Virus record (IMG/VR): IMGVR_UViG_3300034071_001431
Span: 50,035-114,034 of that record
Reading direction: 5' to 3' (one strand)
DNA from: a virus
Taxonomy: Duplodnaviria > Caudoviricetes
DNA length: 64,000 bases
The notes under the pieces are model-generated. The model did not search any database, was not told the origin of the DNA, and saw only the letters and a program-made list of their open reading frames with translations. Of the stretch, positions 1 to 64,000 are shown piece by piece; within the stretch, counting starts at the first letter, position 1, and each line of letters begins with the position of its first letter. The translations under genes and the position numbers were made by a program.

Positions 1-641
1 TTAAATGTTAAATCATCACTATCAAAGTTAGTATATCCAATTAATTTATGCAACCATGTTTTATGTGCTAATACAGTAATGTAACTAATTGCAGTAAAGC
101 CGTAGATAACAGGAATAAAGTAAAAATAGCATAATAATTTAATATCAATTAATGCCAATACCACAATGTACGCTATTACAATTTTAAAATAGTACTTGTG
201 GAAAAACTTATGCAACGGGTCAACAGTTAAGTCCTTTACTGTACGTGGGCTTATGTGGTATGTTGGAAAATAATAGAACCAAAGTTTAATTGACCTCCAT
301 GCACTTTCGTTAATATTCGGACTATGCGGGTCTTCGGGCTTGTCAGAAAATTTGTGATGTTTACGATGAGTTGCGGCCCAACTAATATTACTACCAAGAC
401 TTAATATAGTACTACAAAATAGCATAAAGCCTTTAATAGCATCATTCTTTGTTTCAAAACTTCTATGACTACTATATTTGTGCAACCCACAACTTGCACC
501 AAGTAAAAATATCAACCAAGAAAATATTAGACTAGGAACTAGCCAGTGCCAATCGAACTGCCATAGCAGTGTGTAAACAAACCCTCCATATGCAAATGCT
601 TGTAAAAGTTTTGCTTTGGCATCTAAACTAAGTTTAATCAT
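1..641 (-). CDS. Membrane fatty-acid (delta-9-type) desaturase, 3' end outside window
   Basis: Manual translation from ATG at 641: MIKLSLDAKAKLLQAF...GLHKYSSHRSF...WAATHRKHHKFSDKPEDPHSP; His boxes HxxxxH and HxxHH plus hydrophobic segments. Not in the ORF track because it is truncated. Confidence 0.85.
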   Translation of the reverse strand, partial: MIKLSLDAKAKLLQAFAYGGFVYTLLWQFDWHWLVPSLIFSWLIFLLGASCGLHKYSSHRSFETKNDAIKGFMLFCSTILSLGSNISWAATHRKHHKFSDKPEDPHSPNINESAWRSIKLWFYYFPTYHISPRTVKDLTVDPLHKFFHKYYFKIVIAYIVVLALIDIKLLCYFYFIPVIYGFTAISYITVLAHKTWLHKLIGYTNFDSDDLTF

Positions 642-658
642 ACTATCCCCTATGCTGT

Positions 659-666
659 TATTTATA
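659..666 (-). promoter_or_regulatory. T4-like late promoter TATAAATA upstream of the desaturase
   Basis: Plus strand tatttata reads TATAAATA on minus, about 18 nt before the ATG. Confidence 0.55.
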
Positions 667-685
667 ATACAGGTTGTGTGGCCAT

Positions 686-712
686 AAAAAAAGGCACCGA
701 AGTGCCTTTTTA
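686..712 (-). terminator. Intrinsic terminator
   Basis: AAGGCAC-cgaa-GTGCCTT hairpin flanked by A/T runs. Confidence 0.85.
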
Positions 713-722
713 TTAGTTCAAA

Positions 723-1307
723 TTAGAACTTAACCAAATAACCTAGGTTGTAACCAATAAACTCGCTAGCGCCATAACTACGATCCACGCCCAATGTCAA
801 AGTTTGATTTTTTGCTAAAGTATAATCTGCACCTAAACGCACAGTATCAGTCTGTTCATTATATGAATTATTAAAGCTATCACGGAAACGGTATCCAGCT
901 CTAACTACAAATCCATTTGCCAAATCTAATTTAGCACCAGGTTCTATGCTGTAATAAGAATAGTCACTGTTAGTGGTAAATTTATAACCCAAACCGCCAC
1001 GAGTATATAATGAAATACCGTTAGTTAAACCATAAGCGTAAGTAACTCCAGATTCTAATCTAGTGCTGCTTACTCCGTCATTATTGTTTAATTTTTCTGT
1101 ACGAAATTGCTCACCTAAATCGATAGTTAAATTATCAGATAACTTGCGACCAACTGTAAAGTTTACACCTTGACGATTTGTATCTTGGCTGTCGCTGGCT
1201 ACGGTATCACGGAATGTATATTGTAAATGTACAAAGTTTTTGTTATCTTCTGCAAATGCTTGTGTTGCTGATACTGCTAATAATAATGCTAATAAAATTT
1301 TACTCAT
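723..1307 (-). CDS. Outer-membrane beta-barrel (porin-like) protein
   Basis: Signal peptide ending AQAFA-like, alternating amphipathic strands, C-terminal YxxxF (BAM-type signal). Confidence 0.75.
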   Translation of the reverse strand: MSKILLALLLAVSATQAFAEDNKNFVHLQYTFRDTVASDSQDTNRQGVNFTVGRKLSDNLTIDLGEQFRTEKLNNNDGVSSTRLESGVTYAYGLTNGISLYTRGGLGYKFTTNSDYSYYSIEPGAKLDLANGFVVRAGYRFRDSFNNSYNEQTDTVRLGADYTLAKNQTLTLGVDRSYGASEFIGYNLGYLVKF

Positions 1308-1353
1308 TGATAATACTCCTTAATTGATACACTATGACTTATAGTATTTGTAT

Positions 1354-1382
1354 AGTGTATATGTATTTATCAGTGGTGTCAA
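1354..1382 (-). promoter_or_regulatory. sigma70 promoter TTGACA-17-TACACT with ATAAATA late motif in the spacer
   Basis: Read directly from the minus strand. Confidence 0.6.
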
Positions 1383-1416
1383 CCTTTTTGTTGTTTTTTG
1401 ATACTAGGTGTTGTTT

Positions 1417-1635
1417 TTATGCAACATCAATTAACTTTGCTTGTGTAACTCGCATCATTAATTCAGTTGTACCTACCTTAATGTGAATTGGACCATTGAA
1501 TGTTGCTTGCCGAAGAATAGTTAGCGTTGAGCCAACTTTAATACCGAGTGCATTAATTCGACGAGAAAGTTCCTCGTCGAATGATAATGCTAATACCTTA
1601 ACGCTTGCACCAACTTCTGCTTGGTCTAATGTCAT
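1417..1635 (-). CDS. feoA: FeoA family protein (ferrous iron transport, SH3-like)
   Basis: RRINALGIKVGSTLTILRQATFNGPIHIKVGTTELMMR fits the FeoA pattern; 72 aa. Confidence 0.85.
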   Translation of the reverse strand: MTLDQAEVGASVKVLALSFDEELSRRINALGIKVGSTLTILRQATFNGPIHIKVGTTELMMRVTQAKLIDVA

Positions 1636-2528
1636 ACATCAACATATTTCAATGCAAAGCCAGTTGCTTGCGTTTCGTATCCAATGTAACCGCGTGGATT
1701 ACAAACAATACGTGTTTCACCAATGACATAATCATACGGGTCATGTGTATGACCGTGTACCCATAGCTTAATCTGTGGACGATACGCTATGAAGTCGCCA
1801 AGCTCTGTATAGAACCCACCGTTCATAATCCTATCCCCACGGAATCTATCATGACAGCTTTGCATGCTTGGTGCGTGATGACCTACAACTACGTATTTCT
1901 TAGTAGGATCATTTGCAGTAACATGATTAACATAATCAATTGCTTGCTTGTGATCATTCATTGCATCAGTTGGGGTAAACTTGCTTGCTTCTTCCTTAAA
2001 CTTGTATCCAATAACAGTACGTACAGCATTAAAGTCAATACCATCGTCATACAATGGCACTTTACGTTGCACCATGTTGTTACCGTTATCAATGCACCTA
2101 AAGTCATTCATAGCATTTTTAATACCTGCTAGTGTAAGTGGGTCACCGCCGTTCATATCAGTCCAAATAGTAGCACCAATAAATGTAATGTCACCAAGTT
2201 CCAATGTTTCTTTTTCAAGTATATGAATGTTTTCGAACTCTGCTAACGCACGTTTAAGAATGCCGTTTGTGTACTTAACATCACCATCATAGTGTTCGTG
2301 ATTGCCCACTACGTAAATTACTTTAGGGAACGCTTTGCTTACTTGCGCAAAGAATTCCATATAACGATCAGCACGTTTACGATTGCTGTACATGTTCTTG
2401 TCTGCTAGTTCAATGTCACGAGCAACACAAATATCGCCAGCTAAGATTAGCACGTCAGCATTTTGGTCATTGGTTAATTCAATGCTACCAAACTCCAAAT
2501 GTATATCTGATGCTATTGCTAAACGCAT
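1632..2528 (-). CDS. Calcineurin-like metallophosphoesterase
   Basis: SDIHLE, LAGDI, GNHE, HHAP and HGHTH motifs. Confidence 0.9.
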   Translation of the reverse strand: MRLAIASDIHLEFGSIELTNDQNADVLILAGDICVARDIELADKNMYSNRKRADRYMEFFAQVSKAFPKVIYVVGNHEHYDGDVKYTNGILKRALAEFENIHILEKETLELGDITFIGATIWTDMNGGDPLTLAGIKNAMNDFRCIDNGNNMVQRKVPLYDDGIDFNAVRTVIGYKFKEEASKFTPTDAMNDHKQAIDYVNHVTANDPTKKYVVVGHHAPSMQSCHDRFRGDRIMNGGFYTELGDFIAYRPQIKLWVHGHTHDPYDYVIGETRIVCNPRGYIGYETQATGFALKYVDV

Positions 2529-2551
2529 TGCGTTCTCCTTATTAATGTATT

Positions 2552-2580
2552 ATTATACTATGAAACGACTGGTTTGTCAA
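2552..2580 (-). promoter_or_regulatory. sigma70 promoter TTGACA-17-TATAAT
   Basis: Perfect consensus upstream of the metallophosphoesterase; AGGAG RBS follows. Confidence 0.85.
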
Positions 2581-2726
2581 TCGTTTATTTGAATTGTTTC
2601 TTTGATGACTTCGTATCCGTTGAGCTTGCTATCGGATACTGTCTTGTCTGCTTTTGCTTCGTTTGTGTACTTAAATGTGTTTGTTACTACACCATCTTCT
2701 TTAATTGTTACTACGTACAATATCAT
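2577..2726 (-). CDS. Small hypothetical protein (49 aa)
   Basis: Manual ORF MILYVVTIKEDGVVTN...; GGGGA RBS; fills the gap between genes. Confidence 0.5.
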   Translation of the reverse strand: MILYVVTIKEDGVVTNTFKYTNEAKADKTVSDSKLNGYEVIKETIQIND

Positions 2727-2772
2727 AAAACTGTCCCCCAATGTATTATTTAACATTAGAGGACAGATTATT

Positions 2773-3243
2773 TTATGCCGCTAATACGTGATGTAACCGG
2801 TCGGCTGCGTAACTTGCAGCCCATGCGTTTGGTTTAACCATTGGAATAACATTGCAGGTACCGCGAATGTAACCAATTGCTTGTGTTACAACACAGCTTG
2901 AACCGTGTATTTCATTCGGGTTAATATCAAGATGGACAGCAACATCTCGCCCTTCTAATACTTCGTGTAGTTTTAAGTACAGTTCAGAAATTTTGTATAC
3001 TTCGTTCATTAAACGCATACTTGGGCGGTTGCGTTTTTGATCGTAATCTACTTCAGTTGAGCTTTCACCAAAGATTTTACAACCGTGTTTACCATCAATG
3101 TGAACTACAATCGCCATTGTGTATTCAGCATGCCATACACCATTCTTACGAAAGCGTGTACTATCGCCACCAATGTAGATTTTAGTTTCATCACTTTGTG
3201 CATTGATAAAATCACGTACTTCATCGAAATTCAGTTTTTTCAT
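2773..3243 (-). CDS. RNase H-like YkuK family protein
   Basis: IYIGGDS...RLMNEV...VHLDIN...AASYAAD pattern. Confidence 0.75.
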   Translation of the reverse strand: MKKLNFDEVRDFINAQSDETKIYIGGDSTRFRKNGVWHAEYTMAIVVHIDGKHGCKIFGESSTEVDYDQKRNRPSMRLMNEVYKISELYLKLHEVLEGRDVAVHLDINPNEIHGSSCVVTQAIGYIRGTCNVIPMVKPNAWAASYAADRLHHVLAA

Positions 3244-3253
3244 ATCCTACCCT

Positions 3254-4018
3254 TTATTCTTTTGTTATTTTAGCTAATTTAAAAAATTCTAATAATTTTA
3301 GTACACCCCAACCAAGATCAACTTCCCACCATTTCATTGATAATTTAGGAGATGAAGGTCTAGCATGATGATTTGCATGTAACTCTTCCCCTCCTTGAAA
3401 AATTGCCAATGGCCACATATTAAGAGCGCGGCAACGAGGGTCATACCCTTCATTAACATATCCTATGCCGCGATGGGTTGCATACAGCGATAACACCGTA
3501 CCTATAAATGCGTGATATAATATAAAAATTGCAGGAATAATGCCCGCAATACCAAACAATACAAATATAATACTCAGTGAAATTCTATTTCCAAGATATG
3601 GCCAACGTCGACATATATTAATATCTACCCAATTAGTGGGATCGGTTACGTCATCTGCATATTTTTTGATATCAGCAGGGCTAGTAAAAGTAGACGGGCC
3701 ACCATAATCGGTTAATTGTTTTATTGAATAAAAGTACGGACTGTGTGGGTCATCTTTTGTATCGGCATATTGGTGATGTTTTCTGTGTCTAGTTACACTA
3801 CGTTTCATCCAGCCCGGTGATATCATTTGCCATGTCGTTAACCATAATATAAGACTAGTTAATTGAACGATAACCGGATGTAGCACTGCCATTTGATGGG
3901 CTTGTACTCTATGCATGTATATTGAGTAAGTTAATCCTTGCAATTGAATTATAATAAATGCCAATACAACCGCTCCGTGCCAGCCCGATGTGCCAACTAC
4001 TCCGAAAATATATGTCAT
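3254..4018 (-). CDS. Membrane fatty-acid desaturase (second copy)
   Basis: HRVQAH, HRKHH..DDPHSP and ELHANHH His boxes; WWEVDLGW tail. Confidence 0.9.
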   Translation of the reverse strand: MTYIFGVVGTSGWHGAVVLAFIIIQLQGLTYSIYMHRVQAHQMAVLHPVIVQLTSLILWLTTWQMISPGWMKRSVTRHRKHHQYADTKDDPHSPYFYSIKQLTDYGGPSTFTSPADIKKYADDVTDPTNWVDINICRRWPYLGNRISLSIIFVLFGIAGIIPAIFILYHAFIGTVLSLYATHRGIGYVNEGYDPRCRALNMWPLAIFQGGEELHANHHARPSSPKLSMKWWEVDLGWGVLKLLEFFKLAKITKE

Positions 4019-4050
4019 ATATTACCCTTTATTGTATTTACTATTAGTAT

Positions 4051-4126
4051 TGGTGCAACCTGTAGGAATCGAACCTACTTCAACGGTTCTTCAAACCGCC
4101 GCTATGACCACATCAGCTAAAGTTGC
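4051..4126 (-). tRNA. tRNA-Phe(GAA)
   Basis: Cloverleaf; anticodon loop TTGAAGA; GGTTCGATT; ends CCA. Confidence 0.9.
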
Positions 4127-4127
4127 T

Positions 4128-4319
4128 TTAATCTATTACTAGGTTTTGTTCGAGTACTTGCTTGACTTTGTGTGCCTCTGCAATAAGCTCAGCAATCTTT
4201 TCATCAATGTTAGCATACGTTACGTCACGTACATCAATGCTAACAGTAAACTTAGTATCTAAACAAAGTTCCTTGTTAGCATTTTTGGATATTTTACCCG
4301 AAGGTGATAACTTAATCAT
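4128..4319 (-). CDS. Hypothetical protein
   Basis: ORF with AGGAG RBS. Confidence 0.6.
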   Translation of the reverse strand: MIKLSPSGKISKNANKELCLDTKFTVSIDVRDVTYANIDEKIAELIAEAHKVKQVLEQNLVID

Positions 4320-4330
4320 ATACTACTCCT

Positions 4331-4825
4331 TTACATATTGCTTTTAGTTAAGTGATGTCTATAATCATCACGCCAATTGTGTTGCTCGTCTGGGTTATGT
4401 GTTAACCCTAACAGCTTCATTAGTTTGTGTTTAACACGTAGGTTAGGACTACGAAACTTTTCAGTATCTCTAAAGCCCATCATAACACCAATCTCTACTA
4501 CTGCACCGCTACGACATAAACCTGCATGACAGTGAACAACAATGTTTATATGCTCAGCTAACGCACGTTGTAGCAACTGTAAAATTGCTTCTGCTTGCGC
4601 ATCGCTAATCAATGGCTCTTCACCGTACTCTGCAACATCGGTATCTTCTGCATCTAAAAACTTAAACTGATGCACTTCTTTAAATGCATGCTTTGGTGTT
4701 GGAAAAAGAGTAATAGGGTCAACGATTTGAATAAGCATAGAGTTAGCGCCAGCATCAAAGTGCTCGCCTACTTGTATGTCTTTCATACTAACGTTTTCAA
4801 TCCATGGTTTAATCATCATATTCAT
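4331..4825 (-). CDS. Protein-tyrosine/dual-specificity phosphatase-like protein
   Basis: HCHAGLCRS (HCX5R) active-site motif. Confidence 0.85.
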   Translation of the reverse strand: MNMMIKPWIENVSMKDIQVGEHFDAGANSMLIQIVDPITLFPTPKHAFKEVHQFKFLDAEDTDVAEYGEEPLISDAQAEAILQLLQRALAEHINIVVHCHAGLCRSGAVVEIGVMMGFRDTEKFRSPNLRVKHKLMKLLGLTHNPDEQHNWRDDYRHHLTKSNM

Positions 4826-5186
4826 CCTTATAATACTCGGGGTGTTTAGCTCTTACAATAAGATGTGTGCCCATTGCACTTCCACTGCTAAACTGTGCTC
4901 CTACCTTAAACTTTCTTCCGTTAAGTGTAAATGGTATTAATACACTATCGCCATTCCACCAACTACGCTGTATACTAATATATCCATCTGCACCTAACTG
5001 CTCGCGCAACTTAGCAAACTCTGGGTGGTCAGCCGAACTCGTAGTCGAACATTCGCCCTTACCTTGTATAATTAAAATAAGTTCTTCTGCTGTGGGTACA
5101 CGACCATTGCGTGTATACGTGTTCCACTCATCACGAATAGTTACACTTGTTAAGTATTCTGGGTCGATTGTAAAGTCCACTACCAT
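4809..5186 (-). CDS. Hypothetical protein
   Basis: ORF overlapping neighbours in an operon-like way. Confidence 0.65.
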   Translation of the reverse strand: MVVDFTIDPEYLTSVTIRDEWNTYTRNGRVPTAEELILIIQGKGECSTTSSADHPEFAKLREQLGADGYISIQRSWWNGDSVLIPFTLNGRKFKVGAQFSSGSAMGTHLIVRAKHPEYYKDEYDD

Positions 5187-5440
5187 ACCTCACTTTTTAA
5201 TATCTGTAGCATTACTTCTTGCTGTTCTTCTTCGGTTAGCTTTGCTAACTCAGGGCGATCTCTATGCTTATACCAAATCATATTACCATCAACAGTTAGT
5301 GTAACTATAGTATGTGCCTTGTAGACAAGTTGTCCGGGTAGTTGTGTACCGCGATATACCACATACTGCCCGACGGTTCTACTACTGAACGCACGGTTCA
5401 TATCTGCACCAAGTGGCCCCATGTCGCAATAGTATGTCAT
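5180..5440 (-). CDS. Hypothetical protein
   Basis: ORF with ATGA-type overlap. Confidence 0.6.
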   Translation of the reverse strand: MTYYCDMGPLGADMNRAFSSRTVGQYVVYRGTQLPGQLVYKAHTIVTLTVDGNMIWYKHRDRPELAKLTEEEQQEVMLQILKSEVW

Positions 5441-5601
5441 CGTTTCTTTCTAATGTTTCTATTGTACACTTCACCGTTTGGAAGTTTACCATCTATTACG
5501 CCAGCAACTCCCATCTTTCCTACAATGATAAGTTCTTCTGGCTTAATAGTTTGTAGTGCTTCTTTATCTTTAATCCATTGCGGTTTTAATTTAGAAGTCA
5601 T
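5437..5601 (-). CDS. Hypothetical protein (start trimmed to MTSKLKPQW)
   Basis: Trimmed start gives a short overlap with the upstream gene. Confidence 0.55.
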   Translation of the reverse strand: MTSKLKPQWIKDKEALQTIKPEELIIVGKMGVAGVIDGKLPNGEVYNRNIRKKR

Positions 5602-5953
5602 ATACTTTTGGTTTTCCATCTGTGTGTAAATAATGCCACAACACTTTCTTATCGAAGTCTGCTCGTATAGTCGGGTCACTGCACCATTTTTTAACTATGT
5701 CAGCATTACCATAACTATTGTGTGGTGCATGATGTACAATCCATTTGGCAATATTTGCCATTGATGGACTGTTTGCATGATCTGCTTTAAATGCCGCAGT
5801 AAACAGATCACCCTCGAGCATAGCAGTTAAAAAACTACCCGGCTCCATACCATGTACAAAGTATCGTACCAATGCTTCGTGGGCAGGTTTCGGAATACTA
5901 TACGTTGTCTGCCAGTCATTGTATTCTAACCAATCTAATTCACTGTGTGCCAT
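5591..5953 (-). CDS. Hypothetical protein (start trimmed to MAHSELDW)
   Basis: PGSFLTAMLEGDLF..A..AD motif; start abuts the upstream stop. Confidence 0.65.
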   Translation of the reverse strand: MAHSELDWLEYNDWQTTYSIPKPAHEALVRYFVHGMEPGSFLTAMLEGDLFTAAFKADHANSPSMANIAKWIVHHAPHNSYGNADIVKKWCSDPTIRADFDKKVLWHYLHTDGKPKVYDF

Positions 5954-5954
5954 G

Positions 5955-6353
5955 TTACTGCTCTCTTTTAAAAGAAACTTCCTCTGAATAGTAACCGTTG
6001 CTTGAACCATACCATCTGATGTCAACGTACCCTTTGCGAGTTGCTAATTTATAAAATGTCCATGTGTGTGACCCGTATTCATCTTCTTCTACTTCACCTG
6101 CAGATTTAATCAAGTCAAATAAGTTTTGTGCTTCTTCTGCCATTAAGATTTCTTCGCCAACTAAGTCAGCTAAGTCACCAACGATAGATTCGATTGATAC
6201 TGATTCACAACAAGATTGTTCGTGATACAAAGTGTATACTTCGCCGTCTGTAGTCACAAACTTCATTTCATCGTTGTATTCGTTGACTACTACGCTTGTC
6301 AACACTTTACCTTTTAATTCGTTAAATTCTACTTCTTTATAGTTGTAAGACAT
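5955..6353 (-). CDS. Conserved phage hypothetical protein
   Basis: HEQSCCESV...TWTFY...WYGSSNGYYS; AGGAGG RBS; own promoter. Confidence 0.75.
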   Translation of the reverse strand: MSYNYKEVEFNELKGKVLTSVVVNEYNDEMKFVTTDGEVYTLYHEQSCCESVSIESIVGDLADLVGEEILMAEEAQNLFDLIKSAGEVEEDEYGSHTWTFYKLATRKGYVDIRWYGSSNGYYSEEVSFKREQ

Positions 6354-6379
6354 AATAGCCTCCTTTTTTAATTAAGTGT

Positions 6380-6408
6380 ATTATACATTCATATTGTTGT
6401 TTTGTCAA
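6380..6408 (-). promoter_or_regulatory. sigma70 promoter TTGACA-17-TATAAT (TG-extended)
   Basis: Perfect consensus. Confidence 0.85.
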
Positions 6409-6416
6409 TCGAAATT

Positions 6417-6490
6417 TGGAGCGGCTAGCGAGAATCGAACTCGCGATTAAACTTTGGCAAAGTTTTAGGTTTCCATTACATCATAGCCGC
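6417..6490 (-). tRNA. tRNA-Gly(GCC)
   Basis: AAACT-TTGCCAA-AGTTT arm; TCCA end. Confidence 0.9.
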
Positions 6491-6499
6491 ATTTTAATC

Positions 6500-6563
6500 T
6501 TACTGCTCAGTAACATTTGAACTGATTTAGCCGGTTTTGACGGCAAATGTTACTGAGCAGTAA
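6500..6563. repeat. Perfect 20-bp inverted repeat
   Basis: ttactgctcagtaacatttg (6500-6519) / caaatgttactgagcagtaa (6544-6563). Confidence 0.9.
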
Positions 6564-6572
6564 CATTTTATT

Positions 6573-6650
6573 TGGTGCGCCCGGAGGAAATCGAATCCCC
6601 AACCTCATGCTTCGTAGGCATGTGCTCTAATCCAATTGAGCTACGGTCGC
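6573..6650 (-). tRNA. tRNA-Arg(ACG)
   Basis: CATGC-CTACGAA-GCATG; CCA end. Confidence 0.9.
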
Positions 6651-6729
6651 ATTAAAACTACTATGCTAGTATTTTAGAAGTATTATAAGGATAGTTGCCT
6701 AAAATACTACTATACTAGCTTTTATGATT

Positions 6730-6799
6730 TGGAGCCCCCGAACGGTATCGAACCGCTTCTTTCGGCTTCGAAGGCCAAAGTCCGTCCATCGGCGGGGGC
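6730..6799 (-). tRNA. tRNA-Arg(TCG), atypical short D-arm
   Basis: TTGGC-CTTCGAA-GCCGA arm; acceptor GCCCCCG/CGGGGGC; only 70 nt. Confidence 0.7.
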
Positions 6800-6805
6800 A
6801 TTGTT

Positions 6806-6882
6806 TGGTAGAGATGGTAGGATTTGAACCTACGGTAGCTTGCGTATGAAGCAAGTGCATTAGGCCACTATGCTACATCTCT
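6806..6882 (-). tRNA. tRNA-Met(CAT), probably elongator
   Basis: CTTGC-TTCATAC-GCAAG; 1:72 paired; CCA. Confidence 0.8.
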
Positions 6883-6892
6883 ATATCGAAAG

Positions 6893-6969
6893 TGGAGTAT
6901 GTGACAGGAGTCGAACCTGCATAATACGGGGTTGCAATCCGCAGCTTATCCATTCAGCTACACACATAC
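6893..6969 (-). tRNA. tRNA-Cys(GCA)
   Basis: Loop TTGCAAC; U73 discriminator; CCA. Confidence 0.85.
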
Positions 6970-6975
6970 ATTGTT

Positions 6976-7051
6976 TGGCACCCCCTGATGGACTCGAACC
7001 ACCGAATGACAGGATCAAAACCTGTTGCCTTACCAGCTTGGCGAAGAGGGT
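6976..7051 (-). tRNA. tRNA-Gln(TTG)
   Basis: ACAGG-TTTTGAT-CCTGT; GCCA end. Confidence 0.9.
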
Positions 7052-7074
7052 ATAAGTGATATTTTTAGAATGAG

Positions 7075-7193
7075 TTGGGAGTTATCCTCCCCGGATGTCC
7101 GTAATCCTAAGTTCGAGGTTGCAACTCCTTAGGGGTCACTAGTAAATTCTAGCTATAGCAGGGTGCGCATTGTTAAGTGGCGAGCCCGGACAA
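7075..7193 (-). ncRNA. Unassigned structured RNA
   Basis: TGTCCG/CGGACA closing helix, internal CTAG/CTAG and CCTAAG/CTTAGG stems, 3' GGGAG/CTCCC hairpin; GC-rich, between tRNAs. Confidence 0.5.
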
Positions 7194-7202
7194 TTCTTTG
7201 TT

Positions 7203-7277
7203 TGGTCCGGCGTGAGGGAATCGAACCCCCAACTAGGGAGTAGAAATCCCCTGTTATGTCCATTTAACTAACACCGG
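7203..7277 (-). tRNA. tRNA-Arg(TCT)
   Basis: GGGGA-TTTCTAC-TCCCT; CCA. Confidence 0.85.
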
Positions 7278-7283
7278 AATTAC

Positions 7284-7373
7284 TGGCGGAGAGTCAGGGA
7301 GTCGAACCCTGTCAACCGTATAAAGGGTTGTACACCTTAGCAGGGTGGTGCCTTACCGTCCGGCCCACTCTCC
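7284..7373 (-). tRNA. tRNA-Ser(GCT)
   Basis: Loop CTGCTAA; long variable arm; GCCA. Confidence 0.9.
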
Positions 7374-7383
7374 AAATGCTATA

Positions 7384-7794
7384 TTACATTGTTACTTTAG
7401 GTTTTGCTTGTTTTTTATTATTTTTAAGTATGCCATATACAGCACCGCATAACCATTGCCCTTGTGCATCATACATCTTGTCACCGCTAATGTCCCAAAA
7501 GTATGTATTGGATTCACCGCTTGGATAAGCATTAATTAATGTGCCACGTTGCTTTAATAAGCATTCTTCAACATCAATAGCAGATACAAATACAAGGTCG
7601 GTGTTTACATATTGCATATTGACAAATATACCTGTACTTTTTTTAGTACCTTTTTTGTATTCTTTAACCTTTACTGATTCAACATCAGCAATTAAACGTA
7701 CTCCATCACCCGAATCAGTTACCACTGCCCAATTTTCAGCGTGTGCTGTGATTGTAAACAAAAGTGCTAACGATAATACTACAGTGCGTAACAT
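7384..7794 (-). CDS. Secreted/periplasmic hypothetical protein
   Basis: Signal peptide ending AHA; two Cys; AGGA RBS; located inside the tRNA array. Confidence 0.7.
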   Translation of the reverse strand: MLRTVVLSLALLFTITAHAENWAVVTDSGDGVRLIADVESVKVKEYKKGTKKSTGIFVNMQYVNTDLVFVSAIDVEECLLKQRGTLINAYPSGESNTYFWDISGDKMYDAQGQWLCGAVYGILKNNKKQAKPKVTM

Positions 7795-7812
7795 ATTATT
7801 CCTTAATAAAAT

Positions 7813-7902
7813 TGGCGGAAGCGGTGAGATTCGAACTCACGGAGCATTTCTGCTCGGCAGTTTTCAAGACTGCAGCCATAAACCAGACTCGACCACACTT
7901 CC
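7813..7902 (-). tRNA. tRNA-Ser(TGA)
   Basis: GCAGT-CTTGAAA-ACTGC; long variable arm. Confidence 0.92.
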
Positions 7903-7924
7903 ATTTAAAATTTATTATAGCAAG

Positions 7925-8037
7925 TCACCGCCTTATTCGTCAACCGAAGTTGTGATCTTTTCCTTGCCTGACAGCTTTTTCAACTAGGGTTTTTCAATAC
8001 TACCTGGATGCTGTTTACCCCAAACACGTAGCGGTAC
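7925..8037 (-). ncRNA. Unassigned structured RNA
   Basis: TACCGC/GCGGTG closing helix, ACAGC/GCTGT stem, CAAC-TTCG-GTTG tetraloop. Confidence 0.45.
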
Positions 8038-8047
8038 AAAGATTCTT

Positions 8048-8122
8048 TGGTGCATCGAGAAGGTAACGATCCTTCCGCCTATCGCTTATCAAGCGAGTGC
8101 TCTACCTCTGAGCTACCGATGC
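8048..8122 (-). tRNA. tRNA-Ile(GAT)
   Basis: Loop TTGATAA; atypical T-loop ATCGTTA; CCA. Confidence 0.88.
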
Positions 8123-8130
8123 ATATAAAA

Positions 8131-8257
8131 GGTTTTTGAGCGCCTAGCTATCTGTACCGGACAGCCTTGCTAGATTGTCTCGAATCGGAGAGATCAACAT
8201 ATTTCGCGCAATTCCATAATCCATTGATGCGGACGCTACTTAGGACTCAATCCAACC
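8131..8257 (-). ncRNA. Unassigned structured RNA
   Basis: 5' GGTT..TTGAGT.CCTA pairs with 3' TAGG.GCTCAA..AACC; internal hairpins TCTC/GAGA and CTGT/ACAG. Confidence 0.45.
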
Positions 8258-8271
8258 GTCTATCTCAAAAC

Positions 8272-8346
8272 TGGCTCCGAAGGGTGGGATCGAACCACCG
8301 ACCAAAAGATTAACAGTCTTCTGCGCTACCGCTACGCTACTTCGGA
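8272..8346 (-). tRNA. tRNA-Asn(GTT)
   Basis: Loop CTGTTAA; GCCA. Confidence 0.92.
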
Positions 8347-8353
8347 ATTGACT

Positions 8354-8430
8354 TGGTGGAAGATAAAGGGATCGAACCTTTGACCTTGGCCTTGTAAGGG
8401 CCCTGCTCGTACCAGCTGAGCTAATCTTCC
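8354..8430 (-). tRNA. tRNA-Val(TAC)
   Basis: Loop CTTACAA; ACCA. Confidence 0.9.
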
Positions 8431-8437
8431 TATAATA

Positions 8438-8513
8438 TGGTGGAGGTGACAAGGATCGAACTTGCTACATCCTGCTTGCAAAGCAGGCGCTCTCCCAAAT
8501 GAGCTACACCCCC
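8438..8513 (-). tRNA. tRNA-Ala(TGC)
   Basis: Loop TTTGCAA; G3:U70 pair present. Confidence 0.95.
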
Positions 8514-8590
8514 GTATTTCTTTTCTATAATATATAATGTTCATCTACTTTGTTAGTAGTGGACTGTACCGCGCAGTCACTTTCTATAAT

Positions 8591-8802
8591 GTTACACGAT
8601 AGTAATAAGTGTTTTGCTACTTCGCACTACCAAAGCCCAAAACTGAGTAGTTACCCTGTCCAACTGTTTCCTTATGGGTGCAACAGTAAATAACCTACGC
8701 ATTTCTCAAGTCGCTCACGTAATAAGCCTTGCAGTAGAGCGTATGCACTGTGCTAGTATGGTCATTAGCAATATACCCACTTTGATAAAGTAAAAGTGTA
8801 AC
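8591..8802 (-). ncRNA. Unassigned ~210-nt structured RNA
   Basis: GTTACAC/GTGTAAC closing helix; inner TGCTA/TAGCA, CGCTC/GAGCG and ACTGTT/AACAGT stems; no credible ORF. Confidence 0.5.
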
Positions 8803-8810
8803 CTGGTGTT

Positions 8811-8884
8811 TGGAGCGGGATATCAGAATCGAACTGATGACAGAAGTTTGGAAAACTCCAGTTTTGCCATTAAACTAATCCCGC
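8811..8884 (-). tRNA. tRNA-Gly(TCC)
   Basis: Loop TTTCCAA; TCCA. Confidence 0.9.
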
Positions 8885-8888
8885 ATGT

Positions 8889-8973
8889 TGGTGCGAATGG
8901 TCGGACTTGAACCGACATGCCCTGCGGCGAGGGATTTTAAGTCCCTTGTGTATACCAATTTCACCACACTCGC
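8889..8973 (-). tRNA. tRNA-Leu(TAA)
   Basis: AGGGA-CTTAAAA-TCCCT; variable arm. Confidence 0.92.
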
Positions 8974-8981
8974 TTTACTAC

Positions 8982-9066
8982 TGGTGCGGCTGGTCAGACT
9001 CGAACTGACACGTCTTTCGACACGAGCTTCTAAGACTCGCATGGCTACCAATTACATCACAACCGC
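8982..9066 (-). tRNA. tRNA-Leu(TAG)
   Basis: CGAGT-CTTAGAA-GCTCG; variable arm. Confidence 0.9.
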
Positions 9067-9504
9067 TTTTTTCTTTCTGCCACCCTTACGATTAAGAGCA
9101 ATTTTTCTTTTGTGCTCTTCAGTTAGGGTCTTACCTTTATTTGCTTTGCCGCCAGCAGATTTATTACCTTTAGCGTTTAATCTACAAGCTTCTTCGTAAC
9201 CATATTTGGCAACTGTTCTGTCCCAAATTGAATTGCCAGGGCCTTGATCTAATCTATTTTCTTGTGCTGTACCCCAATATAAATGATTAGGATTACTACA
9301 CTTTTCGTTATTACAAGCATGACAGATATGTATCTTGTGCCCGCTCGGAATAGTTGTGTTTAGTATATGAGCCATTAAACCTTTACAATAACTAGACAAT
9401 CCACCTTTTATAGGTCCGCCTCGTTCTATACAGGGTTCTGTTAAAACTAAGTGCTGCTGTCTTGCTTCTTTAGGCTGTGTAATGTATTCTTCTATTAATA
9501 ACAT
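9052..9504 (-). CDS. HNH homing endonuclease with NUMOD3-like tail
   Basis: ICHACNNEKCSNPNHLYWGTAQEN (HNH) and GKTLTEEHKRKIA (NUMOD3); stop codon lies inside tRNA-Leu(TAG). Confidence 0.85.
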   Translation of the reverse strand: MLLIEEYITQPKEARQQHLVLTEPCIERGGPIKGGLSSYCKGLMAHILNTTIPSGHKIHICHACNNEKCSNPNHLYWGTAQENRLDQGPGNSIWDRTVAKYGYEEACRLNAKGNKSAGGKANKGKTLTEEHKRKIALNRKGGRKKKAVVM

Positions 9505-9557
9505 TTCGTATCTCCTTATGTTTATTTAGCTAAACACAGTGAAAAACGTTAATTAAT

Positions 9558-9583
9558 GTGTATACCAATTCCACCAAAGAGGC
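9558..9583 (-). pseudogene. 5' remnant of a tRNA-Leu
   Basis: GCCTCTTTGGTGGAATTGGTATACAC is an acceptor 5' strand plus D-arm almost identical to the Leu(TAA) D-arm; it stops abruptly at the HNH leader. Confidence 0.65.
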
Positions 9584-9596
9584 ATTATTGTATTTT

Positions 9597-9672
<76 letters not shown>

Positions 9673-9681
9673 GATAAGATT

Positions 9682-9849
9682 TTATTTAACTAAGCGTGAT
9701 TCCAATATAGCAATCCTGTTACGGAGTTTTGCTTTATCTTTACCTTTGCTAGCTTTATCCAACAATGTATTTAGTTGGGTTAAATTCAAGGGACCTAATT
9801 TAGGTTTGCCTGTGCGTGTTTTCATTGAATCTGCTTTTTTAATTGCCAT
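9682..9849 (-). CDS. Small basic hypothetical protein (55 aa, start MAIKKADS)
   Basis: AGGGGA RBS; the longer ORF call overlaps tRNA-fMet. Confidence 0.65.
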   Translation of the reverse strand: MAIKKADSMKTRTGKPKLGPLNLTQLNTLLDKASKGKDKAKLRNRIAILESRLVK

Positions 9850-9867
9850 GTTATTCCCCTGTGTATT

Positions 9868-9942
9868 TGGTTGCGGAGGACGGATTCGAACCGCCGATCT
9901 AAAGGTTATGAGCCTTCCGGGTTGCCACTTCCCCACCCCGCG
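9868..9942 (-). tRNA. tRNA-fMet-like (CAT)
   Basis: 5' CGCGGGG, C1:A72 mismatch, loop CTCATAA; only two of the three G-C pairs in the anticodon stem. Confidence 0.85.
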
Positions 9943-10118
9943 ATAAAAGTTCTGCGGCCAGTACAGGCCTGTTATCATGTGCAGAATCATGGCTAATTTC
10001 AAAGATGGAGTTTCACCATAGGCATTAACTACCCTTCGGACGGTTTGCTATTCTCTCCTAACCTCGAATACATAATGTAATAGCTTTCTTCCATGTACTT
10101 ATTTGTTACTATCTATAC

Positions 10119-10147
10119 AGTGTAGCAGTTTTGATATGTGTTGTCAA
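10119..10147 (-). promoter_or_regulatory. Internal sigma70 promoter TTGACA-17-TACACT
   Basis: Read from the minus strand. Confidence 0.65.
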
Positions 10148-10168
10148 CTACTACTACTTAAATTAAAT

Positions 10169-10345
10169 GCTCTGACGGGTGTGCGCGGTAGACTCCAGCA
10201 TCACTTAATGGACTACATGCCTTTCGCCGCTGGCCACACCCCGCTCTCGGATTGCCACCGCTAGTTTGGTAAGACTAGAACCACCCTTGGCTATCACACC
10301 ACTTCTCATCGTGCGGGTCACAATATCCATTGATTAGATGGAACG
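10169..10345 (-). ncRNA. Unassigned ~175-nt GC-rich structured RNA
   Basis: GGGTGTG/CACACCC, CCAGC/GCTGG, CTAGT/ACTAG and TCCAT/ATGGA stems directly after tRNA-Trp. Confidence 0.55.
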
Positions 10346-10348
10346 TCC

Positions 10349-10422
10349 TGGCTCCGGTGGAGGGAATCGAACCCCCACTAGTGGTTTTGGAGACCACCGC
10401 ACTGCCATTATACTACACCGGA
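10349..10422 (-). tRNA. tRNA-Trp(CCA)
   Basis: GTGGT-CTCCAAA-ACCAC. Confidence 0.92.
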
Positions 10423-10436
10423 ATATACTTAAAACT

Positions 10437-10514
10437 TGGCGACACTTACGGAATTCGAATCCGTGATCTCTACCGTGACAGGGTAGCGCATTAAGCCAGC
10501 TATGCTAAAGTGCC
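10437..10514 (-). tRNA. tRNA-Asp(GTC)
   Basis: CTACC-CTGTCAC-GGTAG. Confidence 0.92.
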
Positions 10515-10572
10515 AAAGAACTTCCGAGCCGACTGCAAGCAGTATTCTACGGACGGAAGCCATATTAAAAGT

Positions 10573-10647
10573 TGGGTTGACTAACCGGGTTCGAACCGGT
10601 GATGAAGGAATCACAATCCTTAGTATTACCACTATACTATAGTCAAC
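10573..10647 (-). tRNA. tRNA-His(GTG)
   Basis: Loop TTGTGAT; encoded G-1:C73. Confidence 0.9.
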
Positions 10648-10653
10648 ATTGAA

Positions 10654-10734
10654 ACCATACAGAAACACACTGTGGGCGTTGCTATGCAGCATACTAAATC
10701 TAGTCTAGTTGCGAACAATGTGTTTTCTTATGGT
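10654..10734. repeat. Long imperfect inverted repeat enclosing a ~40-nt loop
   Basis: accatacagaaacacactgt / acaatgtgttttcttatggt. Confidence 0.7.
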
Positions 10735-10809
10735 GGTAGGAGAGATGGGGTACGATCCCACAACCTCGAAATTAAAAGTTTCTTGCTCTGCCAGTTGAGC
10801 TACTCTCCC
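10734..10809 (-). tRNA. tRNA-Lys(TTT)
   Basis: Loop CTTTTAA; atypical T-loop ATCGTAC. Confidence 0.88.
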
Positions 10810-10870
10810 ATATATGTATAAAGATGTTTAACGTGCCTATCCTTAATCATACATGGGATTAAAGACGACA

Positions 10871-10891
10871 CTAAAGTTTACCTCGCTTCAT
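10871..10891 (-). CDS. Minigene MKRGKL
   Basis: AGGAG RBS 6 nt before ATG AAG CGA GGT AAA CTT TAG, followed by a hairpin. Confidence 0.35.
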   Translation of the reverse strand: MKRGKL

Positions 10892-10921
10892 GTGTTGCTC
10901 CTATTAAATTTACTACAAAAC

Positions 10922-11007
10922 TGGTGGGCAAGGATGGAATCGAACCAACTCAACCAGGGGTAACAGATTTACAGTCTGCTGCGCCTCTCCAACTGCGCCG
11001 CTTGCCC
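10922..11007 (-). tRNA. tRNA-Tyr(GTA)
   Basis: GCAGA-CTGTAAA-TCTGT; variable arm. Confidence 0.92.
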
Positions 11008-11013
11008 ATTGTA

Positions 11014-11102
11014 ATACCATATTGAAGCATACTATAATTCTAAGTTTAACGGCCAGAGTTAACTTGGCATTAGAAACGGTACAATATGCTTCAATATGGT
11101 AT
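11014..11102. repeat. Perfect 18-bp inverted repeat enclosing a ~53-nt loop
   Basis: ataccatattgaagcata / tatgcttcaatatggtat; one arm overlaps the 3' ACCA of tRNA-Glu. Confidence 0.85.
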
Positions 11103-11171
11103 CGCGTAGCGGAATCGAACCGCTCCTAGTTGGATGAAAACCAACTGTTCTAACCGATAAACTAACGCGAT
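11097..11171 (-). tRNA. tRNA-Glu(TTC)
   Basis: GTTGG-TTTTCAT-CCAAC. Confidence 0.9.
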
Positions 11172-11182
11172 ATTGTAAAACT

Positions 11183-11200
11183 ATAAATTGTTAAAGAGCG
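11183..11200 (-). promoter_or_regulatory. rrn-type boxA antitermination element
   Basis: CGCTCTTTAACAATTTAT versus the rRNA leader boxA consensus TGCTCTTTAACA. Confidence 0.8.
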
Positions 11201-11222
11201 TATTACTTAACTTCAAGTAGCT

Positions 11223-11250
11223 ATTATACACTCTTTAATTTATTTGTCAA
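11223..11250 (-). promoter_or_regulatory. sigma70 promoter TTGACA-16-TATAAT
   Basis: Consensus hexamers with a 16-bp spacer, as in rrn P1-type promoters. Confidence 0.75.
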
Positions 11251-11253
11251 TCT

Positions 11254-11316
11254 TTATTTTTGTCTTGCGTAAGATGGAAAGCCGAAGCCTCCAACATCAG
11301 TATCATGTTCGTTCAT
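11254..11316 (-). CDS. 20-aa peptide MNEHDTDVGGFGFPSYARQK
   Basis: AAGGAG RBS; ORF also contains a GGC-TTCG-GCT hairpin. Confidence 0.4.
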   Translation of the reverse strand: MNEHDTDVGGFGFPSYARQK

Positions 11317-11340
11317 GATCGTTTCTCCTTTAGCATTTTA

Positions 11341-11640
11341 TCCGCCTGCAATTAAGTATAAATCAGCGGTTATAACTTTAATTCCTGTAAGTACTACAGG
11401 GCGGGATAGTTATGTTTCCCTACTGCGCTCTAGATTGGGGGCTTCCTTGGATACTACGCCAGTACGCTATCCTCGTTCTCGTAGGGATTAAACCCCTTCC
11501 TGCCACACCTCAGTCCACAGGACTATACTTGCCTGTGTTCAAGTTAAATTGTTCCGCAAGCTCCATTGTACGCTTCCCTATCCTAAGCCGGACACAGGCG
11601 TCTTGCGCTTCTAATGAGGTCGCAACCCTCTCTAGGCGGT
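11341..11640 (-). ncRNA. Unassigned ~300-nt multi-domain structured RNA
   Basis: Nested helices CCGCCT/AGGCGG, GAGG/CCTC, GCCTGTGT/ACACAGGC, AAGTATA/TATACTT, CCCTAC/GTAGGG, ATAACT/AGTTAT and CCTGTA/TACAGG. Confidence 0.65.
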
Positions 11641-11644
11641 TTTC

Positions 11645-11722
11645 TGGTCTCTCGTGTAGGATTCGAACCTACGTTCTTCTTGCTCCCAAAGCAAGTGCCA
11701 TACCAGACTAGGCGAACGAGAG
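11645..11722 (-). tRNA. tRNA-Pro(TGG)
   Basis: CTTGC-TTTGGGA-GCAAG; C1:G72, A73. Confidence 0.92.
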
Positions 11723-11745
11723 TTAAACGCACTCATATGAATGCG

Positions 11746-11828
11746 TATAATAAAGTACACTAATTGCTCTCTTAAGACATAATCCACATTGCGTGGGACC
11801 TAGTTGCCGATTAATGTACTTTATTATA
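11746..11828. repeat. 19-bp inverted repeat (one G:U) enclosing a structured loop
   Basis: tataataaagtacactaat / attaatgtactttattata. Confidence 0.8.
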
Positions 11829-11932
11829 ACAAGTATTTTCTGTTCACAAAAGAACATGCCATCCACTTGTCCGCCCATTTGCCTTTTTAACGTGTGTGCC
11901 GCGATCTCGTTTCGCATAACACGTACTGCTTA

Positions 11933-12061
11933 CTACTTAGAAAGTTTCTTTAAAAGATTAACATTTTCTGTTAATAGTTGGGTTACCCTTTCTAATTTTT
12001 GTTCTAATACCACTATCCTTTGTTCTGGAGTCGGCTTTTGAACAGTTTCTTTTTTATCCAT
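11933..12061 (-). CDS. 42-aa coiled-coil peptide, first gene after the attenuator
   Basis: AAGGAG RBS; MDKKETVQKPTPEQRIVVLEQKLERVTQLLTENVNLLKKLSK shows heptad periodicity. Confidence 0.65.
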   Translation of the reverse strand: MDKKETVQKPTPEQRIVVLEQKLERVTQLLTENVNLLKKLSK

Positions 12062-12078
12062 CTCCGGCTCCTTAAAAG

Positions 12079-12113
12079 CAAAAAACCCTAGTCTTTCGAG
12101 CTAGGGTTTAAGT
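12079..12113 (-). terminator. Intrinsic terminator (attenuator)
   Basis: AAACCCTAG-CTCGAAAGA-CTAGGGTTT followed by a U-run. Confidence 0.85.
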
Positions 12114-12143
12114 AAAAATTCATTTCTGATATAAAAATAAACG

Positions 12144-12269
12144 TTAACTTAAACCCTCATTATGCGGTGTGCGATCATTACTGCCTAATGTCTCAATCGC
12201 TGACCAATAAGACATCGTGGCAAGTATCTGCACTGGTGATTTCTTAAATTGATTACACGTTTTAAACAT
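12144..12269 (-). CDS. Putative attenuator leader peptide (41 aa, all 20 amino acids)
   Basis: MFKTCNQFKKSPVQILATMSYWSAIETLGSNDRTPHNEGLS*; AAGGA RBS; last codons AGGGTTTAAGT are complementary to the terminator 5' arm. Confidence 0.7.
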   Translation of the reverse strand: MFKTCNQFKKSPVQILATMSYWSAIETLGSNDRTPHNEGLS

Positions 12270-12310
12270 TTTGCTTTCGCTTCCTTTAATTAATTTCTTA
12301 TTAAGCTGCT

Positions 12311-12339
12311 ATTATATATTCTATTTATACTCTTGTCAA
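12311..12339 (-). promoter_or_regulatory. sigma70 promoter TTGACA-17-TATAAT with TATAAATA late promoter in the spacer
   Basis: Both motifs read directly; heads the tRNA array. Confidence 0.85.
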
Positions 12340-12363
12340 GTACTTTATCTATTTATTTATCAT

Positions 12364-13098
12364 TTATTTTTGAACCGGTGTTATATCCGGTGATTTTTTG
12401 AATCTTTGTCTAGTTTTACCGTGCATTGTATAAACACTATTGTCCGGTACATCATCTAATACCAAACTACCAATGTATACTATAGCATTATTACCTACAG
12501 TGAGCAAGTCTTTTTTTCTACTCGGTATTAATGTACTTCTAACTCCAATGCGAACATTGTTGCCAACTTTAACATGTGCTAAAATACTTGCGGCGCCGAT
12601 AATACTATTGCGCCCTACAGTTGTATCAACTAATCTTGTGTCCCAATCAATTACACTGTAATCACCTATTACTACATCTGATCCGATACTAGCATTAGAC
12701 AAAATCATAATACCTTTGCCCAATGTTAAATTACGTTTACTATGAAACCAATGCACATCTTTTGATATTAAGTTTACTACTGTTACACCTGCCTTGTCGA
12801 GTAACTCTAACCGTTGACGTCTAAGTGTATCTGCATCAAATTCTTGCCCTAGTGCTTGTTTACCATCCCACCAGTTTGCCGGAAAGAAATTGTATTTTGC
12901 CCATTTATTGTTAGGTACAAGTAATTCTTCTTCTGACCCTATTACAGGAATACCGCAAATCTCAGTGGTATTACCCCAATAGTGCTTATCTAGTATTCCG
13001 ATAATTTTATATCCGCTATGTTTAGCAGTTTCTATTATATCGGCTAGGTTTTGTCTACTACCAACCAATACTAATTTCTTTTTAAACAAGTTAAACAT
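12364..13098 (-). CDS. Sugar O/N-acetyltransferase (NeuD/PglD-like, left-handed beta-helix)
   Basis: N-terminal IIGILD..GIPVIG domain plus hexapeptide repeats. Confidence 0.8.
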   Translation of the reverse strand: MFNLFKKKLVLVGSRQNLADIIETAKHSGYKIIGILDKHYWGNTTEICGIPVIGSEEELLVPNNKWAKYNFFPANWWDGKQALGQEFDADTLRRQRLELLDKAGVTVVNLISKDVHWFHSKRNLTLGKGIMILSNASIGSDVVIGDYSVIDWDTRLVDTTVGRNSIIGAASILAHVKVGNNVRIGVRSTLIPSRKKDLLTVGNNAIVYIGSLVLDDVPDNSVYTMHGKTRQRFKKSPDITPVQK

Positions 13099-13285
13099 CG
13101 TTGATTACATCAATTCCTGCTGTATCACCTAATTCACTTACTGCTTCTACTGCGGCTTTTTTCTTTGGTGCGCCCCAGAAGTTAGTTGTTGCTGTTTCGC
13201 TTTGTACACCGCGGGCAATTTGTTTGATTTCCCCACCTGTAGCTAAGAACTCTTGCATTGCTTGTTGGTATTCTTCGTTTGTCAT
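13091..13285 (-). CDS. SutA-like RNAP-binding small protein
   Basis: AMQEFLATGGEIKQI resembles the SutA core (AMEEFL.RGG.V..I), recalled from family knowledge. Confidence 0.6.
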   Translation of the reverse strand: MTNEEYQQAMQEFLATGGEIKQIARGVQSETATTNFWGAPKKKAAVEAVSELGDTAGIDVINDV

Positions 13286-13306
13286 ATTGTTCCTTAAGTT
13301 TTAATT

Positions 13307-13335
13307 AGTATAGCAAATTAATTGTCAGCCGTCAA
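13307..13335 (-). promoter_or_regulatory. sigma70 promoter TTGACG-17-TATACT
   Basis: Directly upstream of the SutA-like gene. Confidence 0.65.
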
Positions 13336-14211
13336 CTGATTTTTTATTATATAGTTGTAGAGATAATCAGCCCAACGTTCGTGCCCTTCTTCTCGCGGAT
13401 GCCAACGTTTAAATAACAACGGGTTTACATTCATTAAGTCTCGACGTTCGTTAATCATGTTATACCATGTCTCACCAACTTCTGTTTTAAACTTATTAGT
13501 TATTAATTCGTTGCGTTCTAAAAATTTTGCAATTGACCAAACTCCCGAACCCTGCATATAACAAGGATTTAACGGAATATCAAATAATAAATCAATCCAA
13601 TGTTTAGGAGTCTGCGTTGGGTGCGATATTATAGAATTAGTAAACGCAGGGCCAGCAATACACCTAACTGTAGGATTTTGTTTCAACACCTGATCAATTC
13701 TTTGGTAGTGCCAAGTTTCGACATCTTGCAATACATCCATTATTGATTGATTAGCAGTGTCGGCAAATGATGTTTTATACTGAGTGATCACTCGAGTTTC
13801 GTATTCACCGTCAAGTTCCCTACCATGATCACTAAATCCCAACACTGCTATAATCTTTTTAGTCTGCGGAACTAGTTGCGGCACTAACTTTTCAAATTCA
13901 CCAATGACCCAATCCCAACTGCCCCCAGGTAAGGCTATCTGTACCCAATTGGCTCCTAACTTTTGTGCTAATGAATTACCAAACACCTTAGATATTCTAT
14001 AGTCAGTATCACCACAGGCCTCTGAGCGTAGCCCATTGGACACTCCAAGTTCATCTCCCCAAGTCCAACTATCACCAATGGTCAGCAATGTGACATCGGA
14101 CCCAACATTGCGATTTACAGTTAAATCGACCCAGGCCCAATTGATATCAAATCTAAGATCAAATTCATTTACCATGTAGTCAGTCCTTGTGTCCATTGCC
14201 ATTGAATCCAT
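13318..14211 (-). CDS. SGNH/GDSL hydrolase-like protein
   Basis: IGDSWTWG block I and WHPREEGH block V; the true start may be downstream. Confidence 0.7.
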   Translation of the reverse strand: MDSMAMDTRTDYMVNEFDLRFDINWAWVDLTVNRNVGSDVTLLTIGDSWTWGDELGVSNGLRSEACGDTDYRISKVFGNSLAQKLGANWVQIALPGGSWDWVIGEFEKLVPQLVPQTKKIIAVLGFSDHGRELDGEYETRVITQYKTSFADTANQSIMDVLQDVETWHYQRIDQVLKQNPTVRCIAGPAFTNSIISHPTQTPKHWIDLLFDIPLNPCYMQGSGVWSIAKFLERNELITNKFKTEVGETWYNMINERRDLMNVNPLLFKRWHPREEGHERWADYLYNYIIKNQLTADN

Positions 14212-14999
14212 TCGTTGGTGTATTCCTGAAGTTGTTCAATTGAATAATTTCTTAAATTATCCTTTGGAAAATTTGGTCTAATAACAACAGATATTTCTTC
14301 CGAAAGTCTATTAGAATTATCTACCATTGATGCTAACCGACGAGCTAGTAGATAATCAAGCAAGACCCAATGATTATTCATTTGAGTTGGCCAATACGTT
14401 AACGTATTGTTAAACTTTGACATTTTAACCGAGTTAGTATAATAGAATCTATTACCTATCACATCGTTTGTAAAAGAGTTAGCCCTATTATAAAAATCAC
14501 CTATCTGCGGAAATGAAATTATATCACTATCATAGATAGTCCCTATTAGGTATTCAAACTCGTTACACATTACCATTGCATTGTACGTTGTGCTGTGTGG
14601 TTTATACAGATCAGGGCGCAATTCCATTACCTGATCGTATACAAAATTATTATCAAATTCGTGGCGCCGTTTTAAGGTATTAGCAATTTTGGCCAAGTAC
14701 GATTGATAGTAAAATGTAATATCATGCCTAGGTAATACAGCCTGATTAATTATTTTATAATTTATTAAATTTCTATCTACGAATTTAGAAGTAATCTCAG
14801 CAGGATCTACTTTGCGTGTTGAACTAATCGAATGTTCCTCTGGCCACCAAAAATCTCGAGTATCTGCCCATGTAGCAAAATAGTAATCAACCTGAAGTGC
14901 GTTATCTTCAGCAAAAGCAAAGATATAGTCTGATGCTCGGTTCCAGGATCTTAGTTCACCACATATTAGGACTGCTAGTTTTTTAATCTTCGCCGACAT
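14169..14999 (-). CDS. Glycosyltransferase-like hypothetical protein
   Basis: LAVLICGELR...YDQVMELRPDL pattern typical of phage glycan clusters. Confidence 0.55.
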   Translation of the reverse strand: MSAKIKKLAVLICGELRSWNRASDYIFAFAEDNALQVDYYFATWADTRDFWWPEEHSISSTRKVDPAEITSKFVDRNLINYKIINQAVLPRHDITFYYQSYLAKIANTLKRRHEFDNNFVYDQVMELRPDLYKPHSTTYNAMVMCNEFEYLIGTIYDSDIISFPQIGDFYNRANSFTNDVIGNRFYYTNSVKMSKFNNTLTYWPTQMNNHWVLLDYLLARRLASMVDNSNRLSEEISVVIRPNFPKDNLRNYSIEQLQEYTNEWIQWQWTQGLTTW

Positions 15000-15390
15000 A
15001 AAATTCGTATCCTAAACGATTAATTAAAAATATTATTTTTTCTGCTAATAACAATTGTGTATCATTGTCTACTTCTTTAAAATTCAGACGAGTAAAATTT
15101 ACTTTGTATAAACTACCCAATACAGAAAAGACATGTGGCTTACAATAAAAGGAATCTGTATAATCATCTGATATATAATACACCCCATTGTGGTGTAATT
15201 GTTTAACAAAAATACTATCATAATTTATAATAGGTGTATTCACTAGCAAGCACACTAGCTTCACAGGTAATTGGTCAAATAGGATTTTTTCATCCATTTG
15301 AAGTGCTAGGTCAGCTAGTTGTTTGCTTGGTGATTCCTTATCCGACTCTAACAGTGCCATCCCTGTATCAGTTAGTAATGCTAATTTCAT
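14983..15390 (-). CDS. Hypothetical protein
   Basis: ORF in an operon with overlaps. Confidence 0.6.
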   Translation of the reverse strand: MKLALLTDTGMALLESDKESPSKQLADLALQMDEKILFDQLPVKLVCLLVNTPIINYDSIFVKQLHHNGVYYISDDYTDSFYCKPHVFSVLGSLYKVNFTRLNFKEVDNDTQLLLAEKIIFLINRLGYEFYVGED

Positions 15391-16385
15391 ATATGATCAC
15401 CTAAATCATTACTATTTCGTTCTAAATTGATTGCTATTGCACTTGGAGCAGGATTAGTAGTAGCATAATCATTTATTAATATCCGTTGAGAATGGTGTAG
15501 GCCTGCTAGTAATCTAAAATTACTAAATCCAATATTTTTCAACATCTGGTCTATTGCATTATAAAATTTTTGCGGGCGAGCAGTTACAAAAATAAGTTCG
15601 ACACCTTGTCCTTGTAATTCTAAAAGTTTATTACATGTTTCAGTTAATATCTCGGGTGCATCTATATAATATGGCGGAAAGAATTCTGATTGGTTTTTAA
15701 TTATTACACCATCTATATCACAAAATATAGTTTTAAAGTTGCGATTGTATTTAACAAACTTAGTTAAATTACCCAAATCAACATAATTAGTAACAGTAAC
15801 AGGCATAAAGTTTTCAGCAGATAACATTTGATTTATTACATGCGAGATGTATACTTCGTGGTCAACTGGAATTAACTGTACTGCATCAACAAACTGTTTA
15901 CTACTTAAAAAGCCATATCCTCCTACACAGGCAATGTCACTGATGCGATTTTTTTCAGCAATATTAGTAACACAATCATTTTTTATATGCACATAGCTTG
16001 ACATTGGGTCAGTTTGATTATCTTTAACGCATATAAAATTACCGCAAGGTAATGTGGTATTAAACAAGCTATCACAATCTTTAATGAATATAGCACGATC
16101 TGTGATATTACGTATAGCTGCAACAGCTGAATGTGCAGGGCCATTACTAGGGTTATCTAATACAGTGATTGACATATTATTGTATATATTACTAAGTGTA
16201 GCAGATACATTAAATTTTTCATCGTGCTCACGTAAAATTACAACATGGATGTAGTCAATCTGTGCGACATATAAATCAATAACATGCTCAATCATGAATC
16301 TACCATCATACATAGTTAACCAATATTTTGGTCTATTAGTAGCATATCTAAGGCTTTTGCCTGCGGCTAGTAATACTAAATCCAT
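15387..16385 (-). CDS. Sugar nucleotidyltransferase fused to a HAD-like phosphatase
   Basis: LLAAGKSLRY..PK (NTP transferase) and CDIDGV..VTAR..IND (HAD); start trimmed to MDLVLL. Confidence 0.8.
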   Translation of the reverse strand: MDLVLLAAGKSLRYATNRPKYWLTMYDGRFMIEHVIDLYVAQIDYIHVVILREHDEKFNVSATLSNIYNNMSITVLDNPSNGPAHSAVAAIRNITDRAIFIKDCDSLFNTTLPCGNFICVKDNQTDPMSSYVHIKNDCVTNIAEKNRISDIACVGGYGFLSSKQFVDAVQLIPVDHEVYISHVINQMLSAENFMPVTVTNYVDLGNLTKFVKYNRNFKTIFCDIDGVIIKNQSEFFPPYYIDAPEILTETCNKLLELQGQGVELIFVTARPQKFYNAIDQMLKNIGFSNFRLLAGLHHSQRILINDYATTNPAPSAIAINLERNSNDLGDHI

Positions 16386-17128
16386 AATTGATTTATCTGC
16401 ATAATTAAAAAATTGCGGTCTTTCATTGATGTACAATACGGAATCACACGAAGTAACATAAAAATTAATAAAAAATTATTACTAGTATACGAATTTATAT
16501 CTTTTACAGCGGAATTAATATAGTTGATCTTATCAGCCACATCACTGTGTATAGTTACGTTCCGTGTAAACCACAGACATTCAGTATCTTGTCTTATTTT
16601 AGCAGAATCAAATGCTACTGAATTAAGGTTAGTATGATTAGCATCAATAAGATAAAAATTGTCGTTCCAATAGATTATATTTTCAAGTGTTAAGTCACCG
16701 TGATATATGCCACATGGCACGTGTGTTGGTAGTTGGTCGTATAATTCGTGTAATTTAAATAAAAGCCCCGGAAGTTTGCACCGTTCTAATTGCTCAAACT
16801 TTTCTTGGATATGTAACCTAATATCTGTTACTATAGATTGTTTTTCAAATGTATGTAATATAGTTGACAAAAACTCAATTAATTTATGTATGTCTTTGTC
16901 TTGTTGTATATAATCCGCCATACTAAGACCATCTAAATAACGCATTACTACCCGAGTAGGGCTAATAAAATAATAGTCAGGGATTTTAATTTGCAATTTA
17001 GCAAGTGTTTGTAATACGGCGTAATCTAAGTCGAGTTGCGACCCATTGCTTTTAATTATAACTGGAACATTATTATTAACTGTTAATTCTAATTTACATC
17101 CGGAATTACCTGTTAGTTGAATTGCCAT
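16376..17128 (-). CDS. APH-like/sugar kinase (phosphotransferase)
   Basis: GNSG loop, YHGDLTLENI and LID motifs; start trimmed to MAIQL because the longer call overlaps a tRNA. Confidence 0.8.
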   Translation of the reverse strand: MAIQLTGNSGCKLELTVNNNVPVIIKSNGSQLDLDYAVLQTLAKLQIKIPDYYFISPTRVVMRYLDGLSMADYIQQDKDIHKLIEFLSTILHTFEKQSIVTDIRLHIQEKFEQLERCKLPGLLFKLHELYDQLPTHVPCGIYHGDLTLENIIYWNDNFYLIDANHTNLNSVAFDSAKIRQDTECLWFTRNVTIHSDVADKINYINSAVKDINSYTSNNFLLIFMLLRVIPYCTSMKDRNFLIMQINQLWI

Positions 17129-17146
17129 TTTTTTACCTGAAATGTT

Positions 17147-17223
17147 TGGTGGGCCTTGATGGACTTGAACCATCGACCAATGGATTATGAGTCCACTGCT
17201 CTGACCAACTGAGCTAAAGGCCC
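17147..17223 (-). tRNA. tRNA-Ile2-like (CAT)
   Basis: GGGCCTTTAGCTCAG...GTGGA-CTCATAA-TCCAT; body resembles lysidine tRNA-Ile2. Confidence 0.8.
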
Positions 17224-17233
17224 TGCTAACTTA

Positions 17234-17500
17234 TTACCTGCTGGTTTTACCAACTTTATCTAAGTATTCTTTACCGTACTTACCTGCTTCTACGTCAAGC
17301 AATGCTTGTACAACAGGAAGGTTTGCATACTTAGGTTGTGCTGTGGTTGATCCTGCATTACGTGATGCTATTACACGACTTTTTGCAATTTCGTGGCCAC
17401 GTACACTTGCAGCTAATATTAAATTAAATCGGTTACCGTCAAATGCGGCATCGCAATTATCAATATTGTATTGTTCAACTGATGCTATTTTGTTTGCCAT
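17234..17500 (-). CDS. rpoZ: RNA polymerase omega subunit homologue
   Basis: NRFNLILAASVRGHEI...PVVQALLDVEAGK matches the two conserved omega regions. Confidence 0.75.
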   Translation of the reverse strand: MANKIASVEQYNIDNCDAAFDGNRFNLILAASVRGHEIAKSRVIASRNAGSTTAQPKYANLPVVQALLDVEAGKYGKEYLDKVGKTSR

Positions 17501-17530
17501 GATATACCCTAAGTTGTTATTTAAAGTACT

Positions 17531-17559
17531 ATTGTAACACGGAATTACCTAGATGTCAA
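17531..17559 (-). promoter_or_regulatory. sigma70 promoter TTGACA-17-TACAAT
   Basis: Upstream of the rpoZ homologue. Confidence 0.75.
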
Positions 17560-18854
17560 CGTCTTTCTCGCCTATGTTCGGATATTTGTGAACCCGGACG
17601 AGTAGCACGGTCAATAACTGTTGCAGGAGTAGATACTGCGCCAGTTGGTCTAATCCCGGTAGTCGGGGTGGTCCCATCTATTTGTTTACGTATTGCATCA
17701 GCAGTTGCTTTAGCGGCTTTCTTTTCTGCGGTTGCGGCTTTTTTAGCTGTTGCGGCTGCGGCATTAGCACCAAACGTAGTTGGAATTATTTCCATTTGTG
17801 GATATGGTAAACGTACATCAGCAATACTAGTTATGTATGCTGTGCCGGCATGTAAACGTAATGTACTGTCTGCTAATTCTTCAGCATCTTTAAAATAAAC
17901 AGTGTTGATCGGTTCAGTTGTTAAATTAATGTATAACACACCTTCGTCATCTTTCTTACTCATGTAGTAGTTGAAACTAGCTTTAGCATACGCTTGCATT
18001 GCAACACCAGTACTGCCCGATGCAATTGCATCTGCTATAGAATCAATCGAAGATTTATCTGATGTCGTCCCGCCAAATATCATAGCAATAACTTGTTTAC
18101 ACATAGCAACAAAGTCTGTATTGTCACTTAATTGTTGCGCTATATCGCAGGCTGCCGCAATACTTAACCCACTCTTTGGTAGTATTGTTTTAATCTCAGG
18201 GTTATTAGCAACATAAGCATTTAAATCACGAGCCGCACGTTCAAAACCTTCTGCTGGACGTACTTCTTGGTCAGTGAAACGACCTGCACCGCCATCTGTA
18301 GTTTTTGCTTCAATCTTGCGGCCATTAATTAATAAATCGCCTTTATCTGGCTTGTTAATATTTTTACTTAATACACTTAATCCAAACTCGCCCTTGCCTT
18401 GGCCTAATGCTTGTATACGCATAACATCATTAACTAGTTCACTGATAGCAGGGTTAGTAGAATAACTTGCAATAATATCGGAAAAGTTGTTTGAACCTTT
18501 ACTTAATAGTTTATCACGGTTAACAAGTTTGTCTTCGCGCCACAGTGAAAATAGTTCATCACGTTGGGCTGGTGTTACATCCATACTTACTATGTATCGT
18601 GCCAGCATTTTTTGTGCCGCAGTAACAGTTGGGTCGTTGATACGAGCAAGCTCGCCATTAATCATACCAACTCGTCCACCTGCATTAACATGAGTTAGTA
18701 ATTCTTCAATTTCACGTAATGCTCGTGCAGTTACGCTATCGTCTGGCAGATCTTTAATCTTGCCAGCGATAACTGATTTCATTGCTTCTAACTCGTCTGT
18801 GTTTGGCAGAGCAGTTTCAAATAAGGGTGTAATGAGGTCTATAAATTTGCGCAT
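17556..18854 (-). CDS. Late hypothetical protein with PD-(D/E)xK-like motif
   Basis: GKGE...GDLLINGRKIEAKT; N-terminal MRKFIDLITPLFE propeptide-like segment; ATAAATA just upstream. Confidence 0.55.
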   Translation of the reverse strand: MRKFIDLITPLFETALPNTDELEAMKSVIAGKIKDLPDDSVTARALREIEELLTHVNAGGRVGMINGELARINDPTVTAAQKMLARYIVSMDVTPAQRDELFSLWREDKLVNRDKLLSKGSNNFSDIIASYSTNPAISELVNDVMRIQALGQGKGEFGLSVLSKNINKPDKGDLLINGRKIEAKTTDGGAGRFTDQEVRPAEGFERAARDLNAYVANNPEIKTILPKSGLSIAAACDIAQQLSDNTDFVAMCKQVIAMIFGGTTSDKSSIDSIADAIASGSTGVAMQAYAKASFNYYMSKKDDEGVLYINLTTEPINTVYFKDAEELADSTLRLHAGTAYITSIADVRLPYPQMEIIPTTFGANAAAATAKKAATAEKKAAKATADAIRKQIDGTTPTTGIRPTGAVSTPATVIDRATRPGSQISEHRRERR

Positions 18855-18861
18855 AATGTAT

Positions 18862-19626
18862 TTATTCTTTACGTTCTATATCATCTTCAACACAGATATC
18901 GCCGTATTGTATTTCAATTATGCGAACGGGTCTGTCGTATGGGTTAGCAAGTTGATGCCATTGTTCTTCTGGTATGCGATGAGTTGAATGTTTAGGTAGA
19001 TGTGGATTTTGTAGAGCAGTTGGATAAACAATGCTATATTCACTAACAGTTGCTTCGCCATCTGCAATAAACCATAACTCAGCTCTATTGTAATGTTTCT
19101 GCATACTTAGGCGCTTGCCCGGATTGATGGTTAATTCTTTCACTTTTAGGCCCGGAACGTCATGTAATACACGATAATAGCCCCATTCTCGTTCAGTTTT
19201 AGGCGCTTTCCACTCATCTAATATCCAACTGCTACTATTGAGCTTATTCTTGCCGCCGACTCCAAATGCAAACGCAACATCTGCGCATTTCATTTCGGGA
19301 ATGTTATGCTCTGTTCTATCGCCGCCGTTAGCAAATACTATCTCACTGTTTGGGTACATTAGTTTAACGTTATTGATTGCTTCAATTGCTGTGTTATCAT
19401 TATCATCAAACAATATACAATGGTCAACCATCTTTAAGTTTTCAATAATAGCAATACGTTCAGTACTTGGCATAAATGCCCTGCCCTTCTTGCGAGCTAT
19501 CCATGCATCACTGTTTACTCCAACAACAAGTATATGTCCAAGTGCTTTAGCGGCTTTAAAGTAAGCAATGTGTCCGCTGTGTAAAGGATCAAATCCCCCT
19601 GACACTAGCACAACTCTATTAATCAT
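18862..19626 (-). CDS. Cytidylyltransferase fused to mannose-6-phosphate isomerase-type cupin
   Basis: GGFDPLHSGH, NGGDR and SSS; C-terminal REWGYY..LSMQKH..RAELW..EIQYG..EDDIER. Confidence 0.85.
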   Translation of the reverse strand: MINRVVLVSGGFDPLHSGHIAYFKAAKALGHILVVGVNSDAWIARKKGRAFMPSTERIAIIENLKMVDHCILFDDNDNTAIEAINNVKLMYPNSEIVFANGGDRTEHNIPEMKCADVAFAFGVGGKNKLNSSSWILDEWKAPKTEREWGYYRVLHDVPGLKVKELTINPGKRLSMQKHYNRAELWFIADGEATVSEYSIVYPTALQNPHLPKHSTHRIPEEQWHQLANPYDRPVRIIEIQYGDICVEDDIERKE

Positions 19627-20515
19627 AATTTTTCTTAGGTGGACGCATTACGCCAACCGGTTTTGCTATTGTAGTTTCTACACTTGTTGGTTTCGCTTGC
19701 TTTACCGTAGTTTTTTTGGCTTGTTTTTTAGTATTAACTACACCGGCATCATTATGCACAGCTTCTGCAGGAATTACTGTCTGTTGGCTTACGTAGTCAA
19801 CAAAATAGTTTTCTTTATCCAACCATGGATATAAAATATCCTCTTGGCGCAAATAACCATATGAAGTAATTGAATTGATCACAGTCTGATTCAATAATCC
19901 ACTATCAATTAAATCAAGCCACGACGTTGTATCTGCATCCTTTGGTGCAACATCTGATTTGTATACAGCAATATGAATCCATGGATCATTAAATTCTTTA
20001 AGCATATATGCATCTTTACAATCAAAGCCATTTACTGCAAGCATATAAATTAAACTAGTCGGAGTAAAGTTATGAAAACATCCGCTATGTGTCCGACTAT
20101 AATATCTATTATCGGCAACTCCGGAATGTTGTGGTATGCTTAATACTAGCATAGCATCGACATTCATTTGCTCATTCCATACTTTTAATGTTTCGATTGG
20201 GTTAGTGCTATATTGCAAACTATCGTGTGCCCACATTAAATCAGCTTGTACAGGTATGCAACGTGTATTAAAATCCTTTTCAGTTTTTTGTATGTTAATG
20301 AGATCCGGAACTTGAGCTAACTTAGCCGGGTCACGATCAACAGCAAAACAATTATAATTGTGCGGAACTGGTGGATCATCTCGTGTTTCTAATGTTGCCC
20401 ACCATGTAATATCTTCGCCGGTGCCACAGCCCATGTCTACAATTGTGTGTAAACTATCGAGAAAGCTATCGTATTCTCTGAGTTGATTTAATACCCTAAG
20501 TGCATGTCTAGCCAT
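19619..20515 (-). CDS. Class I SAM-dependent methyltransferase
   Basis: IVDMGCGTG motif I. Confidence 0.75.
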   Translation of the reverse strand: MARHALRVLNQLREYDSFLDSLHTIVDMGCGTGEDITWWATLETRDDPPVPHNYNCFAVDRDPAKLAQVPDLINIQKTEKDFNTRCIPVQADLMWAHDSLQYSTNPIETLKVWNEQMNVDAMLVLSIPQHSGVADNRYYSRTHSGCFHNFTPTSLIYMLAVNGFDCKDAYMLKEFNDPWIHIAVYKSDVAPKDADTTSWLDLIDSGLLNQTVINSITSYGYLRQEDILYPWLDKENYFVDYVSQQTVIPAEAVHNDAGVVNTKKQAKKTTVKQAKPTSVETTIAKPVGVMRPPKKNYD

Positions 20516-20774
20516 TTTTTAAAATCCTAAAAATAAAGTCTCTGCTGAAGTTAGTGTATGCTTCTATAAATTTTGTTGTATACTCTGCTTCAACTTCTGT
20601 ATTATTCTGCAACCTTGCATAGCGCAATTCTTGTGAATATGCCATAAGTTGCCCTTTGCGACGCATATAATCTAATATGTCGATGTCGTCAGTTGGAGTA
20701 ATATGAGAGGAACAATATTTCATTTCTTCCCATTGCTCTAATAATTCGTCTACTGGATTAATTGACTGTTGCAT
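20508..20774 (-). CDS. Hypothetical protein
   Basis: ORF in operon; start trimmed to MQQSIN. Confidence 0.55.
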   Translation of the reverse strand: MQQSINPVDELLEQWEEMKYCSSHITPTDDIDILDYMRRKGQLMAYSQELRYARLQNNTEVEAEYTTKFIEAYTNFSRDFIFRILKNG

Positions 20775-21213
20775 CTTCCATTCCTGCTGTACGCAGTCTA
20801 ACAATATGTCCGATCATGTATGATTTTGCTTCTAGCCCTTTCATGATGCCGAGCCACTTGTTGCGCAATAGTGCGACTTCGTTGATAATAGTTTCCATAT
20901 CAATTACTTCGCTTTCACCATCGACATACTTTTCAGCATCGCGAGAAGTTAACGCACGTGCGTAGCTTTCGAGATACTTTTTGTAATGGTCTTGGCGGAT
21001 TTTGCGAAGTTTGATGTTGAGAAAGTTAAGCACCGCTTCAATCTCTTGTAACTGATTAAAGCGTTGCTCTGTAACTCCTGGCAATGATGCTAACCCTTTT
21101 TCAATATTGCCGTATACCTTAACTTCACGTTTTGCTTGATCTAATTCAGTGTTATAGTAATCAATGAAGTCAGGTAAGTTGCCAATATTTTGTACTACTT
21201 TGTTATACCACAT
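20758..21213 (-). CDS. uvsY: UvsY-like recombination mediator
   Basis: Helical 151 aa, EKYVDGE..motif, next to uvsX. Confidence 0.65.
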   Translation of the reverse strand: MWYNKVVQNIGNLPDFIDYYNTELDQAKREVKVYGNIEKGLASLPGVTEQRFNQLQEIEAVLNFLNIKLRKIRQDHYKKYLESYARALTSRDAEKYVDGESEVIDMETIINEVALLRNKWLGIMKGLEAKSYMIGHIVRLRTAGMEDATVN

Positions 21214-21215
21214 AT

Positions 21216-21446
21216 TTACTCGTCGTCGTAGTCGTTTTCGGGTTCAGCTTCTTCGCCTAAGTATTCTTCAACTGCTCGTCGCAGATACGCATCAGTACCG
21301 CCAAACTTCTTCAGATCTGCTTCTGTAATGCTGTGGTCTGCTACAACATTAATAACATGATCTGCTACTGCTTGTCTGTCTTTTTGTGATACATACTCTT
21401 TAACTGTAAGCCACATTTCACTTAAGATTTCTACATCAATGCTCAT
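21216..21446 (-). CDS. Hypothetical protein
   Basis: ORF between uvsX and uvsY. Confidence 0.7.
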   Translation of the reverse strand: MSIDVEILSEMWLTVKEYVSQKDRQAVADHVINVVADHSITEADLKKFGGTDAYLRRAVEEYLGEEAEPENDYDDE

Positions 21447-22514
21447 TTATGCTTCTTCCTCTTCATCAGTTGTTGTATCAGTACTTAGCGTAACTGCAAC
21501 CTTGCCGAAATCATTCATAACTTTGTCTAAACAACCATCTTCGTTATGTTCCCAGGCTTTACGGAATTGTTTGATTTCTTCACCGGCACTTGTAGTGAAT
21601 TTAAGTCTGTTGCCATCTTTAACCAACATACCAGCTTTTTCAGCTAAGTCAGTTAATCCACTGTACGGGCTCATACCAGTATCATATGGAATTTCGACTT
21701 GCACTGACTCAAATGGTTTAGCATAACGTGTTTTCATAATCTTACAAGCCGCACGTATACCATTAACTGTTGTAGTCTTATTACCATCGGCGTCTGTTTT
21801 AAGTTTAAGTTTACGCATAGCTACAACAATACTCGAAGCGTAGATAAAGCCTTGACCGCCACTGATTTTATCATCTGGGTCAAACATATCTTGTGAAGCG
21901 TATGTATGGTTTGTACAAATTAACCCTACGTTGTAACTACCAAACATGTTTACGCAGTTACGTACAAGTGATGTAAGTGCTTTAGGTTTACGACCCATAT
22001 CACCTTTCATTTCACCTGCTTCAAACTGGTTTACGTCTGTTGGAGTTAATAACATACCGAGCGAGTCAACTACAAATAACACTTTTGGTCTGCCATCTTC
22101 TGGGAGAGTTTTGTATTCTTTCATGAATTCACTAATTGTTTTAGCAACGTCATCAATCATACACATGCTTAGTTTAAGCAATTTACCTTCATCTGTGTCC
22201 ACACCAAGTGCTTTAAGCCAGTTTTCATCTAATGCATTTTCACTATCCACAAGTACTACATAGATACCTTGATCTTGTGCATTTTTGATAACGTTGCCCG
22301 AACAGATGTATGATTTACCTGCGCCAGATTCACCAGCGAATACTGTTACTTTACCCAGTGGGATACCTTTGTTGAAATCACTACTGATTAGATAGTTAAG
22401 TGCATAGTTGCCTGTACTAATCCAATCCGTTGGGTCATTGAACCCAAATCCTAACCCGTCGATAGACTTAGTTAAGGTCTTTCTAAATTTACTTACGTCA
22501 AATGGTTTTGCCAT
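21447..22514 (-). CDS. uvsX: UvsX/RecA-like recombinase
   Basis: Walker A GESGAGKS, DSENA, VVDSLG, SGGQG. Confidence 0.95.
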   Translation of the reverse strand: MAKPFDVSKFRKTLTKSIDGLGFGFNDPTDWISTGNYALNYLISSDFNKGIPLGKVTVFAGESGAGKSYICSGNVIKNAQDQGIYVVLVDSENALDENWLKALGVDTDEGKLLKLSMCMIDDVAKTISEFMKEYKTLPEDGRPKVLFVVDSLGMLLTPTDVNQFEAGEMKGDMGRKPKALTSLVRNCVNMFGSYNVGLICTNHTYASQDMFDPDDKISGGQGFIYASSIVVAMRKLKLKTDADGNKTTTVNGIRAACKIMKTRYAKPFESVQVEIPYDTGMSPYSGLTDLAEKAGMLVKDGNRLKFTTSAGEEIKQFRKAWEHNEDGCLDKVMNDFGKVAVTLSTDTTTDEEEEA

Positions 22515-22528
22515 GATGTTTTCCTTGT

Positions 22529-23440
22529 TTATTGTAATACAATGGATGCTTTGTTATTTTCTTTAGAATTTCTATACAATATTTCTCTATACAACGATAA
22601 ATTTTTGTTTAAATCTAAGATATTGCCAATCGGTATTTCATTGCCTATTGGAGGTATATTATGCTTCTTACACCATTCCAAAAATTCATTGCTAAATGGA
22701 ATAGTCTGCGGCTTGGCTAAATTTATATTAAATGAAAATTCCAACTTTTCAAAGTTATAATGATCTGTATATATTAATTCATTATCAAAATTTACAAACT
22801 TATCGTAATATTTTCTACCTAAATAGGTATATCCAAAATTAAAATTAGTAACACCGTTATTAGTTATTATACTATCTTTAAACGGATTGTCAAATATAGC
22901 CCACTTAGCCGGCGAGTCAAATGATAGATAGTCATAATTGAATGTATTTTCTAAAGAATGTACTGCTAAATTAATAGCTTCGTATGTCTCAATAAAGTCC
23001 AATTTTGTTAGTACTTCTGCAATTTTTACTATTCGAATTTCATCGGGATACATATGATGTAATCGATTGCCAATTTTAGCTGTTTCTATATTATCCGAAA
23101 ATCGTAATTTATCAATATCTAATTCAATATTTTGAGAAATTACCCAATCAGCATGTACCCTATTCAGATAGTCCTGATCTAGATATGCAGCTGGCACTAA
23201 ATTAATTTCAACCGGAGTTACATTTAATAATGGCAATAGTTCATTAACTTTACTAATGTTAGTATGTAGCGCACCTACCCGCTGTTCTACTACACTAGAT
23301 AGTTTGTGATTATTTAAAAATTGATTTTCGTTATCGGTATTGATTTTCGTTACAAAATAATCAAACAGATTTTGATTCGCAGTAACTTCGAACGGTATAC
23401 TATCACCCGACGAAGCAAACACTAATTGAAATTTAGTCAA
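22529..23440 (-). CDS. Hypothetical protein (AT-rich, TTG start)
   Basis: 303-aa ORF with AGGA RBS, inserted between ssb and uvsX. Confidence 0.7.
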   Translation of the reverse strand: MTKFQLVFASSGDSIPFEVTANQNLFDYFVTKINTDNENQFLNNHKLSSVVEQRVGALHTNISKVNELLPLLNVTPVEINLVPAAYLDQDYLNRVHADWVISQNIELDIDKLRFSDNIETAKIGNRLHHMYPDEIRIVKIAEVLTKLDFIETYEAINLAVHSLENTFNYDYLSFDSPAKWAIFDNPFKDSIITNNGVTNFNFGYTYLGRKYYDKFVNFDNELIYTDHYNFEKLEFSFNINLAKPQTIPFSNEFLEWCKKHNIPPIGNEIPIGNILDLNKNLSLYREILYRNSKENNKASIVLQ

Positions 23441-23459
23441 AATTATCCTTTAATCGAAT

Positions 23460-23480
23460 TGGGGGCATTGCGCCCCCATT
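23460..23480 (-). terminator. Hairpin/terminator after ssb
   Basis: GGGGGC-attgc-GCCCCC; weak U-run. Confidence 0.5.
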
Positions 23481-23492
23481 ATACATTAACTA

Positions 23493-24554
23493 CTAAGCTG
23501 TCTTTTGACGATTGCGAATCATTGCTAAAATGTCTTCAGCACGTTGTCCACCGCTTGCTGGAGTAGTAACTGGTGCTGTTGGAGCACTAACTGCTACTTC
23601 ATCTGCTTCAAATGGAACGTCTGTTGCTACTGCACCACTGTTAGGTGCTACATAGCCTTGACCAGAACTTTGTGCTGGAATGCTTTCAACGTGTTCAGAA
23701 ACAACTGCGCGATCTGCTGGTTGTGCAGCTACATCAGTAGTAGTTGCCGGAGCATTTGCAGTGTATGAACCGCGTGGTTTAAAGTACGCACCCCATTTTT
23801 CTTCATCATATGGTTGTCCATCAACTGATGCTTCGAACATTTCCTTCATGATTTTAAGCTCTGCTTCATTTGGGCGTTTAGGCAAGAAGTCAGCAAGGTT
23901 ATACAAACCATGTTTCTCAATTGCTTCAGCTTCGTCTACAGTTAATGCAGATTCTTTACGTGACCATTTTGAAGTACTGTAGTCAGCATAACCACCTTTA
24001 CTTGTCTTAGTAGCAGTAAAGTCCAAACCACCTGCGTAGTCTGTTGGCAAGTTTTCTAACTCCGGATCCATCAATGCTGATTTAACCAAGTTGAAAATTT
24101 GTGGGCTAATGATGAAACGACGGATTGGATTTTCCGGAGTCTTATCATCTTTCAATGGATTCTCACGTACAAAACCTTGGAATAAGTATGATTTCTTTTT
24201 CCAGTACTTACGACCCATTTCTTCTAATGAAGCGTCTTTAAACCATGTACGCACTTCTGCTAAGATTGGGCATGATTCGCCCCACATTTCAACGCATGGT
24301 ACTTGTACTGTTGTTTTTTTACTGTCTGTTTGGCCTTTGATGCCAGCGAACTCTAAGTTGATCATATTACGTTCAACCCAGAAGAATGTATTTTTTGGAT
24401 CTGCATCTGGTAAGAAACGGATACGTGCTGTAGCACCTTCGTCAATGTTCCAGTGTGCGTAGATTGCGTTGTCGCCGCCGCCTTGTGATTTGCCTGAACT
24501 ACGTGTGTCTTGCGCTTGTAACTTTGCTCTGATTTCTGCTAATGATGTTGCCAT
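23493..24554 (-). CDS. Single-stranded DNA-binding protein (T4 gp32-like)
   Basis: IRFLP..., CPI, YW.K, G.DF...K...GYADYSTS; low-complexity tail. Confidence 0.9.
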   Translation of the reverse strand: MATSLAEIRAKLQAQDTRSSGKSQGGGDNAIYAHWNIDEGATARIRFLPDADPKNTFFWVERNMINLEFAGIKGQTDSKKTTVQVPCVEMWGESCPILAEVRTWFKDASLEEMGRKYWKKKSYLFQGFVRENPLKDDKTPENPIRRFIISPQIFNLVKSALMDPELENLPTDYAGGLDFTATKTSKGGYADYSTSKWSRKESALTVDEAEAIEKHGLYNLADFLPKRPNEAELKIMKEMFEASVDGQPYDEEKWGAYFKPRGSYTANAPATTTDVAAQPADRAVVSEHVESIPAQSSGQGYVAPNSGAVATDVPFEADEVAVSAPTAPVTTPASGGQRAEDILAMIRNRQKTA

Positions 24555-24669
24555 GATATGTATTACTCCTGTTGTTTTAAGTTGGTCTTAATATAAGTAA
24601 CTTCCCGCTACCTACAATAGTATTTATCACCTATACAATAATAATACGTTATATTGATAGCAGAGTCAA

Positions 24670-24697
24670 TAAAAAAGGCACTAAAAAGTGCCCTTTT
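24670..24697 (-). terminator. Intrinsic terminator
   Basis: GGCAC/GTGCC stem with a U-run on the minus strand. Confidence 0.7.
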
Positions 24698-24714
24698 GGT
24701 AAAACTGCTTATTA

Positions 24715-26799
24715 CTATTTTATACCTGCTATTTTGCGCATTTGTGCAATTTCTTCGTTAAATTGTTTGTTGTATGCTGTTAAGTCGCCTTCGTCATCGC
24801 CTTTAGCCATTGCTTTCATTTGGCTTGGCATGATTTTAACTTTGTCTAATGTGCTTAAATCTTTTGCACCCATACGTTTCATTTTTTCATCTTTGTTTAC
24901 GTAGTCATCACCAATTGATTCATCAGTTGGCTCTGGCATTGTTTCTGGTTCGTAGTGATTTTCCCAATCGCCATCCATTGCTTGTTGTTTAGTGTGATTG
25001 TATTTTTCTAAAAATTCTTGATCTGTTAAGTCGCTAACATCAATGTCCATATCAGACATTTTGCTTTCATCCATTTCACTGTTCTTAGTTGGCCATTCTG
25101 CCCATTGTGGCAAATCTTCATCTCTATCTTGGTCAAACTGCATATCGCTACCATCATCTTGATCTGGCTCGTCGCGGTCACGTTCAAATTCTATTTCATC
25201 TTGGTTATTGTTTTTATATTTGTCATAGGCTGCTAAGGCATCACCTTCTAATTCATTTATCTGTCCTTCGTCAGTGCCGCCTAAGTTATTAATAACTTCT
25301 TTAACCCATGCGCTAACATCACTGCTACCAATTTCTTCAACGTTACCTACCCAATCAGCAACATCTTTAGTTGCATTTGTAATTGCTTCTGGGCCGTACT
25401 GTGATAGTAAATCTAAGTGTTGATTCATAATACGACGAATAATTGCTGATTGTACTGCATCACTGCTATCACTTTCTCCATCATCATAACCTTCATCTAC
25501 TGTTTGATCAGCTGTATCTTCATCGCCAATTACAGACATAATTCGTTGATAAATTGTTGGATTGTTTTCTTGTACCCAATCCATAACTACATCACGTGCA
25601 TCAGCTTCTGAATCTTCATCTGCTAAGTCACCTAATTTATCAAACAATACATCATCACCGATTAAATTATATAATGCATTAATTGCATTGATTGCATCAA
25701 CTCCTACCGGAAGTGGTTCCATTAGCAATTCAGTCAATTCAGAAACTTGTTCTTCAGTGTCTGGTGTAGCCCATGTGCCTTCACTTACTGTGTTAGCCCA
25801 GTTTTCAAATTGTTGTGCGAAGTTATTAGATTTTTTCATATTATATGCCTTTTGTACAATTGGTAGTGCTTCTTCCATTCTATCATTAAATGATCGTTTA
25901 ACAAAGCGTTCACGCAATGCATCAACATCAAATTCATCCATTAAAACATCATCTGCTACAAAACTTTCTTTGCAAGCAGCGTATCCTTTACGTCCACCCA
26001 TTTTTTTAAGTGTATTGTTTAGCAAGCCGTGGTATTCAAATGCGGCTTCTGCCATTGATTGTGTTTCAGCATCTTCAAATGTTCTACGCACCATTGCTGA
26101 TTTAAACGGGCGTAGTTTACCACATTCTTCTGCTATCTTAGTAATATGTTGCCCAAAGTCATCACCAGCTTCACCACCTTGTGATACGTGTTGTGCCATT
26201 GCACGTGCGTATTTTAAGTTGTTGTGCGGTAGTTTAATACGTGCGCCATCTGCTGTTTCGATGAATAGAGCTTTAATTTTACGACTACGTGCGCCACGTT
26301 GCTCTGGGTCTACTTTATCGCTGTGACGTACAATAATCTTTACATCGCCGTCTTGCTCGTAACTGCTACGACTTGTACCATGTAATCTGCTTTCGCCAAT
26401 TACTTCATCTTTAGTGTACGTACTGTCTGAGTTGCTTACTTGTTGTAAGTCACGGTGTTTTAGTGTACTACGTGTAATATCACGTGGCTCAAAGCTCAAT
26501 AGATTACGTTTAGCAAACTCACGTAGCTCTCTTAAGAAACCATACCATTTTGCTTTCTCTTCGTCATCTAAATCACTGCTGATGTTTTTACTAAAGTATA
26601 CTTTAAGTGAATTTTCGTCAATGACACTAATTGTTATGTTGCCGTGACTGTTACCATCGACTGTATAATCAAAGTTGAAGAACCGTGCATCTTCTGGCTT
26701 TTGTGTTGCTTTAGCGTTTTCGTCGCCTAAAGTAACATCATCAAACCTGTCGCGGATTTTTTCAAATAGTGCATCAGATATCTTGTTTATTTCGCGCAT
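24715..26799 (-). CDS. Probable virion (head) protein
   Basis: Late motif upstream; acidic C-terminus with xxE sites; ends MRKIAGIK like the scaffold. Confidence 0.6.
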   Translation of the reverse strand: MREINKISDALFEKIRDRFDDVTLGDENAKATQKPEDARFFNFDYTVDGNSHGNITISVIDENSLKVYFSKNISSDLDDEEKAKWYGFLRELREFAKRNLLSFEPRDITRSTLKHRDLQQVSNSDSTYTKDEVIGESRLHGTSRSSYEQDGDVKIIVRHSDKVDPEQRGARSRKIKALFIETADGARIKLPHNNLKYARAMAQHVSQGGEAGDDFGQHITKIAEECGKLRPFKSAMVRRTFEDAETQSMAEAAFEYHGLLNNTLKKMGGRKGYAACKESFVADDVLMDEFDVDALRERFVKRSFNDRMEEALPIVQKAYNMKKSNNFAQQFENWANTVSEGTWATPDTEEQVSELTELLMEPLPVGVDAINAINALYNLIGDDVLFDKLGDLADEDSEADARDVVMDWVQENNPTIYQRIMSVIGDEDTADQTVDEGYDDGESDSSDAVQSAIIRRIMNQHLDLLSQYGPEAITNATKDVADWVGNVEEIGSSDVSAWVKEVINNLGGTDEGQINELEGDALAAYDKYKNNNQDEIEFERDRDEPDQDDGSDMQFDQDRDEDLPQWAEWPTKNSEMDESKMSDMDIDVSDLTDQEFLEKYNHTKQQAMDGDWENHYEPETMPEPTDESIGDDYVNKDEKMKRMGAKDLSTLDKVKIMPSQMKAMAKGDDEGDLTAYNKQFNEEIAQMRKIAGIK

Positions 26800-26842
26800 T
26801 TTTTTATTCTCATAGTATTATTTATGCTAATAGCCATCTAAT

Positions 26843-28411
26843 CTAATATGCAACACTAATAAATGGCATAGGCTCGATGAAATCATCCAGTGTATCACGC
26901 ATTGCATTATCAAGTGTTGCATCATACGTTTGCAATAGCATTGCCATGCGCACTATTAACACTAAGCTCATTACTAAGTCATCTGTTTCGCCGGGTTTGG
27001 CAGCAAAACTAGAGCCACTAGCAACAAATGTCTTTAATTCAGATATTAAGTTCTTACTAGCAATGGTCATACGCTTAGTTTCTATTAGATTTTTTAACTT
27101 AGAACAAGCTGATATTTTGCTTTTGTTTGTAGTATTAAATCCTTTACGATAGCGTCTGCCAGAGCCCATACTCTTAGGCTCATTTAAGAATGTTCCTTTG
27201 ATGTTTTCTTCGCCCATTTCTGCTACTGTTATTAGTGCCGCTTCACCAATTGTATTGTTTTCCATACTATAGTATATATTGTTCACTGGCACTGTTTCTG
27301 CTAGGTAACGTGTGATTTCTCTAAGTATACCAATCTGTTGCTGTATTGGTGTGCGATTGTGTTGCCATTCGCCTACCTGTATAAAGCTAGGCAATTCAAA
27401 TATTTGTATTGCAGCTGGGTCACCACCTGTACCCAAACTTGGGTCTAATGCAACCATATATGTATTTGCTGGGCTTGGCTTTTTGTACCAACGTATCTGG
27501 CCCTGTCGTTCAATTGGGTCAATACCAGACATTTCAATTAGGTGGCCTGGGTTAATTAATGTTTCATCCCAGATAATAAATTCACAATCCATTTCACGAC
27601 GGAAACGTTCGTCACCTAATTGACTACGCTGTTCTGCGGCCCATTTATCATCTCTATCCGGATGTTCGCGCCAGAAGCTACGGAATGATTTAAACCCATT
27701 AACTCCTAATTCAGTGGCATTGCCAAATTCGTCGATGCATTTGTTGGCTCCTTTCCATAAGGTAGCAAATTGGTCTTCATCTGAATTAGGTGTTGATGTG
27801 ATAATACATTTACCACCTGTTGCTAGTGTAGGACTAATAGAAGTCCAGAATTCACGGCCAATGGTACTGCGCACAAACGCAAACTCATCGCAATATAATA
27901 ATGAAATAGACATACCCCGGCCGGTATTTTCTGTTGTAGTCGATGAGTTGATTCTACTGCCGTTTTCAAAGTCTATACTACCTTTGTTGTAGCTTGTAGC
28001 ACCAGCACGTATAAAGTCAGGACACAACTCGTATGCATAACGTATACGAGCCATAATTTCTTGTGAACCTGTGTATTTGTGTGCGGCAATTAGGATAGTA
28101 CTATCTGGTACAAACATAGCGTACCATAGCAAGTAGCCGGCGGCAGATGTTGATTTGCCTGTTTGTCGCGGCATTAATGATATGCTAAAACGATAGTTGT
28201 GATATGTTTCAATTAAACGTTTTTGATAATCAAATGGTTGGTACAACATACGACCTTTAGTAGGATGCTGTATGTAAAAGTAATTACTCATAAAGTATTC
28301 TGGCCCAGTAATAGGGTCAGCACAACGAGCAAATTCTAAAATTTGTTCTTCGGTAAAGGTTTCTGTTTGGTGCGCACGTTTTACAAGTACGCCTTCAAGT
28401 GATTTAGCCAT
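26843..28411 (-). CDS. Terminase large subunit (gp17-like)
   Basis: RQTGKST Walker A, YCDEFAF Walker B, TSTPN, nuclease LDP...DDLVMS. Confidence 0.95.
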   Translation of the reverse strand: MAKSLEGVLVKRAHQTETFTEEQILEFARCADPITGPEYFMSNYFYIQHPTKGRMLYQPFDYQKRLIETYHNYRFSISLMPRQTGKSTSAAGYLLWYAMFVPDSTILIAAHKYTGSQEIMARIRYAYELCPDFIRAGATSYNKGSIDFENGSRINSSTTTENTGRGMSISLLYCDEFAFVRSTIGREFWTSISPTLATGGKCIITSTPNSDEDQFATLWKGANKCIDEFGNATELGVNGFKSFRSFWREHPDRDDKWAAEQRSQLGDERFRREMDCEFIIWDETLINPGHLIEMSGIDPIERQGQIRWYKKPSPANTYMVALDPSLGTGGDPAAIQIFELPSFIQVGEWQHNRTPIQQQIGILREITRYLAETVPVNNIYYSMENNTIGEAALITVAEMGEENIKGTFLNEPKSMGSGRRYRKGFNTTNKSKISACSKLKNLIETKRMTIASKNLISELKTFVASGSSFAAKPGETDDLVMSLVLIVRMAMLLQTYDATLDNAMRDTLDDFIEPMPFISVAY

Positions 28412-28415
28412 ACTA

Positions 28416-28598
28416 TTACTTATCTTGTGATGGAGTTGTATTAATATTGTGTGCTGTTATAAAATTAGACAGTGTCATTGGTTGATTTACATCTGTTACG
28501 CTTGTGATTGTATATGCTGGGTCGTTTACATCAAGTATCGCATCAGGTATCAAAGCCTCTGTGTAATCTTGTGCTCTAATGCGATATTGTTTGATCAT
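28416..28598 (-). CDS. Hypothetical protein
   Basis: Small ORF in operon. Confidence 0.55.
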   Translation of the reverse strand: MIKQYRIRAQDYTEALIPDAILDVNDPAYTITSVTDVNQPMTLSNFITAHNINTTPSQDK

Positions 28599-28984
28599 TA
28601 GTTCTTTGGCTTGTTACGCTTTGCACCAGCATTGTGCGGAACTGAACTGTTTTTATGCACATCATCATCTTCTTTACTTTTATGATCTTTTTCAGTTTCT
28701 TCGTATTCGCTATCTACGGTTTTCATAGCAGATTTCATCATGCCGTGTTCTGCTTCTGTATATGGGCGAGCAAGGTTAAACTTCTCAACCCAACTTGATT
28801 GGTCCATTTCAACTGGTTTACCAGAACCATCTGACATTGCAGCTGCCATCATGACACGATTTAAATTGTAAGTACGATCGTACCCACCTTTGTCACGGAA
28901 TTTCCACTCACCTGTATTTGAGTTTTTAGCATTATCGGGTATTGCACCAGCATGCCCTTCAGTGATTATTTCATTAATTTTCAC
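28598..28984 (-). CDS. Hypothetical, probable internal head protein
   Basis: N-terminus MKINEIITE. Confidence 0.6.
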   Translation of the reverse strand: MKINEIITEGHAGAIPDNAKNSNTGEWKFRDKGGYDRTYNLNRVMMAAAMSDGSGKPVEMDQSSWVEKFNLARPYTEAEHGMMKSAMKTVDSEYEETEKDHKSKEDDDVHKNSSVPHNAGAKRNKPKN

Positions 28985-29328
28985 TAGTGTCTACCTGTTA
29001 GTGTAGCTATTTGTTTACGCAATTGAGTTAATTCATTATCAAGTGTATCGAGTTTGTGACTGTTTGCATCAATTGCCATATCTTCGCTGTTATTTTCAAT
29101 TTCTAATTGGTCAATATCTGCTTCTTCTGCATCATTTTCTGCACCAAGTGTTTTAATATCGGCCATACTATGTTTGTTTGATCTACGTACTAATGTAGCC
29201 AATGCACTAAGATCATCACCTTGTGCCTGCGGATATCTTGCTTTAGCAATAGTTAGCATATTTTGTGTTTCTGGGTCAACTTGACTACGTTCAGTCAGTT
29301 GCTCGATATATTCACGTAATGTTTTCAT
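28984..29328 (-). CDS. Hypothetical, probable internal head protein
   Basis: Start trimmed to MKTLREYIEQLTE. Confidence 0.6.
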   Translation of the reverse strand: MKTLREYIEQLTERSQVDPETQNMLTIAKARYPQAQGDDLSALATLVRRSNKHSMADIKTLGAENDAEEADIDQLEIENNSEDMAIDANSHKLDTLDNELTQLRKQIATLTGRH

Positions 29329-29329
29329 T

Positions 29330-29695
29330 TTAGTATTCGCCGTCTTCTTCATCGCTAGCATTGTCTACTAATGTTTCACGCATTGAATATACTGAACCCA
29401 TTTGATGGCTATCACTAATCCATGCTTGTAACCATGGGCGAGTGTATGCTCTAACAACTCTACCTAACTGTTCAGAATGCTCAAGTTCTCTACAGATGTT
29501 ACCAGCTTGTTCCAATGCTTCTTCGAGTTGATCTAATAACTCATTGAGATGATAGTTGTCATCTTCTTCGTTAAGTTGTAGATTAACTTCTTCTGGCGGT
29601 GCAGGAAGTTGTTCATCAGCTGGTACAGTAGGATTGTTGAAGTAATTACTACTTTCAACAATCATTGCATATTTTTTTAATAAGTCTGAACTCAT
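29330..29695 (-). CDS. Hypothetical protein
   Basis: Acidic ORF in late operon. Confidence 0.6.
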   Translation of the reverse strand: MSSDLLKKYAMIVESSNYFNNPTVPADEQLPAPPEEVNLQLNEEDDNYHLNELLDQLEEALEQAGNICRELEHSEQLGRVVRAYTRPWLQAWISDSHQMGSVYSMRETLVDNASDEEDGEY

Positions 29696-31302
29696 TTCAA
29701 CAGTCCTTTTAACATACCTGTGTATTTGTTCCAGCTTGTATCTTTTTTAGATTCAGCAACTGCCATTGGGTTGTCGCCTGGTTGTGTAATTTTATAAGCA
29801 CGTTTAGCACCGTGTAAGTCATTACCGCTTGGAATAGCAGCACCGATACTAGCAGTTTGTTCACGTGGACTATTTACATATTCTGGGTCACGTTCTTCAT
29901 CAACTTCAACTTCCATTGCGCCATCGCATGGTTCTTCACTTTGTGCAACTGCAATCATTGGCATCCCAGATAATTTACGGATTAAATTAAGTGCATCTTC
30001 TTCGCCACTTGCTGTAACGTTTACGTTAATATCTTCTTTAACTGTATATTTTTTACCAGCAACTTCAAAGTCTTTAATACCAGATGCTTTAGCGGCTGCT
30101 AATGCACCACTAAATTCATTGCCTTCTTCCATTTCTGTTTCATCTATCTCAAATCTATCAGCCATGCCGTGTAAACTATCGTGTGCCGCTATATTTACTA
30201 AATCGCCGTGTTCGTTATCTAATTGTTCTAACTCACGCTCTGATAGTGGTGTACCATCTGTAAATTCTGCGTATGTTATATAAGCATCAGAGAAATCTGG
30301 CATATCTTGCAGGTTAACCCCATCAACTTCGATACTATCAACATTTACATCTTGGCCGTTAATTGAAACTGCATTGTCTGCTTCAATTACAAGCGGTGGT
30401 AGCTCTGGTGGTGCAGGTGGAAAATTATCTGCAGCAGGGGCAATTGGTGGTACAGTATTAACGGCTGGTTTTGGCAATCCAGCAAGTTTAGAAATTTCAT
30501 CTAACTCTTGTGTTGCTTTACCCAATTCTTCTTCGTCTAATTCTTTTTTATAGTGATTCCATGCATCTGGATTAGTATAGATTGGGTGATTGCGTACTGA
30601 TGCGCTTTCTTTAACTAGTTTAGCTTTTGGAGCTTTGCTTAATTTAGCGGCTGAGTTTTTAACTGTATCGCCAAAAGCCAAACCTTCTTCTACTCGACCC
30701 GGAAGTGCCTTTTCATATATATCAACTACAGGTTTAGAAGCTGTTACATTTGCTCCACGTCCAGCTGTCTTACCTTTGCCCGCTTCACCTTTACCAGCAA
30801 TATGACGACTTGCTGTTGAGATTGGGTTTTTAGCATTACCTGCTGGTAATTGTTTCACTTGGCCGCCTTTCTTTTTAAAGTCCGACATAGCACCATCGTA
30901 TTCGTCTTGGCTATATTCATTTAATGATTCATCTAAAACTTCTTCTTCATCTTTATCTAAGATAGCAGTTTTTTTGCTTTTGAAGTCGTCTTCGTCATCT
31001 GATTTTTGTTTGCTTCCGCCGTATTTGTCACCTTTAACTTCACGTGATTTTTTACTGTCAGCTTTCTTATCGCCCCACCAGTCGCCGGCTTCTTTTTCTG
31101 CTTTCTTGTCGGCAATGTCATCGGCTTTGCTTTCTTTAAAAGTTTTATACTTTGCTTCTAAAGCCTTAACTGCTTCTGTGATACTACCACGTGCTTCCAC
31201 GCTTTCGTATACTGTAGTAGGTTGTGTGTCTGGTGTCAAGGCGGCAGTATCGGTGATTCCTTTTAACTTGCCTAAGATGTTATAGATGTTATTGTTGCTC
31301 AT
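29692..31302 (-). CDS. Hypothetical mosaic head-associated protein
   Basis: Many (V/I/L)xE sites and KLAGL/KLSGM motifs. Confidence 0.6.
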   Translation of the reverse strand: MSNNNIYNILGKLKGITDTAALTPDTQPTTVYESVEARGSITEAVKALEAKYKTFKESKADDIADKKAEKEAGDWWGDKKADSKKSREVKGDKYGGSKQKSDDEDDFKSKKTAILDKDEEEVLDESLNEYSQDEYDGAMSDFKKKGGQVKQLPAGNAKNPISTASRHIAGKGEAGKGKTAGRGANVTASKPVVDIYEKALPGRVEEGLAFGDTVKNSAAKLSKAPKAKLVKESASVRNHPIYTNPDAWNHYKKELDEEELGKATQELDEISKLAGLPKPAVNTVPPIAPAADNFPPAPPELPPLVIEADNAVSINGQDVNVDSIEVDGVNLQDMPDFSDAYITYAEFTDGTPLSERELEQLDNEHGDLVNIAAHDSLHGMADRFEIDETEMEEGNEFSGALAAAKASGIKDFEVAGKKYTVKEDINVNVTASGEEDALNLIRKLSGMPMIAVAQSEEPCDGAMEVEVDEERDPEYVNSPREQTASIGAAIPSGNDLHGAKRAYKITQPGDNPMAVAESKKDTSWNKYTGMLKGLLK

Positions 31303-31306
31303 TTTA

Positions 31307-31912
31307 TTATTTTCCTTTAGATGGGCTTGGTAATTTAGTTGCTACTGAGCCCACTGGGCTTTTTGTTCCTTGTGGTAAATCATTTGTTGTTTTACCATCT
31401 GCTGATTCTTTACCAGCAATTTCAAACTTAACTTTGTTTAATTCTTTAAGAAAACTACCTTGACTATACGCTTTACTAGCTTCAGCTGCCGATGGGCAAT
31501 CTGCTTCGTATGGTTTATCAAGTACTGCTTCACCTTTTTTGAATTCACGTATTTCGCTTTCACCTGTTGCGTTCCAACGCCATACTTCTTCTGGATGATT
31601 TTTAGGAACAACTACAATATTGCTAGGCGGAATTGCTCCACGTTCTGATACAATAGCACGTAATTGCGCATCGTTTACTGGATATTTAAGCACTGCATCC
31701 ATTAAGTATAACTGGCAGTTAACCAAAGCCGGAAAATCAATATCATTGGCTTTAATTGGTAAACGTTTTGGTTTACTTAAACTTTCTAAGCCGTAAGCAT
31801 CAAGTGCTGATTTTAATCTATCCAATGATTCCGCTGGATCGATGTTAGCAATCTTAATTACAAACTCGTATGTTTTTTGGCTTTCAGTTAAATGTTGCAA
31901 AAAATTCTTCAT
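31307..31912 (-). CDS. Hypothetical virion protein
   Basis: MKNFLQHLTES start; late motif upstream. Confidence 0.6.
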   Translation of the reverse strand: MKNFLQHLTESQKTYEFVIKIANIDPAESLDRLKSALDAYGLESLSKPKRLPIKANDIDFPALVNCQLYLMDAVLKYPVNDAQLRAIVSERGAIPPSNIVVVPKNHPEEVWRWNATGESEIREFKKGEAVLDKPYEADCPSAAEASKAYSQGSFLKELNKVKFEIAGKESADGKTTNDLPQGTKSPVGSVATKLPSPSKGK

Positions 31913-31954
31913 AGTTTTATATATCCTTACAGTTATTTATTCAAAATTGCTGTT

Positions 31955-32449
31955 TTAATCTGGCTTGCTTTTACCAAGTATCTGTGCTAATAGTGCATTT
32001 CTATCAAGTACTACGCCGCCATTGCCATCTATAGCACCAAGTATTTTGTCACCATCTGTTTTAGTCGCAGATTGATCTAACTTCATTTTCTTAAGTTGTA
32101 AATCAATTGTACGTATTTTTCTATCAATCTTAGCTTGCTTTGCTGTAATTGCGTGACCTAATAATGTGCCAGCTGTTTGCAGTATTGTTCCACTAAAACG
32201 TGCTTCAACGTTCATACCCAAGTCCATTAAGTCATTAAACTTTTCAGTTGCTAATTTAGCAAGTTCATCTAACTCATTGTCTGTAGTATCAAGGTCGTTA
32301 ACGTGTGGCAGTGCGGCATCTATCTTATCAATGGTAAGATCCATTTCCACGAGCATAGCTCTGTTTTCTTCGATTGTTGTGTTTGCGTCTTCTACTGTGG
32401 GTTCTTCGGTAGGAGCAAGGTTAAATAATTCTTGTAGTTTTTGTGTCAT
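31955..32449 (-). CDS. Possible terminase small subunit (gp16-like)
   Basis: Two long helices plus C-terminal DRNALL; position in the morphogenesis block. Function is inferred. Confidence 0.45.
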   Translation of the reverse strand: MTQKLQELFNLAPTEEPTVEDANTTIEENRAMLVEMDLTIDKIDAALPHVNDLDTTDNELDELAKLATEKFNDLMDLGMNVEARFSGTILQTAGTLLGHAITAKQAKIDRKIRTIDLQLKKMKLDQSATKTDGDKILGAIDGNGGVVLDRNALLAQILGKSKPD

Positions 32450-32467
32450 AGTAAACTATTTAGTAGT

Positions 32468-32899
32468 TTAACGTTTAACGTTTTTAAAAATATCAAATTC
32501 CGATACTACTCTAAAACGCATACCGTGTGCTTTAGCCCATTGATCTGCCATTGCCCACTTAGCCATGTTGATTGCTACAGATAGTTTGTCGCGATAGCTT
32601 TTAGCCGCTTCCATTGTTGTTTCTTTACTAGGTTTGATTTCAATGAGTTCTGTGTGACGTTGCTGATTTGCATCTAAGTAGACTACAAGAAAGTCCGGAA
32701 TATATACCGTGTTCTTGCCAGTTACTGGGTTGCGATACGGAATAGTAATTGCTTCACTTGCCCAGTTGATTATAGATGGGTTGTTATCGCAAAATGACAT
32801 AAAGGTAAACTCCCAACTTGATCTGTATGTTGGTAAACGTTTACCAATATATTTCTCAGGATTAGTTATTTGATATTTGCCGTTTGCGTATTTTGCCAT
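32468..32899 (-). CDS. Head completion nuclease (T4 gp4-like, TnsA fold)
   Basis: NPEKY.G..YRSSWE..F..CD.NP..WASE..Y.PDF..EIKP. Confidence 0.9.
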   Translation of the reverse strand: MAKYANGKYQITNPEKYIGKRLPTYRSSWEFTFMSFCDNNPSIINWASEAITIPYRNPVTGKNTVYIPDFLVVYLDANQQRHTELIEIKPSKETTMEAAKSYRDKLSVAINMAKWAMADQWAKAHGMRFRVVSEFDIFKNVKR

Positions 32900-33537
32900 T
32901 ATGGAAGTATAGCACGTGCTATATATTTGTTTAGTTGCGGACTATTACTAAGCCCAAGTAAACTAGTGTTTACTCTATTTAAATTTAATAATAATGTTAA
33001 ATATGCATTGAGTTCGTTTTGTTCTTGTGTGTACGATACTACAAAATAATTATATAATACTGTATCTTTATTTAATACTACTCGATCTGCTTTATAGTTA
33101 ACTACTGCCACTAATTTAGAATTGCCGCCAACTGTTGGTTGTAGTTGATAAAATATATTTTGTATCGGAAGGTAAAATAATTGTCCAAAATTATAATCAT
33201 TCTTATTAAGAATTAATTCCTGATATGTAGTATATGTAGAATTAATTAATATACTATCTATTGGTTCTTTATGTTCAATTATGCCGCCTTTTTTAAGAGT
33301 ACGTAATTCATCAATGAATGACATTATGTCGATTCCTTGACTTGTTGCAGTATACAAAACCGATGCCGCTAAAGTTCTCCCACTATCCTTATTCCCGGTG
33401 ATAGATTGAAAAAATCCAATCAACGAATCATCAATATTCTGATTAACATTTATACCAGGATTAAAAAAATTATTAAAATATTGTGTGGTGTTATCATTTA
33501 CGTTGATACTAGGAGGTAAATTTCCATTTATTGTCAT
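32899..33537 (-). CDS. Hypothetical structural protein
   Basis: ORF in tail block. Confidence 0.55.
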   Translation of the reverse strand: MTINGNLPPSINVNDNTTQYFNNFFNPGINVNQNIDDSLIGFFQSITGNKDSGRTLAASVLYTATSQGIDIMSFIDELRTLKKGGIIEHKEPIDSILINSTYTTYQELILNKNDYNFGQLFYLPIQNIFYQLQPTVGGNSKLVAVVNYKADRVVLNKDTVLYNYFVVSYTQEQNELNAYLTLLLNLNRVNTSLLGLSNSPQLNKYIARAILP

Positions 33538-33546
33538 ATAGGTCCT

Positions 33547-34644
33547 TTATATGATTGTACGAGAGTTAGTACTTGGTACTTGATTGCTTTGTGAATTCAT
33601 ATTATTGAATATCCCTGTTGTTGGTTTAATAAGGCCCGGTATTGAATTTGCAGCTTTTGATAACCCATCAGCAATAGCACCTTGTGTAGGAACAAAAACT
33701 GTACTTTGTGTATTTTGTCCTCTAAGTATATTCATTGCAGTTTGTTTAAGTTCAGCTGATGCGGCTGATTTTAAATTCATGTTTTTAGCATTATTACCAA
33801 CTCGTAATGCTGTTAATGCTGCGGCACCAAAGTTACCGCTTTGTAAATTAGTTAGGACATCGCCTGCGCCTTCTATTAGCCCACCCGGTCCCATTATACT
33901 CTGAGTACCACCACCTGCGGCAGTTAATGGACTTGGTACATTATCATAATGAGTACGTTGAAAGCCCATTACCTTACCTTGGTTAACTGACCCACTATCA
34001 TATTGTACTGCTTCGTAATTTATAGTCATCGAATGTTCAAGAGTATTGTATTCCCCTTGGGTGTGCTGTCCGTGTGCAAAGTTAATGATAGTTGGGCGTA
34101 TCAACGTATAACTACTAAAGCGTTTCTGATGTAGACTATAAATTCGAATTGCATTAATATAATTCGGAGTGTTACCAGCTTCGGTTGAGTTTTTTGGACT
34201 GTAACCCCAAGATTCAGATGCTCGTTTTTGATATTTGTGCATCATATTAAATTGTTGTTCTGTTTGATCTGCATCTCTAAAATAATATTTGTAATAATTC
34301 TGCCAGAAGCCGCGAACAACATCGGCACTATCATCATGAAATGTTAATGTCAACGGATCATAGTTAATACGTTCTTGAACTATGTTTTTTCTATTATATG
34401 CATTTAAAATTTTGTTTTGAATTGTAAACTTAGGTAGCGAAGCAGTTTTTGCCATTAGCCCAATTTCAGTTGGGTCGCCTTGTGCTACAGTTGAATTAAC
34501 ATCAATGAATACATGAAATAGTGCACCGGACTTCGGTCCGAGTCTATATAAACTATCAACAAAGGTTCGTGCGGCATGTTGCTGATCACGTAAATCAGGT
34601 CCTGTTGCTAGATCTGTAAAGAATTGGTTAATAAAGCCAGCCAT
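33547..34644 (-). CDS. Tail tube-fold baseplate protein (gp48/gp54-like)
   Basis: KTASLP...INYDPLTLTFHDD tube-fold motif. Confidence 0.65.
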   Translation of the reverse strand: MAGFINQFFTDLATGPDLRDQQHAARTFVDSLYRLGPKSGALFHVFIDVNSTVAQGDPTEIGLMAKTASLPKFTIQNKILNAYNRKNIVQERINYDPLTLTFHDDSADVVRGFWQNYYKYYFRDADQTEQQFNMMHKYQKRASESWGYSPKNSTEAGNTPNYINAIRIYSLHQKRFSSYTLIRPTIINFAHGQHTQGEYNTLEHSMTINYEAVQYDSGSVNQGKVMGFQRTHYDNVPSPLTAAGGGTQSIMGPGGLIEGAGDVLTNLQSGNFGAAALTALRVGNNAKNMNLKSAASAELKQTAMNILRGQNTQSTVFVPTQGAIADGLSKAANSIPGLIKPTTGIFNNMNSQSNQVPSTNSRTII

Positions 34645-34674
34645 ATATGCTATCCATTTATATTATTTATCGCC

Positions 34675-34704
34675 AAAAAAAAGCCCGGAAATTACCGAGC
34701 TTTT
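34675..34704 (-). terminator. Intrinsic terminator
   Basis: GCTCGG/CCGGGC stem plus U8. Confidence 0.75.
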
Positions 34705-34726
34705 AAGTTGTTTCATTTACTAGCTA

Positions 34727-35362
34727 TTAACCAGTAATTGCACCTACGCCACCTGTTGATTTAACAAATGCTTGGCCTACTGCTGTGCCAACACCTGTAC
34801 CAGTCGGAGTTTGTAATGCATTATCATAACGGATAGTTAAGCTAATAGTCATCGGATCATTTGATGAATAATCTGCGTTACCATAATCGACTGATGTTAA
34901 GAAGCAACCATACATTTCCCATGTTTCTAATGTAGTTGGCTCGCTTGCACCATTCCCGCCATCTAATACTTCGAAGCGTGTAAGGAATTTATAATCAATA
35001 CCGGTAGCTGCACTAGATTGTTCCATAAAGTCAAATTGTTTTTGTAATTGCTCACCAACACGTTTACTAGTCTCTCCACCTGCATCATCACGTAGTTGAC
35101 AATTAACTGTTTCCCACGTTGGTTTGCCTGCATAATATACACGACTGTTGTAAATTGGTATTTCAATCGGGTCAAATGTTAAAGTCGGACGTTTAAAATC
35201 CATAACTTGTTTAGTTAACTCAGTTGATGGTTGGCTAACACCAAAATTTTCAAAAGTTACACGGAAGCGGAACTTTAATTTCGGCATCAATAGACCTTGT
35301 GCAGATGCACTTTGGTTTGTTGATAATGGTACTGTAAATTTATTTAATGATGATGTTGCCAT
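34727..35362 (-). CDS. Tail tube protein (gp19-like)
   Basis: YYAGKPTWETV..LRDD; follows the sheath gene. Confidence 0.85.
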   Translation of the reverse strand: MATSSLNKFTVPLSTNQSASAQGLLMPKLKFRFRVTFENFGVSQPSTELTKQVMDFKRPTLTFDPIEIPIYNSRVYYAGKPTWETVNCQLRDDAGGETSKRVGEQLQKQFDFMEQSSAATGIDYKFLTRFEVLDGGNGASEPTTLETWEMYGCFLTSVDYGNADYSSNDPMTISLTIRYDNALQTPTGTGVGTAVGQAFVKSTGGVGAITG

Positions 35363-35438
35363 CTTATTATTCCTTTTATATATTTATCTTTTTATACACG
35401 AGTTAATGGTAGGGGTTAACTACCATTAACAGAGTATA

Positions 35439-38400
35439 TTAAAGTCCTGCTGCGATTCCGCCTGTACCTTTTAATCTTACTGGAATGTAAATAAATTCAA
35501 TTGCTTTAACTGGCTCAATTGCAATATCAATGTACAATTCGTTACGATCAATACGATCTGGTGTGTTGTTTGAAGTATCACAAACTACCAAGTAATCGTA
35601 GATACCACGTTTAGCAACAATATCATTCAATACCGCTTCAAATGCACCTTTAACTTGATTACGTGTAATTGTGTCATTTGGTTCAAATATGAACGGACGA
35701 GCAACTTTATCAAGTACTAATCGTAAGTAACATACTAGGCGTGAAACATTAACTCGGTCCATTGCACTAGTCATCGAAGCACGAGTTTTTTGGCCATATG
35801 CAACTAAACCAACTCCTGGCAATACTGTTAATGGGTTAACACGATTTGTATATAATACATCACGTAAACCTACAGTAACACCAATGCTCTTAAATGTACT
35901 ACCATCAGCTAAATCAACATAACCAATTGAACTTACATTGTCAAGTACACCGCGACGTACACCAGCTGGTGCAAACCATGGATAACTTTGATTGTCACTA
36001 CGTATATATGTACGTAACATTGCATGTGAAGCTGGAACAACTACGCTATTACCATCTAAGTTTGTAGCATAACCACTTGGGTAGTAAACACCCAAATATT
36101 CACTTGTACTTACAAGACCATCTGTACCATTATCAATTGCAAAATTAGCATTACTTGCCCATGTTGTAATTGCAGTTGAACTTGAATTTAATGTTAGTGG
36201 ACTATCACCGATAATAAATGCAGTTGATTTGCGATCGTTGTTTAAAGTAATCATGTTTTGAATTAATTCTGGATAACCAGGACAAACGATTAAGTTAAAC
36301 TCAACTTGTTCTTCACGTAAGTTTACGCTAGTTTCAATTGCAGATTTAAGTGCCTCAACTACAGTATTACGTTGTGCTTTGTGTCCAAAGTATGGTACAC
36401 CAGTTCCAGAATTAATTCCGCTATGGCTTATCCATGCTGCAGGAGTAAAATTTTGGCCGATGCCGTTTATGTCAGTTAAGTAATTTGATTCAAATCGTTT
36501 TACATTGTATCCACTACGACGTGTGTTAAACAATAATGTCCCACGTGCATATAGTCTGTAATCCGGTGCATCTGAGTCTAAGAAACTAACAAGTGCCATA
36601 TCTGCAATACTCGGTAATGAGTCAACTATTGGATCAACTGCGGCATTTGCCCATCGTGCATCGGCAAATACTACACCATCAGTACTAACTTGATCTGTAT
36701 TATCTAATAATTCCCATGTAGCACCTGTGTAACGACGAATCAATGGATAATTTTCTAAATCACTTGTATCAATCCACAAATCACCTGCTACTACCGCAGT
36801 TGTTCCATTGCTTTGTGTAGTTGGTTGACTAGCAGATAATATTGGTCCATTAACATCAGTTGCTACTAAATTGTAACCACGTGCATCATTGCTAACAGTT
36901 CTATAACCTTTCCAGTTAGTACCATCATTGATCATAATATCTACATCAAGTGGATTATTATAATACCACAATGTGCCATCAGCTGGATTGCTATAAGGTG
37001 CAGTATCTGAGAAAGTAAATACTAACGGAGCCCACGGACTAGCTAACCATTTAGTTGACGAAACATAGTATACATTTGTTGGGCAAGTTGCCTGGCTTGA
37101 GCCAACTAGACCTAATGTAGTTAACGGACTGCCAGTTAATGCTGTAAATTCAATTACACCACCAGCTAAATGACTAATGCTAACGGCGCCACTGGATTCA
37201 ACAGTAGCTACAATGTTTGGTATATTTTTAGATAAAATGTCTGCTACAAATGATGATGCTGTTGTACCTGACAATTCAACTGTAACAGGAGTTTTAGCAT
37301 CAGAGCCCGGAATAGATACCGCTAGGCTAAATGTATTATGTGCAGTTAATGCAGGAGGATTTGATATACCTGTTATTTTTACTAAACCAGCAACTTGTTT
37401 TTCGTATGCTGTAAATGTAGCTGTATTATTTCCTGCTGTGTCATATTTAACGTACAATGTTCCTGCAGCAATGCCTGCACCACCACCTGTTGAATCTAAA
37501 CCATAGATTGCAGTAAAATCATTATTATATAATGGTGCAGCTACTTGACTAAAGCCGACAGCTGTAGAACTGTAGCGTTTAAATGCCCATGATGCGCCAT
37601 TGCCTGTTGCTGTTGTTTTAATCCATACACTACCACTTGGGCGTGTATTCGGTGCATCACTTACTCTCCATGCTGGAACATTACGATAATCACTAAATTG
37701 TACTGTTGGAGCTAATAGAGTACGTGTTATTTCTACTCCTGCCCATAATCCCAGGATTGCAGCAAGATCAGGAGATCCTGCATCAATTTTAAGTTTACCG
37801 TCTACTGTAGAACCATTACTTTTTGCTAATCCGTTAACACGTAATTCAATGTGTCCAGCAACATTAACTGTTGCTACTACACCAGGAATTGCGGCAGAAT
37901 TAATTTGAGTTGCAACATCATCAATAAGAAGACCCGAACCGCCTAGTGTTACTGTTATCGAATTGATAGTTAATTGTTGTCCAGCTGATACAGACGGATT
38001 CGCTTCGCTACCAACAATTGCAGGATGAGCAAGCATCCATTCATCACTACCAACCAATGTCCAAACATTGTCATAACGTTTGAAATATACAGGACTCGAC
38101 GGATTAGCTGAGTTAACTGCATATTGCCCGATAGCACCAAACGAACTAATTGGTGCACCAGAATTTACGCCGCCTACCAAGTATGCTGTGCTAGTAATCG
38201 ATGCTGTACTTTGTCTAGTAAAACTAGCACCGTTAACAAACTCGTGTAATCCTAAGTTAGTATATGTTTGATCAAGCCAGTAAATACCATCTGATGGTGT
38301 TCCTGTTGGGCGAATGCTTGTACCTATAAGTTGATTCAAATCAACATCGGCACGTTGTACATAAACTCTATTAGCTACGCCTAATGCGCTGTACGCTGCA

Positions 38401-38684
38401 AGTAAACCGTATTCATTTAATTCATGTGCATGGATTGGATTGCCTTGTGCATCTTGTTGGAATACTGGATAACCAAATGTGCTAATTAATTCACGTTGGC
38501 TAGTAATAGTAAGTAATTTATCAGCATTTGCAGCTGTTGTTCCAAGTGCAGTAGTACTGCTCGGAGTTAATTTATCTTGTGCTGTTGCAAGAAGAATGTA
38601 AGGTATAGTTCCAGCGGCAGTCGGAGTGTATTGACTTTCGTCTATTACGCTAACTGATACGCCTGGTGATAGTAATGCGGCCAT
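35439..38684 (-). CDS. Tail sheath protein (gp18-like)
   Basis: SPGVSVSVIDES; PWFAPAG.RRG; FEPND; CD.SNNTP; start trimmed to MAALL. Confidence 0.95.
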   Translation of the reverse strand: MAALLSPGVSVSVIDESQYTPTAAGTIPYILLATAQDKLTPSSTTALGTTAANADKLLTITSQRELISTFGYPVFQQDAQGNPIHAHELNEYGLLAAYSALGVANRVYVQRADVDLNQLIGTSIRPTGTPSDGIYWLDQTYTNLGLHEFVNGASFTRQSTASITSTAYLVGGVNSGAPISSFGAIGQYAVNSANPSSPVYFKRYDNVWTLVGSDEWMLAHPAIVGSEANPSVSAGQQLTINSITVTLGGSGLLIDDVATQINSAAIPGVVATVNVAGHIELRVNGLAKSNGSTVDGKLKIDAGSPDLAAILGLWAGVEITRTLLAPTVQFSDYRNVPAWRVSDAPNTRPSGSVWIKTTATGNGASWAFKRYSSTAVGFSQVAAPLYNNDFTAIYGLDSTGGGAGIAAGTLYVKYDTAGNNTATFTAYEKQVAGLVKITGISNPPALTAHNTFSLAVSIPGSDAKTPVTVELSGTTASSFVADILSKNIPNIVATVESSGAVSISHLAGGVIEFTALTGSPLTTLGLVGSSQATCPTNVYYVSSTKWLASPWAPLVFTFSDTAPYSNPADGTLWYYNNPLDVDIMINDGTNWKGYRTVSNDARGYNLVATDVNGPILSASQPTTQSNGTTAVVAGDLWIDTSDLENYPLIRRYTGATWELLDNTDQVSTDGVVFADARWANAAVDPIVDSLPSIADMALVSFLDSDAPDYRLYARGTLLFNTRRSGYNVKRFESNYLTDINGIGQNFTPAAWISHSGINSGTGVPYFGHKAQRNTVVEALKSAIETSVNLREEQVEFNLIVCPGYPELIQNMITLNNDRKSTAFIIGDSPLTLNSSSTAITTWASNANFAIDNGTDGLVSTSEYLGVYYPSGYATNLDGNSVVVPASHAMLRTYIRSDNQSYPWFAPAGVRRGVLDNVSSIGYVDLADGSTFKSIGVTVGLRDVLYTNRVNPLTVLPGVGLVAYGQKTRASMTSAMDRVNVSRLVCYLRLVLDKVARPFIFEPNDTITRNQVKGAFEAVLNDIVAKRGIYDYLVVCDTSNNTPDRIDRNELYIDIAIEPVKAIEFIYIPVRLKGTGGIAAGL

Positions 38685-38799
38685 AGTATAGTATCCTTTT
38701 ATTATATAATACTTTAAAATATTTATCAGTATTTTCAAAATATAGTCTGTTAAGGAGCCTTTGGCAAAGGTTTTAGTGCTGCGGTATGCTAAATACAGT

Positions 38800-39150
38800 A
38801 TGGAACACCGTCCTCTATGTCAAAGTTGTACTAGAAATCTATCTGCTGTCAATTATAAGCGAGATGGAGTCACTCATTACCGGACTCGTTGTAGTGGGTG
38901 TATCAGAAAAAATAGAAAATTAACTCCACAAAAACCAACTTGGGTACTTGCTGGATATAAGAAAAAGCCACACTGTGAGAAATGTGGCTTTAAGGCAAAG
39001 TATAAAGAACAACTTAGTGTATACTATGTCGATGGTAACTTAAAAAATAATGCATTACTTAATTTACGAACAGTATGCGCTAATTGTCAAATTGCTATTG
39101 TTAAAGAAGGGCTAGGCTGGACTCAAGGCGATCTCGTTCCGGATTTCTGA
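38800..39150 (+). CDS. Zn-finger/HNH-like protein
   Basis: CxxC pairs and degenerate HNH VDGNLKNN..NL.TVCANC; CTAAATA just before the ATG. Confidence 0.65.
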   Translation: MEHRPLCQSCTRNLSAVNYKRDGVTHYRTRCSGCIRKNRKLTPQKPTWVLAGYKKKPHCEKCGFKAKYKEQLSVYYVDGNLKNNALLNLRTVCANCQIAIVKEGLGWTQGDLVPDF

Positions 39151-39777
39151 TATAATTAACGCTTCGGTGTTAGCATATAAGTCATCTATAGTACCATCAT
39201 TGGTAACAGTAACATCAAACTTAGTACCAATCCACGCATACTCACTTGGATGTATGCCTAGCTTTTCTAACTCGCCTTTACCTAATGCCCAGCCAATACG
39301 TTTCATACCAGCATTAACATCTTTAGCAGAATTGTACCATACAGGTTCAGTGCCACGTTTAACACGTACTGTTTTGCCGCCCATATTCTTAATCATTTTG
39401 AGTTCATTTGGAAAGCGGCAATCTGAGATTACAATGTCTTCATTTGTTTTACGTAATTTGTTTTCGAGACTTGCTATCCATATATCAGTGTGAAATCCAT
39501 GTCGACATACTTCTGTGCCCCAGTTTTGCAATACCCAACGTGGAGTTAGTTTTGGCATCTTTAAGCGTTTAGCCCACCATGGGTCTACTTTTTCGCGCCA
39601 AGCTCTGCCTTCTGCGCTTCGCCCTTCTAGTAATTCTCTATCCCACCCAAAGACTGTAGCAACTGCATCTTTAAGTGTGCCAGCAAAGCTCTCTCGCTTA
39701 AAGCCGTGTTCTGCTACTAAGTAATCTGCGATTGTGTCTTTACCTGAACCGATGAAGCCTGTCACTGATATAATCAT
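39112..39777 (-). CDS. Deoxynucleoside monophosphate kinase (T4 gp1-like)
   Basis: GFIGSGKDT, TPR..LQ..GTE, SDCRFPNE, HPSE. Confidence 0.92.
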   Translation of the reverse strand: MIISVTGFIGSGKDTIADYLVAEHGFKRESFAGTLKDAVATVFGWDRELLEGRSAEGRAWREKVDPWWAKRLKMPKLTPRWVLQNWGTEVCRHGFHTDIWIASLENKLRKTNEDIVISDCRFPNELKMIKNMGGKTVRVKRGTEPVWYNSAKDVNAGMKRIGWALGKGELEKLGIHPSEYAWIGTKFDVTVTNDGTIDDLYANTEALIISEIRNEIALSPA

Positions 39778-39800
39778 ACTATTCCTTTCGTATATAGTAT

Positions 39801-39829
39801 ATTATACTTTTATTTCAGACAGGTGTCAA
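39801..39829 (-). promoter_or_regulatory. sigma70 promoter TTGACA-17-TATAAT
   Basis: Perfect consensus. Confidence 0.85.
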
Positions 39830-39837
39830 TTATTGAT

Positions 39838-40722
39838 TTAGCCGGTCACCCACGTAAGCGGAGACCCGCCGTCGGCATAAGTTGATATTTCAGCATCAAG
39901 TTTATCTAGCAATGCCTGTCCTTCTGCTTTAAGTGCTGCACCATTTAAACTGCCACCGCCTTGTGGACCAGCAATAGTAGCAAATTTCTCACGTGCTTGA
40001 CCTATACTCATCATCACCAATGCATAAGCATAGTCTTGTATCCACGGATATACCTGCGGATCGTTTAACAACATATTATCAGGTTTAACATTGTATACCC
40101 ATAACGCAACACTTTCTACCGCAGTAGAGTTTGGTCCTTGCCAAGGTTGTTTGCGCAATACTGTTAATTTTTTAGTTGCTTTGTTGAACGTAAAGTTCAT
40201 GTAGCCACCAAACATAGTCATTGCTAGCTCTTGGTATTGTGTAAACAATTCGTAGTTAGCAAGTCCACCTACTCGTCCTGCCACTAACATATAAGTGTTT
40301 AAATATCCACTTGCAAATGGTTCAAATTGGCTGGCTGTTGTGCCTGTTACACTACCGATACCACGACGAAATATTTTTCTAACATCCATAATCTCACGTG
40401 GTAATATGTATTCTTGTGTTTCTGGTTGTAAATCTAAGAACGCATAGCTTTCTTCTACTGCGTTTGAACTGCGTTGACGATAACGTACAAATGCTTGTTT
40501 AATGCCCATGTCGTAATGTTCTTTGTCTGCTTCGACATCAACAATCTGATCACCCAAACGTAAACGAATATAATCAACAATGTCATTACGTTGCTGTGCT
40601 TCTGGTAGCAATAGTGATGCATCAAATGCAATATGCCCAGCACCTGTACCAGTAACTGGATTATATAAACTGTCTGTAGTTAGACTAAGGTTGGGTGTTA
40701 ACCCTGTAGTTGCTGTTGCCAT
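39838..40722 (-). CDS. Neck protein (gp13-like)
   Basis: YIRLRLG..IVDVE; WIQDYA.A..G..R.KF..GG.LNG. Confidence 0.85.
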   Translation of the reverse strand: MATATTGLTPNLSLTTDSLYNPVTGTGAGHIAFDASLLLPEAQQRNDIVDYIRLRLGDQIVDVEADKEHYDMGIKQAFVRYRQRSSNAVEESYAFLDLQPETQEYILPREIMDVRKIFRRGIGSVTGTTASQFEPFASGYLNTYMLVAGRVGGLANYELFTQYQELAMTMFGGYMNFTFNKATKKLTVLRKQPWQGPNSTAVESVALWVYNVKPDNMLLNDPQVYPWIQDYAYALVMMSIGQAREKFATIAGPQGGGSLNGAALKAEGQALLDKLDAEISTYADGGSPLTWVTG

Positions 40723-40786
40723 ATGAAATCGTCCTGTTTCGTATATTTAGCACTTACAGGACGACTTTGGTTTGATAATTGTAAAT

Positions 40787-41965
40787 TTAAGCAACCTTTA
40801 ATAATACCTGATTAGCGTTTATTCTACCATTTGCTTTAATTTCAACTGCTTTGATATCTTTAATAAATGTGCGCAACGCTACTTTATTCGCAGATAAAAA
40901 TTCTTTGAGCTGTATATCTGGTTTTCTTAATGTTTTGCCTGTTGATTTACTTTCATCATACCCGATGATTGATGTTCCTTTAACTCCTAATGCGCCGCCT
41001 TGATCTTCGGCAATATATACATATAATTTGCGTGTTTTTGTATCATATACCCAGAGAGTTTGAGCCCCGACTATGTCAACTGGATTAACAGATACTAAGC
41101 GTAAAGTCTTTTCTTCTTTAAGATATTTTAGTTTAGCAACTAACTTCTCTTTAGCAGGTGGCTTACGTACTGTTACTTTCTTAGTTGCTTTCTTAACTTG
41201 ACCGTAGCTAGTTAAGTCTGCAATTAGTTTTGTGTAAAATGCATCAAAGCGTTTATAGTCTGCCGCTTTGTAATGCGCATAGCCTTCATTCAGTTGCTCA
41301 TCTTTACCAGCACGTGCTTCGTTCATTTCGTCTTGATGTTTTTCAAATACTGCCGCAATTCTACTTAACATACCTTGTGGGACGTTTTTACCTGTTAAGT
41401 AATCGTATGCTTTTGGGTCTACTGTTTTGCCTTCAATAAGTGCATCTTCAAGTTCTTCAAAGTGCAAGATGTGTGTTTTAAGTATTTCGTTAAGTCGATC
41501 TTGAATTGTTACTTTAACTACAACTGGTGCTGTTGGGTCAACAACTTCTACTTCATCAACTAAGTTATCAACTACTTTCTTAATCGAACTAACTAGATAT
41601 GCAACGTGTTTTTCATGCAGTGGCATGCCCTGTTTATGTGCTTTAGCTAATGCGCAAGGTGTAAGTGGTAGTAAGCTATCAGATGCTTTAGCAAATTTAT
41701 CAATGGTAGCTTTATCAAATTTATGTGCTACATCAGCTTGCTGACGTGCCCATTCAACTAAGTACTTCTTAAGTTCTTTGGTTGTGTAGAAATAATTGTA
41801 ATAACGTAAACTAATACGCATGTGATGGTCAAATTCTTCATCTGTAAACTCTAACGCACGTACCGGATCCCATACTGGCTCCGAACCAACACTCTTCTCA
41901 TCTGCGAAGATTGGGTCACGTGTTACTTTAGCTTTTTTCTTCATACCATCAATTTTAATAGCCAT
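40787..41965 (-). CDS. Conserved phage hypothetical protein
   Basis: 392-aa ORF with its own sigma70 promoter and RBS. Confidence 0.75.
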   Translation of the reverse strand: MAIKIDGMKKKAKVTRDPIFADEKSVGSEPVWDPVRALEFTDEEFDHHMRISLRYYNYFYTTKELKKYLVEWARQQADVAHKFDKATIDKFAKASDSLLPLTPCALAKAHKQGMPLHEKHVAYLVSSIKKVVDNLVDEVEVVDPTAPVVVKVTIQDRLNEILKTHILHFEELEDALIEGKTVDPKAYDYLTGKNVPQGMLSRIAAVFEKHQDEMNEARAGKDEQLNEGYAHYKAADYKRFDAFYTKLIADLTSYGQVKKATKKVTVRKPPAKEKLVAKLKYLKEEKTLRLVSVNPVDIVGAQTLWVYDTKTRKLYVYIAEDQGGALGVKGTSIIGYDESKSTGKTLRKPDIQLKEFLSANKVALRTFIKDIKAVEIKANGRINANQVLLKVA

Positions 41966-41997
41966 TTGTTCTTCCTTGTTAACAGTTTATATATAGC

Positions 41998-42026
41998 ATT
42001 ATACAGCCATTTTCTTCATTTGTCAA
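41998..42026 (-). promoter_or_regulatory. sigma70 promoter TTGACA-17-TATAAT
   Basis: Perfect consensus. Confidence 0.85.
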
Positions 42027-42028
42027 GC

Positions 42029-42295
42029 TCAACCTGCCAATAATACTGCAAAAGTTAAGTTGCGTTCATAATCGGCAATATATTCATTTATCTTATCTAA
42101 AAGTTCTTTATGTTTTCTTGTTTGCTTTTGTTGCCGTCTGCACTCTATCTCTTCAATACTTAGTGCTTTAATCATGCCGCCTATATTATCACTCATTTGG
42201 CGTAGCTCGCCGCCAAACTTCTTAATTTTGTGTACAGGTGCTTCCAACGCAGTCTGCATAGCGGGCCAATCCAAACTTGTTTGTAATTCACTCAT
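42029..42295 (-). CDS. Hypothetical protein (probably leaderless)
   Basis: ATG about 6 nt after the -10 of TTGACA-17-TATACT (42302-42330). Confidence 0.65.
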   Translation of the reverse strand: MSELQTSLDWPAMQTALEAPVHKIKKFGGELRQMSDNIGGMIKALSIEEIECRRQQKQTRKHKELLDKINEYIADYERNLTFAVLLAG

Positions 42296-42364
42296 AAGGC
42301 TAGTATAACATCTATTTGTTGCTATGTCAATCTAAGCTAAATATTAGATATACAGGACTACGCA

Positions 42365-42976
42365 ATGCCAAGTGAGTTTTTAATTAACAAATATAGCAAA
42401 TGGTATTTTAATATCATAGAATCTGCACGTGTGCAAGAAACAGCAGAGTATACAGAAAAACATCATATTATTCCTAAATCACTTGGCGGTAGTAATACAA
42501 AAGATAATTTAGTTAAACTTACAGCACGGCAACATTTTATTTGTCATTGGTTACTTACTAAAATGGTAATTACTACTAAACACCAATATCAAATGTGGAA
42601 TGCATTTAGCTGTATGCTGTATCGCGCACGACCAGGGCAACAACGACATAAAATATCCAGTCATATTTTTGCAATTATTAAATCCGAAGGTTCAAAAATT
42701 AAAAGTTTAACTTTTTCAGGTGAAAATAATCCTATGTACGGAATGAAAGGAATATTAAATCCAAATTTTGGAAAAAAACAATCACCAGAACATATAGAAA
42801 AATTACGCCAATCTAGAATAGGTAAAATACGTACCGATGATGCTAAGAGAAAACAAGGTGACACAACTCGCGGTCGTAAACAATCACCAGAACATATAGC
42901 CAACAGGGTTGCTAAACAAATAGCAACGGTAAAAGCAAATAAATTAGCTAAACTATTAGCCACCGGAGTAATATAA
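42365..42976 (+). CDS. HNH homing endonuclease with NUMOD3 repeats
   Basis: EKHHIIPKSLGGSN..NLV.LTAR.HF..H; two KQSPEHI repeats; late motif CTAAATA upstream. Confidence 0.9.
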   Translation: MPSEFLINKYSKWYFNIIESARVQETAEYTEKHHIIPKSLGGSNTKDNLVKLTARQHFICHWLLTKMVITTKHQYQMWNAFSCMLYRARPGQQRHKISSHIFAIIKSEGSKIKSLTFSGENNPMYGMKGILNPNFGKKQSPEHIEKLRQSRIGKIRTDDAKRKQGDTTRGRKQSPEHIANRVAKQIATVKANKLAKLLATGVI

Positions 42977-44517
42977 TGCCTCGTCTTTCGATGTACCGCC
43001 CTAATAAGGGTAATGATTATAAATTCTTCGACCGTCGAATCAGTGAGATGTTTACTGTTGGCGGCGTTGATATTAATATTCATAAGTATCTCGGTCCTCT
43101 TGAGCAAGGTACAAGTATCACTACATCCGCGGCGCAAACTGCACCAGGAACAGAATTAGTATTTGCAAACACATCAGCAATAACAAGAGGTATGTTTGTT
43201 GCTGGTACTAATATTCCAGCTAATACTACTGTTATTGCAAAAACAAGCACAACCGTTACGCTATCGGCAAGCACTACTGCTATTGTTGGGTCAGGGGCCA
43301 CTGTTTCTGTCTATACTGATGCAACACAGCCGAGTTATGCTAACGAAAGTGTGAAAAATATACAAGACCTATTATTCCTAGAGAATAGAGATCGTAAGTA
43401 TGATACTAGTGTTTATACTTTACGCAGTGTGTATCGTATGAATGACAACGATTTTGATTTAAGTCAGTTTGGGTTGTTCTTAACTGGTGATACTATGTTT
43501 ATGGTTTTTCACTTAAACGACATGGTCGAGAACTTAGGTCGTAAGATTATGGTAGGCGATGTAATGGAACTACCACACTTAAAAGACTTTTATCCGTTAG
43601 ACGATGATTTACCCAGTGCGCTAAAACGTTATTACGTTGTGCAAGATGCTACACGTGCGGCAGAAGGATTTAGTCAGACTTGGTATCCACACCTGTGGCG
43701 AGTTAAAGTTGCTCCATTGGTAGATAGTCAAGAATATAAAGACATTACACAAAATATCAGTAGTGGTGATGCTAACAATACGCCAATCGGTGATTTGTTA
43801 AGTACTTACAACAAATACACCGCAGTTAACGATGCTATTATTGCACGTGCTGAAGCCGAAGTTCCGATGAGTGGATACGATACTAGTACCATTTATACAT
43901 TACCTGTAGATACAAACAATTTACCAAATGTAGCAGTTACTTCTACTGCTAAGGTCGAAGGATACTTAACAAGCACAGGATTGCCGCCAAATGGATTACC
44001 AGTTAGTGCAGGTATTGCATTTCCTGCGGCGCCGACAGTCGGTGATTACTATTTACGTTTAGACTATGTTCCAAATAGATTGTTCCGCTACGATGCTAAA
44101 CGTTGGATTAAAATTGAGGATGCAGTGCGTACAAACTTAACTCCTGGAATAGATAATACCACTCAACGTAGTGGGTTTGTTAATAATATAAACGCTACAT
44201 ATAGTGGTAGTTTAGGCTGGGACGCAATACGTGTTGCTACTCCTTATACTCCGGCTGCTAATGTAACTACAATATCATTTAATATGTCAACTAAGACAGT
44301 TGTAACGAAAATTGCGTATGTTAGCACACATGGCGTAAAAACTACACTAAATGGCACACATATTACCAATACAGTAGCAAATACTGCCGGAAATGTGTCA
44401 TTTACGCTCACAAATACACTATCTAGTAACGACATGTTAGAATACACGGTTTACAGTAAAGTAACACCGGAACGTCAGGGTTTATCTGACATACTTTCAC
44501 CTTTGGCGGATAATTAA
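42976..44517 (+). CDS. Neck protein (gp14-like)
   Basis: LSQFGLFL, GDV.ELP, W...K..SQEY; adjacent to gp13/gp15-like genes. Confidence 0.7.
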   Translation: MPRLSMYRPNKGNDYKFFDRRISEMFTVGGVDINIHKYLGPLEQGTSITTSAAQTAPGTELVFANTSAITRGMFVAGTNIPANTTVIAKTSTTVTLSASTTAIVGSGATVSVYTDATQPSYANESVKNIQDLLFLENRDRKYDTSVYTLRSVYRMNDNDFDLSQFGLFLTGDTMFMVFHLNDMVENLGRKIMVGDVMELPHLKDFYPLDDDLPSALKRYYVVQDATRAAEGFSQTWYPHLWRVKVAPLVDSQEYKDITQNISSGDANNTPIGDLLSTYNKYTAVNDAIIARAEAEVPMSGYDTSTIYTLPVDTNNLPNVAVTSTAKVEGYLTSTGLPPNGLPVSAGIAFPAAPTVGDYYLRLDYVPNRLFRYDAKRWIKIEDAVRTNLTPGIDNTTQRSGFVNNINATYSGSLGWDAIRVATPYTPAANVTTISFNMSTKTVVTKIAYVSTHGVKTTLNGTHITNTVANTAGNVSFTLTNTLSSNDMLEYTVYSKVTPERQGLSDILSPLADN

Positions 44518-45917
44518 TGAGCAGTCAATTCTTTTACGATGCACAAATCGAACGTTTTGTAATACAATTCATTAGAATAATGAGTGGGTACGAAGTTGAG
44601 TTCGGGCAAGATCGCACAGGCAACAAAACTCTACAACGTGTGCCAATTTACTATGCAGATAGTAGTAAACAGGTTGCAGCTATTTTAGCAAATAATAGTG
44701 AGAACACTATGCAAACTGTTCCAGCAATGGCTACATACATTAGTGGGCTAACATACGATAGAGATCGTATGCAAAATCCAACGTATGTTAATAAATTGAA
44801 TATACGTCAACGTAAATATGATGCCGATACAGATACTTACGAGCAAACACAAGGTAATGCATTTACAGTTGAGCGCATAATGCCTGTTCCTTATACATTA
44901 GAATTGAAGTTAGATATATGGACTAGCAACACAAAACAAAAATTACAATTAGTTGAACAGATATTACCATTGTTTAACCCAGGATTAGAAATACAAAGTA
45001 CCGATAATTATATTGACTGGACAAGTTTAAGTGTCGTTTATTTAGATAGTCCAAACTGGTCTAGCCGATCAATACCAGTTGGTACAGAAAACCCAATTGA
45101 TGTTGCTACGTTAACATTTAAAATGCCAATTTGGATTAGTCCGCCGGCTAAAGTTAAGAAGCTCGGGGTTATCCAAAAAATTATTGCAAGCATACATGAT
45201 GCGCAAGGTGATTTGAATTCTGCCGCTTATACTGAAGCCAATTTAATGGGCACACGTATGTATTATACTCCTATGGATTATGGTGTATTACTAATTGGCA
45301 ATACTCTTACATTGCTTAAAATACAAGATATAGAAACATTAAGAGAGCCTACATTAACTACACCAACTAAAATTGGTACCCGTGATAATTGGCACAATTT
45401 AGTTAATGTGTACGGTGCGTTAGTTGATGGCATTAGTCAGATTAGATTAATGTCGAACGACGAAGTTACTGAGATTGTTGGTACAGTTAGCTACCACCCA
45501 ACTGATGATAGTATGTTAATATTCAATGCAGATATTGATACATATCCTGCAAATACATTAGATCCAATTGATGCTATTATTGACCCACGTAAGAATACTG
45601 CTGTAGCATTAGCACAAGGTGCAGTTAACGGTACACGTTATCTTATATTAAATGCAATCGGTAGCAGTGCAAATAGTGCGCTAGATGGCCCGGGTGCGTG
45701 GCGCGGTTCAGATAATGCAGATTTAATAGCAGGTGCAAACGATATTATCGAATTTAATGGCACACATTGGACTATAGTGTTTGACAGTTCAGCAGCAACT
45801 GTGTTACAATATGTAAGTAATCTCAATACTGGAACGCAATACAAATGGAATCTCAATCAGTGGGTGAAAAGCTTCGAGGGCGAGTACAAAAACGGTCTGT
45901 GGACTCTAGTGCTATAG
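44517..45917 (+). CDS. Tail sheath stabilizer/terminator (gp15-like)
   Basis: FFYD..., VPI.Y, YD.DR, PVPY.L..L.I, EQILPLFNP. Confidence 0.85.
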   Translation: MSSQFFYDAQIERFVIQFIRIMSGYEVEFGQDRTGNKTLQRVPIYYADSSKQVAAILANNSENTMQTVPAMATYISGLTYDRDRMQNPTYVNKLNIRQRKYDADTDTYEQTQGNAFTVERIMPVPYTLELKLDIWTSNTKQKLQLVEQILPLFNPGLEIQSTDNYIDWTSLSVVYLDSPNWSSRSIPVGTENPIDVATLTFKMPIWISPPAKVKKLGVIQKIIASIHDAQGDLNSAAYTEANLMGTRMYYTPMDYGVLLIGNTLTLLKIQDIETLREPTLTTPTKIGTRDNWHNLVNVYGALVDGISQIRLMSNDEVTEIVGTVSYHPTDDSMLIFNADIDTYPANTLDPIDAIIDPRKNTAVALAQGAVNGTRYLILNAIGSSANSALDGPGAWRGSDNADLIAGANDIIEFNGTHWTIVFDSSAATVLQYVSNLNTGTQYKWNLNQWVKSFEGEYKNGLWTLVL

Positions 45918-46327
45918 AAGGGGTTGGCACGTTCATTTATTGTGTAACTACACATCGATATCTTTTTCTATTACGTAATTCAAGCAAGTATGCAGGCACT
46001 TGGGGACTAGCAGGTGGTAAGATTGATGCGGGTGAACAGTTACTTGAAACATTACATCGTGAGCTTACAGAAGAGCTTGGCGTAGATTTTTCAACTGCTA
46101 AAGTAATACCCATTGAAAAATTTACTAGCGATAAAAACAATTTCTCATATCATACATTTTTATTACCAGTTAAAGAAGAATTTGTTCCTGACTTAAATCA
46201 CGAGCATAGAGGATATTGTTGGGTCGAATTAGGCGACTATCCTAAACCATTACATCCTGGAGTTTGGCGCACTATTAATTTTAAAGAAGTTGTTGCAAAA
46301 ATTAAAACATTAGAATCAATCCTATAG
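45899..46327 (+). CDS. NUDIX hydrolase
   Basis: GGKIDAGE....LHRELTEELG Nudix box; start uncertain (GTG 45899 or ATG 45845). Confidence 0.88.
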   Translation: MDSSAIEGVGTFIYCVTTHRYLFLLRNSSKYAGTWGLAGGKIDAGEQLLETLHRELTEELGVDFSTAKVIPIEKFTSDKNNFSYHTFLLPVKEEFVPDLNHEHRGYCWVELGDYPKPLHPGVWRTINFKEVVAKIKTLESIL

Positions 46328-46332
46328 CCAAT

Positions 46333-46358
46333 AAAAAAGCACCTTACGGTGCTTTTTT
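46333..46358. terminator. Bidirectional intrinsic terminator
   Basis: AAAAAAGCACC-ttac-GGTGCTTTTTT between convergent genes. Confidence 0.88.
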
Positions 46359-46376
46359 AATATTACCTAGTGCTTA

Positions 46377-47114
46377 TTACAAATCTACTTCTAATACAAA
46401 CTCTCTAATAGATATTTGTCTAAAATTAACACAACTTAACCATGAAGCTGGAATTGTGTCATTACCAAACTCTGTTACTTGAATAAATTCAGTATCATCG
46501 TATGTAGCAAATAAACTTGCCAATGCTGCGTCCCATTTCTTAGCATCTACAGTAGAGTTAATTGGTTGATAACCAGGCGTACCTGCGTACACATTATGAT
46601 TATAACCTTCTGTATTATTACCATCGAATCCAATTAGATAAACTTTTTTATGTCCATCAAACGCAGCAATATATGCAGCCGCTGTTCCGGCATCTGCATA
46701 TGGATTATGCGGTATCAAGTAAAATTTACCTGGATATTCTAAAGCATGTACAGCATCAGTGTATACAATATTATCTGTTGTATACCCTGTATTTGCAATT
46801 TCCTTAACAACATCATTGCCAGTTGCAACTAAAAAGTCAGGAGTAAAATCTCTAAAAAGAGCATTACATCCGTAGCTTTGAAGAGCTCTAGCACCTAGCA
46901 AACCGCCTCGGTGATTTTTGATAGCAGCTAAGTTAATACCTAAGCGACCAGGACCGTTACCGATCACAACCGCTTGGTTAGATATTTGGTTGTTAGTGAC
47001 GGCGTTTGGCACCGTTTCAGTTGTATCATGCCAAACGCCGTCGGTGTAGCTTCTCTCAACTACAATATCTTCACCGGTGTAACTACTTCTATATATTTTA
47101 CTAAGTTTAATCAT
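46377..47114 (-). CDS. Hypothetical protein, sialyltransferase/MptE-like Rossmann fold
   Basis: VIGNGP..., GCNA..., VYLIGFD motifs. Confidence 0.6.
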   Translation of the reverse strand: MIKLSKIYRSSYTGEDIVVERSYTDGVWHDTTETVPNAVTNNQISNQAVVIGNGPGRLGINLAAIKNHRGGLLGARALQSYGCNALFRDFTPDFLVATGNDVVKEIANTGYTTDNIVYTDAVHALEYPGKFYLIPHNPYADAGTAAAYIAAFDGHKKVYLIGFDGNNTEGYNHNVYAGTPGYQPINSTVDAKKWDAALASLFATYDDTEFIQVTEFGNDTIPASWLSCVNFRQISIREFVLEVDL

Positions 47115-47117
47115 AAT

Positions 47118-50100
47118 TTACACCTTGATATATGATGATTGTAATTTAACCGCATTACCTATTGCAACACCTGTGTAACTTAATTCAACATTTGCACCAT
47201 TAACTGCTACAGATACAGAACCTAAACTTGCTGATCCAGTATACATAGTACCAAACTGTGTACGTTGCGCTGTTGTACCGTTGTGTAATACCAACACTTC
47301 AGTAGTTTCATACTCACCTGTACCGCTGTTTGATATAGTTACAATGTATTTTGCAGAGCGATAAGTTGCTTTAGCAAAACTATCAATAACTGTAGCACTA
47401 GTACCAACTGTAACTGCTGTTTGATCGTAAGCAATTTTAGTACCGTTTGTGTATGTTACTGAACTTGCATTAACTGTTACGTGGTCACTTGATGAATCAC
47501 CAATGTTAATATTACCGGCAGTGTCACCTAATACAGTTAAGCTACCTTTAATAACAACATCATTTTCAAACGTTGTTGTACCAGTTGCAGCACTTGTGCT
47601 AATACGTAAAGTTTGCGCACCTGTACCAGCATATACATTAGCAAACGCATCTGCTGTTTTAACTTGTACATAACCATTACCATTTGACAATGTTGATACT
47701 GATGCTGTTGTAATTAATACACGTGCATCAATCAAATCACCAACTGACGGAGCTTCTGTAAATGTTAATGTTGTACCAGTTACACTGTAAGCTAGCGTCG
47801 GTAATTGCATAACACCGTTGATTGCTACCATTGTTCCTGCTGTTGTACTTTCAGTTGACATTTCAAATACTGTAGTTGTGCCATCACCAATAAACGAATT
47901 ACTTGTAATAATAGTGAATGAACTACCTGTTTGTTGCCATGAACTACCATTGTAGAACTCTAAGTTATTAGATGTAGTACTAAAACGTGCCATACCAGCT
48001 AAGTCAGTTGATCCGCTGTTACTTGGACGTTGTGCAATATCACCAACCGGTAGCATAATTGTACCAGTACTATTAAATTTAGCAATAACACCAGCAACAC
48101 CAACAGTTGCATTTCCGCCAAACACTAAACTGTTCATTGAAGAATCAGCTAATATTAAGCTAGTTGCATCTTGTCCCATAACAACAAAGTCATTTGCTGT
48201 TTGGTTACTATTAACAGTAACACCATTTGCAACATCAAGACTGCTAGTTAAACTAGTTGCACCCGATACTGTTAATGTACTTGCTAATGTAACTCCACCA
48301 GTAACTGCTAAAGTACCACCAATAGTTGACTCGCCTGTAGCAAAGAAGTTTTGCAATGAAGCATCACCAGATGTAGTAAAGTTTGCTGCAACAACGTTGC
48401 CACTAAATGTAGCTGTTGAACCAGTAACTGCACCAGTAACTGCTAAGGTACCGCTTGCTGTAACGTTAGTTGCACTAACTGCCGCTAATGTAGTTGCACC
48501 AGTAACACCTAAAGTACCACTTGCTGTAACATTAGTTGCACTAACCGCATGTAATGTAGAAGCACCAGTAACTGCTAAAGTACCGCCAACTGTTGCATTG
48601 TTAACAATAGAAGCACTAGCTAAAGTAGAAGCACCTGCTGTTAAACCTGCTAAAGTAGTTGCACCAGTAACACCTAATGTACCACCAACTGTTTCATTAC
48701 CTGTAACTGCTAAATCAGCACTTAAAGTTGCATTACCAGCTGCGCTTAATGTTCCTAAAGCAGATACGTTAGTTGCTGTTAAAGCAGCCATTGTAGTAGC
48801 ACCAGTAACACCTAACGTACCACCAACTGTTGTATTGTGTGTAATACTTGCCGAAGCTAAAGTAGAAGCACCAGTAACTGCTAAAGTACCACCAACAGTT
48901 TCATTACCTGTAACTGCTAAAGTACCACTTGCTGTAACATTACCTGTAACTGCCAATGTACCACCAACAGTAGCGTTATTAGTAACACTTGCTGAAGCTA
49001 AAGTAGAAGCACCTGCACTTAATGTACCACTTGCTGCAACGTTAGTTGCACTAATTGCTGCCATTGTAGCTGCACCAGTAACACCTAAAGTACCGCTTGC
49101 TGTAACGTTAGTTGCATTAACTGCTGCCATCGTAGCTGTACCAGTAACTGCTAAAGTACCACCAACTGTTTCATTACCAGTAACTGCTAAAGTACCACTT
49201 GCTGTAACATCAGTTGCACTAACTGCCGCTAATGTAGTTGCCCCAGTAACATCTAAAGTACCACTTGCTGTAACGTTAGTTGCTGATAATGCCGCTGTTG
49301 TAGTTGCACCTGCTGTTAAACCAGCCATTGTAGTTGCACCAGTAACATCTAAAGTACCACTTGCTGTAACGTTAGTTGCTGATAATGCCGCTGTTGTAGT
49401 TGCACCAGTAACATCTAAAGTACCACCAACAGTTTCATTACCTGTAACTGCTAAAGTACCACTTGCTGTAACATCAGTTGCCGATAAAGCAGCCATTGTA
49501 GTTGCACCAGTAACACCTAACGTACCACTTGCTGTAACGTTTGTTGCTCCAAGAGTAGTTGTTGTAGTTGCACCTGCTGTTAACCCAGCCAATGTAGTTG
49601 CACCAGTAACACCTAAAGTACCACCAACAGTAGCGTTATTTGTAACACTAGCACTTGCTAAAGTAGAAGCACCTGCACTTAATGTTGAAGCCAATGTAGT
49701 TGCACCAGTAACTGCTAAAGTACCACTTAATGCCGCTGTTGTAGCAACAACACCTTTATTAAAGTTAAATGTATCTGTTGTACTTGCGTATGTAATTGTT
49801 GCATTTGCACCGTCAACTGTTAAACCAGCACCGTTAGCTGAAGCTGCATCTGCAGCGCCTTTAGCCACTGTAATGTTTTTATCAGTAATGTCTAATGTTG
49901 CTGAGTTAATTGATGTTACAGTACCTTCAACAGTTAAGTCACCAGTAATAAGAACAGAGCCACCAATAGTTGCATCACCAGTAACACCTAACGTACCACC
50001 AACAGTAGCGTTATTTGTAACTGTTGCAGATTCTAAAGTAGTTGCACCAGCACTTAATGTACCACTTGCTGTAACATCAGTTGCACTAACTGCCGCTAAA

Positions 50101-53100
50101 GTAGTTGCACCAGTAACTGCTAAGGTTGTACCAACAGTTGCTGCGCCAGTGACACTAGCACTTGCTAAAGTAGTTGCACCAGCACTTAATGTGCCGCTTG
50201 CAGCAACATTAGTTGCACTAACCGCATGTAATGTAGAATTACCAGTAACTGCTAAAGTACCACTTGCTGTAACATCAGTTGCACTAACTGCCGCTAAAGT
50301 AGTTGCACCAGTAACTGCTAAAGTACCGCCAACTGTTTCATTTCCAGTAACACTAGCACTTGCTAATGTAGAAGCACCTGCACTTAAAGTCGAAGCTAAA
50401 GTAGTTGCACCCGTAACTTCTAATGTACCGCTTGCAGTAACATTTGTAGCACCAAGAGCTGCTGTTGTAGTTGCACCTGCTGTTAAACCTGCTAAAGTAG
50501 TTGCACCAGTAACATCTAAAGTACCACCAACTGTAGCGTTATTAGTAACACTTGCTGAAGCTAAAGTAGAAGCACCTGCTGTTAACCCGGCTAGTGTAGT
50601 TGCACCTGTGACACCTAACGTACCGCCAACTGTTTCATTTCCAGTAACTGTAGCACTTGCTAAAGTAGTTGCACCTGCACTTAATGTACCACTTGCTGTA
50701 ACATCAGTTGCCGATAAAGCAGCCATTGTAGTAGCTCCAGTAACACCTAAAGTACCACTTGCTGTAACGTTTGTTGCTCCAAGAGTAGTTGTTGTAGTTT
50801 CACCTGCTGTTAACGCACCAACCGAAGTTGTACCTGCTGTTAAACCAGCTAATGTAGTTGCTCCAGTAACACCTAAAGTACCACTTGCTGTAACGTTTGT
50901 TGCATTAACTGCCGCCATTGTAGCTGTACCGGTAACACCTAAAGTACCACTTGCTGTAACGTTTGTTGCTCCAAGAGTAGTTGTTGTAGTTGCACCTAAA
51001 GTAGTTGCACCTGCACTTAACGCACCGCTTAATGCCGCTGACGTACCAACTAAACCTTTGTTTAAATTCCATGTATCTGTTGCGTTTGTGTAAGTGATTG
51101 TTGCACCAGCACCTGCTACTGTTAAACCAGCACCATCAGCTGCAGCACCATTTGCAGAACCTTTAGCTACAGTAATATTCAAATCAGTAACATCTAATGT
51201 TTGTGATTGAATTGCAGTCATAGTACCGTTAACTGTTAAGTTACCAGCAATAACTACAGAACTATCAAACGTTGCAGCACCAGTAACACCCAAAGTACCA
51301 CCAACTGTTTCATTTCCGGAAACAATAGCAGAAGCTAAAGTAGTTGCACCAGCACTTAATGTACCACCAACAGTAGCGTTATTTGTAACACTTGCTGATA
51401 ATAATGTAGAAGCACCTGCACTTAAAGTACCACTTGCAGTAACATTAGTAGCTGATAACCCAGCTAATGTAGTTGCACCAGTAACACCTAATGTACCACC
51501 AACAGTTTCATTACCTGTAACTGTAGCAGAAGCTAATGTACTTGCACCAGCACTTAATGTCGAAGCTAAAGTAGTTGCGCCCGTAACTGCTAAAGTACCG
51601 CCAACAGTTTCATTTCCAGTAATACTTGCTGATAATAATGTAGAAGCACCTGCACTTAAAGTACCGCTTGCTGAAACATTAGTAGCTGATAACCCAGCTA
51701 ATGTAGTTGCACCAGTAACCCCTAATGTACCACCAACTGTAGCGCCTTGTGTAATACCTAAACTATTTGCTTGTACGCTATAAGTAACGATTGTACTACC
51801 TGTAACATGGACAGTACCACCAAAATTAGCGCCATATACTGTTGTTAAATCTTGAACAGTAGCCGACCCGGTAACACCTAACGTACCGCCAACAGTAGCG
51901 TTATTTGTAACACTAGCACTTGCTAAAGTAGTACCGGCTAATGTAGTTGCGCCAGTAACTGCTAACGTACCACCAACTGTTTCATTACCTGTAACATCTA
52001 AAGTACCACTTGCTGTAACATCAGTTGCATTAATTGCCGCTGTTGTAGTTGTCCCAGTAACACCTAAAGTACCACCAACAGTAGCGTTATTTGTAACACT
52101 AGCACTTGCTAAAGTAGAAGCACCTGCTGTTAAACCTGCTAAAGTAGTTGCACCAGTAACACCTAATGTACCACTTGCTGTAACATTAGTTGCACTAATT
52201 GCCGCTGCTGTAGTCGCACCAGTAACTGCTAATGTACCACCAACTGTTTCATTACCTGTAACATCTAAAGCACCACTGAATGTTGCCGCTGTACCTTTTA
52301 ATGTTTTGTTAATATCCCAACTTGTTGTTGCATGTGTATATGTAATTGTTGCATTTGCACCGTCAACTGTTAAACCAGCGCCGTTTGCAGATGCAGAACT
52401 TACTGAACCTTTAGCTAACGTAATGTTTAAGTCTGTAACATCTAATGTTGTTGATTGTACCGCAGTAGTTGAACCTTGTACAGTTAAGTTACCTGCAATC
52501 AACGTGTCGCCGCCAACGTTTAAGTTTTTAACAATACCAACACCACCAGCAACTTTTAACGCACCGCTTGTGGCATTTGTACTTTGTGTTGTGTTTGTAA
52601 CAGAAGCTACACCAGCAACACCTAAAGTACCACTTGCTGTAACATCAATTGCATCAACTGCTGCTAAAGTTGTTGTACCAGTAACACCCAACGTACCGCC
52701 AACTGTTTCATTACCTGTAACTGTAACTGCATTAAATGTAGTTCCTGTTGCTAATGCTGTAGAAACAACCACACCATCAACTGTAGTAACAACTTGTCCG
52801 GCAGCAATACCATCATCAGTAATAGTAACATCTGTATCACCTACTTGAATGTTAGTAACACCTGTAGAAATTTGATTGTTTAAATATGATAGTGTAACTG
52901 CATCTTGTGAGTCAGTAGGATCAGCAACATTTTTAAGTTTTGCATTTACAGATACATCACCTTCGCCAGCATCAATTGTTAAACCACCTATAGTTGTAAG
53001 ACTATTACCAGTAACTACTAAGCCATTAAGAGTAGCTGTACCAGTAACATCTAATGTACCACCAACTGTTTCATTTCCAGAAACTGTTGCACCACCAGTA

Positions 53101-54578
53101 ACTGCTAATGTAGAACCGTTAAATGTTAAGTTTGTACTATCTTGTATTTCACCGGCTACACCTGCTAATACAACACGACCACTTGTTAAGTTGCTTACTG
53201 CGGCTGTTGCTAATGTAGCTACTCCAGCAACAGTGATATCTTCAACAGATGAAGAACCCCAAACTTGGAAATTACCGCCGACTGTAGCATTGTTTGTAAT
53301 ATCTGCTGAATCTAAAATAGAAGCACCTGCTGTTAAACCTGCCAATGTAGTTGCACCAGTAACACCTAATGTACCACCAACTGTTTCATTACCTGTAACA
53401 GAAGCAGAAGCTAAAGTAGTTGCACCTGCACTTAACGTAGAAGCTAAAGTAGTTGTACCTGTAACTGCTACGTTGCCACTTGCTGTAACGTTTGTAGCTG
53501 ATAATGCCGCTGTTGTTGTTGCACCTGCTGTTAGGCCAGTTAATGTAGTAGCACCAGTAACATCTAATGTACCACCAACTGTTTCATTTCCAGTAACACT
53601 TGCTGAAGCTAATGTAGTAGCACCTGCACTTAAAGCCGCAGATAAAGTAGTTGTACCAGTAACTGCTAAAGTACCACCAACAGTTTCATTTCCAGTAACA
53701 CTAGCACTTGCTAATGTAGAAACACCTGCTGTTAAGCCAGCTAATGTAGTTGCACCAGTAACACCTAACGTACCGCCAATTGTTTCATTTCCAGTAACAC
53801 TTGCTGAAGCTAATGTAGTTGCGCCTGCACTTAAAGTACCACTTGCTGTAACATCAGTTGCACTAACTGCCGCTAATGTAGTTGCCCCAGTAACATCTAA
53901 AGTACCACCAACAGTTTCGTTGCCTGTAACAGTAGCACTTGCTAATGTAGAAGCACCTGCACTTAAAGTTGAAGCTAAAGTAGTTGCACCCGTAACTTCT
54001 AATGTACCACTAGCCGCAACGTTTGTTGCATTAACTGCTGCTAAAGTTGAAGTACCAGTAACTGCTAAAGTACCACTTGCTGTAACGTTAGTAGCTGATA
54101 AAGCCGCTAAAGTAGTTGCACCCGTAACTGCTAAAGTACCACTAATTGTTTCATTACCTGTAACTGCTAAAGTTCCAACATTAAGTGCTGCGAAACCACT
54201 GTTTCCAAGTGCACCATAAGTTGATCCAGCTGAAGCAGTGTATGATAATTCAAACGCATCATTTGCTTCACTCCATACTAAAGCAGTATTTGTTTGGTCA
54301 CCACGATTAAATAGTAAACCGATGTCATATGTATTAGTACCACTAAATGCATTGTTCAATACAATTAATGGATCGTTTACAAATGTGTTTGTTGAAGCAA
54401 CAGTCATGTAGCTACTTGAGCCCTGTACTGTTAAATTACCCGTGACCGTTATGTCACTGGCAATTGTTAAGCTGCTATTAAATAGCGACCCAACGATAGA
54501 ACCCGGGGCGATTTTTGTGTTTGCAAGAATCGTTGCGTCCGAGATCTGGTTATTTTTAATTCTGGTTAAATTTGCCAT
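47118..54578 (-). CDS. Giant repetitive fibre protein (2486 aa)
   Basis: Many GTL(G/A/D)VTGATTLA / NVTASG / GNETVG units; recurring LTVxG..LDVTD.NIT.AKG knob; C-terminal domain shared with the neighbouring gene. Confidence 0.8.
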   Translation of the reverse strand: MANLTRIKNNQISDATILANTKIAPGSIVGSLFNSSLTIASDITVTGNLTVQGSSSYMTVASTNTFVNDPLIVLNNAFSGTNTYDIGLLFNRGDQTNTALVWSEANDAFELSYTASAGSTYGALGNSGFAALNVGTLAVTGNETISGTLAVTGATTLAALSATNVTASGTLAVTGTSTLAAVNATNVAASGTLEVTGATTLASTLSAGASTLASATVTGNETVGGTLDVTGATTLAAVSATDVTASGTLSAGATTLASASVTGNETIGGTLGVTGATTLAGLTAGVSTLASASVTGNETVGGTLAVTGTTTLSAALSAGATTLASASVTGNETVGGTLDVTGATTLTGLTAGATTTAALSATNVTASGNVAVTGTTTLASTLSAGATTLASASVTGNETVGGTLGVTGATTLAGLTAGASILDSADITNNATVGGNFQVWGSSSVEDITVAGVATLATAAVSNLTSGRVVLAGVAGEIQDSTNLTFNGSTLAVTGGATVSGNETVGGTLDVTGTATLNGLVVTGNSLTTIGGLTIDAGEGDVSVNAKLKNVADPTDSQDAVTLSYLNNQISTGVTNIQVGDTDVTITDDGIAAGQVVTTVDGVVVSTALATGTTFNAVTVTGNETVGGTLGVTGTTTLAAVDAIDVTASGTLGVAGVASVTNTTQSTNATSGALKVAGGVGIVKNLNVGGDTLIAGNLTVQGSTTAVQSTTLDVTDLNITLAKGSVSSASANGAGLTVDGANATITYTHATTSWDINKTLKGTAATFSGALDVTGNETVGGTLAVTGATTAAAISATNVTASGTLGVTGATTLAGLTAGASTLASASVTNNATVGGTLGVTGTTTTAAINATDVTASGTLDVTGNETVGGTLAVTGATTLAGTTLASASVTNNATVGGTLGVTGSATVQDLTTVYGANFGGTVHVTGSTIVTYSVQANSLGITQGATVGGTLGVTGATTLAGLSATNVSASGTLSAGASTLLSASITGNETVGGTLAVTGATTLASTLSAGASTLASATVTGNETVGGTLGVTGATTLAGLSATNVTASGTLSAGASTLLSASVTNNATVGGTLSAGATTLASAIVSGNETVGGTLGVTGAATFDSSVVIAGNLTVNGTMTAIQSQTLDVTDLNITVAKGSANGAAADGAGLTVAGAGATITYTNATDTWNLNKGLVGTSAALSGALSAGATTLGATTTTTLGATNVTASGTLGVTGTATMAAVNATNVTASGTLGVTGATTLAGLTAGTTSVGALTAGETTTTTLGATNVTASGTLGVTGATTMAALSATDVTASGTLSAGATTLASATVTGNETVGGTLGVTGATTLAGLTAGASTLASASVTNNATVGGTLDVTGATTLAGLTAGATTTAALGATNVTASGTLEVTGATTLASTLSAGASTLASASVTGNETVGGTLAVTGATTLAAVSATDVTASGTLAVTGNSTLHAVSATNVAASGTLSAGATTLASASVTGAATVGTTLAVTGATTLAAVSATDVTASGTLSAGATTLESATVTNNATVGGTLGVTGDATIGGSVLITGDLTVEGTVTSINSATLDITDKNITVAKGAADAASANGAGLTVDGANATITYASTTDTFNFNKGVVATTAALSGTLAVTGATTLASTLSAGASTLASASVTNNATVGGTLGVTGATTLAGLTAGATTTTTLGATNVTASGTLGVTGATTMAALSATDVTASGTLAVTGNETVGGTLDVTGATTTAALSATNVTASGTLDVTGATTMAGLTAGATTTAALSATNVTASGTLDVTGATTLAAVSATDVTASGTLAVTGNETVGGTLAVTGTATMAAVNATNVTASGTLGVTGAATMAAISATNVAASGTLSAGASTLASASVTNNATVGGTLAVTGNVTASGTLAVTGNETVGGTLAVTGASTLASASITHNTTVGGTLGVTGATTMAALTATNVSALGTLSAAGNATLSADLAVTGNETVGGTLGVTGATTLAGLTAGASTLASASIVNNATVGGTLAVTGASTLHAVSATNVTASGTLGVTGATTLAAVSATNVTASGTLAVTGAVTGSTATFSGNVVAANFTTSGDASLQNFFATGESTIGGTLAVTGGVTLASTLTVSGATSLTSSLDVANGVTVNSNQTANDFVVMGQDATSLILADSSMNSLVFGGNATVGVAGVIAKFNSTGTIMLPVGDIAQRPSNSGSTDLAGMARFSTTSNNLEFYNGSSWQQTGSSFTIITSNSFIGDGTTTVFEMSTESTTAGTMVAINGVMQLPTLAYSVTGTTLTFTEAPSVGDLIDARVLITTASVSTLSNGNGYVQVKTADAFANVYAGTGAQTLRISTSAATGTTTFENDVVIKGSLTVLGDTAGNINIGDSSSDHVTVNASSVTYTNGTKIAYDQTAVTVGTSATVIDSFAKATYRSAKYIVTISNSGTGEYETTEVLVLHNGTTAQRTQFGTMYTGSASLGSVSVAVNGANVELSYTGVAIGNAVKLQSSYIKV

Positions 54579-54772
54579 CTTATTAAAACTCCGAGATTAT
54601 AATTATAATTTGTATTCTACTACGTTGTGACTGAATTGTAGCGGCGGTTCCATATCCCCTAGGCCAATTTAATCGAATAACCTTCAATGACAAATGCGGG
54701 TCCATATCCCCGCTGAATCATGAATGTGTTACAAGTATTTAGTGGATTATCCGAAAAAGGATATAGCTAGTG

Positions 54773-56488
54773 TTAAATGATAATGTAGCTTTTTGACATG
54801 CGTATGCTAGTATTTGCATAAGATGACGTATATTTTAATTGAACAGTTGAGCCAGAAATTGCGGCAGTCATAGTACCTAAACTGGTACCTGTATTAACAG
54901 AACTGATTAATTTGTAAAACGCAGAAGTTCCGTTATGAGTAATCATTACTTCATAACTTTCGAAGTTTGTTAGTCGTGTTGATTGTATTGTGTAGCGAGC
55001 AGTTCTATAAATTGTGCTGTCATAACTATCAATTATAGTCGGTGTTGCACTAGTAGGAACACTAACTGTCGGCGATGATGTAACTATTGCTCCAGTTTGT
55101 ATAATGCTTATATTTTCTGTACCAGCATTGATAAAGCGGATTTCGCCAGTACCCGAATCTGTTTCTGCCCTGGTCGTTCCATCTGAAATCGCAGTTACAG
55201 AGTTAATGATAAGAGACATTGCTCTTACCTCAATGGTATCTGTAGGCAATGGAATTTCTGTAAATGTAATGTCAGACCCGTTAACTGTGTAGGCAGTAGT
55301 TGGCTGTTGAATTGTACCATTGATACTAACTAAAACACCATTTGTAGTTGCTGTTTCGTATAATGCAAATACGTTAGTTATACCGTCGGGCACAATTGTT
55401 TGTGACGTCATCGATGCCACTGTCTGATTGTTTACCCATTCATTTCCGTTATAGAATTCTATAGTACCTAAATCTGTATTATATCGTAAATAACCAGTTG
55501 ATACAGTAGATGGGCGGACTGATGTATTTCCAGTCGGAATAGCAATAGCATCGTTCCCACTAATTTTTACTATTCCTGTACCATGTGCATTTAATGTAAT
55601 ATTTCCGTTGTTTGCTGAATTTACTGTTATACCACTTGTTGTTGAAATAGTTGTATCATTAAACGAAACATTACCGATCTGGGTTAATGCTACGTTTGAA
55701 ATATGTGTTATTCGGCCTTTACTATCAACGGTTATTTTTGGTACACGATCAACAATTTCATCATCTGCAGAACCGTATGTACCTGCAACAACACCGCTAT
55801 CTACTAGAGTCAATGCAATATTAGAATATGTTCCACTACCAATAGCATCACCGGTGATTTGTATATTACTATTAGTAGTTAATACACGATAGGTATCTTC
55901 GGTAATAGTCAGTGCGCTAATTGCACCACTAAAATCTACATTGCCTAAATGTTCTAGTCCTTTGTTTCCAACATATCGTGCACCTGATATAAAGATACTT
56001 TTACCAGCGAATGAACCACTTGGCAAGTTTGTTCCAATAAAGTTTAATACTCCAGATGTATAATCAAAGAACCATTCGTCATTATTTCCTGACCCGTCTG
56101 CAAATAATTGTGTTCCTGATGTTTGGGGAGTAGCAGACCCTGTAGTAGCCAAGTAAACTTTGACTTGATATGTTGCACCAAAACTAGAATCAATCCATTC
56201 AGTTAAGTTCGTATTCCATGTTCTATTAGTACTTGCTGTACCATCGTTTGTTGCTTGAATTGTTGAACTTAATGCATCTGCATAAACTGTTACTATACTT
56301 GAATTGCTAGTAGGAATAGTTGCAGGAACAGAATCGCTTTGCGCCCATATCGAGTTACCACGAATAATTATTGGACTTGCTATATTTTCATTACTAGGAC
56401 TTTTAACCGTTGAGGTATCTGTCTTGGCTATGCCATAACCAAGTTTCTTAAATAAGTAATCTACCTTTTGTGCGTCTGTTATCGCCAT
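54773..56488 (-). CDS. Fibre/baseplate structural protein
   Basis: IPTGNT..RP..G.LRYNTD..EFYNG module and YRTARY C-terminal domain, also present in the giant fibre. Confidence 0.7.
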   Translation of the reverse strand: MAITDAQKVDYLFKKLGYGIAKTDTSTVKSPSNENIASPIIIRGNSIWAQSDSVPATIPTSNSSIVTVYADALSSTIQATNDGTASTNRTWNTNLTEWIDSSFGATYQVKVYLATTGSATPQTSGTQLFADGSGNNDEWFFDYTSGVLNFIGTNLPSGSFAGKSIFISGARYVGNKGLEHLGNVDFSGAISALTITEDTYRVLTTNSNIQITGDAIGSGTYSNIALTLVDSGVVAGTYGSADDEIVDRVPKITVDSKGRITHISNVALTQIGNVSFNDTTISTTSGITVNSANNGNITLNAHGTGIVKISGNDAIAIPTGNTSVRPSTVSTGYLRYNTDLGTIEFYNGNEWVNNQTVASMTSQTIVPDGITNVFALYETATTNGVLVSINGTIQQPTTAYTVNGSDITFTEIPLPTDTIEVRAMSLIINSVTAISDGTTRAETDSGTGEIRFINAGTENISIIQTGAIVTSSPTVSVPTSATPTIIDSYDSTIYRTARYTIQSTRLTNFESYEVMITHNGTSAFYKLISSVNTGTSLGTMTAAISGSTVQLKYTSSYANTSIRMSKSYIII

Positions 56489-56489
56489 A

Positions 56490-58472
56490 TTAATGTGTTG
56501 CCGTTGTTATATTCAATGAACCTATTGTTTGTCCACTTGTTAATTTAATTCTTACATAAATCTCGTTTGTTGCTGTGCTACTCGAGCTAACTGTACCAAA
56601 CGTTGCTGTTACCGATTTGCTAGTTGCCATATAACTATTCAATGGTACTGCGCCACTTAGTGCGCAACCATTTGAACCATTACCACTTAATCCTGGTACA
56701 CCTGCACCTGCGTATGCTGTACTCATATCTAACCAGCCATTTAATGACGATGTTCCGTCAATAGTTGAACCCGGTAATGCTACCCACATACCTGCTACTG
56801 TACCTGTATACACTATGTCAAATTTACTCACTACACTACGTACAAATTTTATAGTAAAGTATTGTGCTGTACTTCTGCCAGAACTTAAATTTGGGCCGGC
56901 TGGTAAGTATCCAGTTGAATAATTTGTTTGATCATGTTTTAATACTCCGGCAACAATTGTAGCATCATATGTTTCTAATGTACTTGTTTGGCTGTTAAAT
57001 GTTGCTTCGTTACCTGTATAAGCTGGGGTATCTGTACTTCCTGGATTTACAATTCTATATGCATTACCCGATCCTGTACCAACACTTGTTACTGATATAT
57101 TTGTTTCTTCTATATTATTACTAGTACCGGTTTTATAAAGTACAGTTGCACCCGGAGCAAATGTCCATGTACCAGTTAAATAAGAATTAGTTACAGATAC
57201 GCTCGGACCAATTGAACTACTACCAAATCCTGTAATAATGTTCGTAGTAGTTGCTACTGCTGCATTGCCTGAACTTACATATAGATTACGTGCCAACGGT
57301 GTAGTTATACTTGCCTGTGCATAGGTTTTGCTTGCTGGTGCTGTAAATGCTCCGCCGGCTGTACCTGTAGCAAATGTATCACTTGTTGGATATGTATCTC
57401 CGCTTAAAGCGCCAATATTAAATCCTATGTTAAATGTAGTGCTACTATTGTAATGCGGTACGGTACTAGAATATGTTAGAGATGGAGTATTAACTGCAAT
57501 AGTTTGTGATGAGAAGCTCGGTGCACCCGGTGCACTACTATCATAATACCAAGCCGCAGTATTTGTACTTGCCGATGCACCTGTATGATTAATATTTAGA
57601 TCATTCCATCCAGCTGGTACATTTCCGCCGGCACTAACATTAAACGAAGACCAGAAATTTGCCGCTACATTAGCGACTACATTATGATAATCTTGATTGT
57701 TTGAAATTACTAAATTGCTATAAGTTCCGTTGCTACTGCCTGTCATTATAACATTGCCAGCTCTTGCTCCATTTAAGAAGGCAGTTACAGTACCACTATC
57801 ACCGGGGCCAGCAGCAGTTATTGTATTTGTTGTATAACTTGCAGATCTACGCACCGTAGAAACAGTTGTACCACCAGCAACATTTCTTGTATTCGCTGTG
57901 TTGTCTGTTTGTGTAAAGTTTGCCATACGATACGATGACAATGTATTAATAGTTAATGTTGTACTATTCGGAAAGGCAGGTGGTGCAGGCGGTACTAATT
58001 TACCTAGTACTTCATTAAGTTGCGCAATACTATTTGTTACTGAAGTTGTTGATGTTAATGTTGTTGCATTACTTGAAAGTTTACCCGCTGTATTTGCGCC
58101 TAATTGTACATTATTTCCTAAAATTCCAGTTACTGATAATTCAGAAAGTTCTGCCCAGCGTAGGTTACCGGAACCATCAGTAACTAATATCTCGTTCAAC
58201 AATCCACCAGATAGTTTTACATTTGCATTAGAACCGAAATTAATTATACCGTAACTACTTGATATAGCTGTGTTAGCTATTGTTATTGCACCTAATCTAA
58301 CATTTCCAATTACATCTAACGGATATTGAGGAGTGGCTGTGTTGACACCGAGATAATAGTTAGTAAAATCTAACTGTAATAACGTCGCACTGTTTGTTGT
58401 GAATCCTAGATCAAGACCTTGTCTATCTAAATTTCCTAACAGTGCTGCTCCGGGTACGCGACCTATTGCCAT
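56490..58472 (-). CDS. Virion structural protein (beta-rich)
   Basis: S/T/G/N-rich; in the late block. Confidence 0.65.
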   Translation of the reverse strand: MAIGRVPGAALLGNLDRQGLDLGFTTNSATLLQLDFTNYYLGVNTATPQYPLDVIGNVRLGAITIANTAISSSYGIINFGSNANVKLSGGLLNEILVTDGSGNLRWAELSELSVTGILGNNVQLGANTAGKLSSNATTLTSTTSVTNSIAQLNEVLGKLVPPAPPAFPNSTTLTINTLSSYRMANFTQTDNTANTRNVAGGTTVSTVRRSASYTTNTITAAGPGDSGTVTAFLNGARAGNVIMTGSSNGTYSNLVISNNQDYHNVVANVAANFWSSFNVSAGGNVPAGWNDLNINHTGASASTNTAAWYYDSSAPGAPSFSSQTIAVNTPSLTYSSTVPHYNSSTTFNIGFNIGALSGDTYPTSDTFATGTAGGAFTAPASKTYAQASITTPLARNLYVSSGNAAVATTTNIITGFGSSSIGPSVSVTNSYLTGTWTFAPGATVLYKTGTSNNIEETNISVTSVGTGSGNAYRIVNPGSTDTPAYTGNEATFNSQTSTLETYDATIVAGVLKHDQTNYSTGYLPAGPNLSSGRSTAQYFTIKFVRSVVSKFDIVYTGTVAGMWVALPGSTIDGTSSLNGWLDMSTAYAGAGVPGLSGNGSNGCALSGAVPLNSYMATSKSVTATFGTVSSSSTATNEIYVRIKLTSGQTIGSLNITTATH

Positions 58473-58498
58473 TAACTAACTCCTATTTTAATATTTAG

Positions 58499-58930
58499 TT
58501 AGTTATCTTGCCATATAGTTGTGGTAGTAGCATAGTTATGTAAAACTACAATAACTGCTGCTGGGCCTGGGACGCTAGTAAAGTGAATGTTAGTTGATCC
58601 GTTGAATATATAGTTAACACCGGGATTTTGCCAAACCGTATTTACATAAACTAATGTTTGCGCTTCTTCTCCGAGATTGTATGTATGACTCATTGTAAAA
58701 TCTGATGTAGAATTATTACCAGCAAACGTATCTTTAACTACAATTACCGGACCTTCTTTAGCATGGATATGCCATACTCCGTCATCGTAAAATTCTACTC
58801 GATTAATTGATGTATTGTATCTATGCGCACCATCAAGTGGATGCATTGGACGATCTGCACTAGATCCTCTCGGAAATGTAATTGCAGTAGTGCCCGATTT
58901 AGTAACTGCATTTTTAAGGAAACGTCCCAT
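58499..58930 (-). CDS. Virion structural protein
   Basis: RYNT..VEFYD module shared with fibre genes. Confidence 0.6.
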   Translation of the reverse strand: MGRFLKNAVTKSGTTAITFPRGSSADRPMHPLDGAHRYNTSINRVEFYDDGVWHIHAKEGPVIVVKDTFAGNNSTSDFTMSHTYNLGEEAQTLVYVNTVWQNPGVNYIFNGSTNIHFTSVPGPAAVIVVLHNYATTTTIWQDN

Positions 58931-58931
58931 A

Positions 58932-59243
58932 TTAAATTCCTACGTAACTTACACTTGCTGTTACTGAAGTGTTTGCTGAGGCATTTGCTCTGATTGTGTC
59001 GCCGTTGCCTAGTACTAATTTTTCTAAATCAATAACAAACGTATCGTATGCTGTTACTTGTACATTACCATAAATTTGCACTGTGCTATCTATAGTTGAT
59101 GTTCCGCTTGGAACTAAGAATAGACTGAAGTCACGAGTTGATGCATTGTTATTATAAAAATACATAACAGATACAACAGAATTCCCACTGCTGACATAGA
59201 CGTTTGATATTGATGTTGTTAGTACTGTGTTAGATATTGCCAT
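58932..59243 (-). CDS. Virion structural protein
   Basis: EKLVLGNGD.I.A small beta-sandwich. Confidence 0.6.
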   Translation of the reverse strand: MAISNTVLTTSISNVYVSSGNSVVSVMYFYNNNASTRDFSLFLVPSGTSTIDSTVQIYGNVQVTAYDTFVIDLEKLVLGNGDTIRANASANTSVTASVSYVGI

Positions 59244-59253
59244 TGTGTTAATC

Positions 59254-59835
59254 CTATAATATTAATGAGAACCCGAAAGCTCGAGTTTTTGTAATTAATT
59301 CTTCATTTATTGCTGATCCATTTACTACATAGATTCCGCTCTTTCCACCATTTGGAGTTGATGCGTAAATTACAGTTGCATCAGTAACTGCACCCGGTGC
59401 TATTGCAGTATTATTAATTTGTATATTACCACCAAATTTAACATTTCCTACGTTTGCTGAAATTGTATGACTATTTGTGTTTAGATTTCCGCCAAGTGCC
59501 GGAGCAGTATCATCTAATACAGTAGATAACCCAGTTGACGATACTACTAAATTCGAAAATGTTGTCCCATCATTGGTTGTTTGCCATTTATCAACTGTTT
59601 CGTTCCAGCGTAGGGCGACATTTGCCAACGACCCACGAGCAACAGCAATACCAGCAGTGCCTAATGTAACACCTGCACCAACTTCGCCATCGTTAAGAAC
59701 AATAATATTATCTTTTAACGTAGTGTTAGTAGTTTCAATTGCAGTTTGTGAACCTTGTACCGTTAAGTTACCTGTGATGATAACATCAGTAGTGTCAATT
59801 GTGTACGAGGTGTTAAGTCTTTTAACAGCGGCCAT
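59254..59835 (-). CDS. Fibre-related structural protein
   Basis: GNLTVQG..DNIIVLN domain shared with the giant fibre; DTAPALGGNL motif. Confidence 0.65.
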   Translation of the reverse strand: MAAVKRLNTSYTIDTTDVIITGNLTVQGSQTAIETTNTTLKDNIIVLNDGEVGAGVTLGTAGIAVARGSLANVALRWNETVDKWQTTNDGTTFSNLVVSSTGLSTVLDDTAPALGGNLNTNSHTISANVGNVKFGGNIQINNTAIAPGAVTDATVIYASTPNGGKSGIYVVNGSAINEELITKTRAFGFSLIL

Positions 59836-59884
59836 TTAAATATCCTAGTTTCTATTATTTATGCTACTTGTAGATAGTGTAGTC

Positions 59885-59914
59885 AAAAAAATAGCATCCG
59901 AAGATGCTATTTTA
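59885..59914 (-). terminator. Intrinsic terminator
   Basis: AAAATAGCATC-cgaa-GATGCTATTTT. Confidence 0.85.
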
Positions 59915-59926
59915 GTTTTATTGCAA

Positions 59927-60880
59927 TTAAGCGTTAGCTATTTGTACGATACCAGTTGAAGGAGCAGCAAATGACCACTGTGCAGTAGCATCTGTTGCAA
60001 ATTCATATGAACCGCTCATTGTTTTACGTGTTAATAATGCTTTATGGCTTGTTAATTTTGTAACCCAATATGTACTACCATTAACATCAGTAGCAATAAT
60101 TGTACCTTGACCAGCTGCAACTACTGCTGCAACTAAAGTTACAACGCCTGTACCTTGTGCTGTTTCAACTTTCATTCTACGTGAACCTTTTTGCGCAACG
60201 ATGTCACCAACTACTGATGAACTACCACCGTTTACTGTAGGAACCCAAGCAGTAATAATAATTGCTGGCTCGCTGTTACCTGGAGCTGAGAATGTACTTA
60301 ATACTGAAGTTGCAACTGCTGCAACACCAGTGTTTGCACCTGTAACAATTGGCGCTGCATCTGCAGCGTTTGTGTAACCACTACCTGAATTTACAATTCC
60401 AATAGATTTAACACCGTATGTTAATGTTAAAGTACAACCAAGACCTAATGTTGAATTAGAAGTTGTTGCTTTAGCACCTGTTAATAATGCACCAGTGTGT
60501 GTGCCACCATCTAATACTGTAACTGTAGCAACACCGCCATCAACATCAAGTGTTGCAACTGTAAATGTCGAAACACCTGTACTTAATGTTACTGTTAAGA
60601 TATCACCAACTACATAATCATCTGATGTTGTAGTTTGTGCTACTGTAACTGTTGCTGATACTGCTTTCATAAGTGTAAGAGCCGGGCTTGATGTTGCTGT
60701 AACTGCGCCAACACTTGTTAAATCAGGTGCTGAAAATGTTATTACTGGTTTTGTAGTATACGTACCTGCTGTTCCAACAGTTACACTAGCAACAATCTTG
60801 CCACCTAAACCATCATCACCTGTATCTGTTGTTCCTAAATTTCTGTTACCAAAATATTTCTTATTTAACGGACGTCCCAT
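59927..60880 (-). CDS. Virion structural/decoration protein
   Basis: MGRPLNKKYFG start; T/V/A/G-rich; strong RBS; late promoter. Confidence 0.65.
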   Translation of the reverse strand: MGRPLNKKYFGNRNLGTTDTGDDGLGGKIVASVTVGTAGTYTTKPVITFSAPDLTSVGAVTATSSPALTLMKAVSATVTVAQTTTSDDYVVGDILTVTLSTGVSTFTVATLDVDGGVATVTVLDGGTHTGALLTGAKATTSNSTLGLGCTLTLTYGVKSIGIVNSGSGYTNAADAAPIVTGANTGVAAVATSVLSTFSAPGNSEPAIIITAWVPTVNGGSSSVVGDIVAQKGSRRMKVETAQGTGVVTLVAAVVAAGQGTIIATDVNGSTYWVTKLTSHKALLTRKTMSGSYEFATDATAQWSFAAPSTGIVQIANA

Positions 60881-60976
60881 TTGTTTCTCCTTATATAATT
60901 AGCGTTCTAACGCCTACGCAGTGGGTAACTGCATAAACTCTCATTCAAGAGTGAACAGTAGTATTTAGTAATTAGA

Positions 60977-61005
60977 TTGACTTTGTGTATTATTGATGTT
61001 ATAAT
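60977..61005 (+). promoter_or_regulatory. sigma70 promoter TTGACT-17-TATAAT
   Basis: Upstream of the plus-strand ORF. Confidence 0.75.
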
Positions 61006-61030
61006 GCTAACTTATTATAAAGGAGAAGGT

Positions 61031-61354
61031 ATGAACTACTTTGTAAAAAAATATAAAGGTATTAAGCCCGTTTTTAGAGGAGGCGATACTAATTACAATT
61101 CGATAGAGGCTACTGTAAAGTATGTCGAATATTGTTTAGATATTATTGACATTAACAAATTGCTTTTAGTAGAAACAGATTTTGATACTAAGTGGGATTT
61201 GCGTTATTGTTTAGAACGTGCAGAAAGCAAAAGGGATTGGCATGTAAAGCATCCAAATTTTGAAACTGGACGTGCGGCGATTTTAATGGGTACTGTTAGA
61301 AACTTGCCTCGTAAACACATGGAGCAAGCACACAAAGAAAAGTTTAGAAAGTAG
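61031..61354 (+). CDS. Hypothetical protein (start MNYFVK)
   Basis: AAGGAG RBS; own promoter. Confidence 0.7.
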   Translation: MNYFVKKYKGIKPVFRGGDTNYNSIEATVKYVEYCLDIIDINKLLLVETDFDTKWDLRYCLERAESKRDWHVKHPNFETGRAAILMGTVRNLPRKHMEQAHKEKFRK

Positions 61355-61360
61355 AGTCAC

Positions 61361-61386
61361 AAAAAAGCCCCTTGCGGGGCTTTTTT
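61361..61386. terminator. Bidirectional intrinsic terminator
   Basis: AAAAAAGCCCC-ttgc-GGGGCTTTTTT. Confidence 0.9.
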
Positions 61387-61412
61387 ATTATAATACCTTT
61401 AAGGTTTTAATC

Positions 61413-62588
61413 TTATTGGAATGATAGGTTTGTTACAGTGATTTTTTCTAAGTAGTCAGCTGCATTACCAAGAGATGATGCAGTGTTACTTAATTCAACA
61501 TAACCATAACGTGTCATGAAGCCAACTACTGGTTCAAAAGTATTTGGATCAAGAACAACACCACTGCTCATCAATGGAACGTATGGGCAATAGAACGCTG
61601 CTGCGTCTGATTCTGAAGAACCTTTGTAACCAACTAACACTGTGTCGTTTGAAGCGTATGTGTTAACATAGATCTTCATAGCACTGTTTAAAGTACCAAC
61701 GAATTTAGTGTTTGTAGGAGCTTCAAATGTACCTTCTGTACTACGAGCAAAAGCTGAAGTAGTTGCAGATTGTAACACTGTTAAAGCTGATGGACTTACA
61801 ACTGCCCAGTTACCAGCGCCACGACGTGTACGTTGTGCAATTTTGTTAGCAGAACGGTTGATTAAAACAGCTAAAGCAGCGTGTTCGTCACCAACGAATG
61901 TAGCAGTACCAGAAACAGTAGCTTGGTTGTAGTTATCAGAAGCTGTAGAAGCTAAAGCTGATAATGAACCTAGAACTTCTTGATCGATCTCAACAGTAAT
62001 TTCTTGAGCAAGTGCAGCCATAATTTCAGCTTCAACATCTAAACCGTGCATAGATTGTGCATCTTGCGCAGCTTCAAATGTCCAACGAGCAGACAATTTA
62101 CGTGTCTTCGCTTCAACAACTTGTTTTAAGATTTGTACATTGATACGGTTTCCAGGAACGCCTTCTAATGAAGCTGTTGAACTAGCTTTACCAGTTTGTG
62201 CGCCTGAATATGTTGTTGCAATGTTGAATGGTGAAAGAGCTTCACCGCCAGCAACTGCTGCATCTGCACCAGAAGTACCTGCACCAACGCTATCAGCGTA
62301 ACGTACACGTAAAGTATGGATTTGTGCAACTGGACCTGTCATTGGTTGTACACCAACGATTTCATTTGCAATAACTGTTGGCATTACACGTCTGATTACT
62401 GGAAGAATAACGCGGTTTAATGTAGCAACATTACCTACTGCTGTTGCGCCACCAGTTGCATTTTCAACTAAGTGCTTACGTGTGTTTTCTAAAATTACAG
62501 CCATAGTAGAACGTTTTGAACCTTGTAGACCTTCTAACAGGGCATCCTTAGTTTCGTTCCAACGGCCTTCTAATAGTTGGGTTGTCAT
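61413..62588 (-). CDS. Major capsid protein (gp23-like)
   Basis: GVQPMTGP, VEAKTRKL.ARWT.EAAQD, FYCPYVPL, F.P..GFMTRYG. Confidence 0.97.
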   Translation of the reverse strand: MTTQLLEGRWNETKDALLEGLQGSKRSTMAVILENTRKHLVENATGGATAVGNVATLNRVILPVIRRVMPTVIANEIVGVQPMTGPVAQIHTLRVRYADSVGAGTSGADAAVAGGEALSPFNIATTYSGAQTGKASSTASLEGVPGNRINVQILKQVVEAKTRKLSARWTFEAAQDAQSMHGLDVEAEIMAALAQEITVEIDQEVLGSLSALASTASDNYNQATVSGTATFVGDEHAALAVLINRSANKIAQRTRRGAGNWAVVSPSALTVLQSATTSAFARSTEGTFEAPTNTKFVGTLNSAMKIYVNTYASNDTVLVGYKGSSESDAAAFYCPYVPLMSSGVVLDPNTFEPVVGFMTRYGYVELSNTASSLGNAADYLEKITVTNLSFQ

Positions 62589-62618
62589 TTTCTTTATTTT
62601 CCTTTTATAAGTTTTGTA

Positions 62619-63719
62619 TTACTTTAGCCCTGCTAAACGTTTCAGTTCAACAACGTTGTTGTTGGTTTCTGTAATAGTTGTTTTAGCAGATTTATCACCA
62701 GTTACTTCTACACGACTCTCAGCTAGTACAGACTTTTCAGCCTTTACTGGTGCTTGTGAGTTGTTTAAAACTGCTGGTAGATACTTGTCGTATGCAGATT
62801 GCAATTTTGCTGTTTGCACACCTTCGAGTAAACTAGCCATTACGCTTGCTTTCTCTTTGTTTAACGTTTTTAGTAATCCATTAAGTGTTTCTTTACGGAC
62901 AGCACTTTCAGAAATTACTCTTACTTCACGGTCTTTTGACTCAACTAATGCTTGTTTTTGTGCAATTACTTTTTTGCTTTCAGCTAAATCAGCTTTAACG
63001 GCTGCAATAGTTTGATGCAATTTAGCAATTTCTTTGTTCTCATTTAAATGAGTTACTGAGAATTCGCTAGCAAATGCTTCGAATAAGCGACGACCAAACA
63101 TGTTCTCACGAGCAGATTGGATATCTTCTTTTAGTTGTGTCAGTTCTGTGCCTAGATTTTGTGCTACTGATTCTTTAACAAGTTTAGCTGAACGTGTAAC
63201 AAAAGCTTCTTGTAGTTTAGCTAATTTTTGTTTAGCTTCTGCTACTAGTTTAACTTTAGTTTCAACAACTGCTTTCTTGTCAGCATCGAACTCTTTGATT
63301 TCTTCAGCTAACGCGTTGATAACAAATTTTTCTAACTTAGCAGTTGCTTCGTTTTGAACTTTGCGATCTGAACGTAGTTCTTTGATTTCTTCAGCTAATT
63401 TACCAACTAAGAAGTTGTTAAATTTGCTTGCGCTTTCAACCATATGACGTTTAAATTTCACGCGGTCTTCTGCAAGAGCTTGTTTCTCACTAGCGAACTC
63501 ATTAAGTTCGGCAGTAAGACTTTCAGTAACCATTTTGTCTAGAGCTTCAACCATAACATTTTTGTCATGTTCGTAGCGGCTTGCGAATTCTTCGCGCAAT
63601 TCTGCACGAACAGTTTCACGAGCTTCATTAATTTGTGATTCCCAAGCTTCAGTAATAGCTGCCTGAGTATCTTCGTTAATGATGCCACTATCTAACAATG
63701 GCTTGATAGCTGTTAACAT
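62619..63719 (-). CDS. Prohead core scaffold protein (gp22-like)
   Basis: Coiled-coil protein between protease and capsid genes. Confidence 0.85.
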   Translation of the reverse strand: MLTAIKPLLDSGIINEDTQAAITEAWESQINEARETVRAELREEFASRYEHDKNVMVEALDKMVTESLTAELNEFASEKQALAEDRVKFKRHMVESASKFNNFLVGKLAEEIKELRSDRKVQNEATAKLEKFVINALAEEIKEFDADKKAVVETKVKLVAEAKQKLAKLQEAFVTRSAKLVKESVAQNLGTELTQLKEDIQSARENMFGRRLFEAFASEFSVTHLNENKEIAKLHQTIAAVKADLAESKKVIAQKQALVESKDREVRVISESAVRKETLNGLLKTLNKEKASVMASLLEGVQTAKLQSAYDKYLPAVLNNSQAPVKAEKSVLAESRVEVTGDKSAKTTITETNNNVVELKRLAGLK

Positions 63720-63728
63720 ACTGATCTC

Positions 63729-64000
63729 CTATTTTAATTTTAAATCTTTAATCAAGCGTGTAACTTGCTCTTTTAAATATTTTTGTACCTTTTGATCTGC
63801 GCTGGCTTCTTTTGCCATTTCGAATACTTTATGTCCACCACGCATATTCAACAGTCCTTCATAAATCGCTGTCGGGTATGCATTAGGAGCACTAGGTTGC
63901 GCAACTACATCTACTGTGACTATTTCAAAGTCACTCACTTGACCGTTACTTTCGCTAACGTTGCCGCTACCTCTAGAACTAACACCAAGTTTAACTCCAC
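63729..64000 (-). CDS. Prohead protease (gp21-like), 5' part outside window
   Basis: GVKLGVSSRGSG...DFEIVTVDVVAQPSAPNA. Confidence 0.92.
   Translation of the reverse strand, partial: GVKLGVSSRGSGNVSESNGQVSDFEIVTVDVVAQPSAPNAYPTAIYEGLLNMRGGHKVFEMAKEASADQKVQKYLKEQVTRLIKDLKLK

What the first reader, a model, noticed from the sequence alone, without database searches (positions are those of the whole stretch)
12079..12339. Candidate pan-amino-acid translational attenuator at the head of a phage tRNA array
Seen: promoter TTGACA-17-TATAAT, an AAGGA RBS, then a 41-codon ORF (12269-12144; MFKTCNQFKKSPVQILATMSYWSAIETLGSNDRTPHNEGLS). It contains all 20 amino acids and 30 different codons by hand count, including G/C-ending ones this AT-rich phage tends to avoid (ACG, GCG, CCG, CGC, GCC, GTG). 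Its last codons, AGGGTTTAAGT (12157-12147), are the exact 11-nt complement of ACTTAAACCCT (12113-12103). That segment overlaps the 5' arm of an intrinsic terminator (AAACCCTAG..CTAGGGTTTTTT), so the two pairings are mutually exclusive. Established: this is trp/his-type attenuator geometry. A ribosome at the stop codon masks the antiterminator arm and termination occurs; an upstream stall allows read-through. Inference: instead of repeating one codon, this leader samples nearly the whole code. Loss of any charged tRNA (starvation or a host anticodon nuclease) would then induce the downstream array, whose tRNAs cover all 20 amino acids (Phe lies slightly further downstream). I know of no described equivalent. 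Caveat: internal promoters at 11223-11250 and 10119-10147 can feed part of the array independently.
Basis: partly seen in the sequence, partly recalled or inferred. Interest (0 to 1): 0.92.

Follow-up and report, generated by a model that had tools for sequence, protein, structure and literature searches.

The report
Translation-sensing attenuator before phage tRNAs
A lake phage and its relatives place a tiny translated test gene, which usually contains all twenty amino acids and is wired to a switchable transcription stop, in front of a structured RNA and their tRNA genes, so these RNAs are probably made more when ribosomes decode slowly.

Summary
The 41-codon ORF (12269-12144, minus strand) has 20 amino-acid types and 30 codons. 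Its last codons are the 5' arm of a long hairpin A (12157-12103). The 3' arm of A shares AAACCCT with an intrinsic terminator T (12109-12080).

Peptide-based searches, which are blind to the arms, gave 51 usable loci and 32 unique sequences. All 32 keep ORF, A and T with the overlap. A has 6 of 18 pairs with compensatory changes, including three-way co-variation of the shared segment.

The frame stays open in 38 of 38 unique sequences, and neither other frame is open in any of them. The peptide itself drifts almost freely: pN/pS is 0.7-0.9, against 0.22 for the neighbouring gene. This is the signature of a leader peptide.

42 of 72 unique family peptides contain all 20 amino acids, against a background of 0.4%. 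One large subgroup has only 18-19, lacking Cys and Val, although its array encodes tRNA-Cys and tRNA-Val.

My best reading is a ribosome-dependent transcription attenuator. Pan-amino-acid sensing is plausible but unproven. Internal promoters limit what the element controls. I ran no functional test.

My literature searches found no published case for tRNA genes. This scan has already noted the same kind of element on other DNA.

The parts
12311..12339 (-). Sigma-70-type promoter: TTGACA, 17 bases, TATAAT. The spacer carries TAAATA, which is conserved in all subgroups.
   Evidence: 12 of 12 matches. The spacer motif is found with 0 mismatches only here in the window. Promoters sit at the same place in relatives.
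12270..12306 (-). 5' untranslated leader with the Shine-Dalgarno sequence AAGGA (12286-12282). The transcription start is inferred, not mapped.
   Evidence: Read. In the other subgroups the -10 box lies only 6-10 nt before the ATG, which is a leaderless-type arrangement.
12144..12269 (-). Leader ORF1: 41 codons plus TAA, all 20 amino acids, 30 different codons.
   Evidence: The family has 46 protein clusters. The frame is open in 38 of 38 unique sequences and the other frames in 0 of 38. pN/pS is 0.7-0.9.
12103..12157 (-). Hairpin A, the antiterminator. Its 5' arm covers codons 38-41 and the stop codon. Its 3' arm ends in AAACCCT.
   Evidence: Stability is -20.0 kcal/mol. 98.5% of cells are paired, and 6 of 18 pairs show compensatory changes; 0 of 500 shuffles reach the covariation score.
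12103..12109 (-). Shared segment AAACCCT. It can pair either with AGGGTTT in ORF1 (hairpin A) or with AGGGTTT of the terminator's 3' arm.
   Evidence: Three-way co-variation in L075, L079 and L077.
12080..12109 (-). Intrinsic terminator T: AAACCCTAG, a 9-nt loop, CTAGGGTTT, within a run of six T.
   Evidence: Stability is -13.1 kcal/mol. The stem co-varies, TAG:CTA to TGG:CCA, TAAG:CTTA and CCAGG:CCTGG. The loop is replaced in L003 while the stem is kept.
11933..12073 (-). AAGGAG ribosome-binding site (12073-12068) and ORF2: 42 aa, with a coiled-coil-like TPEQR...LExKLxR motif. It is the first gene after the terminator.
   Evidence: It is absent in many 1b relatives, so the switch does not need it.
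11723..11925 (-). Conserved structured RNA element between ORF2 and tRNA-Pro. It has an AAACGAG hairpin, a GGGCGGA motif and a long closing helix.
   Evidence: 28 unique relatives with co-varying helices, read by eye. No Rfam match.
11645..11722 (-). tRNA-Pro(TGG), the first tRNA after the attenuator. The array continues to 4051.

Best explanation
This is a ribosome-dependent (leader-peptide) transcription attenuator.

Transcription starts at the consensus promoter and ORF1 is translated as it is made. The last codons of ORF1 (GAG GGT TTA AGT TAA) are the 5' arm of a long hairpin A. The 3' arm of A ends in AAACCCT, which is also the 5' arm of the intrinsic terminator T.

- If a ribosome reaches the end of ORF1 while RNA polymerase is still transcribing T, it covers the AGGG arm. 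AAACCCT then pairs with the downstream AGGGTTT, T forms, and transcription stops at 12080.
- If the ribosome is late, stalled more than about 5 codons upstream, or absent, A forms first and sequesters AAACCCT. Polymerase then reads on into ORF2, a conserved structured RNA and the tRNA genes.

The leader carries nearly every amino acid only once or a few times, so slow decoding of almost any codon class would delay the ribosome. The element therefore reports general decoding speed, and possibly the state of every tRNA species.

Shown: the anatomy, its conservation, the covariation and the open frame. Inferred: translation, the timing race and the direction of regulation.
For: 1. Anatomy in the window. 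With nothing masked the minimum-energy fold is A (-20.0 kcal/mol) and T is lost. With only the GGG masked it is inner A plus T (-21.2). With a ribosome footprint at the stop codon it is T alone.

2. Conservation without ascertainment on the arms. Peptide-pattern scans plus the window gave 55 loci. 4 of them are cut less than 110 nt after the stop. The other 51 give 32 unique segments, and 32 of 32 have a terminator and an A helix that overlaps its 5' arm.

3. Covariation.
- A: 18 pairs, 98.5% paired, 6 pairs changed on both sides; 0 of 500 shuffles reach the score.
- The outermost pair, which uses the shared segment, is AU in 9, GC in 3 and GU in 3 sequences.
- Pair 32:71 of the 31-sequence alignment is GC 18, AU 8, GU 5 and broken 0, while the encoded last residue flips between Ser and Asn.
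- T: 96.7% paired, with one compensatory pair.
- Where the shared segment gains a C (L075, L079, L077), both partners gain a G.

4. Near iso-energetic switch. The minimum-energy fold is full A in 20 and inner A plus T in 10 of the 30 relatives folded.

5. ORF behaviour typical of a leader.
- 38 unique ORFs of 38-48 codons. The other frames carry 2.9 and 5.9 stops on average and are open in 0 of 38.
- Length changes keep the frame.
- pN/pS is 0.93 and 0.70 (0.71 and 0.68 for close pairs), against 0.22 for the adjacent acetyltransferase.

6. Context. tRNA genes follow in 10 of the 13 loci scanned. In the other 3 the fetched DNA shows no tRNA within the 0.6-1.6 kb held downstream. ORF2 is missing in many relatives while the switch stays.

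7. Breadth of the leader. 42 of 72 unique peptides have all 20 types, 16 have 19 and 11 have 18.
Against: - There are no expression or termination data. The metatranscriptome contigs laid on the region come from a 92%-alike relative, run continuously from leader to tRNA-Pro, continue upstream of the promoter, and cannot show ends or levels.
- No conserved pause or anti-antiterminator hairpin was seen inside ORF1, so the timing race is assumed.
- In the subgroups with a -10 box 6-10 nt before the ATG there is no Shine-Dalgarno sequence. Translation then depends on leaderless initiation in an unknown host.
- In four unique variants (L034, L055, L058, L076) the ORF runs 8-9 codons past the 5' arm. 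A ribosome at the stop codon may therefore not cover the arm.
- Invariant YWS and D-R-x-P, kept through synonymous changes, point to a peptide-specific role that the simple model does not need.
- Consensus promoters at 11250-11223 and 10147-10119 make most of the array independent of this switch.
- The structure shuffles ignore relatedness.
Confidence: 0.68

Rival explanations
1. ORF1 is an ordinary small phage protein gene. A is a 3' stabilising or processing hairpin, T is its plain terminator, and the A/T overlap has no regulatory role.
For: - YWS and D-R-x-P are invariant or nearly so across 34 divergent family members, through synonymous changes.
- Gene callers predict the ORF as a protein in 46 clusters.
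- Promoter, small gene, terminator is also the plainest reading of the anatomy.
Against: - pN/pS is 0.7-0.9, against 0.22 for the neighbouring gene.
- There is no Pfam or PHROG family.
- The overlap of A with T is kept in 32 of 32 unique sequences, with three-way co-variation of the shared segment. A plain terminator does not need this.
- The last residues change (EGLS, GDLS/N, GGLN, GGSS) while the pairing is kept.
Confidence: 0.12
2. The A/T switch is real, but a trans-acting factor sets it rather than the ribosome. The factor could be a phage or host RNA-binding protein, as with LicT/SacY-type antiterminators on RAT hairpins, or an RNA. It would stabilise or melt A.
For: - A hairpin that overlaps a terminator by a few bases is also the geometry of protein-dependent antitermination. 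I take this from abstracts seen only in the listing: PMC3575810 and PMC5393181.
- The inner part of A and the TAAATA motif in the promoter spacer are conserved.
- There is no conserved pause hairpin.
Against: - The open frame always ends in or near the 5' arm, in 38 of 38 unique sequences. A protein-set switch does not require this.
- ORF2, the only always-adjacent candidate protein, is absent in many relatives.
- No T-box or other Rfam cis-regulator matches at E up to 10.
Confidence: 0.1
3. The element is an attenuator, but it is a specific nascent-peptide sensor and not a sampler. The conserved W...D-R-x-P would interact with the ribosome tunnel to pause or arrest translation, in the manner of TnaC or RAPP/RAGP-type arrest peptides. 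This would happen in response to one particular signal. The all-20 content would then be incidental.
For: - W22, D32, R33 and P35 are invariant or at least 90% conserved across 34 divergent members, while the rest of the peptide drifts.
- D-R-A/T/E-P-G/N/H resembles the R-A-P-G/P arrest cores. I recall this resemblance; no call tested it.
Against: - The distance from P35 to the 5' arm varies from 1 to 5 codons among subgroups.
- The spacing differs from TnaC (recalled).
- This reading does not explain why 42 of 72 peptides keep all 20 types and why Cys moves between at least 10 alignment columns.
Confidence: 0.08

Closest known systems
Leader-peptide transcription attenuators of enterobacterial amino-acid operons (trpL, hisL, pheL, leuL; the multivalent thrL and ilvL). 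Named from established knowledge, not from a call.
   Same: A short translated ORF in the leader, an intrinsic terminator before the regulated genes, and an alternative hairpin that excludes the terminator. The ribosome's position on the ORF decides which hairpin forms.
   Different: - There are no runs of one regulatory codon; almost every amino acid appears once or a few times.
- There are two competing helices instead of the 1:2, 2:3, 3:4 scheme. Without translation the default is therefore read-through, not super-attenuation.
- The regulated products are a structured RNA and tRNAs of a phage, not biosynthetic enzymes.
whiB7 uORF attenuator of mycobacteria (PMC10274678; outline and abstract read)
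   Same: According to the abstract, stalling in a uORF is believed to cause antitermination, deprivation of many amino acids and loss of tRNAs or tRNA synthetases activate it, and the response is set by the uORF's coding sequence. It is a broad translation-stress sensor.
   Different: The whiB7 uORF is specifically enriched in alanine and controls a transcription factor in a bacterium. The element here has an even, near-complete composition and sits in a phage before tRNA genes.
The inducible long tRNA array (trn operon) of Anabaena PCC 7120 (PMC8421152 and PMC10272220; outlines and abstracts read)
   Same: A horizontally spreading array of more than 20 tRNA genes that is silent by default and induced when translation is impaired. 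The proposed biological logic is the same.
   Different: According to the abstracts, control there is by the ribbon-helix-helix repressor TrcR acting at the promoter. It is not a leader peptide with a terminator switch, and the setting is cellular, not phage.
T-box riboswitches (established knowledge)
   Same: Both sense tRNA charging by a choice between terminator and antiterminator.
   Different: A T-box binds one uncharged tRNA directly and needs no ORF. No T-box match was found in 11700-12500 at E up to 10.

Membership tests
Leader-peptide (ribosome-mediated) transcription attenuator | A short ORF with a start signal in the transcribed leader, upstream of the regulated genes | tested here: met
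   41 codons with an AAGGA site 12 nt upstream. The frame is kept open in 38 of 38 unique relatives, and the other frames are open in 0 of 38.
Leader-peptide (ribosome-mediated) transcription attenuator | An intrinsic terminator between the leader ORF and the regulated genes | tested here: met
   A 9-pair stem followed by T6, -13.1 kcal/mol. It is present in 32 of 32 unique segments and has compensatory stem changes.
Leader-peptide (ribosome-mediated) transcription attenuator | An antiterminator helix mutually exclusive with the terminator | tested here: met
   The shared AAACCCT segment. 6 of 18 pairs of A are compensatory and 0 of 500 shuffles reach the covariation score. The overlap is kept in 32 of 32 unique segments.
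Leader-peptide (ribosome-mediated) transcription attenuator | The ribosome's position on the ORF decides which helix forms (stop codon or sensing codons placed against an arm) | tested here: inconclusive
   The stop codon lies inside the 5' arm in 28 of 32 unique segments, and 27-29 nt past the start of the arm in the other 4. This shows geometry only; the function is not testable here.
Leader-peptide (ribosome-mediated) transcription attenuator | Translation of the ORF and regulated 3' ends at the terminator in vivo | not testable with these tools
   Only assembled metatranscriptome contigs were available. They cannot show ends or levels.
trp/his-type attenuator specifically | Tandem or clustered codons of the amino acid that is sensed | tested here: not met
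   No codon occurs more than 3 times, and there are 30 different codons in 41.
trp/his-type attenuator specifically | A 1:2 anti-antiterminator or pause hairpin that gives termination when the leader is not translated | tested here: not met
   With nothing masked the minimum-energy fold is the antiterminator A. By eye, the internal ORF hairpin of the window's subgroup is not kept in the other subgroups.
T-box riboswitch | Match to the T-box covariance model (specifier loop, T-box bulge) | tested here: not met
   The Rfam scan of 11700-12500 at E up to 10 gave three chance-level hits and none to T-box. At gathering thresholds the window gave only tRNAs and freshwater-2 RNA.
TrcR-type repression of tRNA arrays (Anabaena) | A ribbon-helix-helix repressor and its operator at the array promoter | not tested
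   The TAAATA motif in the promoter spacer is conserved, but I did not look for a repressor.

The most novel reading that the evidence does not exclude
The leader is under selection to contain every amino acid. Shortage, or cleavage by a host anticodon nuclease, of any single tRNA species would then delay the ribosome and switch on transcription of the phage's own replacement tRNA set. Once the tRNA supply is restored the switch would close again. This would be a universal, self-correcting sensor of the tRNA pool that a virus uses against starvation and tRNA-targeting defences.
Probability: 0.35. Interest if true: 0.92.

Novelty: new variant of a known kind. Interest (0 to 1): 0.8.

Why it matters
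Leader-peptide attenuation is a textbook mechanism, but it is known for amino-acid biosynthesis and for some stress and resistance genes. In those cases the leader is enriched in the amino acid that is sensed.

Here the same wiring stands in front of tRNA genes of a giant phage. The leader is spread over almost the whole amino-acid alphabet, and in 42 of 72 unique variants over all of it.

If it works as inferred, it shows how phages decide when to express their tRNA sets. It also links phage tRNA arrays to translation stress and possibly to tRNA-cleaving host defences. And it supplies a compact natural part that reports general decoding speed.

It is testable with simple reporter fusions.

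Tried and rejected
- Near and distant DNA searches against cultured phages found nothing beyond tRNA-Pro. The nearest cultured phage by large terminase is the Pseudomonas jumbo phage PA5oct at 54%. It has no ORF1-family match, so its published omics cannot be used.
- Rfam: no known RNA family covers the leader or the structured RNA downstream.
- PHROGs and Pfam: nothing for ORF1. ORF2 gave only a weak hit to an unnamed PHROG, E = 0.0076.
- The first pattern scan required both arms exactly, so it could not test their conservation. One of its 14 loci (L011) is an unrelated repeat. I replaced it with peptide-based scans.
- RNA evidence: four metatranscriptome runs from two studies hold parts of the region, as assembled contigs only.
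  - A contig of depth 79/58 from a 92%-alike relative spans tRNA-Pro to the leader, with the hairpin region replaced by 95 other letters. It runs on past the promoter.
  - The lack of cover over ORF1 in two runs is not evidence.
  - No conclusion on termination can be drawn.
- Codon rarity: the leader's codon-adaptation index is 0.563, against 0.686 +/- 0.084 for 41-codon windows (7th percentile). GC3 is 0.37 against 0.24. This is only mildly unusual and is also expected for a weakly constrained ORF, so I do not use it as support.
- Matching leader to array: the subgroup whose leaders lack Cys and Val still has tRNA-Cys and tRNA-Val in its array (L012). A strict rule that the leader mirrors the array is therefore rejected for that subgroup.
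- No second copy of the leader family exists in the 114-kb contig.
- I could not obtain DNA for the GVRS/GVQS, P0041 and P0043 peptide subfamilies, so their hairpins are untested.
- I did not look at any supplementary files. For the three papers cited I read the outline and abstract only.
Full report
WHAT IS THERE

On the minus strand the window carries, in order:
- a perfect sigma-70-type promoter: TTGACA at 12339-12334, 17 bases, TATAAT at 12316-12311;
- an untranslated leader of about 37 nt with AAGGA at 12286-12282;
- a 41-codon ORF at 12269-12144;
- a long hairpin A at 12157-12103, whose 5' arm is made of the last four codons and the stop codon;
- an intrinsic terminator T: AAACCCTAG at 12109-12101, a 9-nt loop, CTAGGG at 12091-12086, and T6 to 12080;
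- an AAGGAG site and a 42-codon ORF2 at 12061-11933;
- a non-coding stretch of about 200 nt;
- tRNA-Pro at 11722-11645, followed by the rest of a 25-gene tRNA block.

The peptide has 20 amino-acid types and 30 different codons, and the 11-nt complement is exact.

The window is part of a 114-kb viral contig from a metagenome, estimated 33% complete. It belongs to a myovirus with tail sheath and large terminase. Its nearest cultured relative by terminase is the Pseudomonas jumbo phage PA5oct at 54%. DNA runs that hold the stretch are lake and freshwater metagenomes.

IS IT MORE THAN CHANCE?

All 20 amino acids occur in 105 of 25,884 41-residue windows of this contig's 86 long ORFs (0.41%). They occur in 0.48% of composition-matched random peptides. 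Among 108 short ATG ORFs, 1 has all 20, and it is this one. Taken alone, one such ORF among 108 is about what chance allows, so the single observation proves little.

The hairpin/terminator stretch folds far better than shuffled sequence: z = -4.6, and 0 of 200 shuffles fold as well. Energetically, A (-20.0 kcal/mol) beats T (-13.1) when nothing is masked. Masking only the AGGG gives inner A plus T. Masking a ribosome footprint at the stop codon gives T alone.

RELATIVES

A first pattern scan found 13 related viral contigs, but it demanded both arms, so it could not test them.

I then searched with peptide patterns that do not touch the arms:
- YWS-centred patterns gave 21 viral loci and 16 metagenome loci.
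- LG..AYWS and INSDREPG patterns gave 17 viral loci.
- A profile search of the protein database gave 46 clusters of 39-65 residues, all unnamed or called hypothetical.

Several subgroups emerge. Their C-termini differ: EGLS, GDLS/GDLN, GGLN/GGLS, GGSS, GGGLS and REGWDGY, plus GVRS/GVQS known from proteins only.

Of the 55 loci (the window plus 54), 4 are cut less than 110 nt after the stop codon. The other 51 give 32 unique segments, and all 32 have a terminator and an A helix whose 3' arm overlaps the terminator's 5' arm:
- In 18 the uninterrupted helix overlaps by 7-9 nt, and in 1 by 5 nt.
- In 13 (subgroup 1b) the uninterrupted helix overlaps by 2 nt, then comes an A-A mismatch, and beyond it GGG:CCC pairs again. 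This is seen in the folds.

tRNA genes follow the cassette in 10 of the 13 loci scanned. In the other 3 the fetched DNA shows no tRNA within the 0.6-1.6 kb held downstream.

In three relatives tRNA-Met and tRNA-Arg also lie shortly upstream. The cassette therefore heads the main block, not every tRNA.

COVARIATION

On 15 sequences of the non-1b subgroups, A has 18 pairs and 98.5% of cells are paired. 6 pairs changed on both sides, and 0 of 500 column shuffles reach the observed pairing or covariation score. Sliding the partner by 1-3 columns drops pairing to 20-59%.

The outermost pair, which uses the T of AAACCCT, is AU in 9 sequences, GC in 3 and GU in 3. In those three GC sequences (L075, L079, L077) the shared segment has become CCCC. 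Both the ORF arm (GGGG, which changes Glu to Gly) and the terminator's 3' arm (GGGG) have followed.

RNAalifold on 31 sequences finds 6 of 17 pairs with compensatory changes. Pair 32:71 is GC 18, AU 8, GU 5 and never broken, while the encoded last residue flips between Ser and Asn.

T is 96.7% paired with one compensatory pair. Its stem appears as CCCTAG:CTAGGG, CCCTGG:CCAGGG, CCCTAAG:CTTAGGG and CCCCAGG:CCTGGGG. In L003 the loop is replaced while the stem is kept.

The shuffles do not correct for relatedness. The slid controls and the independent subgroups argue that the signal is real.

Across relatives the minimum-energy fold is full A in 20 and inner A plus T in 10 of the 30 sequences folded. 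This is what one expects of a poised switch.

THE ORF BEHAVES LIKE A LEADER, NOT LIKE A PROTEIN GENE

- In 38 unique nucleotide versions the frame is open for 38-48 codons. The other two frames carry 2.9 and 5.9 stops on average and are never open.
- Length differences are whole codons.
- Differences are spread evenly over the three codon positions.
- pN/pS is 0.93 in the window's group (25 sequences) and 0.70 in the others (13 sequences). For close pairs it is 0.71 and 0.68. The adjacent acetyltransferase gene gives 0.22.

So what is kept is the act of translation, its length and its end point. Only a few residues are kept as well: YWS and D-R-x-P survive through synonymous changes.

In the window's group the start has a Shine-Dalgarno sequence. 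In the other groups the -10 box lies 6-10 nt before the ATG. That implies a leaderless or nearly leaderless message. This is an inference, because no start site is mapped.

THE ALL-20 PROPERTY

Of 72 unique family peptides (38-49 residues), 42 have all 20 types, 16 have 19, 11 have 18 and 3 have fewer.
- Shuffling residues within alignment columns gives 9.2 +/- 2.7 all-20 peptides; 0 of 500 shuffles reach 42.
- Within the window's broad group the figure is 36 of 39, against 20.8 +/- 2.3 (0 of 500).
- In the rest it is 6 of 33, against 2.3 (4 of 500).
- Redrawing every position that differs from the window's peptide predicts 5.9 all-20 peptides with proteome composition, or 10.4 with neutral codon composition. 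41 of 71 are observed.

Cys, the rarest residue here (0.9% of the proteome), sits in 11 different alignment columns. In the window's group it is N-terminal only in 16 peptides, C-terminal only in 18, in both in 2 and in neither in 3.

These tests ignore shared descent. By my reading of the sequences, roughly a dozen lineages carry all 20 and about ten do not.

Evidence against a strict rule:
- The large MMQN... subgroup has 18-19 types, lacking Cys and often Val. Yet its array (L012) encodes tRNA-Cys and tRNA-Val.
- In the window Arg (codon 33) and His (codon 36) occur only within about 5 codons of the arm. A ribosome protects roughly 12-15 nt downstream of its P site (established knowledge). 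A stall at those codons should therefore still mask the arm, leaving 18 types in the effective sensing zone.

MECHANISM

I read this as a two-helix, ribosome-dependent attenuator. A timely ribosome at the end of ORF1 hides AGGG, so T forms. A late or absent ribosome lets A form, and polymerase reads on.

It differs from trp and his in three ways. It has no repeated regulatory codon. It has no conserved 1:2 helix, so the untranslated default is read-through. And it controls RNAs, not enzymes.

What it controls directly is ORF2 (where present), a conserved structured RNA and the first tRNAs. Consensus promoters at 11250-11223 and 10147-10119 can feed the rest of the array.

ORF2 is absent in many relatives that keep the switch, so it is not part of the mechanism.

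Four unique variants (L034, L055, L058, L076) carry an ORF that runs 8-9 codons past the arm. I cannot say whether the switch still works there.

WHAT IS KNOWN

Four searches for attenuation or leader-peptide control of phage tRNA genes turned up no account of it (searches gave none; one search gave the Anabaena papers below).

The closest published systems that I read (outline and abstract only) are:
- the whiB7 uORF attenuator, which responds to many amino-acid and tRNA defects but is alanine-enriched (PMC10274678);
- the Anabaena tRNA array, which is induced by translational stress (PMC8421152) through the repressor TrcR (PMC10272220).

Earlier notes of this same scan describe the same family on relatives, and codon-matched leaders before tRNA blocks in other giant phages. 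They are AI notes, not independent evidence. They gave me the two literature leads.

VERDICT

The attenuator reading is well supported by comparative evidence, though no functional test was run. The pan-amino-acid reading is plausible and partly supported. I class the element as a new variant of a known kind.

Noticed in passing
window 11723-11925 (-); also L009, L012, L034, L036 and others just after the terminator or ORF2: A conserved modular structured RNA of about 200-250 nt lies between the attenuator and the first tRNA.
- An outer helix (ACGTGT..ACACGT) encloses a hairpin with the loop AAACGAG. Its stem co-varies: GCGA:TCGC, AGGA:TCCT, GGGTA:TACCC.
- There is an invariant GGGCGGA.
- A long helix of about 13 bp differs completely in sequence between subgroups and encloses a variable insert.
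- There are 28 unique versions.
- No Rfam match.
- The automatic consensus fold failed on a poor alignment.
   Followed up: partly
window 12317-12333 (-), the promoter spacer: The spacer of the leader promoter carries TAAATA(A/G) in every subgroup. In the window only this promoter has it exactly. It may be an operator or a phage-specific promoter element.
   Followed up: partly
L067-L083 and L009-L021, upstream of ORF1: In most subgroups the -10 box lies 6-10 nt before the ATG and there is no Shine-Dalgarno sequence. The leader would then be a leaderless message. The window's subgroup and L076 have a UTR of about 37-45 nt with AAGGA.
   Followed up: partly
window 11933-12061 (-): ORF2 is a 42-50-residue coiled-coil-like peptide with an invariant TxEQR...KL.R motif. 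It directly follows the terminator in several subgroups but is absent in many 1b relatives. It gave only a weak hit to an unnamed PHROG.
   Followed up: partly
window 60878-60952 (-): A match to the Rfam family freshwater-2 RNA just above its gathering score: 50.9 against 49.9 bits.
   Followed up: no
window 9052-9504 (-): An HNH endonuclease gene sits inside the tRNA array (PHROG hits).
   Followed up: no
contig G000, long ORFs (position not determined): Some 41-residue windows of long ORFs hold only 6-11 amino-acid types. That indicates a highly repetitive protein somewhere in the contig.
   Followed up: no
window 12364-13098 (-) compared with L003 4001-4732: The upstream hexapeptide acetyltransferase gene is only 79% identical in protein to its counterpart in L003. 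Its last 70 nt or so, and ORF1, are almost identical in DNA: 1 difference in the 126 nt of ORF1. This looks like a mosaic or recombination boundary inside the gene.
   Followed up: no
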